IMG/VR virus record: IMGVR_UViG_3300036816_000056
Span: 1-56,300 of that record
Direction: 5' to 3' (one strand)
Origin: a virus
Taxonomy: Duplodnaviria > Caudoviricetes
DNA: 56,300 bases
Shown here: positions 1 to 56,300 of the stretch, one piece after another
Layout of the letters: the number at the start of each line of letters is the position of its first letter
Position numbering within the stretch: the first letter of the stretch is position 1
Made by a program: the position numbers and the translations under genes
The notes under the pieces: model-generated
What the model saw: only the letters and a program-made list of their open reading frames with translations
What the model was told of the DNA's origin: nothing
The model's database searches: none

Positions 1-219
1 GTGGAAATCTCCCGAGGGAGATGTAGGCTTCTTGAACTCATTACTGCTAAGGGCTGGACTCAGACCGAGTATGCTAATCGATCTGGACGGTCTCAGCGGA
101 TGATATCCCATTTCTGTAACGATACCCGTGTAATGCTGCCTGAAGATATGTATACTGCCGTGCTCCTACTAGGGTGTGAATGGGACGATCTATATGAGTT
201 TGACATCAAGCGTACATGA
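1..219 (+). CDS. Small XRE-family HTH protein
   Basis: 72 aa; KGWTQTEYANRSGRSQRMISHF helix-turn-helix; LLGCEWDDLYE tail typical of XRE proteins. Confidence 0.85.
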   Translation: MEISRGRCRLLELITAKGWTQTEYANRSGRSQRMISHFCNDTRVMLPEDMYTAVLLLGCEWDDLYEFDIKRT

Positions 220-396
220 GGCGGTATTACCGCGCTCCCCCGGGTTGTTTAGAACAAATTGTTCTAAACTTCTGGTAAGTAAATAATACCTTTTTCCCAT
301 GACGTGTTGTGTCGCAATGTGTCGAACGTCCCGAAGGTAAAAGTTTACATCTCAGCACTTCACAAAACCACGAATTGACTTTATAAGAAAGATATT
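220..396 (-). ncRNA. Putative SOS-induced small RNA convergent on the XRE gene
   Basis: Downstream of the LexA-boxed promoter; no RBS-preceded ORF found; hairpins at 247-269 and 221-233; ends are inferred. Confidence 0.4.
247..269. repeat. 23-bp palindrome GTTTAGAACAA-A-TTGTTCTAAAC (operator or RNA hairpin)
   Basis: Perfect 11-bp arms, just downstream of the XRE gene. Confidence 0.6.
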
Positions 397-402
397 CCTA
401 AC

Positions 403-431
403 ATTATAACAAGAACGTACGTTCTTGTACA
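403..431 (-). promoter_or_regulatory. SigA-type promoter with a LexA (SOS) box in the spacer
   Basis: Minus strand reads TGTACA-17-TATAAT with an extended TG; palindromic AGAACGTACGTTCT (412-425) fits GAAC-N4-GTTC. Confidence 0.8.
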
Positions 432-525
432 GATCAAAAACATTGTCGAATACAAGCACAGTATAATATGAATCCAGCCAGATCAGCGTCGATAATTCGG
501 ATGTTTTTAGGTTGTTTCTGGTCAT

Positions 526-558
526 AAAAAAACCGCCAAGTACTTTACCTGACGGATT
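526..558 (-). terminator. Intrinsic terminator of the YolD-like operon
   Basis: Imperfect stem followed by a T-run on the minus strand, after the stop at 564. Confidence 0.55.
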
Positions 559-563
559 TAATC

Positions 564-899
564 TCATATAGAAGCTGCAGTAATCTCTTCAATCCTGATC
601 CAGCTGTAATCCTCTTCGCCTCTGACAAGCTTGATTCTTCTGCATGGCTTATCAATAGCTGTGACAACGCCCCGCAACTCCTCGTCATCAAACGGATTAA
701 ATACAGTCAGCGTGATAGACCTGCATTCCTGATACGATTCAAAAATCGCCCGCTCTATAAGCTGTATTTCCTGATCGTCTAGGACAGGCTTTCCTCGTTT
801 CTCCTGCTTATCCATCTCATTAAGGTAAGCCTGCCGATGTTCAGGAAGGATTATACGAGATCCTTCAATGATCCCGTTACCTGTCAATTTGCTTGCCAT
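564..899 (-). CDS. YolD-like protein
   Basis: SRIILPEHR...KPVLDDQEIQLIE...LRGVVTAID pattern; ATG at 899 with AAGGAGG RBS. Confidence 0.85.
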   Translation of the reverse strand: MASKLTGNGIIEGSRIILPEHRQAYLNEMDKQEKRGKPVLDDQEIQLIERAIFESYQECRSITLTVFNPFDDEELRGVVTAIDKPCRRIKLVRGEEDYSWIRIEEITAASI

Positions 900-912
900 A
901 ATAGATGCCTCC

Positions 913-1206
913 TTAATATTGGGTCCAATAATCCGTGTTGTTGGGGTTAGCCGGTGCTGGTCTATGATCAACCTTAGGACGTTCACCCTCACGCTCCCAA
1001 CCTTCCAAAATGATTATGTTTGACGTATCCATCTTGTCATCCCAATGTATGTACTCGGCGGCAATGAGGGCGTCCAAAGCAGCCATGACATCTGGCTTAT
1101 GCTTCCCTGTTTTAACCGTTAGCTCGTGAATTGTGGGAAACCTACGTCGTCCACCTTTGTAGTTGTACAAGATCCTCAGTACCTTGCGTTGAAAATCCGT
1201 CAACAT
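913..1206 (-). CDS. Small winged-HTH protein resembling the LexA N-terminal domain
   Basis: MLTDFQRKVLRIL...FPTIHEL resembles LexA LT.RQ...PPS.RE; no peptidase domain; GGGGG RBS. Confidence 0.6.
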   Translation of the reverse strand: MLTDFQRKVLRILYNYKGGRRRFPTIHELTVKTGKHKPDVMAALDALIAAEYIHWDDKMDTSNIIILEGWEREGERPKVDHRPAPANPNNTDYWTQY

Positions 1207-1217
1207 TTTAAGTCCCC

Positions 1218-1412
1218 CTATGCTGTCGTTCTTATTGGACGGCATGCCAGTAAACGGGATTCCCTAAACGTACGTGGCTTTCCCGACAATAGATCATCAG
1301 CTTTAATCATCCCCGACCGTATGCTCTTGACCTGGATACGTCGTTTGGTGATCTTTCCACTTTGATCCTCATAGATAATTTCAACCAACCTACCCAAGTA
1401 TTTCACCGGCAT
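1218..1412 (-). CDS. Stand-alone mini WYL/SH3-like protein
   Basis: VEIIYEDQSGKITKRRI...PRTFRESRL matches the WYL pattern; GGAGG RBS. Confidence 0.65.
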   Translation of the reverse strand: MPVKYLGRLVEIIYEDQSGKITKRRIQVKSIRSGMIKADDLLSGKPRTFRESRLLACRPIRTTA

Positions 1413-1432
1413 GTTCTTCCCTCCAATCACAC

Positions 1433-1483
1433 AGAACGTTTGTTTGTATTTTTATTATATGCGAATGTATGTTCGTTATTCAA
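1433..1483 (-). promoter_or_regulatory. SigA promoter with two LexA boxes
   Basis: TTGAAT-18-TATAAT; CGAACATACATTCG (1462-1475) in the spacer and AGAACGTTTGTTTG (1433-1446) downstream. Confidence 0.75.
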
Positions 1484-1486
1484 CAG

Positions 1487-1521
1487 AAAAAAATACCCAG
1501 TCCGAAGACTGGGCATTTTCT
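1487..1521. terminator. Terminator after the toxin-immunity pair
   Basis: cccagtc-cgaa-gactggg stem flanked by A and T runs. Confidence 0.75.
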
Positions 1522-1547
1522 TGTTTTCTTTAACTGATACAGTCCAA

Positions 1548-1799
1548 TTAGAATACAGCCGTGATAGTTAACTCATCATTTTTAAATAGCTCTAAAAATG
1601 TTTTCCCGTTAAGTTTGCTCTCCTTAATCATTTCTTCATAAGTTGTAAAGATTGGACCTTGCGTTTTGTTTTCACATACAAAAGCAAAGCCATCTTTATG
1701 AGAAAGGAATGCATACTGTTTGTTATCAAAGACAAATTCTATTTCTCTATGCTCCCAAATAAACTGAAGAATTTCTTCGTAAGTAAACTTTTCACTCAT
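1548..1799 (-). CDS. Putative immunity protein
   Basis: 83 aa, acidic (REIEFVF...NGKTFLE); starts 11 nt after the toxin stop. Confidence 0.65.
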   Translation of the reverse strand: MSEKFTYEEILQFIWEHREIEFVFDNKQYAFLSHKDGFAFVCENKTQGPIFTTYEEMIKESKLNGKTFLELFKNDELTITAVF

Positions 1800-1810
1800 A
1801 TCATCACCAC

Positions 1811-2485
1811 CTAGAATCTTTGACCATTGATCCATTTATGTCTATGCGGAAACGTATGTGATCCATCCGCATTTGAATGGTCGTAGTCGATATCTTCGTC
1901 TGCATTACCATTTTTATCATAGTATCTACGTTGTTTCAACCCCTTCGAATCGTACAGATCTTCGGTAGAACGTGGTTTGCCGGTTCTTTCAAGAGTATTT
2001 TTATATGGTGGGCGTCTATCCGTATGTGTACCTGCTTTAGTACCATTTTTCTTAGCGTCCTGATAAGCCTTTTCTGCTGCAATTTCTGCTTCGGCTGCAT
2101 CCTTTTCCGCAAAATAAGCTTTAACTTTATTATATATCGTTGAACCCGCGTAGTATGTAACACCTCCTACAACAATAACTCCAGTAGCTAGCAACGCGAC
2201 TTCACCAACTCCTGGTATGAAATAAACACCGGCTGCCAATCCAATATTTGATACCGCTAATTGGTCGGCTGGTAATTGACCTCCAGATAGATCATCAACA
2301 GGAACTACATAGAAATCTTGATATGCATCTGTTGTTGCTGTTTCCTGCTCGGAATTTGTGTCCGCTATAACTGATTGTTCTACTTTAATACTTTCATCTG
2401 ACGCATCAGCAAAAACTTGAACACCTGCTACACCTGCAAATAATGATAATGATAGCATTGCACCCATAAACTTTCTTAAAACCAT
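1811..2485 (-). CDS. Secreted polymorphic toxin with a C-terminal predicted nuclease domain (Ntox24-like)
   Basis: Signal peptide (VFA-D); hydrophobic Gly-rich segment GVYFIPGVGEVALLATG; C-terminal RRYYD..G...DIDY.H...PHRHKW. Confidence 0.65.
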   Translation of the reverse strand: MVLRKFMGAMLSLSLFAGVAGVQVFADASDESIKVEQSVIADTNSEQETATTDAYQDFYVVPVDDLSGGQLPADQLAVSNIGLAAGVYFIPGVGEVALLATGVIVVGGVTYYAGSTIYNKVKAYFAEKDAAEAEIAAEKAYQDAKKNGTKAGTHTDRRPPYKNTLERTGKPRSTEDLYDSKGLKQRRYYDKNGNADEDIDYDHSNADGSHTFPHRHKWINGQRF

Positions 2486-2753
2486 TCTCTCATCTCCTAT
2501 TTTTTTAAAATTGAAGTGTAATCTTACCATATTAATATTAGTTAAAACATAAACAATATGTCACAAATAATATAATAAAAAAATACATAATGGCGTATTA
2601 TTAATTTATCTATAATTCAAAAGTAGTAATTATTCGACATTTTTTTTATTTTATAGTTTAATAAACACAAATATTTTCAATAGAATATTTTATCCCATAA
2701 CTTACCGCCTCAATCCTTTATGGCAAACGATATAATTGGGTTGAGGTGTTTTT

Positions 2754-3611
2754 ATGTTTATCAGTCCAATGTTACTCGCAACAGCTCCGGGTCCATTTAG
2801 TCACTCGAATTTTATATATGAACCTAAAGTTGATGGGCACCGGTTGATATATTCGCAACAGTCCGGCAATGTCCGGTTATACACACGTCATAACAATGAT
2901 TGCACCCGTCAGTACCCTGAATTGCTTCTGCCTTTTGATGATGATATTATCCTGGACGGCGAGGTGGCATGCACTGATCCCGAAACCGGACTGAATGACT
3001 TCGAGGCTGTGATGAGCCGATTTAGCACACGTCAGCACTCTAAGGTTCAGCAGCTCATCAAGAAGCTGCCTGCAACGTTTGCCATATTTGATATTCTTTT
3101 TTACCAAGGCCGGGATCTACGTAAGCTACCTCTTATGGAACGCAAGATGATCCTACACAGTTTATCTCTTCCTTCCTCTAACTTTGGAGTTGTGCCCCAT
3201 ATAGAAGGCGCTGGAGAGGATCTATTCGCTCAGATTGAAGCCATGGGTATGGAAGGTGTAGTTGGCAAACGCAAGGACAGCCAGTACGTTAGCAGACGGT
3301 CCAGGGACTGGCAAAAGGTCATTAACTGGTCTTATGCTGATGTTTATATCACTGGGTATCGAAAAACTGAATTCGGATGGCTTGCTGCTGTGCCCGATCT
3401 GTCCGGCAGGCTGCGACCAGCAGGAATAATTGAGCATGGCCCAAATCAAAAGCATAAGCAGGCATTTCGCGGTGTATGCCAGCAGCTCGTAACAGGCCAG
3501 GATAAGGATTATGTGTACCTGGAACCGAAGATACAAGCCAGGGTCAAGATGCGGAACTGGACAAAGTCCGGCTTGCTACGTATACCCGTGTTTGATCAAT
3601 TTATTGTGTGA
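2754..3611 (+). CDS. ATP-dependent DNA ligase (LigD/SPbeta LigB-like)
   Basis: EPKVDGHR motif I, ILDGE, FDIL, EGVVGKR, SRDWQK. Confidence 0.92.
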   Translation: MFISPMLLATAPGPFSHSNFIYEPKVDGHRLIYSQQSGNVRLYTRHNNDCTRQYPELLLPFDDDIILDGEVACTDPETGLNDFEAVMSRFSTRQHSKVQQLIKKLPATFAIFDILFYQGRDLRKLPLMERKMILHSLSLPSSNFGVVPHIEGAGEDLFAQIEAMGMEGVVGKRKDSQYVSRRSRDWQKVINWSYADVYITGYRKTEFGWLAAVPDLSGRLRPAGIIEHGPNQKHKQAFRGVCQQLVTGQDKDYVYLEPKIQARVKMRNWTKSGLLRIPVFDQFIV

Positions 3612-3647
3612 TTATATATTGTAAAGACAATACAGGAGGTGCTTTGT

Positions 3648-4319
3648 ATGTGTGGTAGATTTACGATCACTGACCCCATAGACGCTATAATGGACAGGTA
3701 CTATGCATCTATTGCAGACGGATTTGAGTATCGCCCCAACTATAATGCTGCACCTATGCAGTACATCCCTACCATTATAGGGAGCAAAGACGGCAATAGA
3801 CTGGGCTCGCTCAGATGGGGACTGGTACCAGTTTGGGCCAAAGATGACAAGATCGGCAACAAGATGATTAACGCTCGGGCTGAGACGTTAGCCGAAAAGC
3901 CGGCCTTCAAACGTCTGATCAACTCCAAGCGCTGCATCATCCCAACAAACGGATTTTATGAGTGGCGTAAGGAAGGATCGAGTAAACAACCTATGCGAAT
4001 TCTGATGAAGAACGATAGCATCTTTTCTTTGGCTGGGCTGTACGATACCTGGACAGATCCAGACGGCAATAAACTGAGTACGTGCACCATTATTACAACC
4101 GAACCAAATAGCCTTATGGAAGACATTCATAATCGCATGCCTGTTATTCTGCACCCCGAGGATGAGGCGGAATGGCTCGGAAGAGATAGTGAAGGTATTC
4201 AGTCTCTTCTTGGTCTGCTTAAGCCATATCAAGCGTCTAAGATGAGAGCATATGAGGTACCAAAGGAAGTTGGTAATGTGCGTAATAATAATAAAGAATT
4301 ATTAAAAGAAATAGGTTAA
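3648..4319 (+). CDS. SRAP family abasic-site protein (YoqW/YedK/HMCES-like)
   Basis: N-terminal MCGRF, INARAET, GFYEW, HNRMPVIL. Confidence 0.95.
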   Translation: MCGRFTITDPIDAIMDRYYASIADGFEYRPNYNAAPMQYIPTIIGSKDGNRLGSLRWGLVPVWAKDDKIGNKMINARAETLAEKPAFKRLINSKRCIIPTNGFYEWRKEGSSKQPMRILMKNDSIFSLAGLYDTWTDPDGNKLSTCTIITTEPNSLMEDIHNRMPVILHPEDEAEWLGRDSEGIQSLLGLLKPYQASKMRAYEVPKEVGNVRNNNKELLKEIG

Positions 4320-4364
4320 AGAGTTATTAGCTTTATCGACTTATAAGGTCGGTAGAGCTTTTTA
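4320..4364 (+). terminator. Terminator after ligase-SRAP
   Basis: agctttatcgac...gtcggtagagct followed by a T-run. Confidence 0.7.
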
Positions 4365-4467
4365 TTACTTCTAACACTTAATTGAATATATAGTTATTAT
4401 TGTTTAGACCATCCTTGTTAAATTTTGTATTATTAAATTCGAATAAAAATTAGGAGGACAAGTTTAA

Positions 4468-5265
4468 ATGAGAAGAAAGATTAATTTATTTTTAATTCTA
4501 ACACTAATTGTATCAGTATTTATCCCCTTATCATCTGTGAGTGCCTATACGGGTGGGTATGCTAATGGAAAAGATTCCATAATTATGATCCCCGATAACT
4601 ACTTCATTACAAAACCGCATGATTCGAAAGTTGTTACGACATTAATCACTGATAACAACGAAACAACAGGAACCTTACTTCCTAAAAGTAAAATGTTGAT
4701 GATTGATTTAGGAACAGATAGAACAATCGATTCTTTTAAAATAAATAGTGATTTAAAAAGTATGAGAATTAGTTTTCAGGATCGATCTGTTGGTTACTTG
4801 CATGAGTTTACCCTTAATGGTGGTAGTGGGGCCCTCGAACCAATCCCAAACGGTAAAGTAATAAGTAAAGTAAGATACATCACTTTGTACACCATGTCTG
4901 GAGAAGATATCAACATAAATGAACTCGACTTTTTTTATAGTAAAGATCCAGATTCTGTACCCGATCCTACAAATCCTACAGACCCAACGAATCCTACAGA
5001 CCCAACAGACCCAATTGAACCTACAGCAAATCATGCAATTCTAGTTGTAACAATGACAACTGGGCTAGAAAAAGAATATGATCTTCCAATTAGTGATGTA
5101 AATGCATTCCTCAACTGGTACGATGCTCGTGATGCAGGAACTGGACCAGCTAAATTCGCCATAAACAAATACAGCAACAACAAAGGTCCATTCAGTAAGC
5201 GTACAGATTACGTGATTTTCGATAAGATTTTAACGTTTGAAGTAAGTGAATATACGACCAACTAA
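4468..5265 (+). CDS. Secreted protein: discoidin/F5-8-like domain, PT(D/N) linker, C-terminal domain of unknown function
   Basis: Signal peptide; LITDNNETT...IDLG...I.ELDFF pattern; Pro/Thr linker. Confidence 0.6.
   Translation: MRRKINLFLILTLIVSVFIPLSSVSAYTGGYANGKDSIIMIPDNYFITKPHDSKVVTTLITDNNETTGTLLPKSKMLMIDLGTDRTIDSFKINSDLKSMRISFQDRSVGYLHEFTLNGGSGALEPIPNGKVISKVRYITLYTMSGEDININELDFFYSKDPDSVPDPTNPTDPTNPTDPTDPIEPTANHAILVVTMTTGLEKEYDLPISDVNAFLNWYDARDAGTGPAKFAINKYSNNKGPFSKRTDYVIFDKILTFEVSEYTTN
4961..5025 (+). repeat. 9-bp period repeat encoding the PT(D/N) linker
   Basis: gatcctaca/aatcctaca/gacccaacg/aatcctaca/gacccaaca. Confidence 0.8.
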
Positions 5266-5330
5266 TTACACGACTTTGTGCTTATTGCACGGAGTCTTTT
5301 CTTTACAGAAATATATGGAAATTAAATTAA

Positions 5331-5346
5331 AGGTCTGATAGACTAT
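5331..5346 (+). promoter_or_regulatory. Copy 1 of duplicated promoter core AGGTCTGATAGACTAT
   Basis: Identical to 5989-6004; TGGAAA-17-TAGACT with extended TG. Confidence 0.6.
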
Positions 5347-5377
5347 TCTGGATTGATTACATAGTTGGAGGAGCAAG

Positions 5378-5713
5378 ATGCTTGATTACTTATTAAAAGT
5401 TTTCGGATGGCTAACTTTGGTAGGTGTAATATTATTCTTTTTTGTAGGAGGAGTAGCACTTTTCTACAGATCTTTTATAAATATAAAGATAAAAATATTT
5501 AAAAAAGGTCATGACTTGAAATGCAACGAATGCGGAAATAAAGTCCCACATGATGCTCTCTGTTGTGAATGGTGTGGTGTACGCTTTAAACGAACAGATC
5601 CCTTAGCAAACTCTATATTTTATTGTTTTATTTTTGGTTGTATGCTGATCACTGGCGGGTTAGGCATGACGCAAGAATTCTATGATAGTATTTTTTTCTT
5701 CTTATATGACTAA
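5378..5713 (+). CDS. Two-TM membrane protein with a zinc ribbon
   Basis: CNECG...CEWCG between two hydrophobic helices; GGAGGAG RBS. Confidence 0.75.
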   Translation: MLDYLLKVFGWLTLVGVILFFFVGGVALFYRSFINIKIKIFKKGHDLKCNECGNKVPHDALCCEWCGVRFKRTDPLANSIFYCFIFGCMLITGGLGMTQEFYDSIFFFLYD

Positions 5714-5743
5714 ATGTAACAGGAGCTACCATTGGGGTTGCTC

Positions 5744-5950
5744 CTATTTTTGTACCCTAAACTCAAACGTATCACGAAAGTATCTCTTCCCCATAATTTT
5801 AATGGATAATGTGCTATACTCTTCTACTGGCCCGCCGTAGTCAATGATGTGTTCTAGATCATCAAGGGTGTGCCATACAGATACCTGAGTCTGAGATAAT
5901 GCAGCGACAAGGAATTCTACATCTGTTTCTAACACTCTATATGTATTCAT
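5744..5950 (-). CDS. Hypothetical protein
   Basis: 68 aa, GGGAG RBS. Confidence 0.6.
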   Translation of the reverse strand: MNTYRVLETDVEFLVAALSQTQVSVWHTLDDLEHIIDYGGPVEEYSTLSIKIMGKRYFRDTFEFRVQK

Positions 5951-5988
5951 TCTCCCACATCCATAGATTTTTATAGAAAATTATACCT

Positions 5989-6004
5989 AGGTCTGATAGA
6001 CTAT
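5989..6004 (+). promoter_or_regulatory. Copy 2 of duplicated promoter core AGGTCTGATAGACTAT
   Basis: Identical to 5331-5346; TAGAAA-17-TAGACT. Confidence 0.6.
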
Positions 6005-6043
6005 GTTCTGTTGTTAATTATTACTATATCAGGAGGAATTGCA

Positions 6044-6595
6044 TTGCGTAAAGTTACTTCTTTGTTCTGTACATTATCAATTCTATTTAGTTTGCTAGCT
6101 CCTACCATGGATGCCGCTGAATTCAACCCAAAGCAATTGTTAGAAAAAAAATACCCCAGAGAACGTGTTACTGTCAGTAAGTCCATCGATCTGAATGGTG
6201 ATAACAAGAAAGAACACTTATTGATTACGGACTCAGACAACTTTTACTTTATTAACTCTAAAGGTGTAATTGTACTTATAGATACAAACTACTATAACGA
6301 AGAAGAACCCACCTTCCATATACTTAACATTTCCTCAAAAGAGAAACATGTTGCTATAACGTTAGACTATCCACCTTCAAACACTGAAATATTTGTTTTT
6401 AAGTACCAGGATGGGACGCTAAAAAAGAAACTCTCTATTGTTGGTGATGTAAGTATTAAAATATCTAAGTCAGGTGAGATCAGACAAGCGTGGAAGAATC
6501 ATTTACCCGAAGGAGGATGGGACACAGCTGTGGCCTACTATAAGTGGGATATTAAGAAAGATAAATATATAGGTTCAGGTAAATTATCGCGCTAA
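6044..6595 (+). CDS. Secreted beta-rich hypothetical protein
   Basis: TTG start after AGGAGG; signal peptide; DLNGDNKKE FG-GAP-like loop. Confidence 0.7.
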   Translation: MRKVTSLFCTLSILFSLLAPTMDAAEFNPKQLLEKKYPRERVTVSKSIDLNGDNKKEHLLITDSDNFYFINSKGVIVLIDTNYYNEEEPTFHILNISSKEKHVAITLDYPPSNTEIFVFKYQDGTLKKKLSIVGDVSIKISKSGEIRQAWKNHLPEGGWDTAVAYYKWDIKKDKYIGSGKLSR

Positions 6596-6633
6596 TGTAA
6601 CAAGCCACTTCCTGCAGGAAGTGGCTTGTTACA
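6596..6633. repeat. Perfect 38-bp palindrome between convergent genes (possible bidirectional terminator)
   Basis: TGTAACAAGCCACTTCCTG-CAGGAAGTGGCTTGTTACA. Confidence 0.85.
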
Positions 6634-6650
6634 AAGTTCTATAGATTACA

Positions 6651-7220
6651 TTAATGAAGTGGTCTTCCATGGTCGTCAATATCAATAATCTCTAGATATA
6701 TACCTTCTGGTAAATTACTGTTATTGTTTTTAAGTTTGTTGTACTCTGCTTTATTTACAGGACTGACTTTTACTCTCCCCACAGGTCTTCCATGTGACAT
6801 ATACAATTTAATTTCTAAATTTTCTTCATTCAGAAAATTAAAATTCTTGCTCCATTCCTCTACTTCTTTTCTTTTTTGTTCAATTAATTTCACACTGAAG
6901 ATCTCATGATTTTGTAAAATTTTATTTCGAATCAATAATCTAGAAGTTAGCACTAAAATCATCATTCCGGGTATTATCAAAAGAAAAAGCACTGGAAACA
7001 AGTCCGATCGGATAGTTAAATTTAAACCAATATACAATAATCCCGCAATAAATGATGAGGCTAACCAAGTGAAGGGAAAGAAATTAAAAAAAACCATTCG
7101 AAATGACTTCGTTCGACCAATCGGGAATGATGTATTCCATAGAGAAAAATAATAAAAAAGGAAGGAAACAAGGAACCAAAACAACAATAAACCTAATTGA
7201 ATTAAAACCCAAAGTGGCAT
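6651..7220 (-). CDS. Membrane protein (about 3 TM helices plus a soluble C-terminal domain)
   Basis: Hydrophobic N-terminal 100 aa; AGGAGG RBS 18 nt after the lipase stop. Confidence 0.75.
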   Translation of the reverse strand: MPLWVLIQLGLLLFWFLVSFLFYYFSLWNTSFPIGRTKSFRMVFFNFFPFTWLASSFIAGLLYIGLNLTIRSDLFPVLFLLIIPGMMILVLTSRLLIRNKILQNHEIFSVKLIEQKRKEVEEWSKNFNFLNEENLEIKLYMSHGRPVGRVKVSPVNKAEYNKLKNNNSNLPEGIYLEIIDIDDHGRPLH

Positions 7221-7238
7221 ACTTGCTCCTCCTTTCAA

Positions 7239-9857
7239 TTATTCTTCGTCAGTTTCCTTCATGATTAAAGCAACATCTCTTAATGGCGGAGTAACATTTT
7301 TTTTATCAGTGATAATTAATCTGTACTTGTGTTTTAAAAATGATTCATCAACAGTAAAAGAGCTGTAGAACGTCCCGTTTTTTTCAAAAACTTCCAAAGC
7401 ATGTTCTTCTTTTGATCGAGTCACCTTCAAAAATGCTTTCGGATCGGTATTTACAACTTTTTCTTTTGTTCTCTCAGCCAAAAGTTCAAATGAAAATTTA
7501 TAATTTTCACCAACCTGCAGCACTTCTGTTGGTGAACCTTTAAAGTAAAGAGAGTACTTTTCTGCATGCATAACATCAATCTGCACAGAGTCATGATCAA
7601 AACGTACACCTTTAACATCATCTTTAATGAAGTCAAAATAGCCTAATGGATAGTCAGTTTTGCTAATTGCCACTACAGTGAATTCCTCCAACGGAATTCT
7701 TGTTTTCTTTATTACATTATTCCAAATAATCTCAGGCGTAACGGCAGTTTGCTCTTCTCGCCACATAATTTGTGGAATATCCCCTAAAGAAATTTTAATT
7801 GACTTCACGTCTTCTTTATATCCAAATTCACTAACAGAGTAATATTCTACTGTTAGATATTTAGTCAAGTCTTTATTGACATTACCCCAATTTATATATT
7901 GCAATTCATTTTTCTCTGATACCAATTCAATCCAATCAGAGATATTGTCGTTACCATAGCTAATTCTATAGTAAATATTAGCTTTAGGGGTTAGATTAGA
8001 TGGAAGAAAACTCTCTGGAACGAAGTTCACTTCTAAAACATCTGGTTTAATTACTGCAACAAACTTTGTTTTTGGAGCTGATTTTACAATACTGAAAACC
8101 TTAGTGACTGGAACAAGAGGTCTCCCAGAATTATCTTTACCAAAAACAGTAACCGTATGCTCTCCTTCTGAAAAGTCCAAAACATTTTGATCGATATCGT
8201 ATTGTACAGGTGCAGTATCATCAACGGAATAATAAATATTTGTAAGATCAACATTTTTGATTTTCACATTTAAAAAAATTGGTCCGGAGTATGCCCACCT
8301 TCTATAAGATTTATTTGTATCTTCCGCTTCTTTAAAGGTAACTTCCAAACCTGGGATAGGTGTATCAAAAACATCAGGTTTCGCGCCATTCTTTTTCTTT
8401 TTTACGGAATATTCATAACTCTTACCATTGGCTTTATGAAGTGAAGCTTTATTTATTTCAGACGACAAAGGGATAATAGCGGTTGCCACTTCTCCACGCT
8501 CAACTGGCAGAGGTTCAAAATGGATTTCCTTAACTTCCTCAGTATCAAAATATTCGACTGAAATATCAGCAATACCTGTTTCATAAGAATTTATTTTTAC
8601 GGTAATATCCTTTTCGATCTCATTTGAAAAGTAAACAAACTTTGATTCACCAATATTTAGATATTGGACTTGGTTAGATTCAGCTAATGAGCTAACGTTT
8701 TCAATGCTTGTATCAAATTCACCTGCAATATAAGCGCCATTTTCGTCAAGAATAGTGGTATCAACTGGGCACTTAATTATAGCCATTACCCCGCTCTTTA
8801 AATTCTCTTGTGCTTCCAAGTCAATCCCATTTGGACGCATTCCCTTAGGCTTTCCATTCAAGCACCATCTAATAAATTCAATTGTATTTTTGTTTGAACA
8901 CAATTCAACATGTTCTGATTCAACATAGTACAATTCCATATTTTGATGCTCAGGAATAGCGCTAAATAACGGTACAACTCCATCCCCGTTTTTAAAAACC
9001 ACTTTACCTTTAAAGAAAAAACGTTTGTCCATAAAGGCTTTATCAGGGAGAGTGTATACTGTGGGACATCCAACACCAATTAAACAATCATGCTCAATAT
9101 TCTGCGGGAGCGGCTGTAACATAGCCTCTTGTAATTTCTCCATATAGCTTTTCCAAATATCAACTGATTTCAAGGGATTTCCATTATTATAATATTGTTG
9201 AGCTCTCTGTAACATATCTTCATATGACAAATTCACTTCTGTTTTGGATTTTAAAAATTTACCATCAGCATGACCATAATATTTTTTGCTCGGCAAAAGT
9301 TGATAAACTGCTGGGAACTGCCTCGCAATTTTCCTTGTTTTTTTGTCGTCTAAAAATTTTGCAGCCTGATACCATCTAGGAAAAACACCCGGTTCACCGT
9401 ATGCCAGAGCCTTAAATGCATCAGCCGAACCAAACCAAGGAGTACCTAGCGTAATTAACTTATTTACAGCCTTAGTTTGTCCAATTTCATCTAGTGCTTG
9501 AATCCCCAGCTTAGCTAGCATTCCACCCATACTATGAGCTACTATTGTAACCGGGCCTTTTTGACTCAATTCTAATAATCTAGCTAAAAGTTTGTCGACA
9601 TGCTGGGTGATATCGTGCCTCCAGTCATATGAGAAATAATCCATTTCTTCTGGATTAAATTCATCAAAAAAACCTTTATAGATATTTACCTTAAACCAGT
9701 TAAACGCATTAACAAGGCTTATTGGGTCGCCAACCTCTAATTCGTTATCAATATTCATTGCGTTTAAGTCTGCTTCCTTATTAGGAAACCAAACTTTTCT
9801 TTGGTTCTCGTGAAGCTCTGTTCCCTTAATTCCTGGAATAAACAATATATTAGTCAT
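7239..9857 (-). CDS. LCAT/PLA2-XV-like alpha/beta-hydrolase with C-terminal Ig-like domains
   Basis: ILFIPGIKGTEL, YDWR, AHSMGG nucleophile, LGTPWFGS, GDGVVP, EHVEL; no signal peptide. Confidence 0.85.
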   Translation of the reverse strand: MTNILFIPGIKGTELHENQRKVWFPNKEADLNAMNIDNELEVGDPISLVNAFNWFKVNIYKGFFDEFNPEEMDYFSYDWRHDITQHVDKLLARLLELSQKGPVTIVAHSMGGMLAKLGIQALDEIGQTKAVNKLITLGTPWFGSADAFKALAYGEPGVFPRWYQAAKFLDDKKTRKIARQFPAVYQLLPSKKYYGHADGKFLKSKTEVNLSYEDMLQRAQQYYNNGNPLKSVDIWKSYMEKLQEAMLQPLPQNIEHDCLIGVGCPTVYTLPDKAFMDKRFFFKGKVVFKNGDGVVPLFSAIPEHQNMELYYVESEHVELCSNKNTIEFIRWCLNGKPKGMRPNGIDLEAQENLKSGVMAIIKCPVDTTILDENGAYIAGEFDTSIENVSSLAESNQVQYLNIGESKFVYFSNEIEKDITVKINSYETGIADISVEYFDTEEVKEIHFEPLPVERGEVATAIIPLSSEINKASLHKANGKSYEYSVKKKKNGAKPDVFDTPIPGLEVTFKEAEDTNKSYRRWAYSGPIFLNVKIKNVDLTNIYYSVDDTAPVQYDIDQNVLDFSEGEHTVTVFGKDNSGRPLVPVTKVFSIVKSAPKTKFVAVIKPDVLEVNFVPESFLPSNLTPKANIYYRISYGNDNISDWIELVSEKNELQYINWGNVNKDLTKYLTVEYYSVSEFGYKEDVKSIKISLGDIPQIMWREEQTAVTPEIIWNNVIKKTRIPLEEFTVVAISKTDYPLGYFDFIKDDVKGVRFDHDSVQIDVMHAEKYSLYFKGSPTEVLQVGENYKFSFELLAERTKEKVVNTDPKAFLKVTRSKEEHALEVFEKNGTFYSSFTVDESFLKHKYRLIITDKKNVTPPLRDVALIMKETDEE

Positions 9858-10029
9858 TTCAAATGTTCCCCCGTTATAAATGTCAAAAACTACTTAATAT
9901 GATTCTAGGGTCCTATAAGTCTACTTGTCAACATTTTCCTGTATTTATCGACAGGATATAATCTTTTATGTGAATTTATGTATATTTCTTTCTCGTTTCC
10001 AATATTTTAAAACGATTTTTCTGATTCAA

Positions 10030-10066
10030 CAAATTCCTGCTAGCGTAAGCGCCAGCAGGAATTTGT
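10030..10066 (-). terminator. Terminator after the endolysin
   Basis: caaattcctgct...agcaggaatttg stem. Confidence 0.7.
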
Positions 10067-10103
10067 AAATGGTCTAGTTACCTATTGATTCAAGCTTAAA
10101 TAG

Positions 10104-11006
10104 TTACTTTTTACATTTAGTTAACTCTTCAATGGAGGACAAGATATTCTTTTTAAAGCGATCTAAAACAACCGCCGTTTCCTCTCTAGTAATAAGCGCA
10201 CCTGGTTTGGTGCCATCAAAGTATCCCTTTGCTACGGCTTCCTTCCATGAAGTATCTGCCCACTTGCTTGGCACGTTAATATCCCTTGTTGTCACTGGTT
10301 GTGTCACTGGCTTGTCCTCCTTAACAGGTTCAATCTTCTTTGAACACTTGGCTTTCAGCTCGGCAACCGTCCCGTCAAACTCATTCAAATCCACATTACC
10401 GCTGATTCCGTTAACCTTACGGTTACCCCTTGGCAGATATCCACCAGCCGCCCCATCGCTGTACTGCCAATAATCCCAGCGTGTCCAACCAGAAGCATCA
10501 GCAGGCGTTTGCGTGTTGTATCGGGCAATCCAGAGCGGATATGAGGACAAGCCCGTAAAGTTGCCGATGAACGCCGGGTATGTATACACCAGCGGTTTAA
10601 CTCTGGTTAGCTTGTGTATCTCCTCCAGGAACGTCTTCGCTACAGCCGTAATCGTTGCTTTGCTGTAGCCCTTTTTGTTTGACTCATAGTCCATAACCGG
10701 CGGCAGATCAAAAACGCCAATCCCACCCGCATCCTGGATAGCTCTGTAGAAATTCTGTGCTTCTGCCTTTGCAGCATCCACGCTGCCAGCAGAGTCATCC
10801 ACATAATGGTATGCACCGATCAGCAGGCCAGCTGCCTTGGCATCCTTTACGAACTGTAGAAACTTGGTTGATCGGAAGGACTTACCTTGAGTCGCCTTGA
10901 TGAAAACGAACGAGATTCCGTCTGCTGCCACTTTCTTAAAATCAATGTTGCCATTGTGATGGGATACGTCAATCCCCTGTGCGTTCCCTTGTTTACGCGT
11001 TTGCAT
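10104..11006 (-). CDS. Endolysin, GH25 muramidase with an SLH-like C-terminus
   Basis: GIDVSHHNG, FIKATQG, GAYHY, MDYE, WQYSD, VDLN; C-terminal WA...ITREE. Confidence 0.93.
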   Translation of the reverse strand: MQTRKQGNAQGIDVSHHNGNIDFKKVAADGISFVFIKATQGKSFRSTKFLQFVKDAKAAGLLIGAYHYVDDSAGSVDAAKAEAQNFYRAIQDAGGIGVFDLPPVMDYESNKKGYSKATITAVAKTFLEEIHKLTRVKPLVYTYPAFIGNFTGLSSYPLWIARYNTQTPADASGWTRWDYWQYSDGAAGGYLPRGNRKVNGISGNVDLNEFDGTVAELKAKCSKKIEPVKEDKPVTQPVTTRDINVPSKWADTSWKEAVAKGYFDGTKPGALITREETAVVLDRFKKNILSSIEELTKCKK

Positions 11007-11208
11007 CTGTACCATCTCCTTTGCTTACTTCCGGCAATCCCGCCAAACTGGTGAGTAGACTTGTGATTACCGATAATACCACCGTCCCGCCCACTACACG
11101 CCAGTCAACTGCTGCAAATACAGTAGTTGCACCGATAACACCAATTGCCACCTGGGCCCCTGTTTTGATAGCTCGAACGCCCGCCGCTTGCCACCATTTC
11201 TTATTCAC
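10993..11208 (-). CDS. Holin (r1t type)
   Basis: AAGVRAIKTGAQ...SLLTSLAGLPEV; overlaps the endolysin start. Confidence 0.85.
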   Translation of the reverse strand: MNKKWWQAAGVRAIKTGAQVAIGVIGATTVFAAVDWRVVGGTVVLSVITSLLTSLAGLPEVSKGDGTDANA

Positions 11209-11210
11209 AA

Positions 11211-11606
11211 TTACATTCCCCCTAGTTTGATTCCGGCCCATACAGCCGCAATGAGAAGTCCCGTTATGCCTGTTAATGCAGCACCGTACACAGTACGTTT
11301 TAGCCACTTTTGATCCTCGTCATGCTTGTCCAATCGTGACAATGCTTCTGCCGAATTGCGCTTGGCTTCATGTGCAACATCAGCTGTCTTTTTCGATTCA
11401 ACTTCAAGTTCCACAATTCGAAGATTCAACTGCTGGACCGCCTGCAATGCTTCTTTGGCTATTTCTCTGACTTCCGCCAAACCTGGAGCCAAAGCAGCCA
11501 AAGGTTTCAACGCCTCCTCGATACGGGCCAATTGGACCTTCAAATCCACAATTGTATTTACATCCTGCACCTGCATGTCATTCACACCTCCTGGTATGGC
11601 TTCCAT
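11211..11606 (-). CDS. XhlA-like lysis-associated coiled-coil/TM protein
   Basis: Coiled coil, then KWLKRTVYGA and a C-terminal TM helix; sits before the holin. Confidence 0.7.
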   Translation of the reverse strand: MEAIPGGVNDMQVQDVNTIVDLKVQLARIEEALKPLAALAPGLAEVREIAKEALQAVQQLNLRIVELEVESKKTADVAHEAKRNSAEALSRLDKHDEDQKWLKRTVYGAALTGITGLLIAAVWAGIKLGGM

Positions 11607-11629
11607 CGCCTTCCCCCGTCTCTCTGTTC

Positions 11630-11643
11630 AGGAAATATTTCCT
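11630..11643. repeat. Palindrome AGGAAATATTTCCT, copy 1
   Basis: Exact copies also at 33881-33894 and 46544-46557. Confidence 0.85.
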
Positions 11644-11646
11644 GCC

Positions 11647-11850
11647 CTATTCAATAGCTTCCGCGTTCTCTTTTTGTTCTTTAATCTCAATTGCTGCCAG
11701 TGCATTCCCAATCTCCAAATCCAAAGCAGCTAGAATTTCTTTTTGATTCTGAGGGTGTGCGCTAAGAACAGAACTAATTACCTGGGTCAATTCTTCAACC
11801 GGTTTATTCAAATCCATTTCAACTTGGAGTGTATGAGTCATCTTTGCCAA
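11647..11850 (-). CDS. Hypothetical protein
   Basis: TTG start with GAGGA RBS; 67 aa. Confidence 0.65.
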   Translation of the reverse strand: MAKMTHTLQVEMDLNKPVEELTQVISSVLSAHPQNQKEILAALDLEIGNALAAIEIKEQKENAEAIE

Positions 11851-12012
11851 GACCTTTCCTCCTCTCTATACGAAAATAAGCCCTTTCCAATTAAGGAATA
11901 GGGCTTCATGAATTTATTATCTTTCATCATTGATACGTAATGGCTACGGATTTAGGAAATGAAAAGCAATCAAAAAAAGAGCCCGTATGTAACGGGCCCT
12001 CTCGGTATTATT

Positions 12013-12573
12013 CTATTTAGCAGTAAGTAATGCTTCATCAATTAGTTTTAAATCCGCTTCGTATTTTGCGATGTCAGCATCATATTGCGCAAGTTCTTTA
12101 GTCCAATTTTGAATTGCTATATCATTTCCTTGTTCTTTTGATTCTGCCAACCATTTTACAACATCTTCCCGTCCGGCTTTAGTAGGCGTCAATATCTTTT
12201 CTATTGTGCTATTCTTCAACTCTTCAAGACTAGATTTAGAGTATCCAATATATTTATTGTTTGATGCCGTATTTGTGCTTGTTGAATTCTCTAAGCCCAA
12301 AACATCTCCAGCTTCAGAAGTAATTGTTATTGTTTTTCCACTCACTTTTACATCAGCTCCTAACGCTTCGGACAAGGCGCGCGCCGGAACATTTGCCCGG
12401 TAATCAATTACTGCCCCCTTGTCCGACAATTTTTCCCCATTCACAATGATGTTATATTCACCAGTAACCTTTTTTCCAACAAGTGATTTGACCTGATCTG
12501 CAAAAGCTCCGCTTGCTGTCGAAAGAACGACGCCAATCAGTATACCACCAGCAACGTATGCAGTTTTTTTCAT
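12013..12573 (-). CDS. Secreted stalk/copper-amine-oxidase-N-like protein (moron)
   Basis: Signal peptide (AFA-D); IIVNG...VPARALSEALGADV; candidate own promoter near 12604-12633 and terminators at about 11875-12003. Confidence 0.65.
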   Translation of the reverse strand: MKKTAYVAGGILIGVVLSTASGAFADQVKSLVGKKVTGEYNIIVNGEKLSDKGAVIDYRANVPARALSEALGADVKVSGKTITITSEAGDVLGLENSTSTNTASNNKYIGYSKSSLEELKNSTIEKILTPTKAGREDVVKWLAESKEQGNDIAIQNWTKELAQYDADIAKYEADLKLIDEALLTAK

Positions 12574-12684
12574 TACGCACCCTCCGTATTGGTTCTTTTT
12601 TCCTATAGTACCATTACGGCGAAGATGGCGTAAAGGTTCACTCCTCATTTGTCGCTTCTGAAAATTGATATTTACAATTTGTCT

Positions 12685-14919
12685 CTAAGCAATGTTAACG
12701 GTCGAAATAACAGTTCCGTTTTGGTTGTACAACTTGAGATTCTTCGTTGTAGGGTCATACGCCATACTGACCGCATACTGAGTATGTGTATGCGTATTGA
12801 AATTAGATGTTAAACTTGAAATCTGAGACTGAAGCGAATTTAACATGGCTTGAAGCCCAGTAACATTAGCAATATTCAAACCGGAGATATTTGAATTTCC
12901 AAATGTAACTGCACCTCCGAATGTAGTCGCCCCCTGCAAACGAATAGGATTACCTGTATTATTTGATCCAAGAAACAGGTTATTACTAAATATCGTGAGT
13001 TGCCCACTAGATTGATATGAATTAATTTCTCCGACAGAAGATCCGTTTGTATCTCTCCAGATAATTGCCGCAGCAGAAGCATCATCTGTTGTGGCGATTT
13101 GAATACGATTCCGGTTAGAGGCATCATACGAACGGAAACCTTGGGAGTCTTGCTCTATTCGTCTTCCGCTTGCTGCTGTACGGATTAAAGCACCGGTAAT
13201 AGTACCACCATTAATATTTGTTCCTGTTACGGTAGAAGCAGTAATTGATCCAGAGAAGTTGGCTCCTACTGCGGACATGATTCCTCCAGATGTAACAGTA
13301 AACATGCCATTTCCCACATTAATGGATGAACCTACGATTGCCCCATTTTTGAAGTTTGAATATTCGATGTTTGCGTAATTTGCTGTTAAGCTATTCGCTA
13401 TTAAGTCGCCTTTCATGTTTAATCTAAAAGGTGCGTTATTAAACGTAGATGCTCCCGCCGCAATGCCCTTAGTATTGATTTGTACAATGTCCTCACCATT
13501 ACCGATTAACATAGATACAAAGTTACCAAGTTGTCCTATAACTTGCTCCGCCACAACTCCCCGCGCTGTTATGGCTGCTCGTATCGATTTCCATCCATCA
13601 GTGGATATCCCAAGACCTTTAGAAGTAAATCTGACTTGTTCTAAGGGATTGGTTTTCTCTTGAGCCAATATCCCGCCTTCTGGTGGATAGATCAGTTCGG
13701 TTTTGCTGTTGTTGATATCAATCACTGCTTGTTTTGCAAATGATTCAAAAACATCAGTCCGGATCTTCCCATTTGAAAATAGGTTGTTGGTGATATTCTT
13801 ATTCCTTTCCAGGTCACTGATTATATCATCGTAATCTCTTAAGTTGAGATTGGATATTGTTGGCTCTGCATGTTTGTCCATACTGTATGGGTATTCTGTT
13901 AGTTCAGTGATGCGAGCCTTCATCCGATTCATGCCCATATCTGGGTCGATACACATGACATCATCACCCAAGTGAGGTTTAGGTTCAGTGTGGTCGATTT
14001 TAAACAAGTCTGCCGTGGATATAGTTGCCTCCAGAGAAACTACCTCTTGTTCAAGCAACGCTTTACGTGTAGCCTTCAGCAACTCCTCTGCTTCTTCAAT
14101 ATCCTGCTCGATGATCTCCCCATCATAAAACGGAACTGAATCGCTCGCCCAGTACTGAGCAAAAGGAGATATGAGGTAGTTGACCGCGAGTTTACCATTA
14201 ACAATCGTTCCTGGTATGCTCGACAATAAACTTCTTTCTAAATCCGTCAGCAAGGATGCATCCATGCCGATAAACGTCCGACCATCTTTCATTTGTGCGT
14301 GCATCCGGGTAACAAGAGATTCGCCTTTGTCTTTGAATGAGCTGGACACGATGTTCTTTTTAAGCCGGTACTGCAAGCCGTGATCCGATCCTATCCTCTT
14401 CTTGAGGTTAATAACGAAATTATCAGGTTCGACCTCACATTCATACATATCGACGATCTTATTCAAAGCTTCCAGACATGTTCCCCGTCCAAAATCTTTT
14501 ACGTCATGTAAATCAAACGTATCATGGATAACGAATGTAAATCTTCCACCTGTAGCTTTTGTAACCAATTCAGTCAGCTCGTTGAGATTCACGCCATAAG
14601 CTTCGTCGATGTATGAAGCATAAGGGAATTTGAAGTCATTAAGTTTGAACATGACATGATTACAATAGATTGAAGCCATGAGTTTCCGACCTTCACGGGA
14701 TCGGCTCCGGGACTGAATAACATAAAATTGGCCACGCTCATCTTGAACGTGGCCTTTGATTGCTATTTTTTCGCGATAATCATCCGAAGTCATTGGGACC
14801 AGGAAGGTTATTTCATAATCACTGTTGATGCGTCTTCTTCGTTGAATGTCTGTGCTATCTATCAGCGTACCTGCACGCCGCAGATTTTTATCAAACACTT
14901 TCATTGTAGGATTAGGCAT
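12685..14919 (-). CDS. Tail spike / Tal-like (prophage endopeptidase tail family) protein
   Basis: KRIGSDHGLQYRLKKN, VTRM, LGDDV motifs; beta-rich C-terminus; position in the tail module. Confidence 0.8.
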   Translation of the reverse strand: MPNPTMKVFDKNLRRAGTLIDSTDIQRRRRINSDYEITFLVPMTSDDYREKIAIKGHVQDERGQFYVIQSRSRSREGRKLMASIYCNHVMFKLNDFKFPYASYIDEAYGVNLNELTELVTKATGGRFTFVIHDTFDLHDVKDFGRGTCLEALNKIVDMYECEVEPDNFVINLKKRIGSDHGLQYRLKKNIVSSSFKDKGESLVTRMHAQMKDGRTFIGMDASLLTDLERSLLSSIPGTIVNGKLAVNYLISPFAQYWASDSVPFYDGEIIEQDIEEAEELLKATRKALLEQEVVSLEATISTADLFKIDHTEPKPHLGDDVMCIDPDMGMNRMKARITELTEYPYSMDKHAEPTISNLNLRDYDDIISDLERNKNITNNLFSNGKIRTDVFESFAKQAVIDINNSKTELIYPPEGGILAQEKTNPLEQVRFTSKGLGISTDGWKSIRAAITARGVVAEQVIGQLGNFVSMLIGNGEDIVQINTKGIAAGASTFNNAPFRLNMKGDLIANSLTANYANIEYSNFKNGAIVGSSINVGNGMFTVTSGGIMSAVGANFSGSITASTVTGTNINGGTITGALIRTAASGRRIEQDSQGFRSYDASNRNRIQIATTDDASAAAIIWRDTNGSSVGEINSYQSSGQLTIFSNNLFLGSNNTGNPIRLQGATTFGGAVTFGNSNISGLNIANVTGLQAMLNSLQSQISSLTSNFNTHTHTQYAVSMAYDPTTKNLKLYNQNGTVISTVNIA

Positions 14920-14931
14920 ATCACACCTCAA

Positions 14932-15453
14932 TTAATACAGGAATTTGTCTCTATGTGTAACACGGATTAGTACGTTTCTACCTGTTTCAGGATCTGTCCA
15001 TGTGAGATTGTTTTCTCCAAGGTTTAAATCAAAAAAATCACCTTCAAGTAAATGTGAAGCATTAACTCCATTTTGAGTTATCTTGTACGAATTGGCATCG
15101 ATAACAACTTGATCACCTGGTTTAAATGGTCCCGTGAATTCAAGAAATTCCACATGGTACCTACTCCCTTTGGCAACTGCACCGAAACCAACATTCATAA
15201 TCGCCCGTTTGGTAATCTCTCGAATGAAATCCGCCTTTGTGCCAGCAGCTACATCCATAACCGCCGCAAAGGATATTTCACGGACAAAATCCCCTGCCGC
15301 TCCCACATTGACATCCATAACCGCCGAACCCGTCATTTCCATCGTGGCTGCGGCAACGGCTGAACCGGATACGTCAGCAACTGCCCGGCCAAAGACGAAT
15401 ACGGATATTTGGCGGTTAAAGGCCATGCGGTTAAAAGCCCCTCTGTTAAACAC
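14932..15453 (-). CDS. Tail protein with FNRxA repeats and a Dit C-terminal-like domain
   Basis: GTG start with GGAGG; KPGDQVVID...NG.N...GDFFDLNLGEN...DKFLY. Confidence 0.65.
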   Translation of the reverse strand: MFNRGAFNRMAFNRQISVFVFGRAVADVSGSAVAAATMEMTGSAVMDVNVGAAGDFVREISFAAVMDVAAGTKADFIREITKRAIMNVGFGAVAKGSRYHVEFLEFTGPFKPGDQVVIDANSYKITQNGVNASHLLEGDFFDLNLGENNLTWTDPETGRNVLIRVTHRDKFLY

Positions 15454-15523
15454 GGCCTTCCCTCCTTCAGCCCCCTTACCACTCCAGAGGGCATAAAAAT
15501 AGCGCACCACTTGGGTACGCTTG

Positions 15524-15664
15524 TTAAGCTACTGTTCCGTTGATCACATCAGTTACCACTACTTTTAAGTTAAACAATGCTGGTACCTGATCGACCTTAT
15601 ATACTCCAGTCATCACTAGGCCAACCCACACTTTTACCAAGCCGCTATCTTTTGTATATGTCAT
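15524..15664 (-). CDS. Small XkdX/CD1375-like protein (46 aa, not in the ORF track)
   Basis: MTYTKDSGLVKVWVGLVMTGVYKVDQVPALF...; GGAGG RBS; ATGA overlap with the upstream gene. Confidence 0.65.
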   Translation of the reverse strand: MTYTKDSGLVKVWVGLVMTGVYKVDQVPALFNLKVVVTDVINGTVA

Positions 15665-16017
15665 GTCTGCTCACCTCCCTCCATCAGCATGAATTGAATC
15701 GTCATGGTGAGGTCCACGATAGCAGCCTTCATGTCAGCATTGTCTTTCTGCAAGGCAGCGAACCTTTCATTCACCATTTCCTCTTCCGTCTTTGGCGCAG
15801 GGAAGTATTCGAAGACAAATTCGCCGTTGTCTGTATTGTAGTAAGTGTCCGCATACATACCAAGCTTATATGGTGCGTCTGGAACGGATTCGACAACGTA
15901 ACCAGATGCATAAAAATTAGGGTCTGCTTTTTCCACTTCCTGTGGGCTATAGTGACGTAAAACAACCAGCATCAGGTTTCCCTTTTTTTCACCGTGGATA
16001 AAGATCAAAACGATCAC
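15661..16017 (-). CDS. XkdW-like tail fibre chaperone
   Basis: Follows the fibre gene; C-terminal coiled coil; start codon uncertain. Confidence 0.55.
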   Translation of the reverse strand: MIVLIFIHGEKKGNLMLVVLRHYSPQEVEKADPNFYASGYVVESVPDAPYKLGMYADTYYNTDNGEFVFEYFPAPKTEEEMVNERFAALQKDNADMKAAIVDLTMTIQFMLMEGGEQT

Positions 16018-16021
16018 TCCT

Positions 16022-17959
16022 CTAAGGTTGTATTTGTAGGTTGTTGAGGTACAAAGTCGTTGACCTTTGCAGTCCAACAATAAGATTATTTGGTGGATCA
16101 GACGTGAACTTTAATAACTGCCCTTGCCCTTTACGAGTGTCCATCCCTGAGTTAACAAAACTAGATTGTATTAAAACGGGGAACTCATTCTCGTAAGCCC
16201 CAGTGTAAGAAATAGTCTTCACCGCACTTACCATGTTAAACGCTGTGTCAGTTACCCCACTGAGTCGACCAAGAACATAAATTTTATTATTGTTAAACGT
16301 GATGTCATAAATCGCAGTGCTGTTGGTTGACATATCCCATGATTTTCCCAAGTTCCAGTTGAGGGCATACAACCTGCCAGCGGTAGATCCCACGTATAAC
16401 CGGCCCGATCCATCTCCTATCAAACTAGTGCCGATAATATTCTCATCGCTCCATGGATTGATGGCATAAGTTGATAGGACTGGCGACGATGGGCCTTTTG
16501 TAATTCTACCTAGAAAAGTCGAACTCCCTAACCCGTATACAAAATATACGTAGTCATTGTACACGACTATTGCTGAATTTGTTTGCGAACGAGAAATATT
16601 CCATGTTCTAAGCGCATTAGTTGCGGTGCTTGAAAAACTGTCATCTACATCAAGTCTTGAAATATCATTAGCCACCGATGTAAATATCGTACCGTCAGTG
16701 TCAATCTTCACATCAACAGGCCATTCGTTTACGGGCACATAATACTTTCTAAACAACTGCCCGGCTGAATTGTATTTTATGAGCGAGTTATCGTTTCTCC
16801 CCGTTTCTCTCATATACACACAGACCCCGCCATCTCTAGTGCCTTCTATCGGCACGACATACGTTGATTGGACTGGCGTGTTTCCAACCTGAATGTTCCA
16901 CAACAATTTACCGTAGTTATCGAATTTAGCCAGTCTTATGAGCGTACCGTCTAGAAAAGTGGTGTAATAACCTGACCCATCTTTAGCTATACACATACCC
17001 ATTGTGGCAGTGGAAAGTCCTAAGGGTGAGTTGAAAATATGAGTTTTAGGAGGCATGGCTGTCAATCCCAACTTCGTGTAACTCATAACATCGCCAGCAC
17101 CATAACTAACCAGCGTTCCCACAGCTTCACCGTCATCATTGGTAAATGTTTTTCCAAGCACTACATCAGAGGGCAGTGCATTTCCTGACCCCCCTTCACC
17201 CTGTAAGATAAAATTTGCGCCATTGTATACCAGCGAATATACCGAATTCGCCCGAAGTGCATTGGAAGCCATGGCGCTACCGTTTGATTTAAGGACACTT
17301 TTAGCACCAAGTCCGTTTACGTTAATGGTTACCGCACCAGTATTAGCCGCGTTGATTTTGATCGTGATTCTCAGTCCATCTACATATGCCGCAGGCGCAG
17401 GCGTTAGAGTAACTGCATAGGTGTTTCCACTATTCGTCGTTAATCCGTACCCATCTCTGTTGTTAATGATGGTCTGTGCCGCTTGAGCTGCTGAAACTCC
17501 TGCACTGCCTCGGTCGTATGCTTCCTTAACTGCTTTTTCTGTCGCGGCCACCGACTCGGACGTCCCATCCGTTTTATTGGACAGTTGGACGATACCCTTA
17601 TCTGTTAAAGAGGCGTCCTGTGGTGCGGGAATGTTTTCTAATCGCCTGTCTAAGTCCTCGATGTTGGCCTTGAATGTGTTGTGATCATAAGCCGTGAAGT
17701 ATCGGGCCAACTTTGTTCCGGCCATCCACGATCTAGCCACACCCTCAAACCCACGAGTTACGCCTGTAATCTCGTTTCCGGTCTTTCCTGTATATTTTAT
17801 TGTCTCTGCCGATTCATCCGTACCTAGCGTTAGTTGGTTAGGCGCAGGAGGTAATGCCGAACCATCCAGCACCGTGAAACTGGTTTGAGTATCGTCAATG
17901 TCTGTCGCCAGCTCCGTCTGCCTACTGTTGACGGATGCCGGATACATTGTTTCAATCAT
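16022..17959 (-). CDS. Tail fibre / receptor-binding protein
   Basis: DASLTDKGIVQLSN...AATEKAVK fibre repeat; propeller-like C-terminal head. Confidence 0.85.
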   Translation of the reverse strand: MIETMYPASVNSRQTELATDIDDTQTSFTVLDGSALPPAPNQLTLGTDESAETIKYTGKTGNEITGVTRGFEGVARSWMAGTKLARYFTAYDHNTFKANIEDLDRRLENIPAPQDASLTDKGIVQLSNKTDGTSESVAATEKAVKEAYDRGSAGVSAAQAAQTIINNRDGYGLTTNSGNTYAVTLTPAPAAYVDGLRITIKINAANTGAVTINVNGLGAKSVLKSNGSAMASNALRANSVYSLVYNGANFILQGEGGSGNALPSDVVLGKTFTNDDGEAVGTLVSYGAGDVMSYTKLGLTAMPPKTHIFNSPLGLSTATMGMCIAKDGSGYYTTFLDGTLIRLAKFDNYGKLLWNIQVGNTPVQSTYVVPIEGTRDGGVCVYMRETGRNDNSLIKYNSAGQLFRKYYVPVNEWPVDVKIDTDGTIFTSVANDISRLDVDDSFSSTATNALRTWNISRSQTNSAIVVYNDYVYFVYGLGSSTFLGRITKGPSSPVLSTYAINPWSDENIIGTSLIGDGSGRLYVGSTAGRLYALNWNLGKSWDMSTNSTAIYDITFNNNKIYVLGRLSGVTDTAFNMVSAVKTISYTGAYENEFPVLIQSSFVNSGMDTRKGQGQLLKFTSDPPNNLIVGLQRSTTLYLNNLQIQP

Positions 17960-17972
17960 CGTTTATGCCTCC

Positions 17973-18413
17973 TTAGTTCAACCGGATTTCTACTTGCCCA
18001 GTTAAAAACTTGAAAATGTCATTATTCAAAATACTTCGCGGCGCTTCGAGCGTCCCGAAATAATAAAGGTTCCCACCTGTAACAGCATCCCGCAGCCCAA
18101 AGTGTGTTACCGCGCCCCAATTTGCTGTCGCTACTGCAAAAGCTACGTCGGCCGCAGATTTGATGGACATCTTCTGTATGTTATTCATCAATACACCCGT
18201 GATCGGGTTAAACTCTTGAACTGTAATTTGAGCCGGTTCGGCAAAGGTTATCACTTGCCTGCCGTAACCTCCACCGGATACCTCTTGTCCCGTATCATTC
18301 CAAGTTGGATCGGAATTATAAAGAGCGACATATAGCCTATCTGGGAATGCGAATTTTTCCCCTCTTGCTGATACATTCAGTTGTTTGGTTGCTAAATATT
18401 TACTGATGTTCAT
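17973..18413 (-). CDS. Minor tail / fibre-adaptor protein
   Basis: LYVALY...EVSGGGYGRQ...WGAVTHFGL.DA.TGGN family pattern. Confidence 0.7.
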   Translation of the reverse strand: MNISKYLATKQLNVSARGEKFAFPDRLYVALYNSDPTWNDTGQEVSGGGYGRQVITFAEPAQITVQEFNPITGVLMNNIQKMSIKSAADVAFAVATANWGAVTHFGLRDAVTGGNLYYFGTLEAPRSILNNDIFKFLTGQVEIRLN

Positions 18414-18417
18414 CGAA

Positions 18418-18975
18418 TCACCCCTCTAACAAGTATTCATTCTGAATCTTGAATTTTTGAATTGTTGTGGAACCGGTGTTGGTTAAAACAATCACCGGAC
18501 TTGCGCGTTCATCGCCCAAAGAAATTACTTTGATCTTTTCTGGAGAATGAGTAATAGTTTCTTCCAGCATATTTTCATCGCTTTCCGGAAACGGATGTTT
18601 GCCCATTTTGATTGGGATTGTCAGTTCACCATCAAAAATAATCTTCTCGATATCCATAGTTCCGGCATATCTTCCGATGTACCTTCTGCCTGGTAAATCC
18701 TCGAACGTCAGCACAATATCCCCCTTCTTAACATTAAAAAGAGCCGCCACTTGGGCGACTCTTCTGTGATAGTCAAGGGTAGCATCGTCTGCCATAACGA
18801 TACACTCCAGATTAATTACTCTCGGGCCATAGGTGCTACCAAAATCGACTTCTCCATCCCGTCCTGCAATTTCGAGACTGTAGTCCCTCGTAGGTGGCAA
18901 TACCGGGATGTTGTGCTTCTTCAGGCCAAGTCCGATATCACGAAAAGACTTCCCATCAGCAGTAGCATTTATCAT
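18418..18975 (-). CDS. Distal tail protein (Dit), N-terminal part
   Basis: Directly after the TMP; EIAGRDG...YGPR...L.FEDLPGR.Y; ends shortly after PVIVLTN. Confidence 0.8.
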   Translation of the reverse strand: MINATADGKSFRDIGLGLKKHNIPVLPPTRDYSLEIAGRDGEVDFGSTYGPRVINLECIVMADDATLDYHRRVAQVAALFNVKKGDIVLTFEDLPGRRYIGRYAGTMDIEKIIFDGELTIPIKMGKHPFPESDENMLEETITHSPEKIKVISLGDERASPVIVLTNTGSTTIQKFKIQNEYLLEG

Positions 18976-21900
18976 TAGCCTTTGCCCCCTCTCGCCTGGA
19001 ATCGTCTCATCAAATTGTCACGTTCGCTCCAGAAAACCTTTGCTGCCGATTCGTCCGCGATATAAGTATCTCCTGATTTAATTACGATTTGATTACTGGT
19101 TCTCTCCGGATTTACTCCGTTTGATCCTTGAGGAACTGAGAATTCAGGCATTGTAAAGTCTAGTCTGTGCATTCGTAGATTTAAGAGATTAAACAACGTA
19201 TCTTGTTGTCGGTCATTAAGGATGGCTTCTCCAGCGTGTGCGATTACTGGAACAGCCGCACCGCGAGGACCTTTGACTACTCCCCCTTCACTAAAATGCT
19301 GGAGTTTGCCTGTATCTTTATCGATTCCATATTTCTTACGAATGGCATCGTTTTGTTCTTGAAGGAGTCGCATGGTTTCAGCATCACCACGAGCTTTAGC
19401 TGCATCCCAAGCATCCTTGTTAGCGTTATAGGTGTACAGATCAATTTCCTTCTGATATGAAGAGTCCTTCGATGCAGTTCCAGGAGCCAATGATCCACCA
19501 GCGACACCAGTCCCTCCAATTGCAGCACTTGCCGCAGCAATCTGATCAAGGCGACTCTGATACTCCAAAACAAAAGCATCAAGCATTCCAAGGATCGTTT
19601 GATTTTTCTCATTTTCCTTTAGTATCTGAATGTTTTTCAGGTTTTCAGCAGACAATTCAGTGTTTGAAGAGAATTCATCAAATGCTGCTGAAAGATCATC
19701 ATAATGCGATTTAGCACCTTGGATTTTATCGTCAAAATCTTTTTCGCGAGTTGTTTTCTCCTCTTGTAACGCCGTTTTCTGATCCTCAAGTGCTTGTTTG
19801 GCAAGCTTGCGACCGTGTTCACGATCCATGTCCTCAATGTCTTTTTGGACTTGTTTTCGTTCAGCAATACCTTCTGGACCAACAGCAGACTGGAGCTTTT
19901 CAAGTCGAGCAACTTTCTCCGCACGTAACCTTTCATAGTCATCCTGATCATTAGTTCGCTCCATAGATTGAATCAAATCATCAATGGCTTTGATTTTGGC
20001 TTCTTGTGCTGAGGTGAACGCGTCCTTCTCAGCTTGGATACGTTTAATTTCCTCGTCTCTCGCGCTGTCCAATAACTTTTTCTGCTTAGTTACCGATTCA
20101 GATACTGCCTTGGTCATTTCGTCCATCAGTTTTTTCTTTAGATCATAGACCTTTTCATCCGCATCCATTCGTTGATCGCTTCCTACCAGATAAGCAGTTT
20201 GAAGCTTCATATACTCAGCAAGTTCTTGCTCAGTAGTCATTTCACCGATGGCCTTCAAGTGGTTAATTCGTTTCTCAGCAGCGGAATAGTATTCTTTGTC
20301 CAGATCATTTCGCTGCTTATATATTTTCTGCTCGAGATCCCATTGCTGTTCAGCAGATAAGGTTTTATTAGCCTGCATTTTTAGGTACTCTTGCAGCTCC
20401 CATTTCATGATGTCTACTTTTTGACTACCGGCCATTTCCATTTTTAAAGCTTCTTTGGTCATCCACTTCTCTGAAAATTCATAACGAGACTGAATTAATT
20501 TCTTCGCAGTATCCTGGTACATTTTTTCTGCTTCTGCTCTTTGTTCTGCCTTTAATGTTGTATCATTGCGCATACGATTGTATGCTTCAGCTTGCATCTG
20601 ATATATTTCAACTTCAGACTTCCCTTGTCGCTCCATCTGATCCGTCTGTTTCTCAATCCAATTGGTTGAATTTTTGAATTTCAAATCAGTTACTTTATTT
20701 GTCAGGTCATACACTTGTTTAGCTGATTCAACACGTTGTTCCTCAGTGAGGGCCGTATTCTTGAGTTGTCCCTGATAGAACTGAAGTTGAGTCTTGGTCA
20801 TTTCCATTTCGGATCGACCCTGTTGACGCATGCGCTCAACACGGGCTTCCATATTCGCCTGTGCCGTATCAAATTGGTCACTTGCATACTGATTCTTCAT
20901 GTCCTCTTTTTCGGACTGTACATCCCCTATTTTTTCAGTCAGGCTCCGACGCTTATTAGTCAATTCATCAGATTTTAACCCAGACTGTTCGATCATCTGA
21001 CGCTGCTCCTGCATCAGTTTCTGGATTTCTGTTTTGAGTTTCAATTGGAGCTCATATTCGGATTTGTACTCTTGAGAGTCTTTCTTCATGTTCTTCTGCC
21101 GCGCTTCAGATTGTTTTAAAGACAACTCTTTGTCGGAAATTTTCATATCTTTAATGCCGAGTTTACTTTCCAGCTCTGAGACATCAATGTTATAAAGCTC
21201 ATCGCTAATCCGTAACAATTCACTGTCCGCTGTGTTTTTAGCATCCGTTAATTGTTTCTGTGTAGGTGGTGTACTGGTTTTTTGTGGTGAATAATCAGCC
21301 AGGATTTTATCCACATACCCAACATCGCCGTATACTTTACTGTTATAGACTTTTTTATATTTTTCACTATAAGCTACCATGTCGGCCTGATTGTAACCAC
21401 CAGACTTTTTGAACCAGTCGATGATTCCTGATCCCATGTTATATCCGCCAAGAGCCATGGCGACATCTCCACCGGATTTTTTAAGCAACTCGGAGAGCAT
21501 CTTAGTGCCTGCATCAATACTCTGTTTTACTGTCGCATTGTTCATGCCATTAACTTGCATGACGTTTGTTACGCCATTGGCTCCAAAAGTTGATTCGCGT
21601 TGGATCACAGCAGCGACAAGATACGGGTCAACGTTAAACTGACTTGCAGCAGCGTTGATTTCAGAAGCGTATTTCCCAGCATACTTGACATTGCTATTGC
21701 TTGCTTGAGAAACAGTTAATGAAGTTGCAGTTGCATTTTCATTGGATAACCCAGGAATACGCGTTGCTCCGTTATACATAGGTGACCAATAGTTATTATT
21801 TAAATCGGACACCTTTAATCCCGATTCACCCATTTGTATGAACTTACTATCCCCCATGTAAATTCCAACGTGAGAGTTGTCCTTGCCGTTTGTGTTGAAA

Positions 21901-24900
21901 AATACAAGGTCTCCAGCTTGTAGGTTTTTCTTTGAAACCGCAGTTCCGGCCTTAGCTTGTTGAGCTGCTGTTCTTGGGACTTGTACGCCAATCGTCTCAA
22001 ACATCTCCTGCACAAACTGCGAACAATCCGAATAGGCCCGTTCTTTAAACTCATTGAACGAACCAGTAAACTCACCTGGTATTTGTTTATACTTCATCAC
22101 GCCAGAGTTCGCCAAATCAACAGCAGTAGATAGCATTTTAGTGATATCTGTCGATGGACCCCCGCCTGTTGTTATTTCCATCTGAGAGGATACGAGCTGT
22201 GACGGATCATTGTATCCTTGTTCGTATAACTTTTGCTCCTCCAGTAGGGCTGTACGTTTCTGCGCGAGGATATCAAGGTACTCTTTGGAGGACTTCGCTA
22301 CACGCTTCTGCTGGGAGTCCAATTCTTCAAGTGATTTGTTATACCCCTCGATTGCTTTCTGCAAATCAGTCATGATGTCTACAGTCTCTTTACGGGCTTT
22401 ATTTGAATCTTTTGTAGAGTCTGTATTGTCGTCAATTCCAAATGTATTGTCATTCAAAAGTTTAGTCATGGCCTCAATCTGGTCATTGCTTAGTTGCAAC
22501 TGCCCCGCGTATTGCTTTATAACATCATTTAATTCTTGAACACGCTGTTTCTTTACAGAAAGCTGATCATCTGACATCTTATTAAGCATATCGCTCTGGT
22601 TTTTTAAAGCATCAGCAAGGCCGCTCGGGAGCGAGGAGGGCAAATTAGCGAAAGGAGGATTTGCAGCATTCTTTTTCTGTTGCTCTGAGATTTCTGATTC
22701 AATGTCGGCAATTTTTTGTTTGGCTTCCGCAAAGGTTGTGATAGCCTCAAATTCTTTCCCGTAGAACTGGATTCGTTTTAAGCTTTCCAATGCTACCGTT
22801 CGTGTTGAATCTCTTTCTGCTTTTAAATCATCTATTGCCTTTTTGATTTTAGCCTGTCTAAGTTTTTCGAGCACTTGTCCCTCAAACATCCAACCGTCAG
22901 TGGTTTTTCTGATTTGTGAAGCCAGTTCTGGATATTTGAGAATTAAATCTGCTACTGCTTGAGCGCTGAGAGATTGCCCGTCAGCCAGTGTTTCAGCTAC
23001 TTGATTGAGTTCAGAAACAGATGCAATATTTGCCTGAACCGATTCCCTTAATGCTTTTGTTTGTTCCACTAAATTTTCAGTCAGTTCTTCAATGGTCTCG
23101 GAAACTTTTCCATTTATACCTGCTAAAGAATCCATCTCTTTTTGTGCGTCCAAGGCTTCTAATGTCATTTGACCCATCTGAACATCAGCATCGCTTAATG
23201 CGGCTTGCAGTTCACGGTTCTTCGCTTCAAGAGATGCCAGTTCATTCTCAAGGGTCTTAAGCTGCTCTGTCCTGTTTATATTTGATCCGAAAGACGCAAT
23301 GCTTTTATTTACAGCATCAATTTTAGACTTCGCTTCTTCAATGGCAGAAACGTTTGCAGTTAACTGATTTCCCAGTGAGTTCTTTTGATCTTCCAGAACG
23401 TTTTTTCTAGCCTCTCTCTGCTTCTCGATCAACTGATTAAGATTATCTATCTGTTGCTTTGTCGCTGTGTCTGTGAACCCTGCCGCTTCGAGCTGAGCCA
23501 ACCCCTCTTGACCAATTGTCATCGCAAGAGCTTTTGAAACTTCCTCAAGTTGTCTCTTAGCCTGCTCTTGTTTACTTGAGGAGAGAGTTCCACTGTCGAT
23601 CATTTTTTTCAGTGAATTGTGCGCATTAACCATTTTTGGTAATAAATCAATCTGCCGTTGATATTGACTGATCATCTGCTGACTCGCAGAATCGTTATCT
23701 TTCAGACTTTGTAATCTATCGCGCTCGGCTTTGTCTGCTTCTCCGCTTTTAAAAGCGAAAATGGCAATAGCACCTACCAGCAGTGATAACCCTGCGGTTG
23801 CTGCTGCCATAGTAACGGTTGAGACTGCTTGCGCTTTGCTCAGTGAACTAGTCGCCACTGTAGCCGCACCCGTCGCTACTGTTTGGGCTTCTCTAGCAGC
23901 AGTCTGTTGCACTGTAGAGACAATCACACCTTCACTGGAAACGATATTTACTGTGTTTGCCGCACTGTTTGCTGCGGTGGCCGCTGTCCCTGCAACAGTC
24001 GTAGCAGCTTCTTTCGCTTTAGCTGCATTCAATACTTCAATCGCTGCGACTACTGCCATTACAGGCCCGCGTAATGCTTTGTATGCCAAAAGCAAACCAG
24101 TTAATCCAGCAGTTGCTGCATAGACACCTGTTGGTATTTTCGTTAATCCGATCAAAAGTTGATCTATACCGTCCAAGACATCTTTGATCATCTGGCGAAG
24201 GCCGTCTTCTCCAGCCGTGTTAAAAATCTCAAGGAGAGAGGTTTTGGTCTGTGCTGCCTTCCGCTGAATTGTATCCATCTGAACGGTTAGGTACTGCATG
24301 GTTGATCCAGTTGAACCGACTGAAGCAGCAGTACCCAGGAGTATATCCCCCACGTTTAGAGATGCTGCCAGTTTTGCATATTGATAAACCCCGCGAGAAA
24401 TATCCGCATAGGATTGTGTGAGGTCATAGTTTTTGTCTGTCACCTGGATGGACAAATCCAATAGAATATCTTCGGCTTTACGCCATTGTTCAACACCATC
24501 GACAACTTCCTTGGTCTTCACACCGAGACGTTCAATTTCATCCACGGCTTTATCCGTCCGGATTGTACCAAGGACTGTTTTCCACATGTTACCCAAGTTC
24601 TCCCCGGATAAGGCAGTGTTCCGCACACCAGAGGAGATCAGACCGTTCATTACGTCGAATGATACGCCTGTTTCGGCGGCTATCTTACCAGTACGTTGGA
24701 AAGCAGCGCCCAGATCACGCGCTGGAGCCATCGTATCATGTGCAACTTTAGACCAGGAGTCCAAAACCCGGTTACCAATTACCATGGCATCATTCGCATT
24801 ACTGATGTGTACACCATACTGAGACATAACGGATTCCATCGACTTGGTTGCATCTTCGAGTTCCACCATATCAACAGTGGACAATTTTGTAGACTGACGG

Positions 24901-25892
24901 ACAAGCTCCTGGACTACGTTTACATCTTTGTACATACGGCCCCAGAGACGAGCTGACTCCGTTACATCCAATATGTTTGAACCCAGCTCATGAGCAGTAT
25001 GGATGAATTGTTGAGTTTCCTTATTCAACCTTTGGGTGTCCATAATCATTTTGTTAGTGCCATCTTCGAAATGTACAAAATAATGCTCATTGGTCTGCAC
25101 GTAACCAGCCATGTTTGATTCGATGTCAACCAAGCCTTCTTTCATGGCCTGGGTGACTTCGTGCATCGCTTTGTACATTGTATGGAACACAACCGCGTGA
25201 GCAGCCATGTCTCCTAATCTACCAATCCAACTTTTAGAGACAGCGTCCATAGTGGACCCCATCAGTTTGGTTTGCTGTTCAGTTTGTGACAAGGCTTGTC
25301 TGATCCGTTGTTCCTCTTGTAAGACTTTTTCCCTGAGAGCTTCTTCTTTGCGTTGCCGCTCAGTGATTGCCATACGTATCTTCTGTTCCTCTTGCAAAAC
25401 TCGTTCCCTGGTTCGGTCATCCGTTCCAGCACCCGTTGCCCTTGCAGCCTCCTGCCCGGATTTAACAGAACGATTTTGAAGAATTTGCATCTTTTGTTGA
25501 TGCTCTCGTTCGGATTGCTCAATCTGTTGATTGCGTCTTTTGATCAGGGCTTGTTGTGCCTGCATCTTAGCATCAATCAAACGATTGGTTTGCTCCAACT
25601 GTTGAGCTTTCGCACCAAGTAAGGCGGTTTGAGCAAGTTTTTGCTTATGTTGAGCTTCAACTTCAGCGAGTATCTTTTGGCGACGTTGATCCGAAGTTAA
25701 AGCCATCTTATCCATAGCTGAAGATATATTCTTGTATGACTTCTCAGCCGTTGATAACTCAGCATTAAGGGCTTTAAACGCATCTGCATTCCCTCGTGCT
25801 CCAGTGTCGATGTTTTTGAAAGACTGTAAGACTGTCCCTGTATCTAAATTAATCCGCGCAGCAACGACATCTTTATTTGTACCCTCTGCCAT
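18975..25892 (-). CDS. Tape measure protein with internal NlpC/P60 and lytic transglycosylase domains
   Basis: 2305 aa, coiled-coil; DCSQF...GDLVFF...HVGIY; LVAAVIQRES...MQV...ALGGYN. Confidence 0.93.
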   Translation of the reverse strand: MAEGTNKDVVAARINLDTGTVLQSFKNIDTGARGNADAFKALNAELSTAEKSYKNISSAMDKMALTSDQRRQKILAEVEAQHKQKLAQTALLGAKAQQLEQTNRLIDAKMQAQQALIKRRNQQIEQSEREHQQKMQILQNRSVKSGQEAARATGAGTDDRTRERVLQEEQKIRMAITERQRKEEALREKVLQEEQRIRQALSQTEQQTKLMGSTMDAVSKSWIGRLGDMAAHAVVFHTMYKAMHEVTQAMKEGLVDIESNMAGYVQTNEHYFVHFEDGTNKMIMDTQRLNKETQQFIHTAHELGSNILDVTESARLWGRMYKDVNVVQELVRQSTKLSTVDMVELEDATKSMESVMSQYGVHISNANDAMVIGNRVLDSWSKVAHDTMAPARDLGAAFQRTGKIAAETGVSFDVMNGLISSGVRNTALSGENLGNMWKTVLGTIRTDKAVDEIERLGVKTKEVVDGVEQWRKAEDILLDLSIQVTDKNYDLTQSYADISRGVYQYAKLAASLNVGDILLGTAASVGSTGSTMQYLTVQMDTIQRKAAQTKTSLLEIFNTAGEDGLRQMIKDVLDGIDQLLIGLTKIPTGVYAATAGLTGLLLAYKALRGPVMAVVAAIEVLNAAKAKEAATTVAGTAATAANSAANTVNIVSSEGVIVSTVQQTAAREAQTVATGAATVATSSLSKAQAVSTVTMAAATAGLSLLVGAIAIFAFKSGEADKAERDRLQSLKDNDSASQQMISQYQRQIDLLPKMVNAHNSLKKMIDSGTLSSSKQEQAKRQLEEVSKALAMTIGQEGLAQLEAAGFTDTATKQQIDNLNQLIEKQREARKNVLEDQKNSLGNQLTANVSAIEEAKSKIDAVNKSIASFGSNINRTEQLKTLENELASLEAKNRELQAALSDADVQMGQMTLEALDAQKEMDSLAGINGKVSETIEELTENLVEQTKALRESVQANIASVSELNQVAETLADGQSLSAQAVADLILKYPELASQIRKTTDGWMFEGQVLEKLRQAKIKKAIDDLKAERDSTRTVALESLKRIQFYGKEFEAITTFAEAKQKIADIESEISEQQKKNAANPPFANLPSSLPSGLADALKNQSDMLNKMSDDQLSVKKQRVQELNDVIKQYAGQLQLSNDQIEAMTKLLNDNTFGIDDNTDSTKDSNKARKETVDIMTDLQKAIEGYNKSLEELDSQQKRVAKSSKEYLDILAQKRTALLEEQKLYEQGYNDPSQLVSSQMEITTGGGPSTDITKMLSTAVDLANSGVMKYKQIPGEFTGSFNEFKERAYSDCSQFVQEMFETIGVQVPRTAAQQAKAGTAVSKKNLQAGDLVFFNTNGKDNSHVGIYMGDSKFIQMGESGLKVSDLNNNYWSPMYNGATRIPGLSNENATATSLTVSQASNSNVKYAGKYASEINAAASQFNVDPYLVAAVIQRESTFGANGVTNVMQVNGMNNATVKQSIDAGTKMLSELLKKSGGDVAMALGGYNMGSGIIDWFKKSGGYNQADMVAYSEKYKKVYNSKVYGDVGYVDKILADYSPQKTSTPPTQKQLTDAKNTADSELLRISDELYNIDVSELESKLGIKDMKISDKELSLKQSEARQKNMKKDSQEYKSEYELQLKLKTEIQKLMQEQRQMIEQSGLKSDELTNKRRSLTEKIGDVQSEKEDMKNQYASDQFDTAQANMEARVERMRQQGRSEMEMTKTQLQFYQGQLKNTALTEEQRVESAKQVYDLTNKVTDLKFKNSTNWIEKQTDQMERQGKSEVEIYQMQAEAYNRMRNDTTLKAEQRAEAEKMYQDTAKKLIQSRYEFSEKWMTKEALKMEMAGSQKVDIMKWELQEYLKMQANKTLSAEQQWDLEQKIYKQRNDLDKEYYSAAEKRINHLKAIGEMTTEQELAEYMKLQTAYLVGSDQRMDADEKVYDLKKKLMDEMTKAVSESVTKQKKLLDSARDEEIKRIQAEKDAFTSAQEAKIKAIDDLIQSMERTNDQDDYERLRAEKVARLEKLQSAVGPEGIAERKQVQKDIEDMDREHGRKLAKQALEDQKTALQEEKTTREKDFDDKIQGAKSHYDDLSAAFDEFSSNTELSAENLKNIQILKENEKNQTILGMLDAFVLEYQSRLDQIAAASAAIGGTGVAGGSLAPGTASKDSSYQKEIDLYTYNANKDAWDAAKARGDAETMRLLQEQNDAIRKKYGIDKDTGKLQHFSEGGVVKGPRGAAVPVIAHAGEAILNDRQQDTLFNLLNLRMHRLDFTMPEFSVPQGSNGVNPERTSNQIVIKSGDTYIADESAAKVFWSERDNLMRRFQARGGKG

Positions 25893-25904
25893 AGTAACTC
25901 CTCT

Positions 25905-26199
25905 CTATCTTGGCTGGATGAAACCGAGATCGGATAAGTATTTTGCTTTCTTCGGTTTTTTGTTTTCAACTTTACCGCCATGCAATACAATTTCGAACTC
26001 ACGAGAACGTTGTTTCTCATTCATCAAAGCCCGGATTTTAGGTATGGTCATATTGGGCCACTCTGTATCCGATATTCCGTTGCTAATACAAAGTGCCCAT
26101 AGACCAAGCCAATCCGTACCCGGATAATCTGATTCTTCCTCATCGTCAGAATCGTCGTCTTCGTCATCCGGGTCTTGTGGGAATGATTCCTTATAGAAA
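25905..26199 (-). CDS. Tail assembly chaperone C-terminal extension (gpT-like, reached by +1 frameshift)
   Basis: Open in the +1 frame across the chaperone stop; runs up to the TMP start. Confidence 0.6.
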
Positions 26200-26577
26200 T
26201 CGATCCAGGACATCATCAAGTTCCTTGATGCCCTCCATGTCCACTTGCTCAACTTCTTCGTCTGTGAGTCCTTCCACGAAGATCATGTTAAAAGCTTTCA
26301 AATAAGCTTTTTCGATGGCTGGGCAATCAATAGCTGGAATATCTTCATCTCCGACTTTATTCGGTTCGATAGGGTCACGACCAATAACGAAGCTGAAGCG
26401 TAGCCCTTTCAAGTTTTTGGCGTGCTGCCTTACTTCGCGAATCAATTTGATCGTTCCGACTTTAATTGTCTTCTTGATTCCTTCAGCCAGCTTCACTGTG
26501 CTGCCTATATTCAAAGTCTGATCCAATGTTTTCTCTTCTTGTCCTTCGACTACTTGTTCAACTTCACTCATGTTCAT
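26191..26577 (-). CDS. Tail assembly chaperone (gpG-like)
   Basis: Between major tail and TMP; ends CGA TTT CTA TAA. Confidence 0.75.
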   Translation of the reverse strand: MNMSEVEQVVEGQEEKTLDQTLNIGSTVKLAEGIKKTIKVGTIKLIREVRQHAKNLKGLRFSFVIGRDPIEPNKVGDEDIPAIDCPAIEKAYLKAFNMIFVEGLTDEEVEQVDMEGIKELDDVLDRFL

Positions 26578-26608
26578 TCTCCTTTGAATTCAAATTATGG
26601 TTTTTACC

Positions 26609-26643
26609 AAAAAAAGAACCCCGCCGATTACCAGCAGGGTTGC
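26609..26643 (-). terminator. Terminator after the major tail gene
   Basis: aaccctgctg...cggcggggtt followed by a T-run. Confidence 0.7.
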
Positions 26644-26653
26644 ATATGTTGGT

Positions 26654-27424
26654 TTAGATTCCGAAAATGATACTCATTGCATGTCCTTCGGGATTTTTAG
26701 GAGTGATATCCGGGTCCATTACTTGCAAATCCATAGTTGTCGTGCTTGGTTTTTTTCGCTCTTGAGACGCATCAAGTGTTCCACCGCCAAGTGCTTTGTA
26801 GATCGTAACTTGGCATTGAATAGTATTTCCAGAATGGTCATCAATCAACTCAAATCTATGAGTGAGCTTAAAAGGTGTAGGACGTCTTGTTCCGTTAAAG
26901 TTTGTCTCTGTTCCTTCATCTTCCCAATTGTACATTACGCGAATTCTCTTATTTCTATTAGCTGAACTAGATTCAATTTTTCCTTCTGGAGTGATTGTAT
27001 ACTGTTCATCTGTCGGCGTAGATGCAACTCTATCTAATTTTTTGAGTTCGTCAGTTGACTCATCAACAAGATAAACTTCGTCACTTTCCACGACTAATTT
27101 CTCCCCAAATTTCAGTGTATAACCATCTGTTTTTAGAAAGCCGACTTCTGTTTCATCGTATTCGACTGACTTCCTTACCGTTTTTCCTCCCTGAGACATT
27201 TCAGCGATTGCAGGAGAAAATCTTGGAACTTCGATGCTGACTTTATCTTGCAAATCGCCCGCTGTAAAGTGAAATGCATACCCACTGTCGCCGCCCATAA
27301 CACCTTGCCAATCAAACTGCAATTGCAAATTTACTTTTGTCACTTTATCCTCAATCCACTTAATTGAACCATCCAAACTACGAGCTACGATTGTACCTAC
27401 ACCATCAAAAACGAGTGGTCTCAT
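26654..27424 (-). CDS. Major tail tube protein
   Basis: Position before the chaperones; GVG...IYKA pattern; strong RBS and downstream terminator. Confidence 0.75.
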   Translation of the reverse strand: MRPLVFDGVGTIVARSLDGSIKWIEDKVTKVNLQLQFDWQGVMGGDSGYAFHFTAGDLQDKVSIEVPRFSPAIAEMSQGGKTVRKSVEYDETEVGFLKTDGYTLKFGEKLVVESDEVYLVDESTDELKKLDRVASTPTDEQYTITPEGKIESSSANRNKRIRVMYNWEDEGTETNFNGTRRPTPFKLTHRFELIDDHSGNTIQCQVTIYKALGGGTLDASQERKKPSTTTMDLQVMDPDITPKNPEGHAMSIIFGI

Positions 27425-27454
27425 ATTAATATTTCCTCCTTATTTTTGTGACGC

Positions 27455-27661
27455 TTAAACAAGCTCCCAGAGCCTTGCGTCAATTTCTTCGATACGTTTG
27501 TAATCTTTGGTATCTTTGTATCCTTCTACAGGTTGCTGACCGTCCATCAATCCTAGTTTTTTGGCAAGACGAACCTTTTCTTGAATCAGCTTCTTCAGCT
27601 CAGGAAAATCTTCCTTAGGCTCCTGTTGCCCCTCCGCTGACTCATTCTGTTTATCAGACAT
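27455..27661 (-). CDS. Hypothetical protein
   Basis: 68 aa, GAGGTG RBS. Confidence 0.65.
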   Translation of the reverse strand: MSDKQNESAEGQQEPKEDFPELKKLIQEKVRLAKKLGLMDGQQPVEGYKDTKDYKRIEEIDARLWELV

Positions 27662-27670
27662 ATTTTCACC

Positions 27671-28105
27671 TCAATTCATTCGGAGATAGTCCACGTCGAA
27701 AATAGCCTTGTATCCTTTTACGCCTTGGATTCCAGTTGCGAAATCAGCGTCATACGTAAGTACACAAAGGTATGTCGCCCAACCCGGCATCGTGATCCGT
27801 TTATCGTGTAAAATACGGAACGCTCTTTCAAACAGCAGCTTCGCCGCATAACCAGTACCAGCATAAAAATCTAAACAAAACTTTCCTTCGAAGACTAATT
27901 GATTCGGAGAAAAGCGCCCTGGCATCACATATTGGCAGATATGAGGAACAGTTTCATGACTTACAGTGATTTCTGGCTCCATTCCCTTGGTCAATCTCTT
28001 CACTACCTCTTTGGATGGTGAAGATGCATCAAGTTCTAGCAGTTCCATTAGCTCCAAATCACTTTTAAGCGCATGTTGAACTGCATCCAACAATTGCAAA
28101 CTCAA
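27671..28105 (-). CDS. Putative tail terminator
   Basis: Synteny and size. Confidence 0.55.
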   Translation of the reverse strand: MSLQLLDAVQHALKSDLELMELLELDASSPSKEVVKRLTKGMEPEITVSHETVPHICQYVMPGRFSPNQLVFEGKFCLDFYAGTGYAAKLLFERAFRILHDKRITMPGWATYLCVLTYDADFATGIQGVKGYKAIFDVDYLRMN

Positions 28106-28680
28106 CCCTTCACCTCCCTGAAGTAGCGATGATATGGGAAATCAGTAATAACGCGACTGATTCCTTTAATTATCCGCTCACGATTGGATTCAAGGGCAAT
28201 ACGCATGAAATAAGTAGGAGGAGTGGCTTTAAACGAAGGATCAAGATCTCCCCGTTCTGCCAACTCCTCCAAATCAACACCTGCATATCCGCCTTTGGAC
28301 TCCTTAATCGTTCCGTCAATAGCTTGGTACTTCCCTCTACCCCGCCCTACAACAACTCGGCTCCCCTTTGACCTCAGCCGGTTCCATGCTTCACTGTTCA
28401 TATAACTTACCAGACCCGGGTTTTGACTCGGTCCAGCCATAAGTGAGCCTTTACCGAACTGTTCCAGCCAGGCTTGCCAGTAATCAGCAGTGATATCTCC
28501 TGATATCATCTGGTTCGCCAGAACAGTCATTTGCATTTCCAAGCTTTCCCGGACAGCAGGGTAGTATCTAATGCCAGTCTTGGCAGTAAGCATAACGATT
28601 TTCGTCAGACCTGTGATTTCAACCGCCAGTTTGTTCTCCAAATCCCTTGCAGCTCGTTCAGCATCATACCCTGTAATCAT
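28102..28680 (-). CDS. HK97-gp10-like neck protein
   Basis: WLEQFGKG...PPTYFMR.A motif; synteny. Confidence 0.6.
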   Translation of the reverse strand: MITGYDAERAARDLENKLAVEITGLTKIVMLTAKTGIRYYPAVRESLEMQMTVLANQMISGDITADYWQAWLEQFGKGSLMAGPSQNPGLVSYMNSEAWNRLRSKGSRVVVGRGRGKYQAIDGTIKESKGGYAGVDLEELAERGDLDPSFKATPPTYFMRIALESNRERIIKGISRVITDFPYHRYFREVKG

Positions 28681-29252
28681 CGCCGGTCCTCGCATAGCTG
28701 AATGTACAGAAGATTCGGATACTTGATCCGATCAACCGCATCCACTTGATATTTCTTGCCAGCAATCACTATACGGTCTGGACTCATCAGCTCCGGGTCA
28801 CTTGGTTCCCTTACATCCACATTCGTCTGTAAAAGGAGAACCAGAGATGTTGTTGATAAAAGACCTGGGTCTTCTTGCTTGAGCTGCACAGAGACATGTT
28901 GAGCGAAACCGATGATATCCGCGGCAACGGGTGTAAACTCAGGTTTGCCCTTTGGATTGTCATTCTCATCAAACTCCTGCATGTACCGTTGAACTTCCAC
29001 GGTAACGTTTGCTTTGATTAAGGAACAGTATTTGTCCGTATCAACCGTATTTCGGATGGTCTGGACTAAGAAAGAATCACTCGTTCGCACCAAAGAGCCC
29101 CTTTCAACCATTGAGTCTGGTGAAAACAGCCCGTTGTACACGTATTCTTTGCCCATTACAGTCGTTGCTTTTGTTTCACGAGACAGAATGACCGATTCCT
29201 CGTTTTCGTCCACTGTACAGGCAGTATGACGGTGAGAGAACTCATAGAACAT
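28677..29252 (-). CDS. Putative head closure protein
   Basis: DRIVIAGKKYQV; synteny. Confidence 0.55.
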   Translation of the reverse strand: MFYEFSHRHTACTVDENEESVILSRETKATTVMGKEYVYNGLFSPDSMVERGSLVRTSDSFLVQTIRNTVDTDKYCSLIKANVTVEVQRYMQEFDENDNPKGKPEFTPVAADIIGFAQHVSVQLKQEDPGLLSTTSLVLLLQTNVDVREPSDPELMSPDRIVIAGKKYQVDAVDRIKYPNLLYIQLCEDRR

Positions 29253-29262
29253 TTATCTTCAC

Positions 29263-29829
29263 CTACCTAAACGACCGAAGCTCGAACTCTGACAACAGGT
29301 CGGCAATCTCCGGTGTGATCATGTTATTTCCAAAGTACTCAATGCTGTAATCGAAATCCTTCTTTGACTTAACATTAGAATTAGGATTGGTAGCCATCTG
29401 TCCAATAAGCAACCCGCAAGCCACCTTCACTTTATCCGGTATGATTTCCCAACCGCTCGTGTAGCTCACTTCCAACTCTTCGTAGGCTGATCCGAAAGGT
29501 GAATGTCCGCACCAGACAGTTCCGATCTCCTTGTCCACGTCTATGATACTCAGATCATCAATGTTTTCGAAGTTAGGAGGACCGAAGAAATTCCCGAGAA
29601 CACTCTGTGTAGGTCTTCCTTTTGCGCTAAGCACATCAACAACAGGGTAGTAAGACAAGTGTCCTCGCTGCGCATCAGTGAGCCGTATGCGCTCGGTGTA
29701 TGCCTTTACCCCAATCTCACGCTTACACTTGCCATCAATAATGGCAGATGCACGAATGATCAAAGGTTCTGTTAGTTTGACACTGGCAGGAACATAATCG
29801 GTATCGGTAACTTCGATGTAACGGCTCAT
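29263..29829 (-). CDS. Head-tail adaptor
   Basis: RASAIID...YTSGW..IPDKVKVAC...IADLL. Confidence 0.7.
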   Translation of the reverse strand: MSRYIEVTDTDYVPASVKLTEPLIIRASAIIDGKCKREIGVKAYTERIRLTDAQRGHLSYYPVVDVLSAKGRPTQSVLGNFFGPPNFENIDDLSIIDVDKEIGTVWCGHSPFGSAYEELEVSYTSGWEIIPDKVKVACGLLIGQMATNPNSNVKSKKDFDYSIEYFGNNMITPEIADLLSEFELRSFR

Positions 29830-30248
29830 TTCGCATAACCAGCCTTGATGAGCGTATTTCCTAGTGCGTTTGGAACGAATGCCTTTCCTTCCTGGAATGT
29901 CACAATTCCTCCGTTGAGATGGATGGAATGCGAACCTTTACACTGGCTTGGCGTGCCGATCAAAGTCAATTCAACAACATCCGGAAATTCTTCTTTTGGA
30001 GTTTCATTAACCTTGCTGGATATTAAAGCTTTTCGTGCTTCATTCAGCGCGTTATTCCCAACTTCAAATTGACTCGGTTCAGCACCATCAGTTGCTGCCA
30101 ATGATTCAGCTTCTTTGATGGCACTCTGAAAAGCTTCAACAGCAGCGATTGGATACTGTCCCGGATCATCTCCGGCTTTCGTTTGGGATAACAGTTCAAT
30201 AGCAGCAGAAATAGCATCCTTCAATCTGTCCAAATTCGATTTTGCCAC
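29826..30248 (-). CDS. FIVAR-like domain protein, possible capsid accessory
   Basis: L..AI..A...GDDPGQYP..AV.AF..AI..A three-helix pattern; follows the capsid gene. Confidence 0.55.
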   Translation of the reverse strand: MAKSNLDRLKDAISAAIELLSQTKAGDDPGQYPIAAVEAFQSAIKEAESLAATDGAEPSQFEVGNNALNEARKALISSKVNETPKEEFPDVVELTLIGTPSQCKGSHSIHLNGGIVTFQEGKAFVPNALGNTLIKAGYAK

Positions 30249-30300
30249 GAAGTCACTCTCCTTTCTGTAAGACGGCCCTTCTGGGCCGCCTTAAACTTGA

Positions 30301-31302
30301 TTAGCCTACAGCAGCGATTGTAGGACGTTCGATAGTTCCGTACGCGTGAGCGTAACTTGGACCTTTAGCAACCGGTGCTCCATATTTCACACCAACGTAT
30401 TGTTCCAGCAGGTTGCTTGTTGTTCCAAGTTCGAACAGGAACATACCCTTTTCGCCAACATAGTGATACTCAATCATGGATTCGGTAACAATGGCGATAC
30501 CGTAATCCGTATTGCCTGTGTTAGTATCGTTTGCTTTAGAAGGCATAAACGGCTCAGGGATGATTGGTAACAAGCCAGCTGCGGTCATGATAGTTGGAAC
30601 CTCAAGACCCGCCACAACTGTTTTGCCAAATGGATCAGACATTTTTCCGCTTTCTACAGCCAAGCGTACTTCTTCAGTCATGTGATAATGACCGATTGGG
30701 TGAATATAAATGGCTGACGGTAGTACTTCATACTTCTCGCTTCCAACCATTGCCGCAACTTTTGCTCGAATAGCAGCAACAATTGATGCTCCAACACCTA
30801 CTGTGAACGTGTTTGTGATCTGACTTGGAATGCCCATGTATTGTCGAGTGGTAGGGACAGCCAAAGCAGTATCATTCCCACGCCATAGTGCTTTGCCGTG
30901 TGTCAATGCAATACCATTCAGCATGTCATCGAGATCCTTGGCCTTCAGTTCTGGGAAATTATTTTGCTGTTGTCCGAGAGTGACATCGTAATGCCCGAAG
31001 TTGACCTGATTCGTCAGAGCCTTAATCTTAACACCATGAGGCGTACGCTGGTTGCTTGTTGGTGTAGCCGAAGGATTACGAGGGTCAATGAAATCCCCAC
31101 CATTTACAGTGTTTTGTTCATAGTATGTTGAGATATCTCCTGTAGCCGGTACGTAATTGATTCGTCCATCTAGCACCGACTTCCGGCGAAGAATGTCCGT
31201 AATTTCTTTTTGGTAATCATCTGTGATCAGAGCACCTGGTCCTTGGAATTGAGTTGCTGCTGCGATATCAACGAATTGAGCTTGTCCAACGCGACTGTTC
31301 AT
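30301..31302 (-). CDS. Major capsid protein
   Basis: 333 aa after the protease/scaffold gene; hairpin at 30269-30292 follows. Confidence 0.85.
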   Translation of the reverse strand: MNSRVGQAQFVDIAAATQFQGPGALITDDYQKEITDILRRKSVLDGRINYVPATGDISTYYEQNTVNGGDFIDPRNPSATPTSNQRTPHGVKIKALTNQVNFGHYDVTLGQQQNNFPELKAKDLDDMLNGIALTHGKALWRGNDTALAVPTTRQYMGIPSQITNTFTVGVGASIVAAIRAKVAAMVGSEKYEVLPSAIYIHPIGHYHMTEEVRLAVESGKMSDPFGKTVVAGLEVPTIMTAAGLLPIIPEPFMPSKANDTNTGNTDYGIAIVTESMIEYHYVGEKGMFLFELGTTSNLLEQYVGVKYGAPVAKGPSYAHAYGTIERPTIAAVG

Positions 31303-31305
31303 ATA

Positions 31306-32355
31306 TTACACGCTCTCTTTCTCGGCAAATTGTGCTTTTGCCTGCATTTTAAGTTTGAATGATTCAGAAGAAGAAAGGTTCAGAGCATCAACAGAGGCAC
31401 AGAACGTTTTGTAATCAGTCTCAGCATCGCTTCCGGCAAGGTTAGTACCATATTTGGAGAGCAACGAAGTCGCACTGATTGTTTTTCTTTCTGGTTCTCC
31501 TGGAGGAGTGGCAGCAGCTTTCAACTCCTTGAGTTCCTTTTCCAACGCGGCCGTTCTATCTTGAGCTGCTTTCAGATCAGCAGCAGCTTGTTCCTCTGCC
31601 GTCTTTTGCTCATCCTCTTCCTTCGATGCCTTCATACTTGTAACTTCGGTTTTAATAGACCCGACCTCCGTCACAACACTTTGCACACTTGCTGTAATGG
31701 TCGTCATGCTTTCTTGCAATGCTTTCATAGCATCTTCCATCCCTTTAATTTGTTCCGGTGTCATATCGACATCCTCCTTGTTCTGTTTCGAATTACGAGC
31801 AGCAAAGCTCGTTGTTTTATAAGCAGCGGCTTCGGCAAACAGAATAGCTGCTCCAGTACCGCAAAACTCCATAACATCCAATACGTCATCTGCATCAGTA
31901 GCATTTTGCACAGATGCTTCCATTTCAAGTGATGCACCGAATTGATATTCACTCCAGCTATGCTCCGAAGCTAGCCCGTTATAGTAACGTATTGTCGCAA
32001 CAACGTCTGGAAAGTCTTTACCGTAGATATAGCCCTCTATCCAAGCGTACCCATCCATTGCACGGTAAGCCTTTTCGATTACCGCCACTTTAAAACGTGG
32101 GTCATGATCAGACATACCGTTGATGTAGTCAATGTTTAAGGCCATACCCACGAACGTATGTAAACATTGATCGCAAACACTGGATGAAATACGAATCTTT
32201 TTGCCTCCAGCTCCATGAGGCGAGCCATCACTTGGCTGGTCAACTGCAAACAACGCACACTTGAAAGGAACTTTATTGGGATGACTTCCTGCATCAGACA
32301 TACTAAAGTCTTGAACACGCATGGTTTGCCTGCTCATTTTCAATGTTTTGAGCAT
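31306..32355 (-). CDS. Prohead protease-scaffold fusion
   Basis: N-terminal H...GASLEM protease-like domain; C-terminal coiled coil. Confidence 0.7.
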   Translation of the reverse strand: MLKTLKMSRQTMRVQDFSMSDAGSHPNKVPFKCALFAVDQPSDGSPHGAGGKKIRISSSVCDQCLHTFVGMALNIDYINGMSDHDPRFKVAVIEKAYRAMDGYAWIEGYIYGKDFPDVVATIRYYNGLASEHSWSEYQFGASLEMEASVQNATDADDVLDVMEFCGTGAAILFAEAAAYKTTSFAARNSKQNKEDVDMTPEQIKGMEDAMKALQESMTTITASVQSVVTEVGSIKTEVTSMKASKEEDEQKTAEEQAAADLKAAQDRTAALEKELKELKAAATPPGEPERKTISATSLLSKYGTNLAGSDAETDYKTFCASVDALNLSSSESFKLKMQAKAQFAEKESV

Positions 32356-32363
32356 TTAAATTC

Positions 32364-32474
32364 TCACCCCCTCCCACGGAATTGGAGTTCCCGTCTTTCC
32401 CACCGATTTCTTGGAGTAGGAACAGACCGCTGATAAGTCATCCTTACCAGCTTAGAAACGATCTTCGAAAGCAT
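32364..32474 (-). CDS. Possible 36-aa basic peptide
   Basis: MLSKIVSKLVRMTYQRSVPTPRNRWERRELQFRGRG; weak RBS. Confidence 0.3.
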   Translation of the reverse strand: MLSKIVSKLVRMTYQRSVPTPRNRWERRELQFRGRG

Positions 32475-32527
32475 TTTCTCACCATCTCTCTGTGAAACTA
32501 AAAAAACACCAGCTTATTTAAGCGGTG

Positions 32528-33844
32528 TTAAGGTTCATCTTCTTCAGTTGTGTTTGGTGGAGGATCACTCGTTGTTTCTTTGATTTGCTGTTCGGCACCA
32601 ACAGGAACATTAAGGTTAACTACAGACGTCTTGCCTGGAACAAGCAATACTTCACCGTGACCATTAGGCAATGCTTTTTTAGCTTGTTCGTCACGAACCT
32701 CATCCGGCGTTATGACTCGACGATCTAAATAGATTGCATCAATATCCGCCTTGAGTTTTCGATCTTTCAACGAAGTCGCATAGTGGAATTTGAATTCAAG
32801 CACACCGCCCATACCAAAAATCCCATCAATAATATGATTGTTGATATGCTCGACGATATTCTCTGCTATAGATTGGACGGTATCTTCAGTATCTTCGTCC
32901 TCGCTATCGGCTGTGCTCCTATTAACATCCTTGGTCTGCCCAAGCTTTTTGGGCGAGATATCAAAGGAGATAGCCACGATTTCAATCAAGAAACGCTGCC
33001 ATTCAAGGAACAAAGCTTTGTCATCAGTAGCTCCAAGATCATGAACACTTGGATTTTCCCCGCCAATAATCGGGTCAACGCCTCTTCCCATGACCTCGTT
33101 TTCCCAATAGGAACGAAACGCCTTTACTGAATTCTCGCCTGCCCCCTTGCCCAAGTTAATCAACTTGCGTCTCCCTGCACCAGCTGTTTGCCTCCCAGCC
33201 GATCGGTGTGCAGAAATGAAACTTTCTGCCGACTCCCAAACTATTTCAAGCGGAGATAAACCAAATGGTGTATTACTCCTTGGATTCATCCGAATATACA
33301 TCAGTTCAGAGGATTTTAGATGAATATGCTGACCATTAACTCTCTGTGCATACCTGTACGAAGTCGATTTCCCATCCCATTCCGGATACAAATCTACAGA
33401 AAATGTATCAACAGGATACATTCTGAATGGTCTGAGTGGATCTCCCGCACGCAGCACCTCTGACGATCCAGCGCTACACACAAGCATGTCCTCAACCAAC
33501 TGCTCAATCCACGAACGGAATGTATCTCCCGGGTTTGGTTTCAACAGAGAGCGTTCAATAATCTTGCATAATTCGCGATACTGTTCACTCTCATGTTCAT
33601 TTATTGCTGCGACAGACCAATTCAGTTTTGTAATCCCTTTTTTAATAACATTGATCGCCCCCCTCGGGATTGGCGATTCTGACAGCTTCCTCAAGTTTGC
33701 TGGAGTGCGTTTCGGAGTCGGCTGGTTATTACCTTTACGCATCATCACTCCGTAAGGGAAAGGATAACTCTCTGTCATTCGGTCGGGCTCGTTTTTCGTC
33801 CTTCCTGCTTCAAGCCAGTTAACAAACCATGATCTTACCCCCAA
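32528..33844 (-). CDS. Portal protein
   Basis: L.KPNP, PFGLSPLE, F.ISPKKLG, TPDEVR; TTG start after AAGGAGG. Confidence 0.92.
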   Translation of the reverse strand: MGVRSWFVNWLEAGRTKNEPDRMTESYPFPYGVMMRKGNNQPTPKRTPANLRKLSESPIPRGAINVIKKGITKLNWSVAAINEHESEQYRELCKIIERSLLKPNPGDTFRSWIEQLVEDMLVCSAGSSEVLRAGDPLRPFRMYPVDTFSVDLYPEWDGKSTSYRYAQRVNGQHIHLKSSELMYIRMNPRSNTPFGLSPLEIVWESAESFISAHRSAGRQTAGAGRRKLINLGKGAGENSVKAFRSYWENEVMGRGVDPIIGGENPSVHDLGATDDKALFLEWQRFLIEIVAISFDISPKKLGQTKDVNRSTADSEDEDTEDTVQSIAENIVEHINNHIIDGIFGMGGVLEFKFHYATSLKDRKLKADIDAIYLDRRVITPDEVRDEQAKKALPNGHGEVLLVPGKTSVVNLNVPVGAEQQIKETTSDPPPNTTEEDEP

Positions 33845-33866
33845 TCGCCTACCTCCTTTCTGACAA

Positions 33867-33903
33867 AACAAAAAGAAGGCAGGAAATATTTCCTTACCTT
33901 CTT
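33867..33903 (-). terminator. Terminator hairpin containing palindrome copy 2 (33881-33894)
   Basis: aagaaggtaaggaaatatttcctgccttctttt on the minus strand. Confidence 0.7.
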
Positions 33904-33942
33904 TCTTTGGTCACACTTCTATGGATTTATAATAACATTGGA

Positions 33943-34599
33943 TTATTTCCGTTTTACTGCGGATTTTTTTGTTCCTATTGCGCTAATCTCCATTTTGCCA
34001 CTCTTCAGTTCTTTTTTATTGTATTGCAGTCTACATGTTTTCAGGTTTTCATTTGTGTATTTAACAATATGGTTGACGATTTGGAAAATAAGTTTCAACT
34101 CTTCGTCCCTGAATTTACCTACATTAACAATTGAATCATTCTGATAATGCGGGTGGACGTAGCGATAGGCAACAGCCAACTTTAATAAATCCTGTCTTGC
34201 ATGCTCTCCCTTCTCAATTATTATATTAGCAATGTTAATCTTATTAAATTCAGTGATTGCATCCTGTTTTTCCTCTTCAGTAACACGCACCACTGAACCC
34301 TTAAATATCTCACGAGTTTCTCTCTTTATTGATTTATTCACTTCAACATAAGGGATTTCTTCTAGCGGAGCAGAAATGTCGTGGAATTTCTTTACAAATT
34401 CGGATTGAGCTACATTAGCATACAACTGCAAATATAACTTATTTAACTGTGTTGAAGCGTACTCTCTTTTAAATTTTTGTGTGTCCACTCCAAAATCAAA
34501 CTTATTTTTCACCCAGTGACCAATCCAGGTGAAGACAGCTGTCAACAGAGCTGTGTAAATTGCTATTTGGAGTGTTTGTTCAAATGTTAAACCTTTTAT
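33943..34599 (-). CDS. AT-rich moron with an N-terminal TM helix; probable ATA start
   Basis: Frame open up to ATA at 34599, 5 nt after GGGGGAG; inserted between terL and portal. Confidence 0.55.
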   Translation of the reverse strand: MKGLTFEQTLQIAIYTALLTAVFTWIGHWVKNKFDFGVDTQKFKREYASTQLNKLYLQLYANVAQSEFVKKFHDISAPLEEIPYVEVNKSIKRETREIFKGSVVRVTEEEKQDAITEFNKINIANIIIEKGEHARQDLLKLAVAYRYVHPHYQNDSIVNVGKFRDEELKLIFQIVNHIVKYTNENLKTCRLQYNKKELKSGKMEISAIGTKKSAVKRK

Positions 34600-34653
34600 A
34601 TAGACTCCCCCTTCATTAGACTATATCTAATATATCATAACTCTTTGTAATTT

Positions 34654-36075
34654 TTATCCGAATGCAAATCCAGAATCCACTTGAATGTTAGCGAAGGACA
34701 AAACAAAAGCGTCTGCTCTATCGGGAGACTGAAGCCCTCGTTTCTTCATGTCCTCTTTCTTTTCCAAATAAATTCTCCCGTTACTACCCATTCTCCATTT
34801 ACGGCTTGTTAATTGTGTTACCAATTTCTCATCTTCCGGCAGTTCAAGGACACCGGGAACTCCAAGAATATAATTGCTCATGTTCTCTTCTAACAAAGAT
34901 TTAATGTGACCCCACATTTCGGAACCAAGATTTCCATAATGTGCATCGTCTGCCGAAGATCCATTGTTTACCCCGATTATGGTGTAACCAAGATTCCTCT
35001 CATCATTGATTTCGTTGAGACGATCCGTCACAGCTCCACCTATACCACTGTCATCGACTCTGATCTCCACTTCATCCACTTCTGCATGCTCTGACCTAAT
35101 ATCATCAACGATCCTTAATACCCAGCCGGTAGTCGTCATTGTATCTTGCTTGTGGTGGAAATGACTCTTCACTACCTTCCCACCAATTTGTCCGTATATG
35201 GTTGTTTCATCGTCACCAAAACGAGCAACGTCCACACCTACAGTGAGCTTGTGTCCGTTAGATACAATCCGAACTTCATTCTTGGCGAACTCAGCCGCCT
35301 CTAACGCGATGAAAGTATCCGACTCTCCACGAGGGAATTCTCCCTCAACCCGGACACGCCATACATCAGATCCTTTGCCGTACTTCCGTTCAAGCATAGC
35401 TATATTCTCTTTGCTCGTCCGAGGACTGTTCAAGCAGGACACTTTATGTGTGTTATAATCTGCCCGGTCCCTGTTGTGAGAATCATAAAACACACCGCTG
35501 GTCCGAGTCGGGTTTCCACACATGAGCAACTTATTGAATTCGCCTGAGAGTGTACCCAAGATCGCTTCCATGATCCGATCCTCAACCCCGGAAGCTTCGT
35601 CCACTATGAACAACATGTAGTCTTCATGAAAACCCTGCATGTTTTCTGGCTTAGTTGCTGTCCTGGCTGTAGCAAACCATCGTTCCTCGTAATTTCGCAT
35701 GTAAATCTTAGTCTTTGTCCATTTGAGTATCTTTTTGAGCACCGGGCTTTTCTCTTTCCACTTACTAATCTCAGCCCAAAGGACATCGTGAAGCTGCTGA
35801 CGGGTCGGAGCTGTACATATAACTTTCGGAAATGGGAAGCAAGAGAGAAACCATAATGCTGTCGCTGCCTCCAAACCTGTTTTCCCAACTCCCTGCCCTG
35901 ATCGCACTGAAACACGAGGATTACCAGCAATGTCCATCAGAACTTCAGATTGCCATTCGTCCGGGGTGAATTTTAACATTTCAATACAAAAAAGAACCGG
36001 ATTTTTCCGGTACTCAGGGATTCTCTTTTTGAATGCAGCAAAGCGGCGTTTCGTTTGCGGAGACTCTTTACTCAC
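34654..36075 (-). CDS. terL: Terminase large subunit
   Basis: SGQGVGKT Walker A, IVDEA Walker B, GNP, GVDVARFGDD, SPDRADA. Confidence 0.95.
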   Translation of the reverse strand: MSKESPQTKRRFAAFKKRIPEYRKNPVLFCIEMLKFTPDEWQSEVLMDIAGNPRVSVRSGQGVGKTGLEAATALWFLSCFPFPKVICTAPTRQQLHDVLWAEISKWKEKSPVLKKILKWTKTKIYMRNYEERWFATARTATKPENMQGFHEDYMLFIVDEASGVEDRIMEAILGTLSGEFNKLLMCGNPTRTSGVFYDSHNRDRADYNTHKVSCLNSPRTSKENIAMLERKYGKGSDVWRVRVEGEFPRGESDTFIALEAAEFAKNEVRIVSNGHKLTVGVDVARFGDDETTIYGQIGGKVVKSHFHHKQDTMTTTGWVLRIVDDIRSEHAEVDEVEIRVDDSGIGGAVTDRLNEINDERNLGYTIIGVNNGSSADDAHYGNLGSEMWGHIKSLLEENMSNYILGVPGVLELPEDEKLVTQLTSRKWRMGSNGRIYLEKKEDMKKRGLQSPDRADAFVLSFANIQVDSGFAFG

Positions 36076-36796
36076 CAGACTCCACCGCCTTAACCCAATC
36101 TTCAATCAGATCGTCTTCTGTATCTCCATCGCCATTCTTCAATTTCTCAATTTCCAGACGGGTTTTCTCCACTTTGGCCTGCATCTGATCCAGTTTTAAT
36201 CGGCGTTCATCTTCCTGTGGTGCAATATCAAGGAATTGTTTGATGGCTCCCCTAATCTCACGCATGACCGTAGCTTCGGCCTTGATAAAACTAGCATATT
36301 TATCCCAAGCGAATTGGATTTCCCATTCATATTCATCTCCATACTCACCTGGTTTCTCCCTTTTCAACTCTTTGGTCATATCCTCTTTGTCTTTGATGAA
36401 GAAGATACGCTGCGCCCAAATGATTTTACGGAATCCCTGGGTGATGTTATGCCAGATCATGTCTACAGGTTCCATTTGCTGAACAATATCTATGAGTTCT
36501 AAATACTCAGGATCTTGCGGCTCGAACTTACGGAACAATCCATGTGTTACAGCTTTCTGATTGCCTAGCGGGCCTCCTTTTCCACCTCGATTACCTTTAG
36601 CGTTCTGATTGCCACGTGGAGCACCGGGTTTAGCGTTAGCCATCTTCCCTTCCCATTGATCAAGCGATTTCCATTTCCGGACTGATTCTGGCGTGATGCC
36701 CAGCTTTTCAGCAATCTCTTTCGGTTTCATCGTCGCGCCGCTATCTTTCCATATTTTGAACGCCTTCTTACGATTCGGATTCTGCTTCCTGCTCAC
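36068..36796 (-). CDS. terS: Terminase small subunit
   Basis: N-terminal HTH, GAPRGNQNA, NQKAVTHG. Confidence 0.9.
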   Translation of the reverse strand: MSRKQNPNRKKAFKIWKDSGATMKPKEIAEKLGITPESVRKWKSLDQWEGKMANAKPGAPRGNQNAKGNRGGKGGPLGNQKAVTHGLFRKFEPQDPEYLELIDIVQQMEPVDMIWHNITQGFRKIIWAQRIFFIKDKEDMTKELKREKPGEYGDEYEWEIQFAWDKYASFIKAEATVMREIRGAIKQFLDIAPQEDERRLKLDQMQAKVEKTRLEIEKLKNGDGDTEDDLIEDWVKAVESGE

Positions 36797-36935
36797 AAAA
36801 TTATCACCACTTTCATGTAATTGAGTTGGAATTCCTATTTAAGGTCAGTAATAGTCAAACGTTACGAATCAAAATAAGCCTCCGTCTGAATCGCAGGCTG
36901 TTTTTCTGTACTCATATCCACTAAATAATGTAAGT

Positions 36936-37061
36936 TGACTGAAACATAAAGGTAATAGTGTTTCACTCATTTCAGGCATAAAAAAGTGCGTTCTTTCATC
37001 TAATGTCCTGATATTTCTTTTGTGAGTGAACTAATTGTTGCATTTTGTTTCACTCATTTCA
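36936..37061. repeat. Two 11-12-11 inverted-repeat sites next to the small recombinase
   Basis: TGACTGAAACA-N12-TGTTTCACTCA (36936-36969) and TGAGTGAACTA-N12-TGTTTCACTCA (37023-37056); 16-bp direct repeat TGTTTCACTCATTTCA. Confidence 0.75.
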
Positions 37062-37619
37062 TCTCAACTTGAGAATTGCCCTATCCATCATGTCCTGAGT
37101 TAACCCAATATAGTCCAAAGTCTCTCTTGGATCGCTGTGTCCAAACATCTCCATTAGTAACGCTAAATTCTCTGGATCATCGACATAAAGACGGTATGCC
37201 CAGGTCTTTCGCAATGAGTGAACACCTATATCTTTCAATCTGAATTCACGAGCTGCTTCACTCAGAAAACGATATGCAGTGGTCCGATCAATCGGCTGTT
37301 TCCGCATTCGACTTACTTTTTTAACTTGGCGGCTTGGAAATAGACAATCATTCGGGAACATGTCCGCAGTGTACTCATCTAGATCTGATCGAATACTCGG
37401 ATGAATTATAAATGTTTTAGCATGCTTGTTCTTTTGCTCAACCATGCTTATGTGAGTTCCCTTGGTTTGCCACACCCTAAGACTAAGCAAGTCAGAAACA
37501 CGAAGTCCGCTGTATATACCCATACAAAAAAATAAGTAATTGCGCATGCTTCGTATATAGAAGTATTCCTTCATTCCATCTATAACCCGTTCATCACGGA
37601 TAGGCTGGACTTTCCTCAT
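37059..37619 (-). CDS. Small tyrosine recombinase (catalytic domain only)
   Basis: SGLRVSDL, HSLRKT, FGHS...TLDYIG; 186 aa. Confidence 0.92.
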   Translation of the reverse strand: MRKVQPIRDERVIDGMKEYFYIRSMRNYLFFCMGIYSGLRVSDLLSLRVWQTKGTHISMVEQKNKHAKTFIIHPSIRSDLDEYTADMFPNDCLFPSRQVKKVSRMRKQPIDRTTAYRFLSEAAREFRLKDIGVHSLRKTWAYRLYVDDPENLALLMEMFGHSDPRETLDYIGLTQDMMDRAILKLR

Positions 37620-37783
37620 TTCATCACCTTCTTCGACTCTTCATCCTTCCAACAGCGAGGTATAATACATAGCTGAACAGCTCCCGTCCAAGTCCCCAAG
37701 TAACAACATCTACACTGTTCCGGCTGCTTGTCTGATACCCTTGGAATAGCCGGTTCATTTCTACTGTAATAGTTACCCTCCAT
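37616..37783 (-). CDS. Small Cys-rich protein
   Basis: QPEQCRCC...C.IPRC; GGAGG RBS; overlaps the recombinase start. Confidence 0.6.
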   Translation of the reverse strand: MEGNYYSRNEPAIPRVSDKQPEQCRCCYLGTWTGAVQLCIIPRCWKDEESKKVMK

Positions 37784-37800
37784 AATCTTCCCTCCAATGC

Positions 37801-37830
37801 AAAAAGGCCACTCTAAAAGAGCGACCTTCT
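37801..37830 (-). terminator. Terminator-like hairpin immediately before the first late-block gene
   Basis: aaggtcgctct-ttt-agagtggcc followed by tttttt. Confidence 0.7.
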
Positions 37831-38639
37831 CATTTACGTTATTATATGGATTTAAGATAACATTCTTTTCATTCGGAATTACTTCGTTTTTTGAGACTTC
37901 AACGCCAAGAAATAATTCCTTAGTTGAATGAACGATTGCCAGCGTTAGTAAACGCATCAAGGATAAGAAATTGTTGCTGAAGGATATGGCTGAGGAAACT
38001 AAGAAACCTAGATAAGTTAATAGAGTTGATCAAGCGTTCATTTATAACTCCAATAAAACATTCACCGAACAACAAGCCCTATTCACCGATCTGGAAGCTC
38101 GTTAAAGTAAGATGAGTTTTTTTTTAGTATTGTTGTAATAAGTACATCTGCATTACTCTATATAAAGAGAGAGAGACGAAATAATAAGAAAAATGTAGAT
38201 CCTGAAGGAGTCCTTTTATATTGGGTAATGATAATTACTAACTCTATATTTCTAAGTTTCTAAGAAAATCTAACTTATTAAAAAAAAGTCTTCTAGATGT
38301 CTTTAAGTTGTTTTTTGAAAAGAAAAATTAAAAAGACTAGTGATTTTTTTAAACTACTTTAAAGAGTTATTTCTAAAATAAATAGAGAGGAAAAATTCAA
38401 TAAAATGGTAAATTTAAATTAAGTTTCAGTCTATTCTAACCAATGTTTTCTTAAGAACAGTTAGATCTATTTATTTACTTTTTTTATTTCTTTATAGGTC
38501 TTTTAAACTAAATGTAGTAAATGAAAAATGCAAAAAACTATATGTTGTATATAGGAAAATACTGGGTAATTCTTTTCTTTTCTTTAGGGTAAAGTTCTAG
38601 TATAGTAAACTTAATTTAAGTTTAGGGTGGTGTACATAT

Positions 38640-38981
38640 ATGGTAGAAGCAACACGAGAAATGATTAAATACATTGATACTAAGAGTAATGACTATAAAA
38701 GAACATACGCCAATTCCACTCAATCAGCATCAAATCCTCAAGGGGATGTGGTAATTGATTTTTATGAAGAAGTTCTAGTTCCCTTAATGGTTGTTGAAAG
38801 ACCTCTTGATGTGCAAGATGATGATCAAGTGATTCTTAATCGAAAGCCAAATTATTTAGAGATTGAAAGAGAAAAAAAAGTATCTATCACTTTAACTAAA
38901 TCACGAGCTGTGGAGTTGGCTCACTGGATATTAGATAATGTATTAGAGGAGGATGAGGGTAATGACGACGAAAACTCGTGA
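38640..38981 (+). CDS. DUF3467-like protein
   Basis: YAN......GDVVIDF...I.LT...A.EL..WI pattern. Confidence 0.55.
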   Translation: MVEATREMIKYIDTKSNDYKRTYANSTQSASNPQGDVVIDFYEEVLVPLMVVERPLDVQDDDQVILNRKPNYLEIEREKKVSITLTKSRAVELAHWILDNVLEEDEGNDDENS

Positions 38982-39492
38982 AGACCATAAAGTTTATCCT
39001 TTCGGAGATCCACACGTAGGAATACATATTAGTCGATATCAATCCGGGATGCCTTCCACCGAAGACTGGATGAGAACTGTTAGAGGTTCTGGAATGCAAA
39101 ATATATACGATTATACAATGGGATTAACTGATGATATTGACAGGATAAGAGAACTATTTGATCGTATAAGAATAAACATTGGGACATCAGCAAATACTGG
39201 ATCGCATAAGCTAGAAGCGGGCGGTGATGCTAATATGTTAGAGCAAATAACCAATGCGTTTTTAAATTTACAGAACGCGTTAGAGGTTTATCATCGAAAG
39301 ATCAGAGAACAACATGAATTCGTAGTTGTGTTTAAAGAAGATCACCCTAAATTAGGGAGATTTTTGGCTGAAGTGCAAGTCAGAGCTTTCAAAGAATATG
39401 GGATTTACATTGAGTCAACTTTTGAATTGGAAGAAGAGTTTGATGCTGATGAACTCCCAGAAGACTACTCCCAGATTGGTTTTGGGGGGTAA
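38962..39492 (+). CDS. Hypothetical protein; C-terminal half resembles a degenerate MNT fold
   Basis: EFVVVF...L..V.....KEYGIYIE; no GS..DxD motif; overlaps the upstream gene. Confidence 0.4.
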   Translation: MTTKTREDHKVYPFGDPHVGIHISRYQSGMPSTEDWMRTVRGSGMQNIYDYTMGLTDDIDRIRELFDRIRINIGTSANTGSHKLEAGGDANMLEQITNAFLNLQNALEVYHRKIREQHEFVVVFKEDHPKLGRFLAEVQVRAFKEYGIYIESTFELEEEFDADELPEDYSQIGFGG

Positions 39493-39497
39493 GAGAA

Positions 39498-39959
39498 GTG
39501 CCAAAGAAAGATGCTCATTTCAATAAATTAATGACCAATATTAACCTTATTCAAAGGTACGTTTCAGAGGCTCCAGAAAAGCCCATACCTAATGATTGGT
39601 TAGTTACTACGTACTTCTATACCGCATTACACGTTGTTGAAAAAAAACTGGCAGATGAGAAAGTCCATTCTAGGGATCATGCTCAAAGGTTTGCTAACAT
39701 TGAAGAACATTATAGGGATATCCTTGAAACATACCAAGCTATGTACATTGATAGCATGACAGCTCGTTACAAATGTCGCAATATTTCTTCTGAAACGGTT
39801 ATAGAGGCAAAGAATAATCTCTACAGCATTTGTGAAGAATTTAACGAGACCCGAATTATCAACCAACTAGATATTGCTCATGGTGTCGGTGTGGTGAAAG
39901 CAATGCCCACCCCTGTTACGCCACCAAGTCTTGATATTGACTTAAGTGATGCAAAATAA
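39498..39959 (+). CDS. HEPN-like protein
   Basis: WLVTTYFYTALH...RDHAQR...Y..MY..S..ARY pattern. Confidence 0.65.
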   Translation: MPKKDAHFNKLMTNINLIQRYVSEAPEKPIPNDWLVTTYFYTALHVVEKKLADEKVHSRDHAQRFANIEEHYRDILETYQAMYIDSMTARYKCRNISSETVIEAKNNLYSICEEFNETRIINQLDIAHGVGVVKAMPTPVTPPSLDIDLSDAK

Positions 39960-40146
39960 ATAAACATAAAAAAAGGGCTCTTAGCGTAAAAACTAGGCGT
40001 CCTTTTTCTTTTACAAAATCGCAATCTCGTGTTTACATTAACAGTAAAGAGAGAATGATAGATGAGAATCCCTCAGAATTAAGAAGACGTTTATTTACTA
40101 AAGTGAAAGCCCCGGCAACACAGTGCGGCAGGGCTTTTCTTGTGTT

Positions 40147-40779
40147 TCATTTCGGGATAAGTAATCCTAGTTCCCCTTCATTGTTTCGACCTCTACCATA
40201 GTCGATCGTTACAAGATCCAAGGTTCGATTGAATTTCAAACAATTAGCTATATTTGCTATAGCCCTTCGACGCTTATCAGCAAATGTTGTTGCTGCGATA
40301 CCGGGTACGTCCTTGCGATATCCTTTTTCCATGTAAACCTGTGCTTTCAGATACTTCTTGCCTTCCAAAAATAGCAGTCTCGCAGCTACACTCTCATGAG
40401 GATCTTTAATATTATTTATGGCGAATCGGACGTTATTGGTTATGAATACATAAAGCTTGTAGTTATCATGACGCTTGTCCTTCATAATTACCGAATTAGC
40501 TGTAACATCTGCTGTCAGCTCATGACCTGCTTCTCGCTTGGCAACTGAACCCTCAGCCGACAACAACTCATAGGCTGACATTCCGTTCTCAATCTGTTTG
40601 AGTGCATATTCATAATTTTGTATGATGTCGATCATGTCCACATATTTACCGAGGAGCCATTTGGTTTTACGAATATCTACTTCATCCACATCCGAAAAAA
40701 AGTTTAACTGAATGATCTTTTTGGTATCATCAATGTCTTCATGCTTAGGTGCGATAACTACTATTTCTTCTGTGCTCAT
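40147..40779 (-). CDS. Putative late transcriptional regulator (ArpU/RinA-like)
   Basis: Last early gene; C-terminal TTFADKRRRAI HTH-like segment; terminator at 40105-40140. Confidence 0.55.
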   Translation of the reverse strand: MSTEEIVVIAPKHEDIDDTKKIIQLNFFSDVDEVDIRKTKWLLGKYVDMIDIIQNYEYALKQIENGMSAYELLSAEGSVAKREAGHELTADVTANSVIMKDKRHDNYKLYVFITNNVRFAINNIKDPHESVAARLLFLEGKKYLKAQVYMEKGYRKDVPGIAATTFADKRRRAIANIANCLKFNRTLDLVTIDYGRGRNNEGELGLLIPK

Positions 40780-41006
40780 GCCGTTCCCTCCCGCGTTTCC
40801 CACTTCGCCTTCTCGTTCATAAATTCCAAGCACCTGTTCTGAAACCACTCAAGCAAACGTTTTGTCTCGTCCCGTTCAGCCGCAATAATTGCATTGATCT
40901 CTGTCATTTTTTCCATTGCCTGGTCACGTTCTTTTATAGCTTCAATCAAATCCTCTGGAGCTACGCCTTCCCACTCATTTATCAAACCAGCTACACGGTT
41001 GTTCAT
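40776..41006 (-). CDS. Hypothetical protein
   Basis: ATGA-coupled ORF. Confidence 0.65.
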   Translation of the reverse strand: MNNRVAGLINEWEGVAPEDLIEAIKERDQAMEKMTEINAIIAAERDETKRLLEWFQNRCLEFMNEKAKWETREGTA

Positions 41007-41242
41007 TCCACCACCAACTTCCCAATCTCCCGTAACTCCGCTTTACTTTTGGCCTTCGTGAAAGAATTCAGATAAGCAATCTTTTTCATAGCCCGTTTGG
41101 TCTCAAGCATAACTGTCTTTCTTTCTGACGAATTTAAGTCATGGCTGAAATGTCGGTAAAACCTGTTTTGTGCCCTTAACCCTTCTAGTAAGGATGACTG
41201 GATAGCCACCGCATCGTCATAAGTTAATCCGAATTGTCTCAT
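41003..41242 (-). CDS. Hypothetical protein
   Basis: ATGA-coupled ORF. Confidence 0.65.
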   Translation of the reverse strand: MRQFGLTYDDAVAIQSSLLEGLRAQNRFYRHFSHDLNSSERKTVMLETKRAMKKIAYLNSFTKAKSKAELREIGKLVVE

Positions 41243-41442
41243 GCTTTTTCCTCCCTAGGTTCGTTAATTTCAGCATAATGAGTGATATTTTCAACGGGCT
41301 CGCCATCGTAAGTATCACAGAGCAATCCATTTGAAACGTAACAAACACAAGCATATTGGTCTGCGTAAACCAGTACCTGATCATTCAGCTTGGACAAAAC
41401 CTCCGGGTCCCATTTACGCCTCTGTATCCGCTCCTTCCTCAC
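41239..41442 (-). CDS. Hypothetical protein
   Basis: Coupled ORF; start uncertain; ITHYAEI resembles the DUF551 tail. Confidence 0.5.
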   Translation of the reverse strand: MRKERIQRRKWDPEVLSKLNDQVLVYADQYACVCYVSNGLLCDTYDGEPVENITHYAEINEPREEKA

Positions 41443-41803
41443 CCAATAATTTAGGATTTTCGTAGATGTTGCCTATGACAACCGATTTTTCATTCGCAAA
41501 GTATAGTGACGTTGATCCGTATGGATGATGACCGATTAAATCTGCATGGAATGAACCTTTTCTGAACACGACTCTGTAATGACGTTTGATAAGTTGTCCG
41601 GACATTGGATTGTTGTAGCTGCCGTCCAAAATGTCTCCATCGTAAATGTCTTTGTCATTACGATCCTGCAATCCTGTATAAAGCATCAACTCTACATGTG
41701 GAGACAAAACAGCTACCTTCAACCAGTTACGCTCTAGGCAGTCATATGACATCTCTTTGGTTTCGGTATCCCATGCTCTTGCTCCAAACTCATAACTGCT
41801 CAT
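41414..41803 (-). CDS. YopX family protein
   Basis: RAWD...LMLYTGLQDRNDKDIYDGDIL...VIGNIYENP. Confidence 0.92.
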   Translation of the reverse strand: MSSYEFGARAWDTETKEMSYDCLERNWLKVAVLSPHVELMLYTGLQDRNDKDIYDGDILDGSYNNPMSGQLIKRHYRVVFRKGSFHADLIGHHPYGSTSLYFANEKSVVIGNIYENPKLLGEEGADTEA

Positions 41804-42035
41804 GCTTATCCGCTCCTTCCTCAACCAACTCGAAACATTCATCCAGTTCAAGTACACCGTTCACATCCAAGCACCCTACGTATACCTCTTCGCCGTCACT
41901 GTCCATTGCGAAGTATTCTTCTGATTCCTCGTGCAATACCGCTACCATTTCCTCGCCCTCTTTTACCTCGTACAATAAGTTTGTTCCACTGAACGCTTGG
42001 AAGGGATCAGTGCATCTCACGTTAATCTGTTTCAT
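41790..42035 (-). CDS. Hypothetical acidic protein
   Basis: Coupled ORF, AGGAGC RBS. Confidence 0.65.
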   Translation of the reverse strand: MKQINVRCTDPFQAFSGTNLLYEVKEGEEMVAVLHEESEEYFAMDSDGEEVYVGCLDVNGVLELDECFELVEEGADKHEQL

Positions 42036-42241
42036 TGTTCCGCTCCTTCCTTGGGAGCCAACCCCGCCATGTATTCTTGGACTTTCTCCTGTGCGCTCTT
42101 CGCATCTTCCAACCAGTTTTGAATTGTGATTATTTCTTTTCTCTCAACAATATGACCATGTTTTACAAGAGATCTGAATTTGTTGATGCGAGATTGCAAG
42201 GATTCATCTATCTGAGTCAACTCTTTAATTGTGAGTTCCAT
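42032..42241 (-). CDS. Hypothetical protein, paralog of 43233-43418
   Basis: Shares QID..L...IN and WL..A.SAQEKVQEY. Confidence 0.7.
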   Translation of the reverse strand: MELTIKELTQIDESLQSRINKFRSLVKHGHIVERKEIITIQNWLEDAKSAQEKVQEYMAGLAPKEGAEQ

Positions 42242-42296
42242 GTATATCCTCCTATTTGGGGAGACCAGACCTGATCCGGCCCCCGTTTCACTGGGT

Positions 42297-42845
42297 TTAT
42301 TCGGTCGTTCCGATGGCGGCCTTGCCGCAAATACCTTCAAAATCAAAATCACTCAAGATGTTCAGCAGCCGTTCAACTTTTGGAGCCCTCCAGGCTGTCA
42401 TAGCATATGTATGAGCCCGGTCAGTGTAGTGATAATGGTTCACTTCGATATGCCGTTTGGCTTCGGCCTTTGTCAGAAACATTGTGTTTGGTCTGATAAA
42501 GTGTTCCTCACATTCAGGGTGAAGTGTTGCGCCATAGTCATAATGTTCAGTAATCCACTCGTGAGCCGTTTCAGAACAATCGATCTCGTCCAGAGCTTTC
42601 AACGCATCAGGCTTTAGCTCATCCCTGCCCAATATCTGTTCCAAGAAATAATTTATTTCGTAGGACTCACCATCTTGAGGAAGGTAAACTGAATGCCGTT
42701 CAGCATTATCCTCTGAACATTCAACCCATTTATAGTCACCTACTGTCCAGAAGCGCGGAGCCGCTTGGCAATCGTCATCCTGACTGTTCAACTCGTTTTT
42801 CAGGTCGATTAGAAACTGAATGTCTTTGATTTGGTCATTTGTCAT
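42297..42845 (-). CDS. Hypothetical phage protein
   Basis: 182 aa, GGAGGG RBS. Confidence 0.75.
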   Translation of the reverse strand: MTNDQIKDIQFLIDLKNELNSQDDDCQAAPRFWTVGDYKWVECSEDNAERHSVYLPQDGESYEINYFLEQILGRDELKPDALKALDEIDCSETAHEWITEHYDYGATLHPECEEHFIRPNTMFLTKAEAKRHIEVNHYHYTDRAHTYAMTAWRAPKVERLLNILSDFDFEGICGKAAIGTTE

Positions 42846-42859
42846 TTCTTCTATCCCTC

Positions 42860-43219
42860 CTATATGTCCAGTACAGCCAATAGAGCTGCCTTACAGATTG
42901 CTTCAGGTACAGACTTTCCTTCGGCATGTATCTTCCAGGTCGTCTCTCTCATTGGATCGTAGTCAGCCGAAACATTCCATGGATACGCGATAGTAGCGTC
43001 TTCGTGCATTTTTACTAACCATTTAAATACTTCCCATGCTGCGGATATGTCCGTGCTGTACCTTTTCGGGCAACCTTCAAATTTCGGGCCCAGTTTGATC
43101 CAACCGTCTTTGAATTCACCCGCTTCATGTCCCATCACTTCAATGGCTACGATCAAATCCAACTCATTTCCCGGCTTGAGTGCCAACACTTGCTCCCGGG
43201 TCAACGCTGTTTGTGTCAT
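42860..43219 (-). CDS. Phage ABA-sandwich (BC1872-like) protein
   Basis: ELD..VA..VMG...YSTDISAAWEV...PEAICKAALLA. Confidence 0.8.
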   Translation of the reverse strand: MTQTALTREQVLALKPGNELDLIVAIEVMGHEAGEFKDGWIKLGPKFEGCPKRYSTDISAAWEVFKWLVKMHEDATIAYPWNVSADYDPMRETTWKIHAEGKSVPEAICKAALLAVLDI

Positions 43220-43232
43220 CTATATATCCTCC

Positions 43233-43418
43233 CTAATCCTTCGTGTATTCTTGGACCTTCTCTTGAGCGCTTCTTGCAGCATCCAGCCACTTTTCGATTA
43301 TTTTACGATCTCCTTCTTCTTTGAAGTGATCCTCTATCACAAGCGCATTGATTTCGTTGATGTGCGCTTTCAACGCCATATCAATTTGCTTCATTTCGGA
43401 ATATGTGAATTCGATCAT
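43233..43418 (-). CDS. Hypothetical protein, paralog of 42032-42241
   Basis: See paralog. Confidence 0.7.
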   Translation of the reverse strand: MIEFTYSEMKQIDMALKAHINEINALVIEDHFKEEGDRKIIEKWLDAARSAQEKVQEYTKD

Positions 43419-43456
43419 GTGTTATATCCTCCTTAGTAGGGAGGGGCCCACAGACC

Positions 43457-43735
43457 TCAATCCTCAATCTCTTTTACATCAGCTACCCAAACGGCGAACG
43501 ATCCACGTCCAGCGGAACAAAATGCATAGCAACCACCGTCTATATCAATCCCTTCCGGTGCTACCGGGAACCATCTTGCATGCCTCTCACGCACAGGGCC
43601 GACCTGATAAAACCCATCTGCTTCAGAAATGCATTCTTCTTTGAAATCTTCAGGAGAATCATAATTATGTTTAGGCGCTACATAACAGGATGGATTTCCG
43701 CCATCGTGCCACATTCCGAATCCCATGTTACTCAA
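43457..43735 (-). CDS. Hypothetical protein
   Basis: Coupled ORF. Confidence 0.65.
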   Translation of the reverse strand: MSNMGFGMWHDGGNPSCYVAPKHNYDSPEDFKEECISEADGFYQVGPVRERHARWFPVAPEGIDIDGGCYAFCSAGRGSFAVWVADVKEIED

Positions 43736-44018
43736 CTTGGTTCCCCTCTCCTTCCTGACCCACCGCCAGAGCTTCTACAAGGTTCTTGTGCGCTATCCCA
43801 TATAGCTTTTTGTCCATCAGCTTAAGTGCATCCTTAAGCGTCTTGTGTAGCCGATCCCGTTCAGATTTAGTTTGATCCAGCAATAAAAACACCTGGTCTA
43901 TGATTTCATCACCACTGGTCTCGATTGTGAGAGTAGAAATATCACGCGACACATTGAGACTTTCATCGTCTACGTACAAGGTGTATCCATTGAGTAATTT
44001 GTATCTTCGTTCACTCAT
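43728..44018 (-). CDS. Hypothetical protein
   Basis: Coupled ORF. Confidence 0.65.
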   Translation of the reverse strand: MSERRYKLLNGYTLYVDDESLNVSRDISTLTIETSGDEIIDQVFLLLDQTKSERDRLHKTLKDALKLMDKKLYGIAHKNLVEALAVGQEGEGNQVE

Positions 44019-44194
44019 GACTGTTCTTCCTCCCTCAAATTAAGTGCAAACGAAAACTTCCCTATCAGCCGTTCACAATAGCCACAATTTATATCAAAGT
44101 ACCGTAGTTCTTCTGGTGACTGCTGAATCTCTTTTGGTGGAGTTATCGCCATCTTTGCTCCGCACACACAATTAACGTTGAGCGATACTTGCAT
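44015..44194 (-). CDS. Small zinc-ribbon-like protein
   Basis: CVCG...CGYC; GGAGGG RBS. Confidence 0.6.
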   Translation of the reverse strand: MQVSLNVNCVCGAKMAITPPKEIQQSPEELRYFDINCGYCERLIGKFSFALNLREEEQS

Positions 44195-44239
44195 CTGTAT
44201 ATCCCTCCCTGGGAAAGAGGCCCGGAGACCTCTCATTCA

Positions 44240-44530
44240 TTAAGCGTTGTAAGGAATCTCAATTACTTCCGCTTCGCAATCTTCATCCGACATCATGTCT
44301 AGTTGCCGCGAACTGTATCCCAATTCACGCAATAGCTTACGGTTATCCGTTTCAGTGACTGTTACCTGTACAAAATCTTCTTCAAATTCTTCCACGGTCA
44401 CTTGGCGTGTAGCTGGTTCGGTTCTGTGTTGAAGACTTACCTTCCCTGGAATTTCACCAACTAACGTCCACAATGCTGGAGCAAAGCTCTTTCTGTTTTG
44501 ATAGATTTGACCGAGTTTACGTTGATTCAT
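44240..44530 (-). CDS. Hypothetical protein
   Basis: AGGAG RBS. Confidence 0.65.
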   Translation of the reverse strand: MNQRKLGQIYQNRKSFAPALWTLVGEIPGKVSLQHRTEPATRQVTVEEFEEDFVQVTVTETDNRKLLRELGYSSRQLDMMSDEDCEAEVIEIPYNA

Positions 44531-44553
44531 GTGTTATCTCTCCTTTGGTGGGC

Positions 44554-44841
44554 CTAGCCCAGATATGTGATACTTGCGATCATCCGTTCTTTTGCTTCAT
44601 CGATGACATCCTCTGGCACAGGCACATAATCTTTATTTGGCAAAATCCCCCGGCCTGTCGCATTAGGTCTGTTGGATTCATACGTTTGAACAGTTTTAAA
44701 TTTATGTCGTTTACTTGGTCGTTCCAATCGGAAGTATTTCGAAAGTGTGAATGTGATGCTTCCGTCCAGGCTGCTCACTTTGATCAAGAAATGCCACTCC
44801 TGCTTTTCTAGGCCAGCTACTCGCAAACGTTCGATCTTCAT
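44554..44841 (-). CDS. Hypothetical protein
   Basis: AGGAGC RBS. Confidence 0.65.
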   Translation of the reverse strand: MKIERLRVAGLEKQEWHFLIKVSSLDGSITFTLSKYFRLERPSKRHKFKTVQTYESNRPNATGRGILPNKDYVPVPEDVIDEAKERMIASITYLG

Positions 44842-44943
44842 ATCTCCGCTCCTTTTTGGTGGGCCTATGGCCTCTGTGATATGTGGTGCTATCGGAGGGT
44901 TGCCTATCCCCTCCCTATCCCCTAACCTCTGTGGGTGTATTCT

Positions 44944-45291
44944 TTATTCGTTAATGCCGAGAACCTTCTTCCCAACAATGTTCAATGCTGTTGTCATTCC
45001 GTCACGGAACGCAGCTACGTTTTCTAATTGCGCCCATCTGCCGCCATTCACGACTGGGCATTCTTTATATGCTTCAAGAAGTTGCTCTTCTTCCGTCATT
45101 TCTACCCGATAACCAACTAAGAGGCATATTGCCATTTGCGTAGGTGATAAGTTATTCAAACATTCATTCTCTTCACTCATAAGCCCAGTCTTCAACCAAT
45201 TAGCTAAGAATGCATCTGCATTAAATGACTCCTGACTCGTGAAACTTTCTAAGGCATTTGACTGCTCTTTCGTCAATTCAACATTTATCAA
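44944..45291 (-). CDS. Hypothetical protein
   Basis: TTG start, AAGGAG RBS. Confidence 0.65.
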   Translation of the reverse strand: MINVELTKEQSNALESFTSQESFNADAFLANWLKTGLMSEENECLNNLSPTQMAICLLVGYRVEMTEEEQLLEAYKECPVVNGGRWAQLENVAAFRDGMTTALNIVGKKVLGINE

Positions 45292-45363
45292 GTAGATGTC
45301 TCCTTCATTTCAGAACAACAATATAATCAATTTAAACTCGTTGTTATGAGAATTTTGTATACT

Positions 45364-46029
45364 TTAATCATCGAAGTGTCCGTACCCAAACGGAACTTGA
45401 TGCTTCTCTTCAAATCTTACGATATCGTTTATCATTGTCTCGAATATTGCGATTTGTTTATCATCCATCATTTCAATTAGACGAATCTCTTTGGCCTTCA
45501 AGGTACGCCCTGCTGCTGTAGAGATCAGTTCTTTGACAGGGTTTAAAGATTGTTCGCGATTCCGTTTCTTCTGATCTGCTTCCCGCTGCGCCTCTTGCTT
45601 CCGGTTGTACTCGTCCCAATCCTGTTCATCAAACCAAAATCGATCCCCGTACTTATCGCGGAAAGCTGAAATCCAAAACTGGAGCAATTCTTCGTTCGTT
45701 TGTATCCGATCATGACAGGGCCAGCAAAGACGGAGGCCGTTTGTCTTAACTCCACGGCCTTTTCGCCCCCGTGGATAAACATGGTGAGTAGTTGTTGCTT
45801 CAGCAATCTTGCAGCACTCACAAATCCCGTTTGATTCTTCGATAAGCTCAGCTATGACATCTTTAGGAAAATCACCGCGTTCCTTGGAGCCTGGTCGGGA
45901 TTGGTGATGAGCTAAAATGTCTTTCTTCCATTCCGGTACAGGCTTTTTATCTTTCTTGCTCCGTCCGAAGCTGCTCGCTTTCTTTTCTTTTGCTTTTTTC
46001 TCCGGTTTCCAGAATGTCTGATGGGCCAT
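45364..46029 (-). CDS. HNH endonuclease
   Basis: CECC...HHVYPR...N...LCWPCH. Confidence 0.88.
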   Translation of the reverse strand: MAHQTFWKPEKKAKEKKASSFGRSKKDKKPVPEWKKDILAHHQSRPGSKERGDFPKDVIAELIEESNGICECCKIAEATTTHHVYPRGRKGRGVKTNGLRLCWPCHDRIQTNEELLQFWISAFRDKYGDRFWFDEQDWDEYNRKQEAQREADQKKRNREQSLNPVKELISTAAGRTLKAKEIRLIEMMDDKQIAIFETMINDIVRFEEKHQVPFGYGHFDD

Positions 46030-46101
46030 TTCCTCATCCACCTTTCCTTCGTTTCTTCTGTGCTTATGCTTATATTTTGAACCTAATTCACTACGATTCC
46101 A

Positions 46102-46272
46102 CTACGGATTTAGAGGTTCCAATAATCCGAACTTTTCCAATACAGTGTAATGTGCTAGTCTTTCTTCGACAGTCGCTTGCACTTCTTGCAGCGAGTATCC
46201 AACATAAAAAGCAATGGCTTGCTGCACTTCAGTAGGTTGTTGATCGAAGTTGTTCAAATCTACAGTACTCAT
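46102..46272 (-). CDS. Hypothetical protein (56 aa)
   Basis: AGGAGG RBS before MSTVDLNNF. Confidence 0.6.
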   Translation of the reverse strand: MSTVDLNNFDQQPTEVQQAIAFYVGYSLQEVQATVEERLAHYTVLEKFGLLEPLNP

Positions 46273-46285
46273 AACCAAACCTCCT

Positions 46286-46465
46286 TTACAAAGCCGACAA
46301 TCGACCATGCTTTTCTTTGAATTTTGATTTAATATCGGGAGGCAGATCACTGATTACTTCATCCCAGGTATTTATTAGTTCTTTGTTATGCGAATTGAAT
46401 TGTCGAATCTGGAGATACCTTTCAGATAACGCCGTGGAGAATTCTTCTTTTTCAGCTTCAGTCAT
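46286..46465 (-). CDS. Hypothetical protein (59 aa, not in the ORF track)
   Basis: MTEAEKEEFSTALSERY...; GGAGG RBS. Confidence 0.6.
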   Translation of the reverse strand: MTEAEKEEFSTALSERYLQIRQFNSHNKELINTWDEVISDLPPDIKSKFKEKHGRLSAL

Positions 46466-46507
46466 GGTTCATCGCCTCCCGTTTTCATATGCAGTTCGGA
46501 TATATTG

Positions 46508-46741
46508 TTAATTGTTCCAGTACAATGTTTCATAGATGAGGTAAGGAAATATTTCCTTTACCTCTGAGTGGTGCCAACTTCACTGGATGTATCCAGTGAA
46601 CGCTCTGAGCCTAATGGCCTGTTTTCGTTCGCTCAGACGAACTTTCAATTCTCTTATCCAGATGGTAAGTAAGGTGAGGTCATATTCGAATTCCCAATAG
46701 CCATCGGTCCAGAAAGGTGTTTCTTTATAAGTTCTTATCAA
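46508..46741 (-). pseudogene. Small gene: 53 aa, or 77 codons broken by TGA at 46580-46582
   Basis: TTG start after GGAGG; frame stays open after the TGA (SWHHSEVKEIFPYLIYETLYWNN). Confidence 0.4.
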
Positions 46742-46764
46742 ATTAATTCAACCTCCAATTCATT

Positions 46765-46867
46765 TATTCGTTATCGTATTTCGTATATTTTGTTCCTGAT
46801 GTAATCATATACGATATCGAATATTCAGTTAATCCATCTTGCTAATAAATATTCGTTATCGTATAAT
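46765..46867. promoter_or_regulatory. Divergent promoter region with three TATTCGWTATCGTAT operators
   Basis: Copies at 46765-46779, 46809-46823 (inverted) and 46850-46864; TTGCTA-17-TATAAT at 46839-46867. Confidence 0.8.
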
Positions 46868-46879
46868 CCCTTTGAAAGG

Positions 46880-47101
46880 GTGACTACTATGATTAATGTG
46901 AAACCAAATTTAATGCCTCTTTTAAAAGATAAGGGGATTACTCAACAACAATTATCAGAAATGACCGGCATTCCTCAGGGTACGTTAAGTCGATTTGATA
47001 GAAATACCCGTCATGAATCTACTCACTTGTTTACTATCGCAAGAGCATTGGGTATAGGTGTAGAAGATTTGTTTGTAGTGCAGGAGCAAGAGGAAAAGTA
47101 A
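46880..47101 (+). CDS. Second XRE-family HTH repressor
   Basis: KGITQQQLSEMTGIPQGTLSRF...IARALGIGVEDLF. Confidence 0.9.
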   Translation: MTTMINVKPNLMPLLKDKGITQQQLSEMTGIPQGTLSRFDRNTRHESTHLFTIARALGIGVEDLFVVQEQEEK

Positions 47102-47128
47102 ACCTCTGTGCTCCTTTTTAGTTTCCAA

Positions 47129-47422
47129 TTAGATGGGATTCTTAACTTCTGGAAGCTCCATCGTATCTCCCTCAAGCAGAAACTCAGCTTGATTTGTATC
47201 GTGTGTTGGTTCCCAATGGCCGTTTTCTTGTAAGACGCGTACAATGTCCTCGGCATAAGTTTCGTCTGTATTCACAACCAGGTACATATTAAATCCAACT
47301 TTCCCCTCTGAAACTCGACCATACTGAATTTTATGAAGCAAGCGCAGCAAGTCTTCTTTCTCCTGTTGGTTAAGATGCTTATTAATGTCCTCGTTTTTGA
47401 TTACGGTATGTTTGATTTTCAT
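47129..47422 (-). CDS. Hypothetical protein
   Basis: GGGGAG RBS; YLVVNTDE.YA. Confidence 0.7.
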   Translation of the reverse strand: MKIKHTVIKNEDINKHLNQQEKEDLLRLLHKIQYGRVSEGKVGFNMYLVVNTDETYAEDIVRVLQENGHWEPTHDTNQAEFLLEGDTMELPEVKNPI

Positions 47423-47894
47423 TTTGCTTTCTCCCCTCATCTGCTCGTTTTCTAAGTGCATTCACCGCTCGTTTACGCGCTTCTTTTTCCTTCTTGTATT
47501 GTGCAAGTGGAATGAATTCTCCACGCTTTTTAACAAGTATATCTATTGGTAAAGTCGGATATTTAGCTTGGAATAGTTTCAGTTTGACTCGGAAGGTGGA
47601 TGTCTCTACTCCTTTGATATCCACCACCCGTTGACTGTTGTCTAATTCCGTTACCAGGAAGTCAGCAATGTAAGTAACCTTCGGTTTCTCTTAAAGAACA
47701 AATTTAGGATGACATTCGAAGGCTTTAATCTCCCCAAAACTCTTTTGCTGGAGAAGGAGCTGATAATACTCTCCCTCAGCTATGCTATCGAATCGTATAC
47801 CGGTTATATCAAGCTTGTGCTTCTTGACGATCCATTCCGAGAACAATGTCCCGTCTTCAGTGACGATCACTTTGGTTGCGTTGTATTTACTCAT
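47382..47894 (-). pseudogene. DUF1064 (PD-(D/E)xK nuclease) gene broken by an in-frame TAA at 47691-47693
   Basis: MSKYNA...FDSIAE...PKFVL*EKPKVTYIADF...VVDIKG all in one frame. Confidence 0.85.
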
Positions 47895-49024
47895 AGCGTA
47901 TCTTCCGTTCTGTATGGCTGTACAACATGCACCGTCTTCAAATCATCTGGATCTTGGATGAAAATCGATTTAACTTTACCCGTGAAAACCAACAACACTT
48001 TGTCCCCTTCGAGCGTTTTCAAAGCATCCATAAAATATTTGGAATTAAGAGCAACCAGTAAGTTATCTCCCGAAAATGAATCAGGAACAATGCTTTCGCT
48101 AACCTTTCCAGTCTCCCTCCCTTGCCCGCGTATGCTCATCTCGTCTTGGCTGATCCTTAGAATTATTTTGTTATGTTTATCTTCTTTCGCAAGGGTGTAG
48201 ATCAATTCAAGACAGTCCAACATTTCTCTCCTTTCAACCGTGATCCGTGTAACCCCTTCAGGCACATTGGACATTAATCGGACATCAGGAAACTGCCCTT
48301 CCAACACTCGCGAATAAAACGTAAACCGATCCGTTCTAGCAAAAACATGAACTACTTCTCCGCCAGTCGATTTCGAAAATCCAAATTCGATATTGTCTTT
48401 GTCTAAGATGATCTTTTGGAGATCCCCAAGTGCCTTAGCTTCAATAACAGCACCACCTAATTTCCCAACTTCTGTGGCATACTCTGTCTTTGCAAGCCGA
48501 TGTCTATCCGTTGCTTCAATCCCGATCAGACCATCATCAATATACACATGCGCTCCTGAAAGTATTGCAGCATTTTTACCCGTAGGATCAGCCGCATACG
48601 TTGCCTTTTTGAATAATCTTTTGAGTTCTCTGCCTGTCATCTCAAACATTTCACTATCATCAACGGTCGGCACTTGAGGAAATTCTTCTGGGTCGAAGAT
48701 GCCCATGTCTATTTCTTTCTTCCGAGACCTGATAATTGCGGTTGTCCCTTTTGCCTCAATGCTTACGTCCCCATTAAGTTTCTTCATCATTTCCAATGAC
48801 AGTTTCGGGAGTGCTATACGTCCATTTATATCGACCCGGACGTCCTTGCTGAAGATGTAAGACTGAATTGTTGTCCGATTATCCGTCCCGGTAACTCTCA
48901 GCCCTTCGCTGTCAGCCTCAATCAAGAAGCAATCTAGGATAGGCATGAGGCTCTTGCTTGCAAATGCTTTACTTGCATCTTCGAGTGCTTCAACGAGCAA
49001 CTCACTATCCACGACTATTTTCAT
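47891..49024 (-). CDS. dnaN: DNA polymerase III beta clamp
   Basis: 377 aa; PIL...GTD, EEFP, ATDRHRLA, SRVLEGQFPD, N..Y..D.L, V.P.R. Confidence 0.93.
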   Translation of the reverse strand: MKIVVDSELLVEALEDASKAFASKSLMPILDCFLIEADSEGLRVTGTDNRTTIQSYIFSKDVRVDINGRIALPKLSLEMMKKLNGDVSIEAKGTTAIIRSRKKEIDMGIFDPEEFPQVPTVDDSEMFEMTGRELKRLFKKATYAADPTGKNAAILSGAHVYIDDGLIGIEATDRHRLAKTEYATEVGKLGGAVIEAKALGDLQKIILDKDNIEFGFSKSTGGEVVHVFARTDRFTFYSRVLEGQFPDVRLMSNVPEGVTRITVERREMLDCLELIYTLAKEDKHNKIILRISQDEMSIRGQGRETGKVSESIVPDSFSGDNLLVALNSKYFMDALKTLEGDKVLLVFTGKVKSIFIQDPDDLKTVHVVQPYRTEDTL

Positions 49025-49148
49025 AAGGACGATTTACCTCCTGTGGTTTTTTCTTGGCGTTAGGATTGCACTCCGGGCAAGGGCCGAGCATCATCATCGC
49101 ACCAACAAATTGATATTTTACCGTTGCACCACCACAAGTTTTGCACAT
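49005..49148 (-). CDS. Small CxxC-CxxC protein (47 aa, not in the ORF track)
   Basis: MCKTCGG...PCPECNP; GGAGGGG RBS. Confidence 0.6.
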   Translation of the reverse strand: MCKTCGGATVKYQFVGAMMMLGPCPECNPNAKKKPQEVNRPYENSRG

Positions 49149-49152
49149 ACTA

Positions 49153-50109
49153 CTATCCCCTCCGTCTATTTCTTCCGCCCACTGGCAGTATTTTTACAAA
49201 AGGCTCAATCCGTTCAATAATCCGCTCCGCTTTCTTCTCATGCTGCTTTCTGTCCATCTCCCTGGCATCCTTTACATTAGCCAAGTGATGTCTCAATTCA
49301 TTAACAGTCAAATTGGAAGTATATATTGTCGGCAGACGCTCCATGCGTCGCTGGAGTATAGGACCTATCACTTCATCCCTTGTCCAAATGGTTAAGGTCT
49401 CGGCTCCAATATCATCGAGTATCAGTACAGATGCTGTCCGTAGAGAGTCAAGTTTGTTCTCAACTGTTTCTGTCTTGGAACCAATAGCATCTTTGACTTC
49501 CAGCAGAAAATCCGGTACATAGACCATGAGAACATCTATGTCACATTTGGCAAGTTCTTGAGCAATCGCTCCTGCGATCCGGCTCTTACCCACCCCCATC
49601 GGACCATAAAGATATAATCCTTCTCTCGTTTCCCCTGGAACGAAGGTGCTACAGAATTTCACTGCCGACGTAATCGCAGCCAACCGCTGCGGATCAGGTT
49701 CAATATCGTCAAAGGTGGCATCCAGAATGTGCGATGGTATATAGTGGCTCTTGATCTTTTGACCTATACCCTGTTGTCGCTCGTGAGACTTTAGTAAATC
49801 GCATTTCCGGAGTCGAAACACTAACTCGTCCGTTTTATTGGGGTTAGGCTCTTCGACGCTCCTATGCCCCTTCTGGACGTTCTGACAGCCTATTAGACCA
49901 GGGCAAGTGGCGCATGCATCACATTGAGCCAAATGTTCTGACACGTCCCTGTATCTTCTCGGGCTTGTCAGGTCGCTTGAACGATCAGGGTACGTCTGTC
50001 TGAGTCGTTGTATTTCAGGATGGTTATTAATCTGCTGAATAGCCGCTTGCTGCCTTTCAACAAAATCAGGAGGGACCAGCGCCCTTAATTCTTCCTCAAA
50101 GCTACCCAT
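49153..50109 (-). CDS. dnaI: DnaI/DnaC-like helicase loader
   Basis: GLYLYGPMGVGKS, LILDDIGAE, W.RDE, TIYTSN, GGRNRR. Confidence 0.9.
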   Translation of the reverse strand: MGSFEEELRALVPPDFVERQQAAIQQINNHPEIQRLRQTYPDRSSDLTSPRRYRDVSEHLAQCDACATCPGLIGCQNVQKGHRSVEEPNPNKTDELVFRLRKCDLLKSHERQQGIGQKIKSHYIPSHILDATFDDIEPDPQRLAAITSAVKFCSTFVPGETREGLYLYGPMGVGKSRIAGAIAQELAKCDIDVLMVYVPDFLLEVKDAIGSKTETVENKLDSLRTASVLILDDIGAETLTIWTRDEVIGPILQRRMERLPTIYTSNLTVNELRHHLANVKDAREMDRKQHEKKAERIIERIEPFVKILPVGGRNRRRG

Positions 50110-50113
50110 ACAC

Positions 50114-51145
50114 TCACACTCCTTGTTTTGACCGTAAAGCAGCCAACATCTCTTTTAAATCATCCTTTGTCACAGTAGCTTCGGATGATTCTTCATCAGG
50201 CCGAATATCCGGCACTGGAACTGCAACCTGATTTAAGTTTTCTCGCTTAGCGTGTAGAGAATATACAACCGTGGCGCAATAACTCAGGTTACGTATCTGA
50301 TCCCATTTGTTTTTGGGTTTAAAATTGTTAAATGCTTGGTCAATTCCGTCTAAGACTGTTTGGAGCGGAATCCTTTCAGCCATGAACTGATTGACAGTCT
50401 CTTCATCGTTGAATGATATCTCCAGTCCTTTCCCTCTCCTCTGGAGATAACGATCTGCGACTTGATTACGATATTCGGTTTGGGAAACCTCCCGATCAGA
50501 GTCAGTATCTGCTTCGGTATTAGGAACAGAATCCGGGTTTCCCGTGTATGATTCAAAGACCGAATTGGCATCTTTTAAACAACAACTAACTTTAATACTG
50601 TCTTTAAACATGTCTTTAGAGGTGCCCTCAGACTTACTCCCGCAAGGGATTGAGCTCTCTTCGACTTCCACTTTTCGTAACTCAACAGTTACACTTTTCG
50701 TAACTTCGGAGTTACACTTTTCGTAACTTTCGTCATACTCTTCACTTTCTGGAGTTACACTTTTTGTAACTTTGGTTTTACTCAAATTAAGTGAAATAAG
50801 TTCAGAAAACTTGTCTCGATCCCACTCTTTTACGAGACTAACTCGCCATTCATCATAGTTCTTGTTCAGCGAATAAATTTGCTTTCCGTCCCATGAGATA
50901 ACCTTGCATTGTTGTAAATAGGTGATCTCTTTTTTGGCATCCTGTATACGCACTCCACACAGTTCAAAATTCTTGAGGAGTGGTATGACAGCCTCTTTCT
51001 TTTGGCAGCCATAAGAGAGTCGTAGAACAAGTTTGAGCACCTTCTGTTGGCGTTCTGTGAACTTCCTACTGATGATCTCGTCCCAAATTTCATTAGCAAT
51101 TCCTATATATCCGTTTTTTAACTGGGGACTTGCCACTCTCCTCAC
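50114..51145 (-). CDS. Replication initiator (lambda O-like N-terminus)
   Basis: PQLKNGYIGIANE...RLSYG..KK...NKNYDEW; internal iterons. Confidence 0.88.
   Translation of the reverse strand: MRRVASPQLKNGYIGIANEIWDEIISRKFTERQQKVLKLVLRLSYGCQKKEAVIPLLKNFELCGVRIQDAKKEITYLQQCKVISWDGKQIYSLNKNYDEWRVSLVKEWDRDKFSELISLNLSKTKVTKSVTPESEEYDESYEKCNSEVTKSVTVELRKVEVEESSIPCGSKSEGTSKDMFKDSIKVSCCLKDANSVFESYTGNPDSVPNTEADTDSDREVSQTEYRNQVADRYLQRRGKGLEISFNDEETVNQFMAERIPLQTVLDGIDQAFNNFKPKNKWDQIRNLSYCATVVYSLHAKRENLNQVAVPVPDIRPDEESSEATVTKDDLKEMLAALRSKQGV
50668..50772. repeat. Iterons / replication origin
   Basis: Three full and one partial AGTTAC-ACTTTTY-GTAACT units inside the initiator gene. Confidence 0.85.
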
Positions 51146-51257
51146 CCCGAAACTTCAAATGACACGCTGTTGTATTTGCAAAATCGAAACAACATGATAT
51201 AATGCTTTCAATTGTTTAGGTAACTGATCGTGTTGGTAGCACGATTAACTTTAGGAC

Positions 51258-51620
51258 TCATTTGTTACTGTTGTTGCGGTAGACTCTTCTGCAATAGTAG
51301 TTACAAAAGAGTCCTTCTTCTTTCGGATCAGGAACTCTCTGTCCTGAGAAAACCTCTCTATCACAGTGCTTACACAAACCAATCACTGTCCCTTCAACCT
51401 TATAACCTGATGGTTCTTTCCAGATAAGGCCTTCATATTCCGCGTTTTTATCAATTGAACGTTCCAACTGTATGAGTTCATCACGAAGTACTTTGATTTC
51501 TCGTTTTATTGTTCTTATGTTAAGTTCCATTGATAATGCATCAATTGCATCATCATATAAGTCCCTAATCTTTCGACGCAACACCCTGGTTTGCATTAAC
51601 TTATGAGCGTGTATCATCAT
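51258..51620 (-). CDS. Coiled-coil / zinc-finger hypothetical protein
   Basis: CKHC...FCNYYC. Confidence 0.7.
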   Translation of the reverse strand: MMIHAHKLMQTRVLRRKIRDLYDDAIDALSMELNIRTIKREIKVLRDELIQLERSIDKNAEYEGLIWKEPSGYKVEGTVIGLCKHCDREVFSGQRVPDPKEEGLFCNYYCRRVYRNNSNK

Positions 51621-51718
51621 TTCTTTTTAGCAATGTTTCTTTGTAGAATCGCATGCTGTAATGGTTTGTGTGACCACATGCGGGCTAATTCATCAAGTGT
51701 CATAAATTTGACAGCCAT
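51617..51718 (-). CDS. 33-aa peptide (not in the ORF track)
   Basis: MAVKFMTLDELARMW...; AGGAG RBS; coupled to the next gene. Confidence 0.5.
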   Translation of the reverse strand: MAVKFMTLDELARMWSHKPLQHAILQRNIAKKK

Positions 51719-51733
51719 CATTCTCAACTCCTA

Positions 51734-52162
51734 TCAAATGTAGTCTTCTGGACGAAATTCCTTGACGAACTCTGCCGCGTCATCAAAATCAATGCGCCGC
51801 ACATGACTGTACTTCGCTACTTCAAACCTTTCCTTCAACTTACTCCAGATCATTCGACGATAACGACCAACCATGTCCTTGAACTTCTCATCAGACTCTT
51901 TATAGCGATCCTTGGTTAGTCCATTAGATTTCTTGCGAACAAGAGACTGGAGTTGGTAGCACTCTGCATCCGTCAGCGTTACGCTGTCCCGGACCTCCTG
52001 AACCATCATCTGAACCTCTCCGACCTTTTCGGCAACGTCCTCTTGCATCTGTCTGATGCCATCCACCAAACCGCGAATAGCCATACCTTGTGCTTCAGTT
52101 AACTGCATCTGTCTTTCTACAACCGATAAGAAGTCAGGCTGATTAGGATTCATCAATGTCAT
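51734..52162 (-). CDS. ORF6C-domain protein
   Basis: IWSKLKERFEVAKYSHVRRIDFDDAAEFV. Confidence 0.8.
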   Translation of the reverse strand: MTLMNPNQPDFLSVVERQMQLTEAQGMAIRGLVDGIRQMQEDVAEKVGEVQMMVQEVRDSVTLTDAECYQLQSLVRKKSNGLTKDRYKESDEKFKDMVGRYRRMIWSKLKERFEVAKYSHVRRIDFDDAAEFVKEFRPEDYI

Positions 52163-53282
52163 TTGGATTTACCACCTTTCTTGAATTAATTGCCGGACGA
52201 AGTTGGTCTATGAAGGATTGGAGCATATCAAGACCTTCAGACAGCCGTTTCTTTTCACTGGTGCTTGCACTGGATACTGCTCCAAGCATGAACGATGTAA
52301 TACCAACCTTCTGTAGGAACTGTTTAACATGAATGCTGATTTGAATAGTGTTACTGTCAGCTTCAAAGCGAAGTTTTTTCATCTGAGCTGCCGCTTGTTG
52401 TTCATCAAAGTCATCAGGTTGCTGGAGCTTCATTGTCTCCAACTCTTCTTTCGTCCGTTGATAACCAGCTTTCAATTCTTCCACCTTCAGGCGTTCGCTT
52501 TCCACATCAACTTCAAGCTTGTCCTTCCAGTATTGATCACGCTCTTTAATCTTCTTAGCAGCTTCCTGAGATTTCTGTTCGAGAAGAACTTCTGTCTCTT
52601 CATCTCGACGTTCTACTGCCGCCGCTACTGCTTCGTCCACCTGATCGACTGGAATCGCATCCTTGTACCGCCGCTCAAGTTCTTCCTTTTCCTTCTCGGC
52701 TTGGTTCGCCCTAGTCTCAGCCTCTCGCAAAGCAGCTTCAAGTCGCTCTTTTGTCTCTACATACGCTTTGTGTGTGGAAATGATCCCTGCGTCAAGCTGT
52801 TGAATGATTTCCGGTGTGGCGTTTTCCATGATGTACTTTGCTTTATCGTAATTTCTGCCTGATCCAAACCCTGCGTGATCAGCAACTATGTCACGAACCT
52901 GTCCGGCAGGCTGCTCATGAAAATTTTCCTTGCCTGCGGCCATTCGTTCTTTAGCTTTGATCCGTTCAACCTCTTCCAGACGTTTAGCCCATTCAACTCG
53001 CTCTGAGAAGGTGAATTCTTTCCGATGCTCGTTCTCGGATATTTCAAGCCGAAGCTGATGTTCGAAGTCGCTGATTTCCATCACCCGGACTACAACCTCT
53101 TTGCGTCCCAGGTACTGATGAGCGCGCAAACGACGCTCTCCTGCTATTAACTGATAATCTGGTGTTACTACTATAGGATTGATAAGTCCGTTTTGATCAA
53201 TGTCTTGCGCAAGTTCTTCAATACCACCGAAGTCCTTTCGGATACGGTCACTGACCTTAATTCTATTAATGTCTATGAGCAA
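52143..53282 (-). CDS. ParB-like protein (CTPase-fold domain, HTH, coiled coil)
   Basis: GLINPIVV...IAGERRLRA...EISENEHRK; HTH VRDIVADHAGFGSGRNYDKA. Confidence 0.88.
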   Translation of the reverse strand: MLIDINRIKVSDRIRKDFGGIEELAQDIDQNGLINPIVVTPDYQLIAGERRLRAHQYLGRKEVVVRVMEISDFEHQLRLEISENEHRKEFTFSERVEWAKRLEEVERIKAKERMAAGKENFHEQPAGQVRDIVADHAGFGSGRNYDKAKYIMENATPEIIQQLDAGIISTHKAYVETKERLEAALREAETRANQAEKEKEELERRYKDAIPVDQVDEAVAAAVERRDEETEVLLEQKSQEAAKKIKERDQYWKDKLEVDVESERLKVEELKAGYQRTKEELETMKLQQPDDFDEQQAAAQMKKLRFEADSNTIQISIHVKQFLQKVGITSFMLGAVSSASTSEKKRLSEGLDMLQSFIDQLRPAINSRKVVNPNDIDES

Positions 53283-53337
53283 GATAAGACCCCTTTCAAA
53301 CATAAAATTGAAGTTAATCGGCATGTTTCAGAAAAAT

Positions 53338-53646
53338 TCAGCTTCCTTTTTTGTAACTAGCAGCCCGTTGTGCAGCTCTCCATGCCTCCAAATCAGTTAG
53401 ACGGAACTTGATTACAGGTCTTCTGGAACCTGATGTCCCATAACGTTCATGTGGAATGCTGCCCTCTTGACACATACGGTATATCAGTTTTTCAGAGATT
53501 CCTATGTGTGCTGCCGTCTCTGCTACGTCCAAAGTTTTATCACTCAGTCCAGCAAACTCTGCCCTGAGTCGATTTTCTGCTATAGCTACATGCTCGGATA
53601 TCATTGAACGAATTGCTTCCTCAAGCAAAACTAATGGATTATCCAT
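53338..53646 (-). CDS. Excisionase-like HTH protein
   Basis: LDVAETAAHIGIS...IY......IPH.R.G...F...DLEAW. Confidence 0.8.
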   Translation of the reverse strand: MDNPLVLLEEAIRSMISEHVAIAENRLRAEFAGLSDKTLDVAETAAHIGISEKLIYRMCQEGSIPHERYGTSGSRRPVIKFRLTDLEAWRAAQRAASYKKGS

Positions 53647-53684
53647 TTCACATTTCCTTTCTTTTGAGGTATGGTATACTGGAG

Positions 53685-53891
53685 TCATTGATGATCCCTT
53701 ACCAATTCATCAACTGTTACATCTAAAGCAGTTGCAAGTTTGACAAGCGTTTCAGCATTTGGCCCCTGTTTTTTTTCTTTCAAGCCATATATCACAGTCA
53801 TTGAAACACCGCTTTCCTTACCCAGCCTGTACGGCGTCCACCCTCTTTCGTCAAGGAACTTTTGAACGTTATTTCCGATTGTTAACCCCAT
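53685..53891 (-). CDS. Cro-like HTH regulator
   Basis: 68-aa XRE protein divergent from the repressor. Confidence 0.88.
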   Translation of the reverse strand: MGLTIGNNVQKFLDERGWTPYRLGKESGVSMTVIYGLKEKKQGPNAETLVKLATALDVTVDELVRDHQ

Positions 53892-53917
53892 GTTGTGTTC
53901 ACCTCCTTAACACACTA

Positions 53918-54067
53918 TATCTCCGTTTTAGGTTATAGTAAAACTCATTAATCTCCGTTTTAGGTTATAAAACTATATATTTACTCTTTGATCCTCTCTT
54001 AAGCTTGACATATCTCCTCTTTTTGTTTTATTATAACCGTATTGGGTTATATCCTTTTTAGGTTATA
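53918..54067. promoter_or_regulatory. Lysis-lysogeny switch with operators of consensus TATAACC-N6-GGTTATA
   Basis: Copies at 53918-53937, 53950-53969, 54032-54051 and 54048-54067, degenerate at 54011-54030; TTGACA at 54005-54010. Confidence 0.85.
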
Positions 54068-54082
54068 CTATCGGAGGTCGTG

Positions 54083-54508
54083 ATGTTAATGCTGTCAGAT
54101 AAAATTAAAGAATTGATGGATTTGAACAATCTAAGCGCCTACAGAGTCTCTAAAGACACAGGTATACCTTATACAACACTCACAAAGATTCTGAACGGAG
54201 CAACAAAAAGTCCTAAGATCGACTTGATTAAGATAATCGCCGATTATTTTAACAAGCCGCTAGACCACTTCACTGAGAGTGAAGACACCACTCACAACGC
54301 TCCAGAATGGGCCACATCTAAAGACTTATCAGATATTAAGAAAATCCTTGAAGAAGACCAGCCTGTCTTGTTTGATGGGGTACCAATTACAGATGAAAAC
54401 CGCCAAAGAGCTATGGACATTCTGACCGGGCTACTTTGGGAAGCCAAAGAGCTAAATAAGAAAACATATGGACGTAAGAAAAAGGCACCCCCTAGAGACG
54501 AAAAGTAG
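54083..54508 (+). CDS. ImmR/CI-like repressor
   Basis: N-terminal XRE HTH; C-terminal LFDG.PI; no autopeptidase; followed by ImmA. Confidence 0.88.
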   Translation: MLMLSDKIKELMDLNNLSAYRVSKDTGIPYTTLTKILNGATKSPKIDLIKIIADYFNKPLDHFTESEDTTHNAPEWATSKDLSDIKKILEEDQPVLFDGVPITDENRQRAMDILTGLLWEAKELNKKTYGRKKKAPPRDEK

Positions 54509-54928
54509 GTGACCGGTTTGGATGACATCATTCGCAAGCTCGTTCGCAGATTCAAGACCAACGATCCTTTTGTAATAGCTAAAGGACTTAACATAATAAT
54601 TCAACATGCGGAATTCGGACCAGGCACGAGAGGTTTATACTACAGACGGTTGCGCAGGCGATTCATTGTTATACATAATGGCTTGCCTGAAGAGTGGCAA
54701 CGCGTGGTGTGTGCTCATGAACTTGGACACGATCGACTTCATTCGGGTTTAAGCCAATTCTGGATTGATGAGCATACCTTCTTCAATACAGGAAAATTCG
54801 AACGACAAGCAAATATTTTTGCGGTAAAACTGTTAACCCAACTCACTGAACGCGATCCAGGAGAAACAGAAGAATCATACCTCTTGCGATGCGGCGTACC
54901 GAAACAACTTCATAACTTAGAAATGTAA
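54509..54928 (+). CDS. immA: ImmA/IrrE metallopeptidase (antirepressor)
   Basis: TNDPF...CAHELGH..LH...ERQANIFA. Confidence 0.92.
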   Translation: MTGLDDIIRKLVRRFKTNDPFVIAKGLNIIIQHAEFGPGTRGLYYRRLRRRFIVIHNGLPEEWQRVVCAHELGHDRLHSGLSQFWIDEHTFFNTGKFERQANIFAVKLLTQLTERDPGETEESYLLRCGVPKQLHNLEM

Positions 54929-54972
54929 CTTTGCGCTTTCCAGCCGCAAGGCTGTTTACCATACAAAAAAAT

Positions 54973-54986
54973 AGAACTGGTGTTCG
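54973..54986 (+). promoter_or_regulatory. LexA box upstream of the integrase RBS
   Basis: AGAACTGGTGTTCG fits GAAC-N4-GTTC. Confidence 0.65.
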
Positions 54987-55001
54987 TCAGGAGGGATTTA
55001 T

Positions 55002-56300
55002 GTGGCAAAAGGAAGCATAGAAAAAAGAGGGAAAAATACATGGCGTCTTACGGTTGATTTAGGTTTAAACGGGGACGGCAGTCGCAATCGTCCCCGTAAA
55101 GCAATTACGATTGAGGATGAAGTCTTGTTAAGAACAAAGAAACGATTGAATGATCACCTTAACAATGAGTTGGCTAAATTTAAAATCGAAGTAGAAGCAG
55201 GAGAATATATCGCACCAGAAAAAACAACATTCATTAACTTCATTGAAGAATGGCGAGAAAAGTATGCTAGTAACCCCAACAACCTTTCTCAAACTACCTT
55301 AACTGTATACGAGAATGTGATTAAATCTCGATTAATACCTGTATTTAAGAATGATCGCATAGACCAACTTACCACTTTAAAACTCGTGTCTTTTTTTCAT
55401 GATCTAGAAAAACCAGGAACAAGGAAGCCTTCAAGTAGTAAGAAACCCCTAAGTGAAAAGCAAATGGCCAAACAACTTGAACCACTTGATGCCAGTACAC
55501 TAGCACATATCCATCGCGTACTAAAGAATATATTTTCCCGAGCAGTTGAGTGGAAAATAATAAAAGAAAATCCAATGGACGGAGTCAAAAAACCAACCTC
55601 AAAAAACGCAAAAGAGAAATTAATTGAACAACGGGACAATCCCCAATATTTCGATGAAATGGAGGCCCAAGAAGTTGTTGATGCTTTGTATAAAGAAACA
55701 AGAAAATGGCGGCTTTTAATATTAGGTTCAATGTTAGGAGGATTCAGACGTGGTGAACTTAACGGATTAGAATGGCCAGAAGTTCTATTTGACAATAACA
55801 CGATAAGAATTGAAAACAATATACCTCTCACTTTGAAGGGGCAAGCTGTAGAAAAAGGGCCGAAGTCTTTAGCTTCATTTAGAGATGTAGACATGCCAGA
55901 TTGGTATATGAATGAGTTGAAAATTTATAAACAGGAGTGGTTAAAAGAAAAAGAGTTTTTAGAAGACAAGTGGCTTGGTGCTGATCGGCAATTTGTTTTC
56001 CATAATGGCACAGGAACCCCCTACTATTACCAGCATCCTTCAAAATGGTGGAAGCGATTTTGTGATAGGCATAGTCTGCGGTACATTAAATTCCATGGCT
56101 TACGACACAGTGCCGGAACCTTACTACTTGAAGACGAGGATGAAGCTAATTATGATTCGATACTTATCGCTATTCAGAGGCGCTTAGGTCATGCCAGACT
56201 TTCCACAACATCAGACACGTATGTGCACGTCACTAAAAAGGTAAAGACTCGTGTAGCAGGAAAGTTAAATAAATTTGATCCTTCAGGTTTACGCAAATGA
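55002..56300 (+). CDS. int: Tyrosine integrase (ICEBs1-like)
   Basis: GSIEKRG arm domain; GFRRGEL, FHGLRHS, RLGHA...DTYVH. Confidence 0.95.
   Translation: MAKGSIEKRGKNTWRLTVDLGLNGDGSRNRPRKAITIEDEVLLRTKKRLNDHLNNELAKFKIEVEAGEYIAPEKTTFINFIEEWREKYASNPNNLSQTTLTVYENVIKSRLIPVFKNDRIDQLTTLKLVSFFHDLEKPGTRKPSSSKKPLSEKQMAKQLEPLDASTLAHIHRVLKNIFSRAVEWKIIKENPMDGVKKPTSKNAKEKLIEQRDNPQYFDEMEAQEVVDALYKETRKWRLLILGSMLGGFRRGELNGLEWPEVLFDNNTIRIENNIPLTLKGQAVEKGPKSLASFRDVDMPDWYMNELKIYKQEWLKEKEFLEDKWLGADRQFVFHNGTGTPYYYQHPSKWWKRFCDRHSLRYIKFHGLRHSAGTLLLEDEDEANYDSILIAIQRRLGHARLSTTSDTYVHVTKKVKTRVAGKLNKFDPSGLRK

Follow-up and report, generated by a model that had tools for sequence, protein, structure and literature searches.

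We propose that Paenibacillus prophages carry, at the end distal to int, a regulatory module composed, in this order, of a small rightward xre gene, a palindrome that is specific to the XRE type, and a conserved non-coding control cassette of ~250 bp (positions 276–525, delimited by alignments of 16–17 loci). The cassette combines a leftward promoter of the LexA-controlled type, P_L, with boxes of the Spo0A type, and it points toward the 3′ end of xre. Our favoured reading, to which we give slightly less than an even chance, is that a non-coding transcript derepressed by the SOS response and probably gated by Spo0A collides with, or pairs to, xre.

A conserved cassette next to xre in Paenibacillus prophages

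The window, by which we mean the whole 56,300-nt stretch of DNA analyzed here, is an entire IMG/VR provirus record (IMGVR_UViG_3300036816_000056) whose ends fall at gene boundaries, so position 1 is not the end of the phage. The initial annotation had called the XRE gene terminal, which is correct for the edge of the record and not for the phage: in relatives, XRE is separated from host genes by a further small divergent gene and 0.4–0.8 kb of DNA. Its suggestion that the locus would adjoin int in the circular phage agrees with domain matches placing int at the opposite end of the record from xre, and with a 3′ remnant of int ~490 bp upstream of the XRE gene in a related locus (L005). A tRNA-3′-end-like stretch read by eye ~450 bp upstream of XRE in the same locus was called by neither ARAGORN nor Rfam and is not relied on. 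The main switch of the phage is an ImmR/ImmA pair beside int, and nothing shows the XRE protein to be “pro-lysogeny”, as it had been described.

The cassette was found in 17 distinct Paenibacillus prophage loci, each time immediately after a small XRE gene; many of these loci are close relatives, and counts out of 17 overstate the number of independent events. Positions 1–1500 of the window had no DNA match among 50,697 phage records, and the search of metagenome contigs for the cassette pattern returned 0 stretches. A search for RNA runs covering positions 1–5000 gave none; of four sequencing runs compared, one (X1) has a near-identical contig, possibly the source of the record, that spans 1–1600 and continues for ~417 nt to the left of position 1, and another (X20), tentatively taken as RNA, covers just 1139–1498, outside the cassette, in a relative. 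Seven genomes matched in a family-level sample of 401, five of them over more than 70 nt (G001, G002, G031, G053, and G064); these five were already among the finds of the genus search, and the cassette was not found outside the genus in this sample. Integrase arm sites were rejected as an explanation, the cassette being too distant (~730–975 bp) from the presumed att core.

Conservation stops sharply at 276–279 and extends on the right to about 525. Its strongest islands are the LexA core, correctly spaced promoter hexamers, and consensus 0A boxes, and further islands at 276–297, 334–349, 360–368, and 488–525 have no recognizable match. Among the latter, the site at 334–349 (AAGGTAAAAGTTTACA, with the inverted repeat GTAAA-NN-TTTAC) is invariant and unexplained, and its AAGGTA is complementary to TACCTT at 288–293.

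The xre gene and its type-specific palindrome

The convergent xre gene (1–219, plus strand, with a GTG start at the cut edge of the record) encodes a 72-aa HTH-only regulator, as first annotated. Its HTH_3 match over residues 12–63 is weak (E 0.0012, 19.3 bits, under the Pfam cut-off of 23), it matches the “transcriptional repressor” family phrog_3 at E 3e-6, and searches of solved structures and NCBIfam gave just weak HipB and MOR-like matches (E at least 0.1). A tblastn search of the 50,697 phage records returned a Psychrobacillus phage (37% identity) and no other record. Each copy of the cassette is preceded by an XRE homologue (31–89% identity), and in relatives the gene is preceded by a TGnTATAAT promoter and by GGAGG at a distance of 8 nt.

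Two hairpin-forming elements stand before the 3′ end of the gene on the leftward path, where hairpins had been reported. A GC hairpin (218–246, stem 221–225/229–233) directly follows the xre stop codon and is succeeded by CTCCCCCGGG; because a T-run is absent, it is not a canonical terminator. An equivalent GC hairpin, then CTCC..GGG, follows every XRE type. The second element is a perfect 11+11 inverted repeat, GTTTAGAACAA-A-TTGTTCTAAAC (247–269), with one good copy in the window. Its core, AGAACA-N3-TGTTCT, is retained beside type-A XREs down to 63–69% identity, with unalignable flanks, and other XRE types have different palindromes at the equivalent position after the stop codon. The type-specific palindrome, at 247–269 in this phage, is probably the XRE operator.

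A leftward promoter overlapping a LexA-type operator

P_L (403–431, minus strand) comprises a −35 hexamer TGTACA (431–426), a 17-bp spacer, TG (411–410), and a −10 hexamer TATAAT (408–403), scoring 10/12 hexamer matches plus the TG in the minus-strand promoter scan; its transcript would start near 396. As the initial annotation had it, the spacer is occupied by a perfect palindrome, ACAAGAACGTACGTTCTTGT (409–428), whose arms (409–418 and 419–428) meet without a gap. The core at 413–424, GAACGTACGTTC, has the form GAAC-N4-GTTC. Judged from the window alone this core is within chance, with two occurrences in 56.3 kb against 0.83 expected and at least two in 14 of 100 shuffles, and LexA-like 14-mers with up to two mismatches likewise occur in the window about as often as chance predicts (17 against 15.9 expected). 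We nevertheless take it as real because it is conserved in 15/17 loci and sits inside a promoter.

Comparison between loci bore out the LexA-type box in a leftward promoter. The core is perfect in those 15 loci and has one mismatch each in L006 and L008; the −10 hexamer is TATAAT in 10/17 loci, and the −35 is TTAACA or TTCACA in 9/17. P_L of L007 (TTAACA-17-TATAAT, 11/12 matches) is the top promoter-like site within 1.3 kb, and P_L is degenerate in L008 and L006. The host lexA promoter (genome G001), which served as a positive control for box placement, reads CGAACGGAGGTTCT-A-TGTTATAAT and has the same layout of a box followed by TGTTATAAT, the GAAC-N4-GTTC box ending 2 nt before TGTTATAAT in the host promoter and 1 nt before it in P_L. 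From its core palindrome and the overlap of box and promoter, P_L is classed as a candidate sigma-A promoter of the LexA-repressed (SOS/Cheo box) type. Loci with a poor −35 (the window, L005, and L021) carry TGn; these three are close relatives, so a trade-off between an extended −10 and the −35 would amount to one event at most, and the idea was rejected.

Scans of the window, L007, and L008 revealed no intrinsic terminator on the way from P_L to the convergent xre, and the minus strand of the window gave none from 403 to 1; a weak stem followed by UUAUUUAC is predicted near 293–276 on that strand, without covariation. With none found on this path, a transcript from P_L would reach xre. Upstream of P_L lies the YolD operon (564–1483, minus strand), made up of a 64-aa gene, a 97-aa wHTH gene, and YolD (domain match E 2.5e-21), with its own promoter (1483–1454) and LexA-like boxes at 1433–1446 and 1462–1475. 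The terminator placed at about 526–558 by the initial annotation was located at 555–533, between the YolD stop codon (564) and P_L; it consists of CCGTCAGG..CTTGGCGG and a T7 run, and its G-T pairs are compatible with the minus strand alone. Face to face with P_L, a rightward promoter-like site (375–404, plus strand) reads TTGACT-18-TAACAT.

Tests for coding potential and RNA structure

In the cassette alignments, variable sites are spread evenly over codon positions (12/14/13, 13/13/11, and 13/11/14), the plus strand is likewise aperiodic, each minus-strand frame has stop codons in some loci, and no ORF preceded by a Shine-Dalgarno (SD) sequence is common to the 17 loci. Between ~396 and 220 the minus strand holds, in agreement with the original reading, no ORF with a ribosome-binding site: its frames, from a GTG (358–227, 43 aa) and an ATG (300–190, 36 aa), both lack an SD. 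We rejected the 36-aa frame as a gene, as it lacks an SD, shares 30 nt with xre, and keeps its ATG in only 3/17 loci, and also a 57-aa frame from ATG 524, which runs across the promoter and is not conserved in L007-type loci. Only L025 and L038 (2/17) contain a 27-aa antisense ORF preceded by an SD, and an AimX-like SD-preceded small ORF was found neither in the window nor in type-A loci. A type I toxin-antitoxin locus of the tisB/istR type was rejected because no small hydrophobic ORF with a ribosome site is shared under the LexA promoter; a hydrophobic 31-aa TTG frame without SD is present only in L025 and L045, and a related stretch lies inside a longer L007 frame. On this sequence evidence, the cassette downstream of P_L is non-coding.

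Compensatory pairs were absent from the cassette alignments on either strand, and the comparison of related prophages that the initial annotation had proposed thus upheld the absence of a conserved ORF and not the covariation of an RNA. In Rfam, positions 1–3000 gave two matches at E ≤1, both far under gathering thresholds and neither credible, and five related loci gave no match at the gathering threshold. The strong conservation of the transcript's first 120 nt is attributed to DNA sites, only some of which are identified.

Spo0A-type boxes around P_L

Perfect TGTCGAA heptamers stand at 320–326 and 444–450, and a 6/7 box at 310–316, 3 bp ahead of the first, completes a tandem pair with a 10-bp period (310–326, plus strand; TGTCGCA-ATG-TGTCGAA). 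The pair lies ~70–87 nt downstream of the predicted P_L start, and the third box (444–450, plus strand) 12 bp upstream of the P_L −35. Spo0A boxes are described as having the consensus TGTCGAA and as being often paired with a 3-bp spacing (PMC2731898). The heptamer by itself is not over-represented across the window (7 found against 8.7 expected), and the tandem pattern occurs once against 0.07 expected, and each of two host genomes of 7 Mb contains it as the only match. Two TGTC-started boxes with a 10-bp period are present in all 17 loci, and TGTCGAA is retained in 15/17 at box 2 and in 15/17 at the third box. The host abrB region (G001) has the same tandem layout (TGACGAA-TCT-TGTCGAA and TGTCGAA-TAA-TGACAAT). 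By sequence the boxes are thus candidate Spo0A-binding sites (0A boxes). The initial annotation had overlooked them, along with the XRE-specific palindrome and the rightward promoter. Weak forms of TGTCG pairs also occur after distant XRE genes where no other part of the cassette is present.

Comparison with known phage switches

In phi106, LexA represses an aimX transcript convergent on the repressor gene, as reported from a reporter, non-cleavable LexA, and site mutation (10.1101/2021.09.20.460909). Like phi106-type extended arbitrium systems, the window has an upstream-operon terminator, a LexA site, and a predicted transcript convergent on a short HTH gene that, in relatives, has a divergent small neighbor, the LexA site ahead of an HTH-convergent transcript being a trait of the phi106 family. 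The initial annotation had regarded aimX as a non-coding antisense of aimC, a premise contradicted by a 2025 preprint that reports AimX as a 29-aa antirepressor protein, with loss of the response in an aimX start-to-stop mutant, and AimC as a protein of 80–140 aa with an N-terminal HTH and a C-terminal helical oligomerization domain (10.1101/2025.11.23.689978). Unlike AimC, the XRE protein has 72 aa and is HTH-only, without the C-terminal oligomerization part. Unlike arbitrium loci, the window has no aimR/aimP upstream and the YolD operon instead, as had been noted for the absence of these genes: nine ORFs of the early and immunity region gave no AimR-like match, only replication, ParB, HNH, M78, HTH_17, or nothing. 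The convergent HTH gene of WBeta, wp29, is from its position presumably its AimC; XRE gave no BLASTP alignment with wp29 and is also unlike wp30, and WBeta has a clear SD-preceded small ORF at the place of aimX, whereas the window has none. Arbitrium aimL is cro-like, divergent, and followed by replication genes, unlike the divergent gene of the relatives, after which host genes begin within 0.4–0.8 kb. In a further departure from arbitrium, xre lies at the far prophage end near host DNA and not before replication genes, and ImmR/ImmA is the main switch. Membership in the extended arbitrium module therefore fails on these sequence features, and the predicted logic resembles both phi106 aimX/aimC and lambda oop/cII.

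The lambda oop-pO region has a LexA site (PMC5869508), and OOP promotes RNase III cleavage of cII mRNA, with a role in SOS induction that is described as minor (PMC2327240). Like OOP, the P_L transcript would run leftward from a promoter with a LexA site and converge with the 3′ end of a gene for a small HTH regulator. Lambda OOP is a 77-nt terminated RNA; here, in contrast, the terminator was not found, the RNA would cover the entire xre gene, and host and sequences are unrelated. TGTCGAA boxes in phi29 and Nf, including 3-bp pairs, are reported beside and downstream of phage promoters, phi29 early promoters being repressed and the genome trapped in the spore (PMC2731898). The consensus boxes and 3-bp-spaced pairs of the cassette are like those of phi29/Nf and host abrB, but phi29 and Nf are lytic and have their boxes at early and late promoters, whereas the candidate boxes here belong to a temperate phage and surround a LexA-type promoter at the prophage end. 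In coliphage 186, pR/pL is the lysis-lysogeny switch itself, and the interfering promoter is not known to be LexA-gated. The present locus is like pR/pL interference in its face-to-face promoters, one of them apparently repressor-controlled, with no terminator between them (PMC5001618).

Proposed mechanism and alternatives

In a lysogen, host LexA would bind 409–428, within the P_L spacer and over the start of the rightward promoter, and both promoters would be shut. DNA damage would lead to LexA cleavage and allow P_L to fire, producing a transcript without a conserved ORF or fold that would meet xre head-on, the constitutive-looking xre promoter lying ~430 nt away. XRE output would then drop through polymerase collision, sense-antisense pairing, or both, and in relatives the same transcript would read on into the small gene divergent from xre. 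XRE bound to the 247–269 palindrome could act as a roadblock between the two promoters and so create feedback, and Spo0A~P at the three boxes would shut or reshape P_L output in cells entering sporulation. A stricter proposal, which we consider unlikely, is a protein-free aimX counterpart: LexA and Spo0A would act on face-to-face promoters, and convergent transcription alone would determine how much of an allele-specific XRE is present, the XRE operator serving as roadblock. Observations that weigh against our favoured reading, besides the chance-level frequencies of single boxes given above, are that running into xre does not explain the conservation of the transcript's first 120 nt, that P_L is degenerate in two of the loci, and that the antisense transcript of the closest studied analogue is reported to have had little effect without the small protein (10.1101/2025.11.23.689978).

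Since the rightward promoter is conserved and faces a 55-aa gene in 4/17 loci, the relevant output might instead be rightward. The LexA site, just downstream of the −10 of the 375–404 promoter, would then control a short leader (box 3, a TATAAT-like hexamer at 462–467, and the conserved 488–525) running into the right-hand DNA, here as antisense of the YolD operon and in some phages as the 55-aa gene. The rightward −35 is indeed conserved (TT[GA]ACT in 9/16 loci) with a spacer that varies, the site scores 9/12 in the window and L007, the conservation of the cassette does run right to about 525, and the 55-aa ORF with its ribosome site follows directly in L007, L025, L044, and L045. We judge this reading unlikely. 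The TAACAT-like −10 is a poorer match than the TATAAT of P_L, in 12/17 loci the cassette is followed on its right by a convergent terminator and the 3′ end of a YolD gene, and its constant partner is xre on the left, no single gene being associated with its variable right side. Output beyond xre is improbable in our estimation: P_L would be the SOS promoter of a small-protein gene, with the xre-antisense stretch as a long leader and that small protein as the effector, for instance by partnering XRE or a different repressor in antirepressor-like fashion. A small minus-strand ORF does start 20–150 bp left of xre in 13/13 relatives examined (the last three loci not included), a 50-aa family in L005, L006, L008, L022, and L032 changes mostly conservatively, no minus-strand terminator lies from P_L to that gene in L007 or L008, and LexA-controlled antirepressors are a known kind (10.1101/2025.11.23.689978). 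Yet the left-hand gene differs between loci (the 50-aa family, 75–84-aa proteins, an HTH_3 protein, or an S24-only protein, with an HTH protein encoded divergently from xre only in L021) while xre and the cassette do not, a separate promoter for each such gene probably lies in the short gap between it and xre, and in this phage the gene would lie outside the record.

The cassette could also act as DNA, either as a platform or as a decaying remnant, its promoter-like hexamers being incidental and its TGTCG repeats recognized not by Spo0A but by a different protein of the phage or host. Such a role, which we rate as quite unlikely, fits conservation that is of primary sequence and in islands, four of which match nothing that can be named, as well as the weak TGTCG pairs after distant XRE genes without the remaining cassette; against it, the top islands are exactly a LexA core, well-spaced hexamers, and consensus 0A boxes, the presumed att core is too far for integrase arm sites, and the adjoining phage proteins vary between loci. 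A discrete trans-acting small RNA of ~110–120 nt, made from P_L, ending at the U-rich 286–276, and directed at a target elsewhere, appears very improbable. The sharp end of conservation at 276–279 would suit it, as would the RNAalifold structure of the minus-strand RNA, closed by UACCUU/AAGGUA and followed by UUAUUUAC, and a helix in which nine G-to-A changes are tolerated solely as minus-strand G-U pairs. But 0/16 of the predicted pairs are compensatory, the consensus energy is −6.06 kcal/mol and the fold z-score −0.53, the scan gave no terminator at 286–276 and Rfam no match, and the search for trans targets found no complementarity longer than 12 nt between 220–540 and the rest of the prophage window.

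Implications

LexA-controlled transcripts directed against small phage regulators are already known from lambda oop and phi106 aimX, and in both it is disputed how much the RNA itself contributes. With neither a small ORF nor an arbitrium input, the effect of convergent transcription alone may be measurable in the family reported here. The XRE types and their matching palindromes further provide candidate orthogonal repressor-operator pairs. Spo0A wiring in phages has so far been documented mainly for the lytic phi29 group; if the Spo0A-type boxes are real, a temperate phage would have wired the sporulation master regulator beside the SOS repressor on one promoter. This bears on how the prophages of spore-formers avoid induction in cells committing to the spore, and, if true, the response of the prophage to DNA damage would differ between growing and sporulating cells.

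A conserved cassette downstream of a small XRE gene

Relatives of the 72-aa, HTH-only XRE protein were found among genome contigs at ten Paenibacillus loci and one Cohnella locus, as well as in two IMG/VR proviruses. BLAST and pattern searches for the stretch downstream of its gene (xre) gave matches in 14 of 93 host-genus genomes (at least 70 nt long in 10 of these), in 7 of 401 genomes of a family-wide sample, where the long matches were all to genomes already found in the genus search, and in three further IMG/VR contigs; metagenome contigs contained no match to this stretch. One identical copy was removed and 17 distinct sequences were kept, all of which carry a conserved block of ~250 bp (276-525 in the window) that begins ~50-114 nt 3′ of the stop codon of a small XRE gene. 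Nucleotide identity of the block to the window is 66-86%, and identity of the XRE protein types to the window's XRE extends down to 31%.

The surroundings of this cassette vary. To its right, 12 loci, the window included, have a convergent terminator plus the 3′ end of a YolD gene, a 55-aa gene occurs in L007 (with the endolysin after it), L025, L044, and L045, and L024 has unrelated sequence. In L005, a remnant matching the window's integrase over residues 391-427 occurs ~490 bp 5′ of xre, which fits an int-attP-xre order and bears out the proposal of the initial annotation that the locus adjoins int in the circular phage. In L005 (3769-3918), L008 (5768-5917), L006, L022, and L032, the gene divergent from xre belongs to a family of 50-aa proteins; the substitutions in this family are mainly conservative, it matches nothing in Pfam or PHROG, and its ORF contains a plus-strand terminator-like hairpin. 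The divergent gene in L026 encodes a 91-aa protein with only an S24 (LexA/CI C-terminal) peptidase domain (E 6e-10), opposite the HTH-only XRE.

The window comprises an entire IMG/VR provirus record (56,300 bases, rated 92% complete) that has gene boundaries as its edges, with the GTG of the 72-aa ORF at its start and the integrase stop at its end. The tyrosine integrase (55002-56300; Phage_integrase, E 5.9e-16) stands beside an ordinary switch, composed of an HTH_3 repressor (54080-54508) and an M78/ImmA-type peptidase (54509-54928), and beside a leftward early operon with excisionase-type HTH_17, ParB-like, replication-O-like, DnaC-like, and beta-clamp genes. Scans of nine ORFs from the early and immunity regions produced no AimR-like match. 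In the gap separating the repressor from the early operon (53920-54067), a 16-18-nt repeat, (TC)TCCGTTTTAGGTTATA or TCCTTTTTAGGTTATA, occurs three times; the copies are probably operators of the ImmR-type repressor. A LexA-like box, AGAACTGGTGTTCG (54973-54986, one mismatch to the 14-mer), 3′ of the ImmA-type gene and 16 nt ahead of the integrase start at 55002, suggests SOS input on int. Elsewhere, a second small HTH gene (46889-47101, +, 70 aa) sits amid minus-strand genes and has a direct repeat, TATTCGTTATCGTAT, ahead of it (46765-46779 and 46850-46864). An ATP-dependent DNA ligase gene (E 1e-28) adjoins one for an SOS-response-associated peptidase (SRAP, E 8e-75) at 2754-4319, near the YolD operon; at this end of the prophage, the pair makes up an island for DNA-damage tolerance.

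A LexA-type site at two predicted face-to-face promoters

The perfect palindrome at 409-428, its position across the whole spacer of P_L (431-403), a TG-extended TGTACA-17-TATAAT promoter on the minus strand (10/12 matches), the terminator closing the YolD operon (minus strand, 555-533; YolD, E 2.5e-21), the minus-strand interval 396-220 with no ORF preceded by a ribosome site, and the convergent XRE gene (the ORF at 1-219, with a weak HTH_3 match) are all present as the initial annotation had described. Judged from the window by itself, the LexA-type core does not reach significance (2 observed vs. 0.83 expected), nor do LexA-like 14-mers with up to two mismatches stand out (17 vs. 15.9). Across the loci, GAAC-N4-GTTC is perfect in 15/17, the -10 of P_L is TATAAT in 10/17, and its -35 is TTAACA or TTCACA in 9/17; P_L of L007 has 11/12 matches and is the top promoter-like site within 1.3 kb. 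As a positive control, the lexA promoter of the Paenibacillus host genome G001 reads CGAACGGAGGTTCT-A-TGTTATAAT, an arrangement matched by P_L (AGAACGTACGTTCT-TGTTATAAT). A rightward promoter-like site (TTGACT-18-TAACAT, 375-404) faces and overlaps P_L, and a single LexA dimer would cover both.

The promoter of the YolD operon (minus strand, 1483-1454; TTGAAT-18-TATAAT) holds two LexA-like boxes (1433-1446 and 1462-1475), so that two SOS-type leftward promoters appear in tandem, ~1 kb apart. Genes for a 97-aa winged-helix protein (weak DnaD_N/HTH_36; phrog_3502) and a 64-aa protein (phrog_6785) lie 5′ of YolD within 913-1412 (minus strand). G001 also contains a 77-aa frame that matches only the N-terminal, DNA-binding part of LexA.

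A candidate XRE operator

Each xre stop is followed by a short GC hairpin, a CTCC..GGG stretch, and a perfect palindrome. The palindrome is AGAACA-N3-TGTTCT in type-A XREs, the window's type, and is kept even where the XRE is 63-69% identical and the flanks are unalignable; more distant members have GGAACT-N3-AGTTCC, GAGCT-N3-AGCTC, or AGAGCA-N3-TGCTCT, and type B has TGTATGG.T.A.CCATACA. The window contains only one good copy, and no T-run follows the palindromes. A candidate operator fits better than a terminator, because the dyad geometry is constant, the center is variable, and the half-sites track the protein type, a pattern to which shared ancestry of the neighboring DNA could contribute.

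Within the gene itself, codons 3-7 (an SRGR motif shared by 16/17 XRE genes, L024 being the exception) form a 16-nt perfect palindrome, ATCTCCCGAGGGAGAT (7-22), which was seen in the six loci inspected and matches the complement of CTCCCCCGGG (236-245, in the 3′ untranslated region) at 9/10 positions.

Putative Spo0A boxes

LexA half-sites and promoter hexamers aside, the top conserved islands include TGTCGCA-ATG-TGTCGAA (310-326) and TGTCGAA (444-450). These putative Spo0A-type boxes, the unexpected feature of the element, recall those of phage phi29: PMC2731898 gives TGTCGAA as the 0A-box consensus and box pairs 3 bp apart as the sites protected by Spo0A in phi29 and Nf. Two TGTC-started boxes with a 10-bp period occur in 17/17 loci, and boxes 2 and 3 are each TGTCGAA in 15/17. 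The tandem pattern is found once in the window (0.07 expected), and neither of two 7-Mb host genomes has a match besides the cassette's; the 7-mer TGTCGAA, however, is not enriched window-wide (7 observed vs. 8.7 expected). In G001, the abrB region has TGACGAA-TCT-TGTCGAA upstream and TGTCGAA-TAA-TGACAAT just 3′ of the promoter, indicating that this genus uses the same consensus and geometry at a classic Spo0A target. Weaker TGTCG pairs also occur 3′ of distant XRE genes without the remainder of the block. Relative to P_L, candidate box 3 is placed 12 bp 5′ of the -35 and the tandem pair at about +70 to +87.

Coding and structural potential

By these alignments, the predicted cassette transcript is neither coding nor a structured RNA. 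Variable columns favor none of the three codon positions in any frame, stops interrupt every minus-strand frame in some loci, and no Shine-Dalgarno-preceded ORF is common to the loci, leaving no conserved ORF to explain the transcript. Nor was covariation seen on either strand in the related prophages: RNAalifold gave -6.06 (minus) and -6.25 kcal/mol (plus), with no compensatory pairs among 16 and 11 predicted pairs, respectively. The 126-nt leader folds no better than its shuffles (z-score -0.53), and Rfam searches of window 1-3000 and five related loci found no credible match. Conservation as islands of primary sequence instead points to protein-binding sites.

In L025 and L038 only, a Shine-Dalgarno-preceded 27-aa antisense ORF (consensus M..(I/V)NVWLNHTNARGESRPGSMIDQIV) is located between the xre stop and the cassette, with a 21-nt overlap with the 3′ end of xre. 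Its position is that of AimX in arbitrium phages, and it is absent from the window and the type-A loci.

Proposed mechanism and comparison with known systems

We tentatively propose, at a little under an even chance and going beyond the presence and conservation of the sites, that an SOS-derepressed non-coding transcript acts against xre. LexA would hold the cassette shut; upon damage, P_L would fire, and its transcript, for which no terminator was found on the way in the window, L007, or L008, would collide with transcription from the xre promoter ~430 nt away (TTTACC-18-TATAAT or TTCTCA-16-TATAAT in relatives, both with TG) or pair with xre mRNA. XRE bound at its own palindrome could block the approaching transcription, and Spo0A~P could shut output in sporulating cells.

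Output could run rightward instead, from the TTGACT-18-TAACAT site, whose -35 is kept and whose spacer varies across loci; we regard this as rather unlikely. That the cassette is a DNA-only platform is unlikely. P_L might also be the SOS promoter of a small gene beyond xre, where relatives carry a small divergent gene of varying kind, followed by host genes within 0.4-0.8 kb, and this we consider improbable. A discrete trans-acting RNA from P_L is very improbable: the scan found no terminator for it, and no stretch of more than 12 nt is complementary to other parts of the prophage.

The nearest known system is the phi106-type arbitrium module. In one preprint (10.1101/2021.09.20.460909), the aimX transcript of phi106 converges on a short repressor and is subject to LexA repression, as shown with a reporter, non-cleavable LexA, and site mutants. 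A later preprint (10.1101/2025.11.23.689978) calls the repressor AimC and its divergent partner AimL, and reports AimX as a 29-aa antirepressor protein, a start-to-stop mutant of which abolished the response. The observation made in the initial annotation was confirmed, its interpretation was supported in part, and its premise of a non-coding aimX is therefore out of date. Membership in the arbitrium module was rejected: the window's module has no aimR/aimP (its upstream neighbor is the YolD operon, and the nine ORFs scanned gave nothing AimR-like), its XRE is too short and unlike both WBeta wp29 (taken as AimC from its position) and wp30, it has no AimX-like ORF, whereas WBeta has one with a strong ribosome site, and in relatives no replication genes lie beyond the divergent partner. 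Lambda oop/cII shares its logic with the cassette, as well as a LexA site in the promoter region, but the oop RNA is short and terminated, and its host is unrelated. A literature search, mostly at title level, found no published description of this Paenibacillus element. The element belongs with SOS-gated convergent transcripts, a known kind, and its form here is new.
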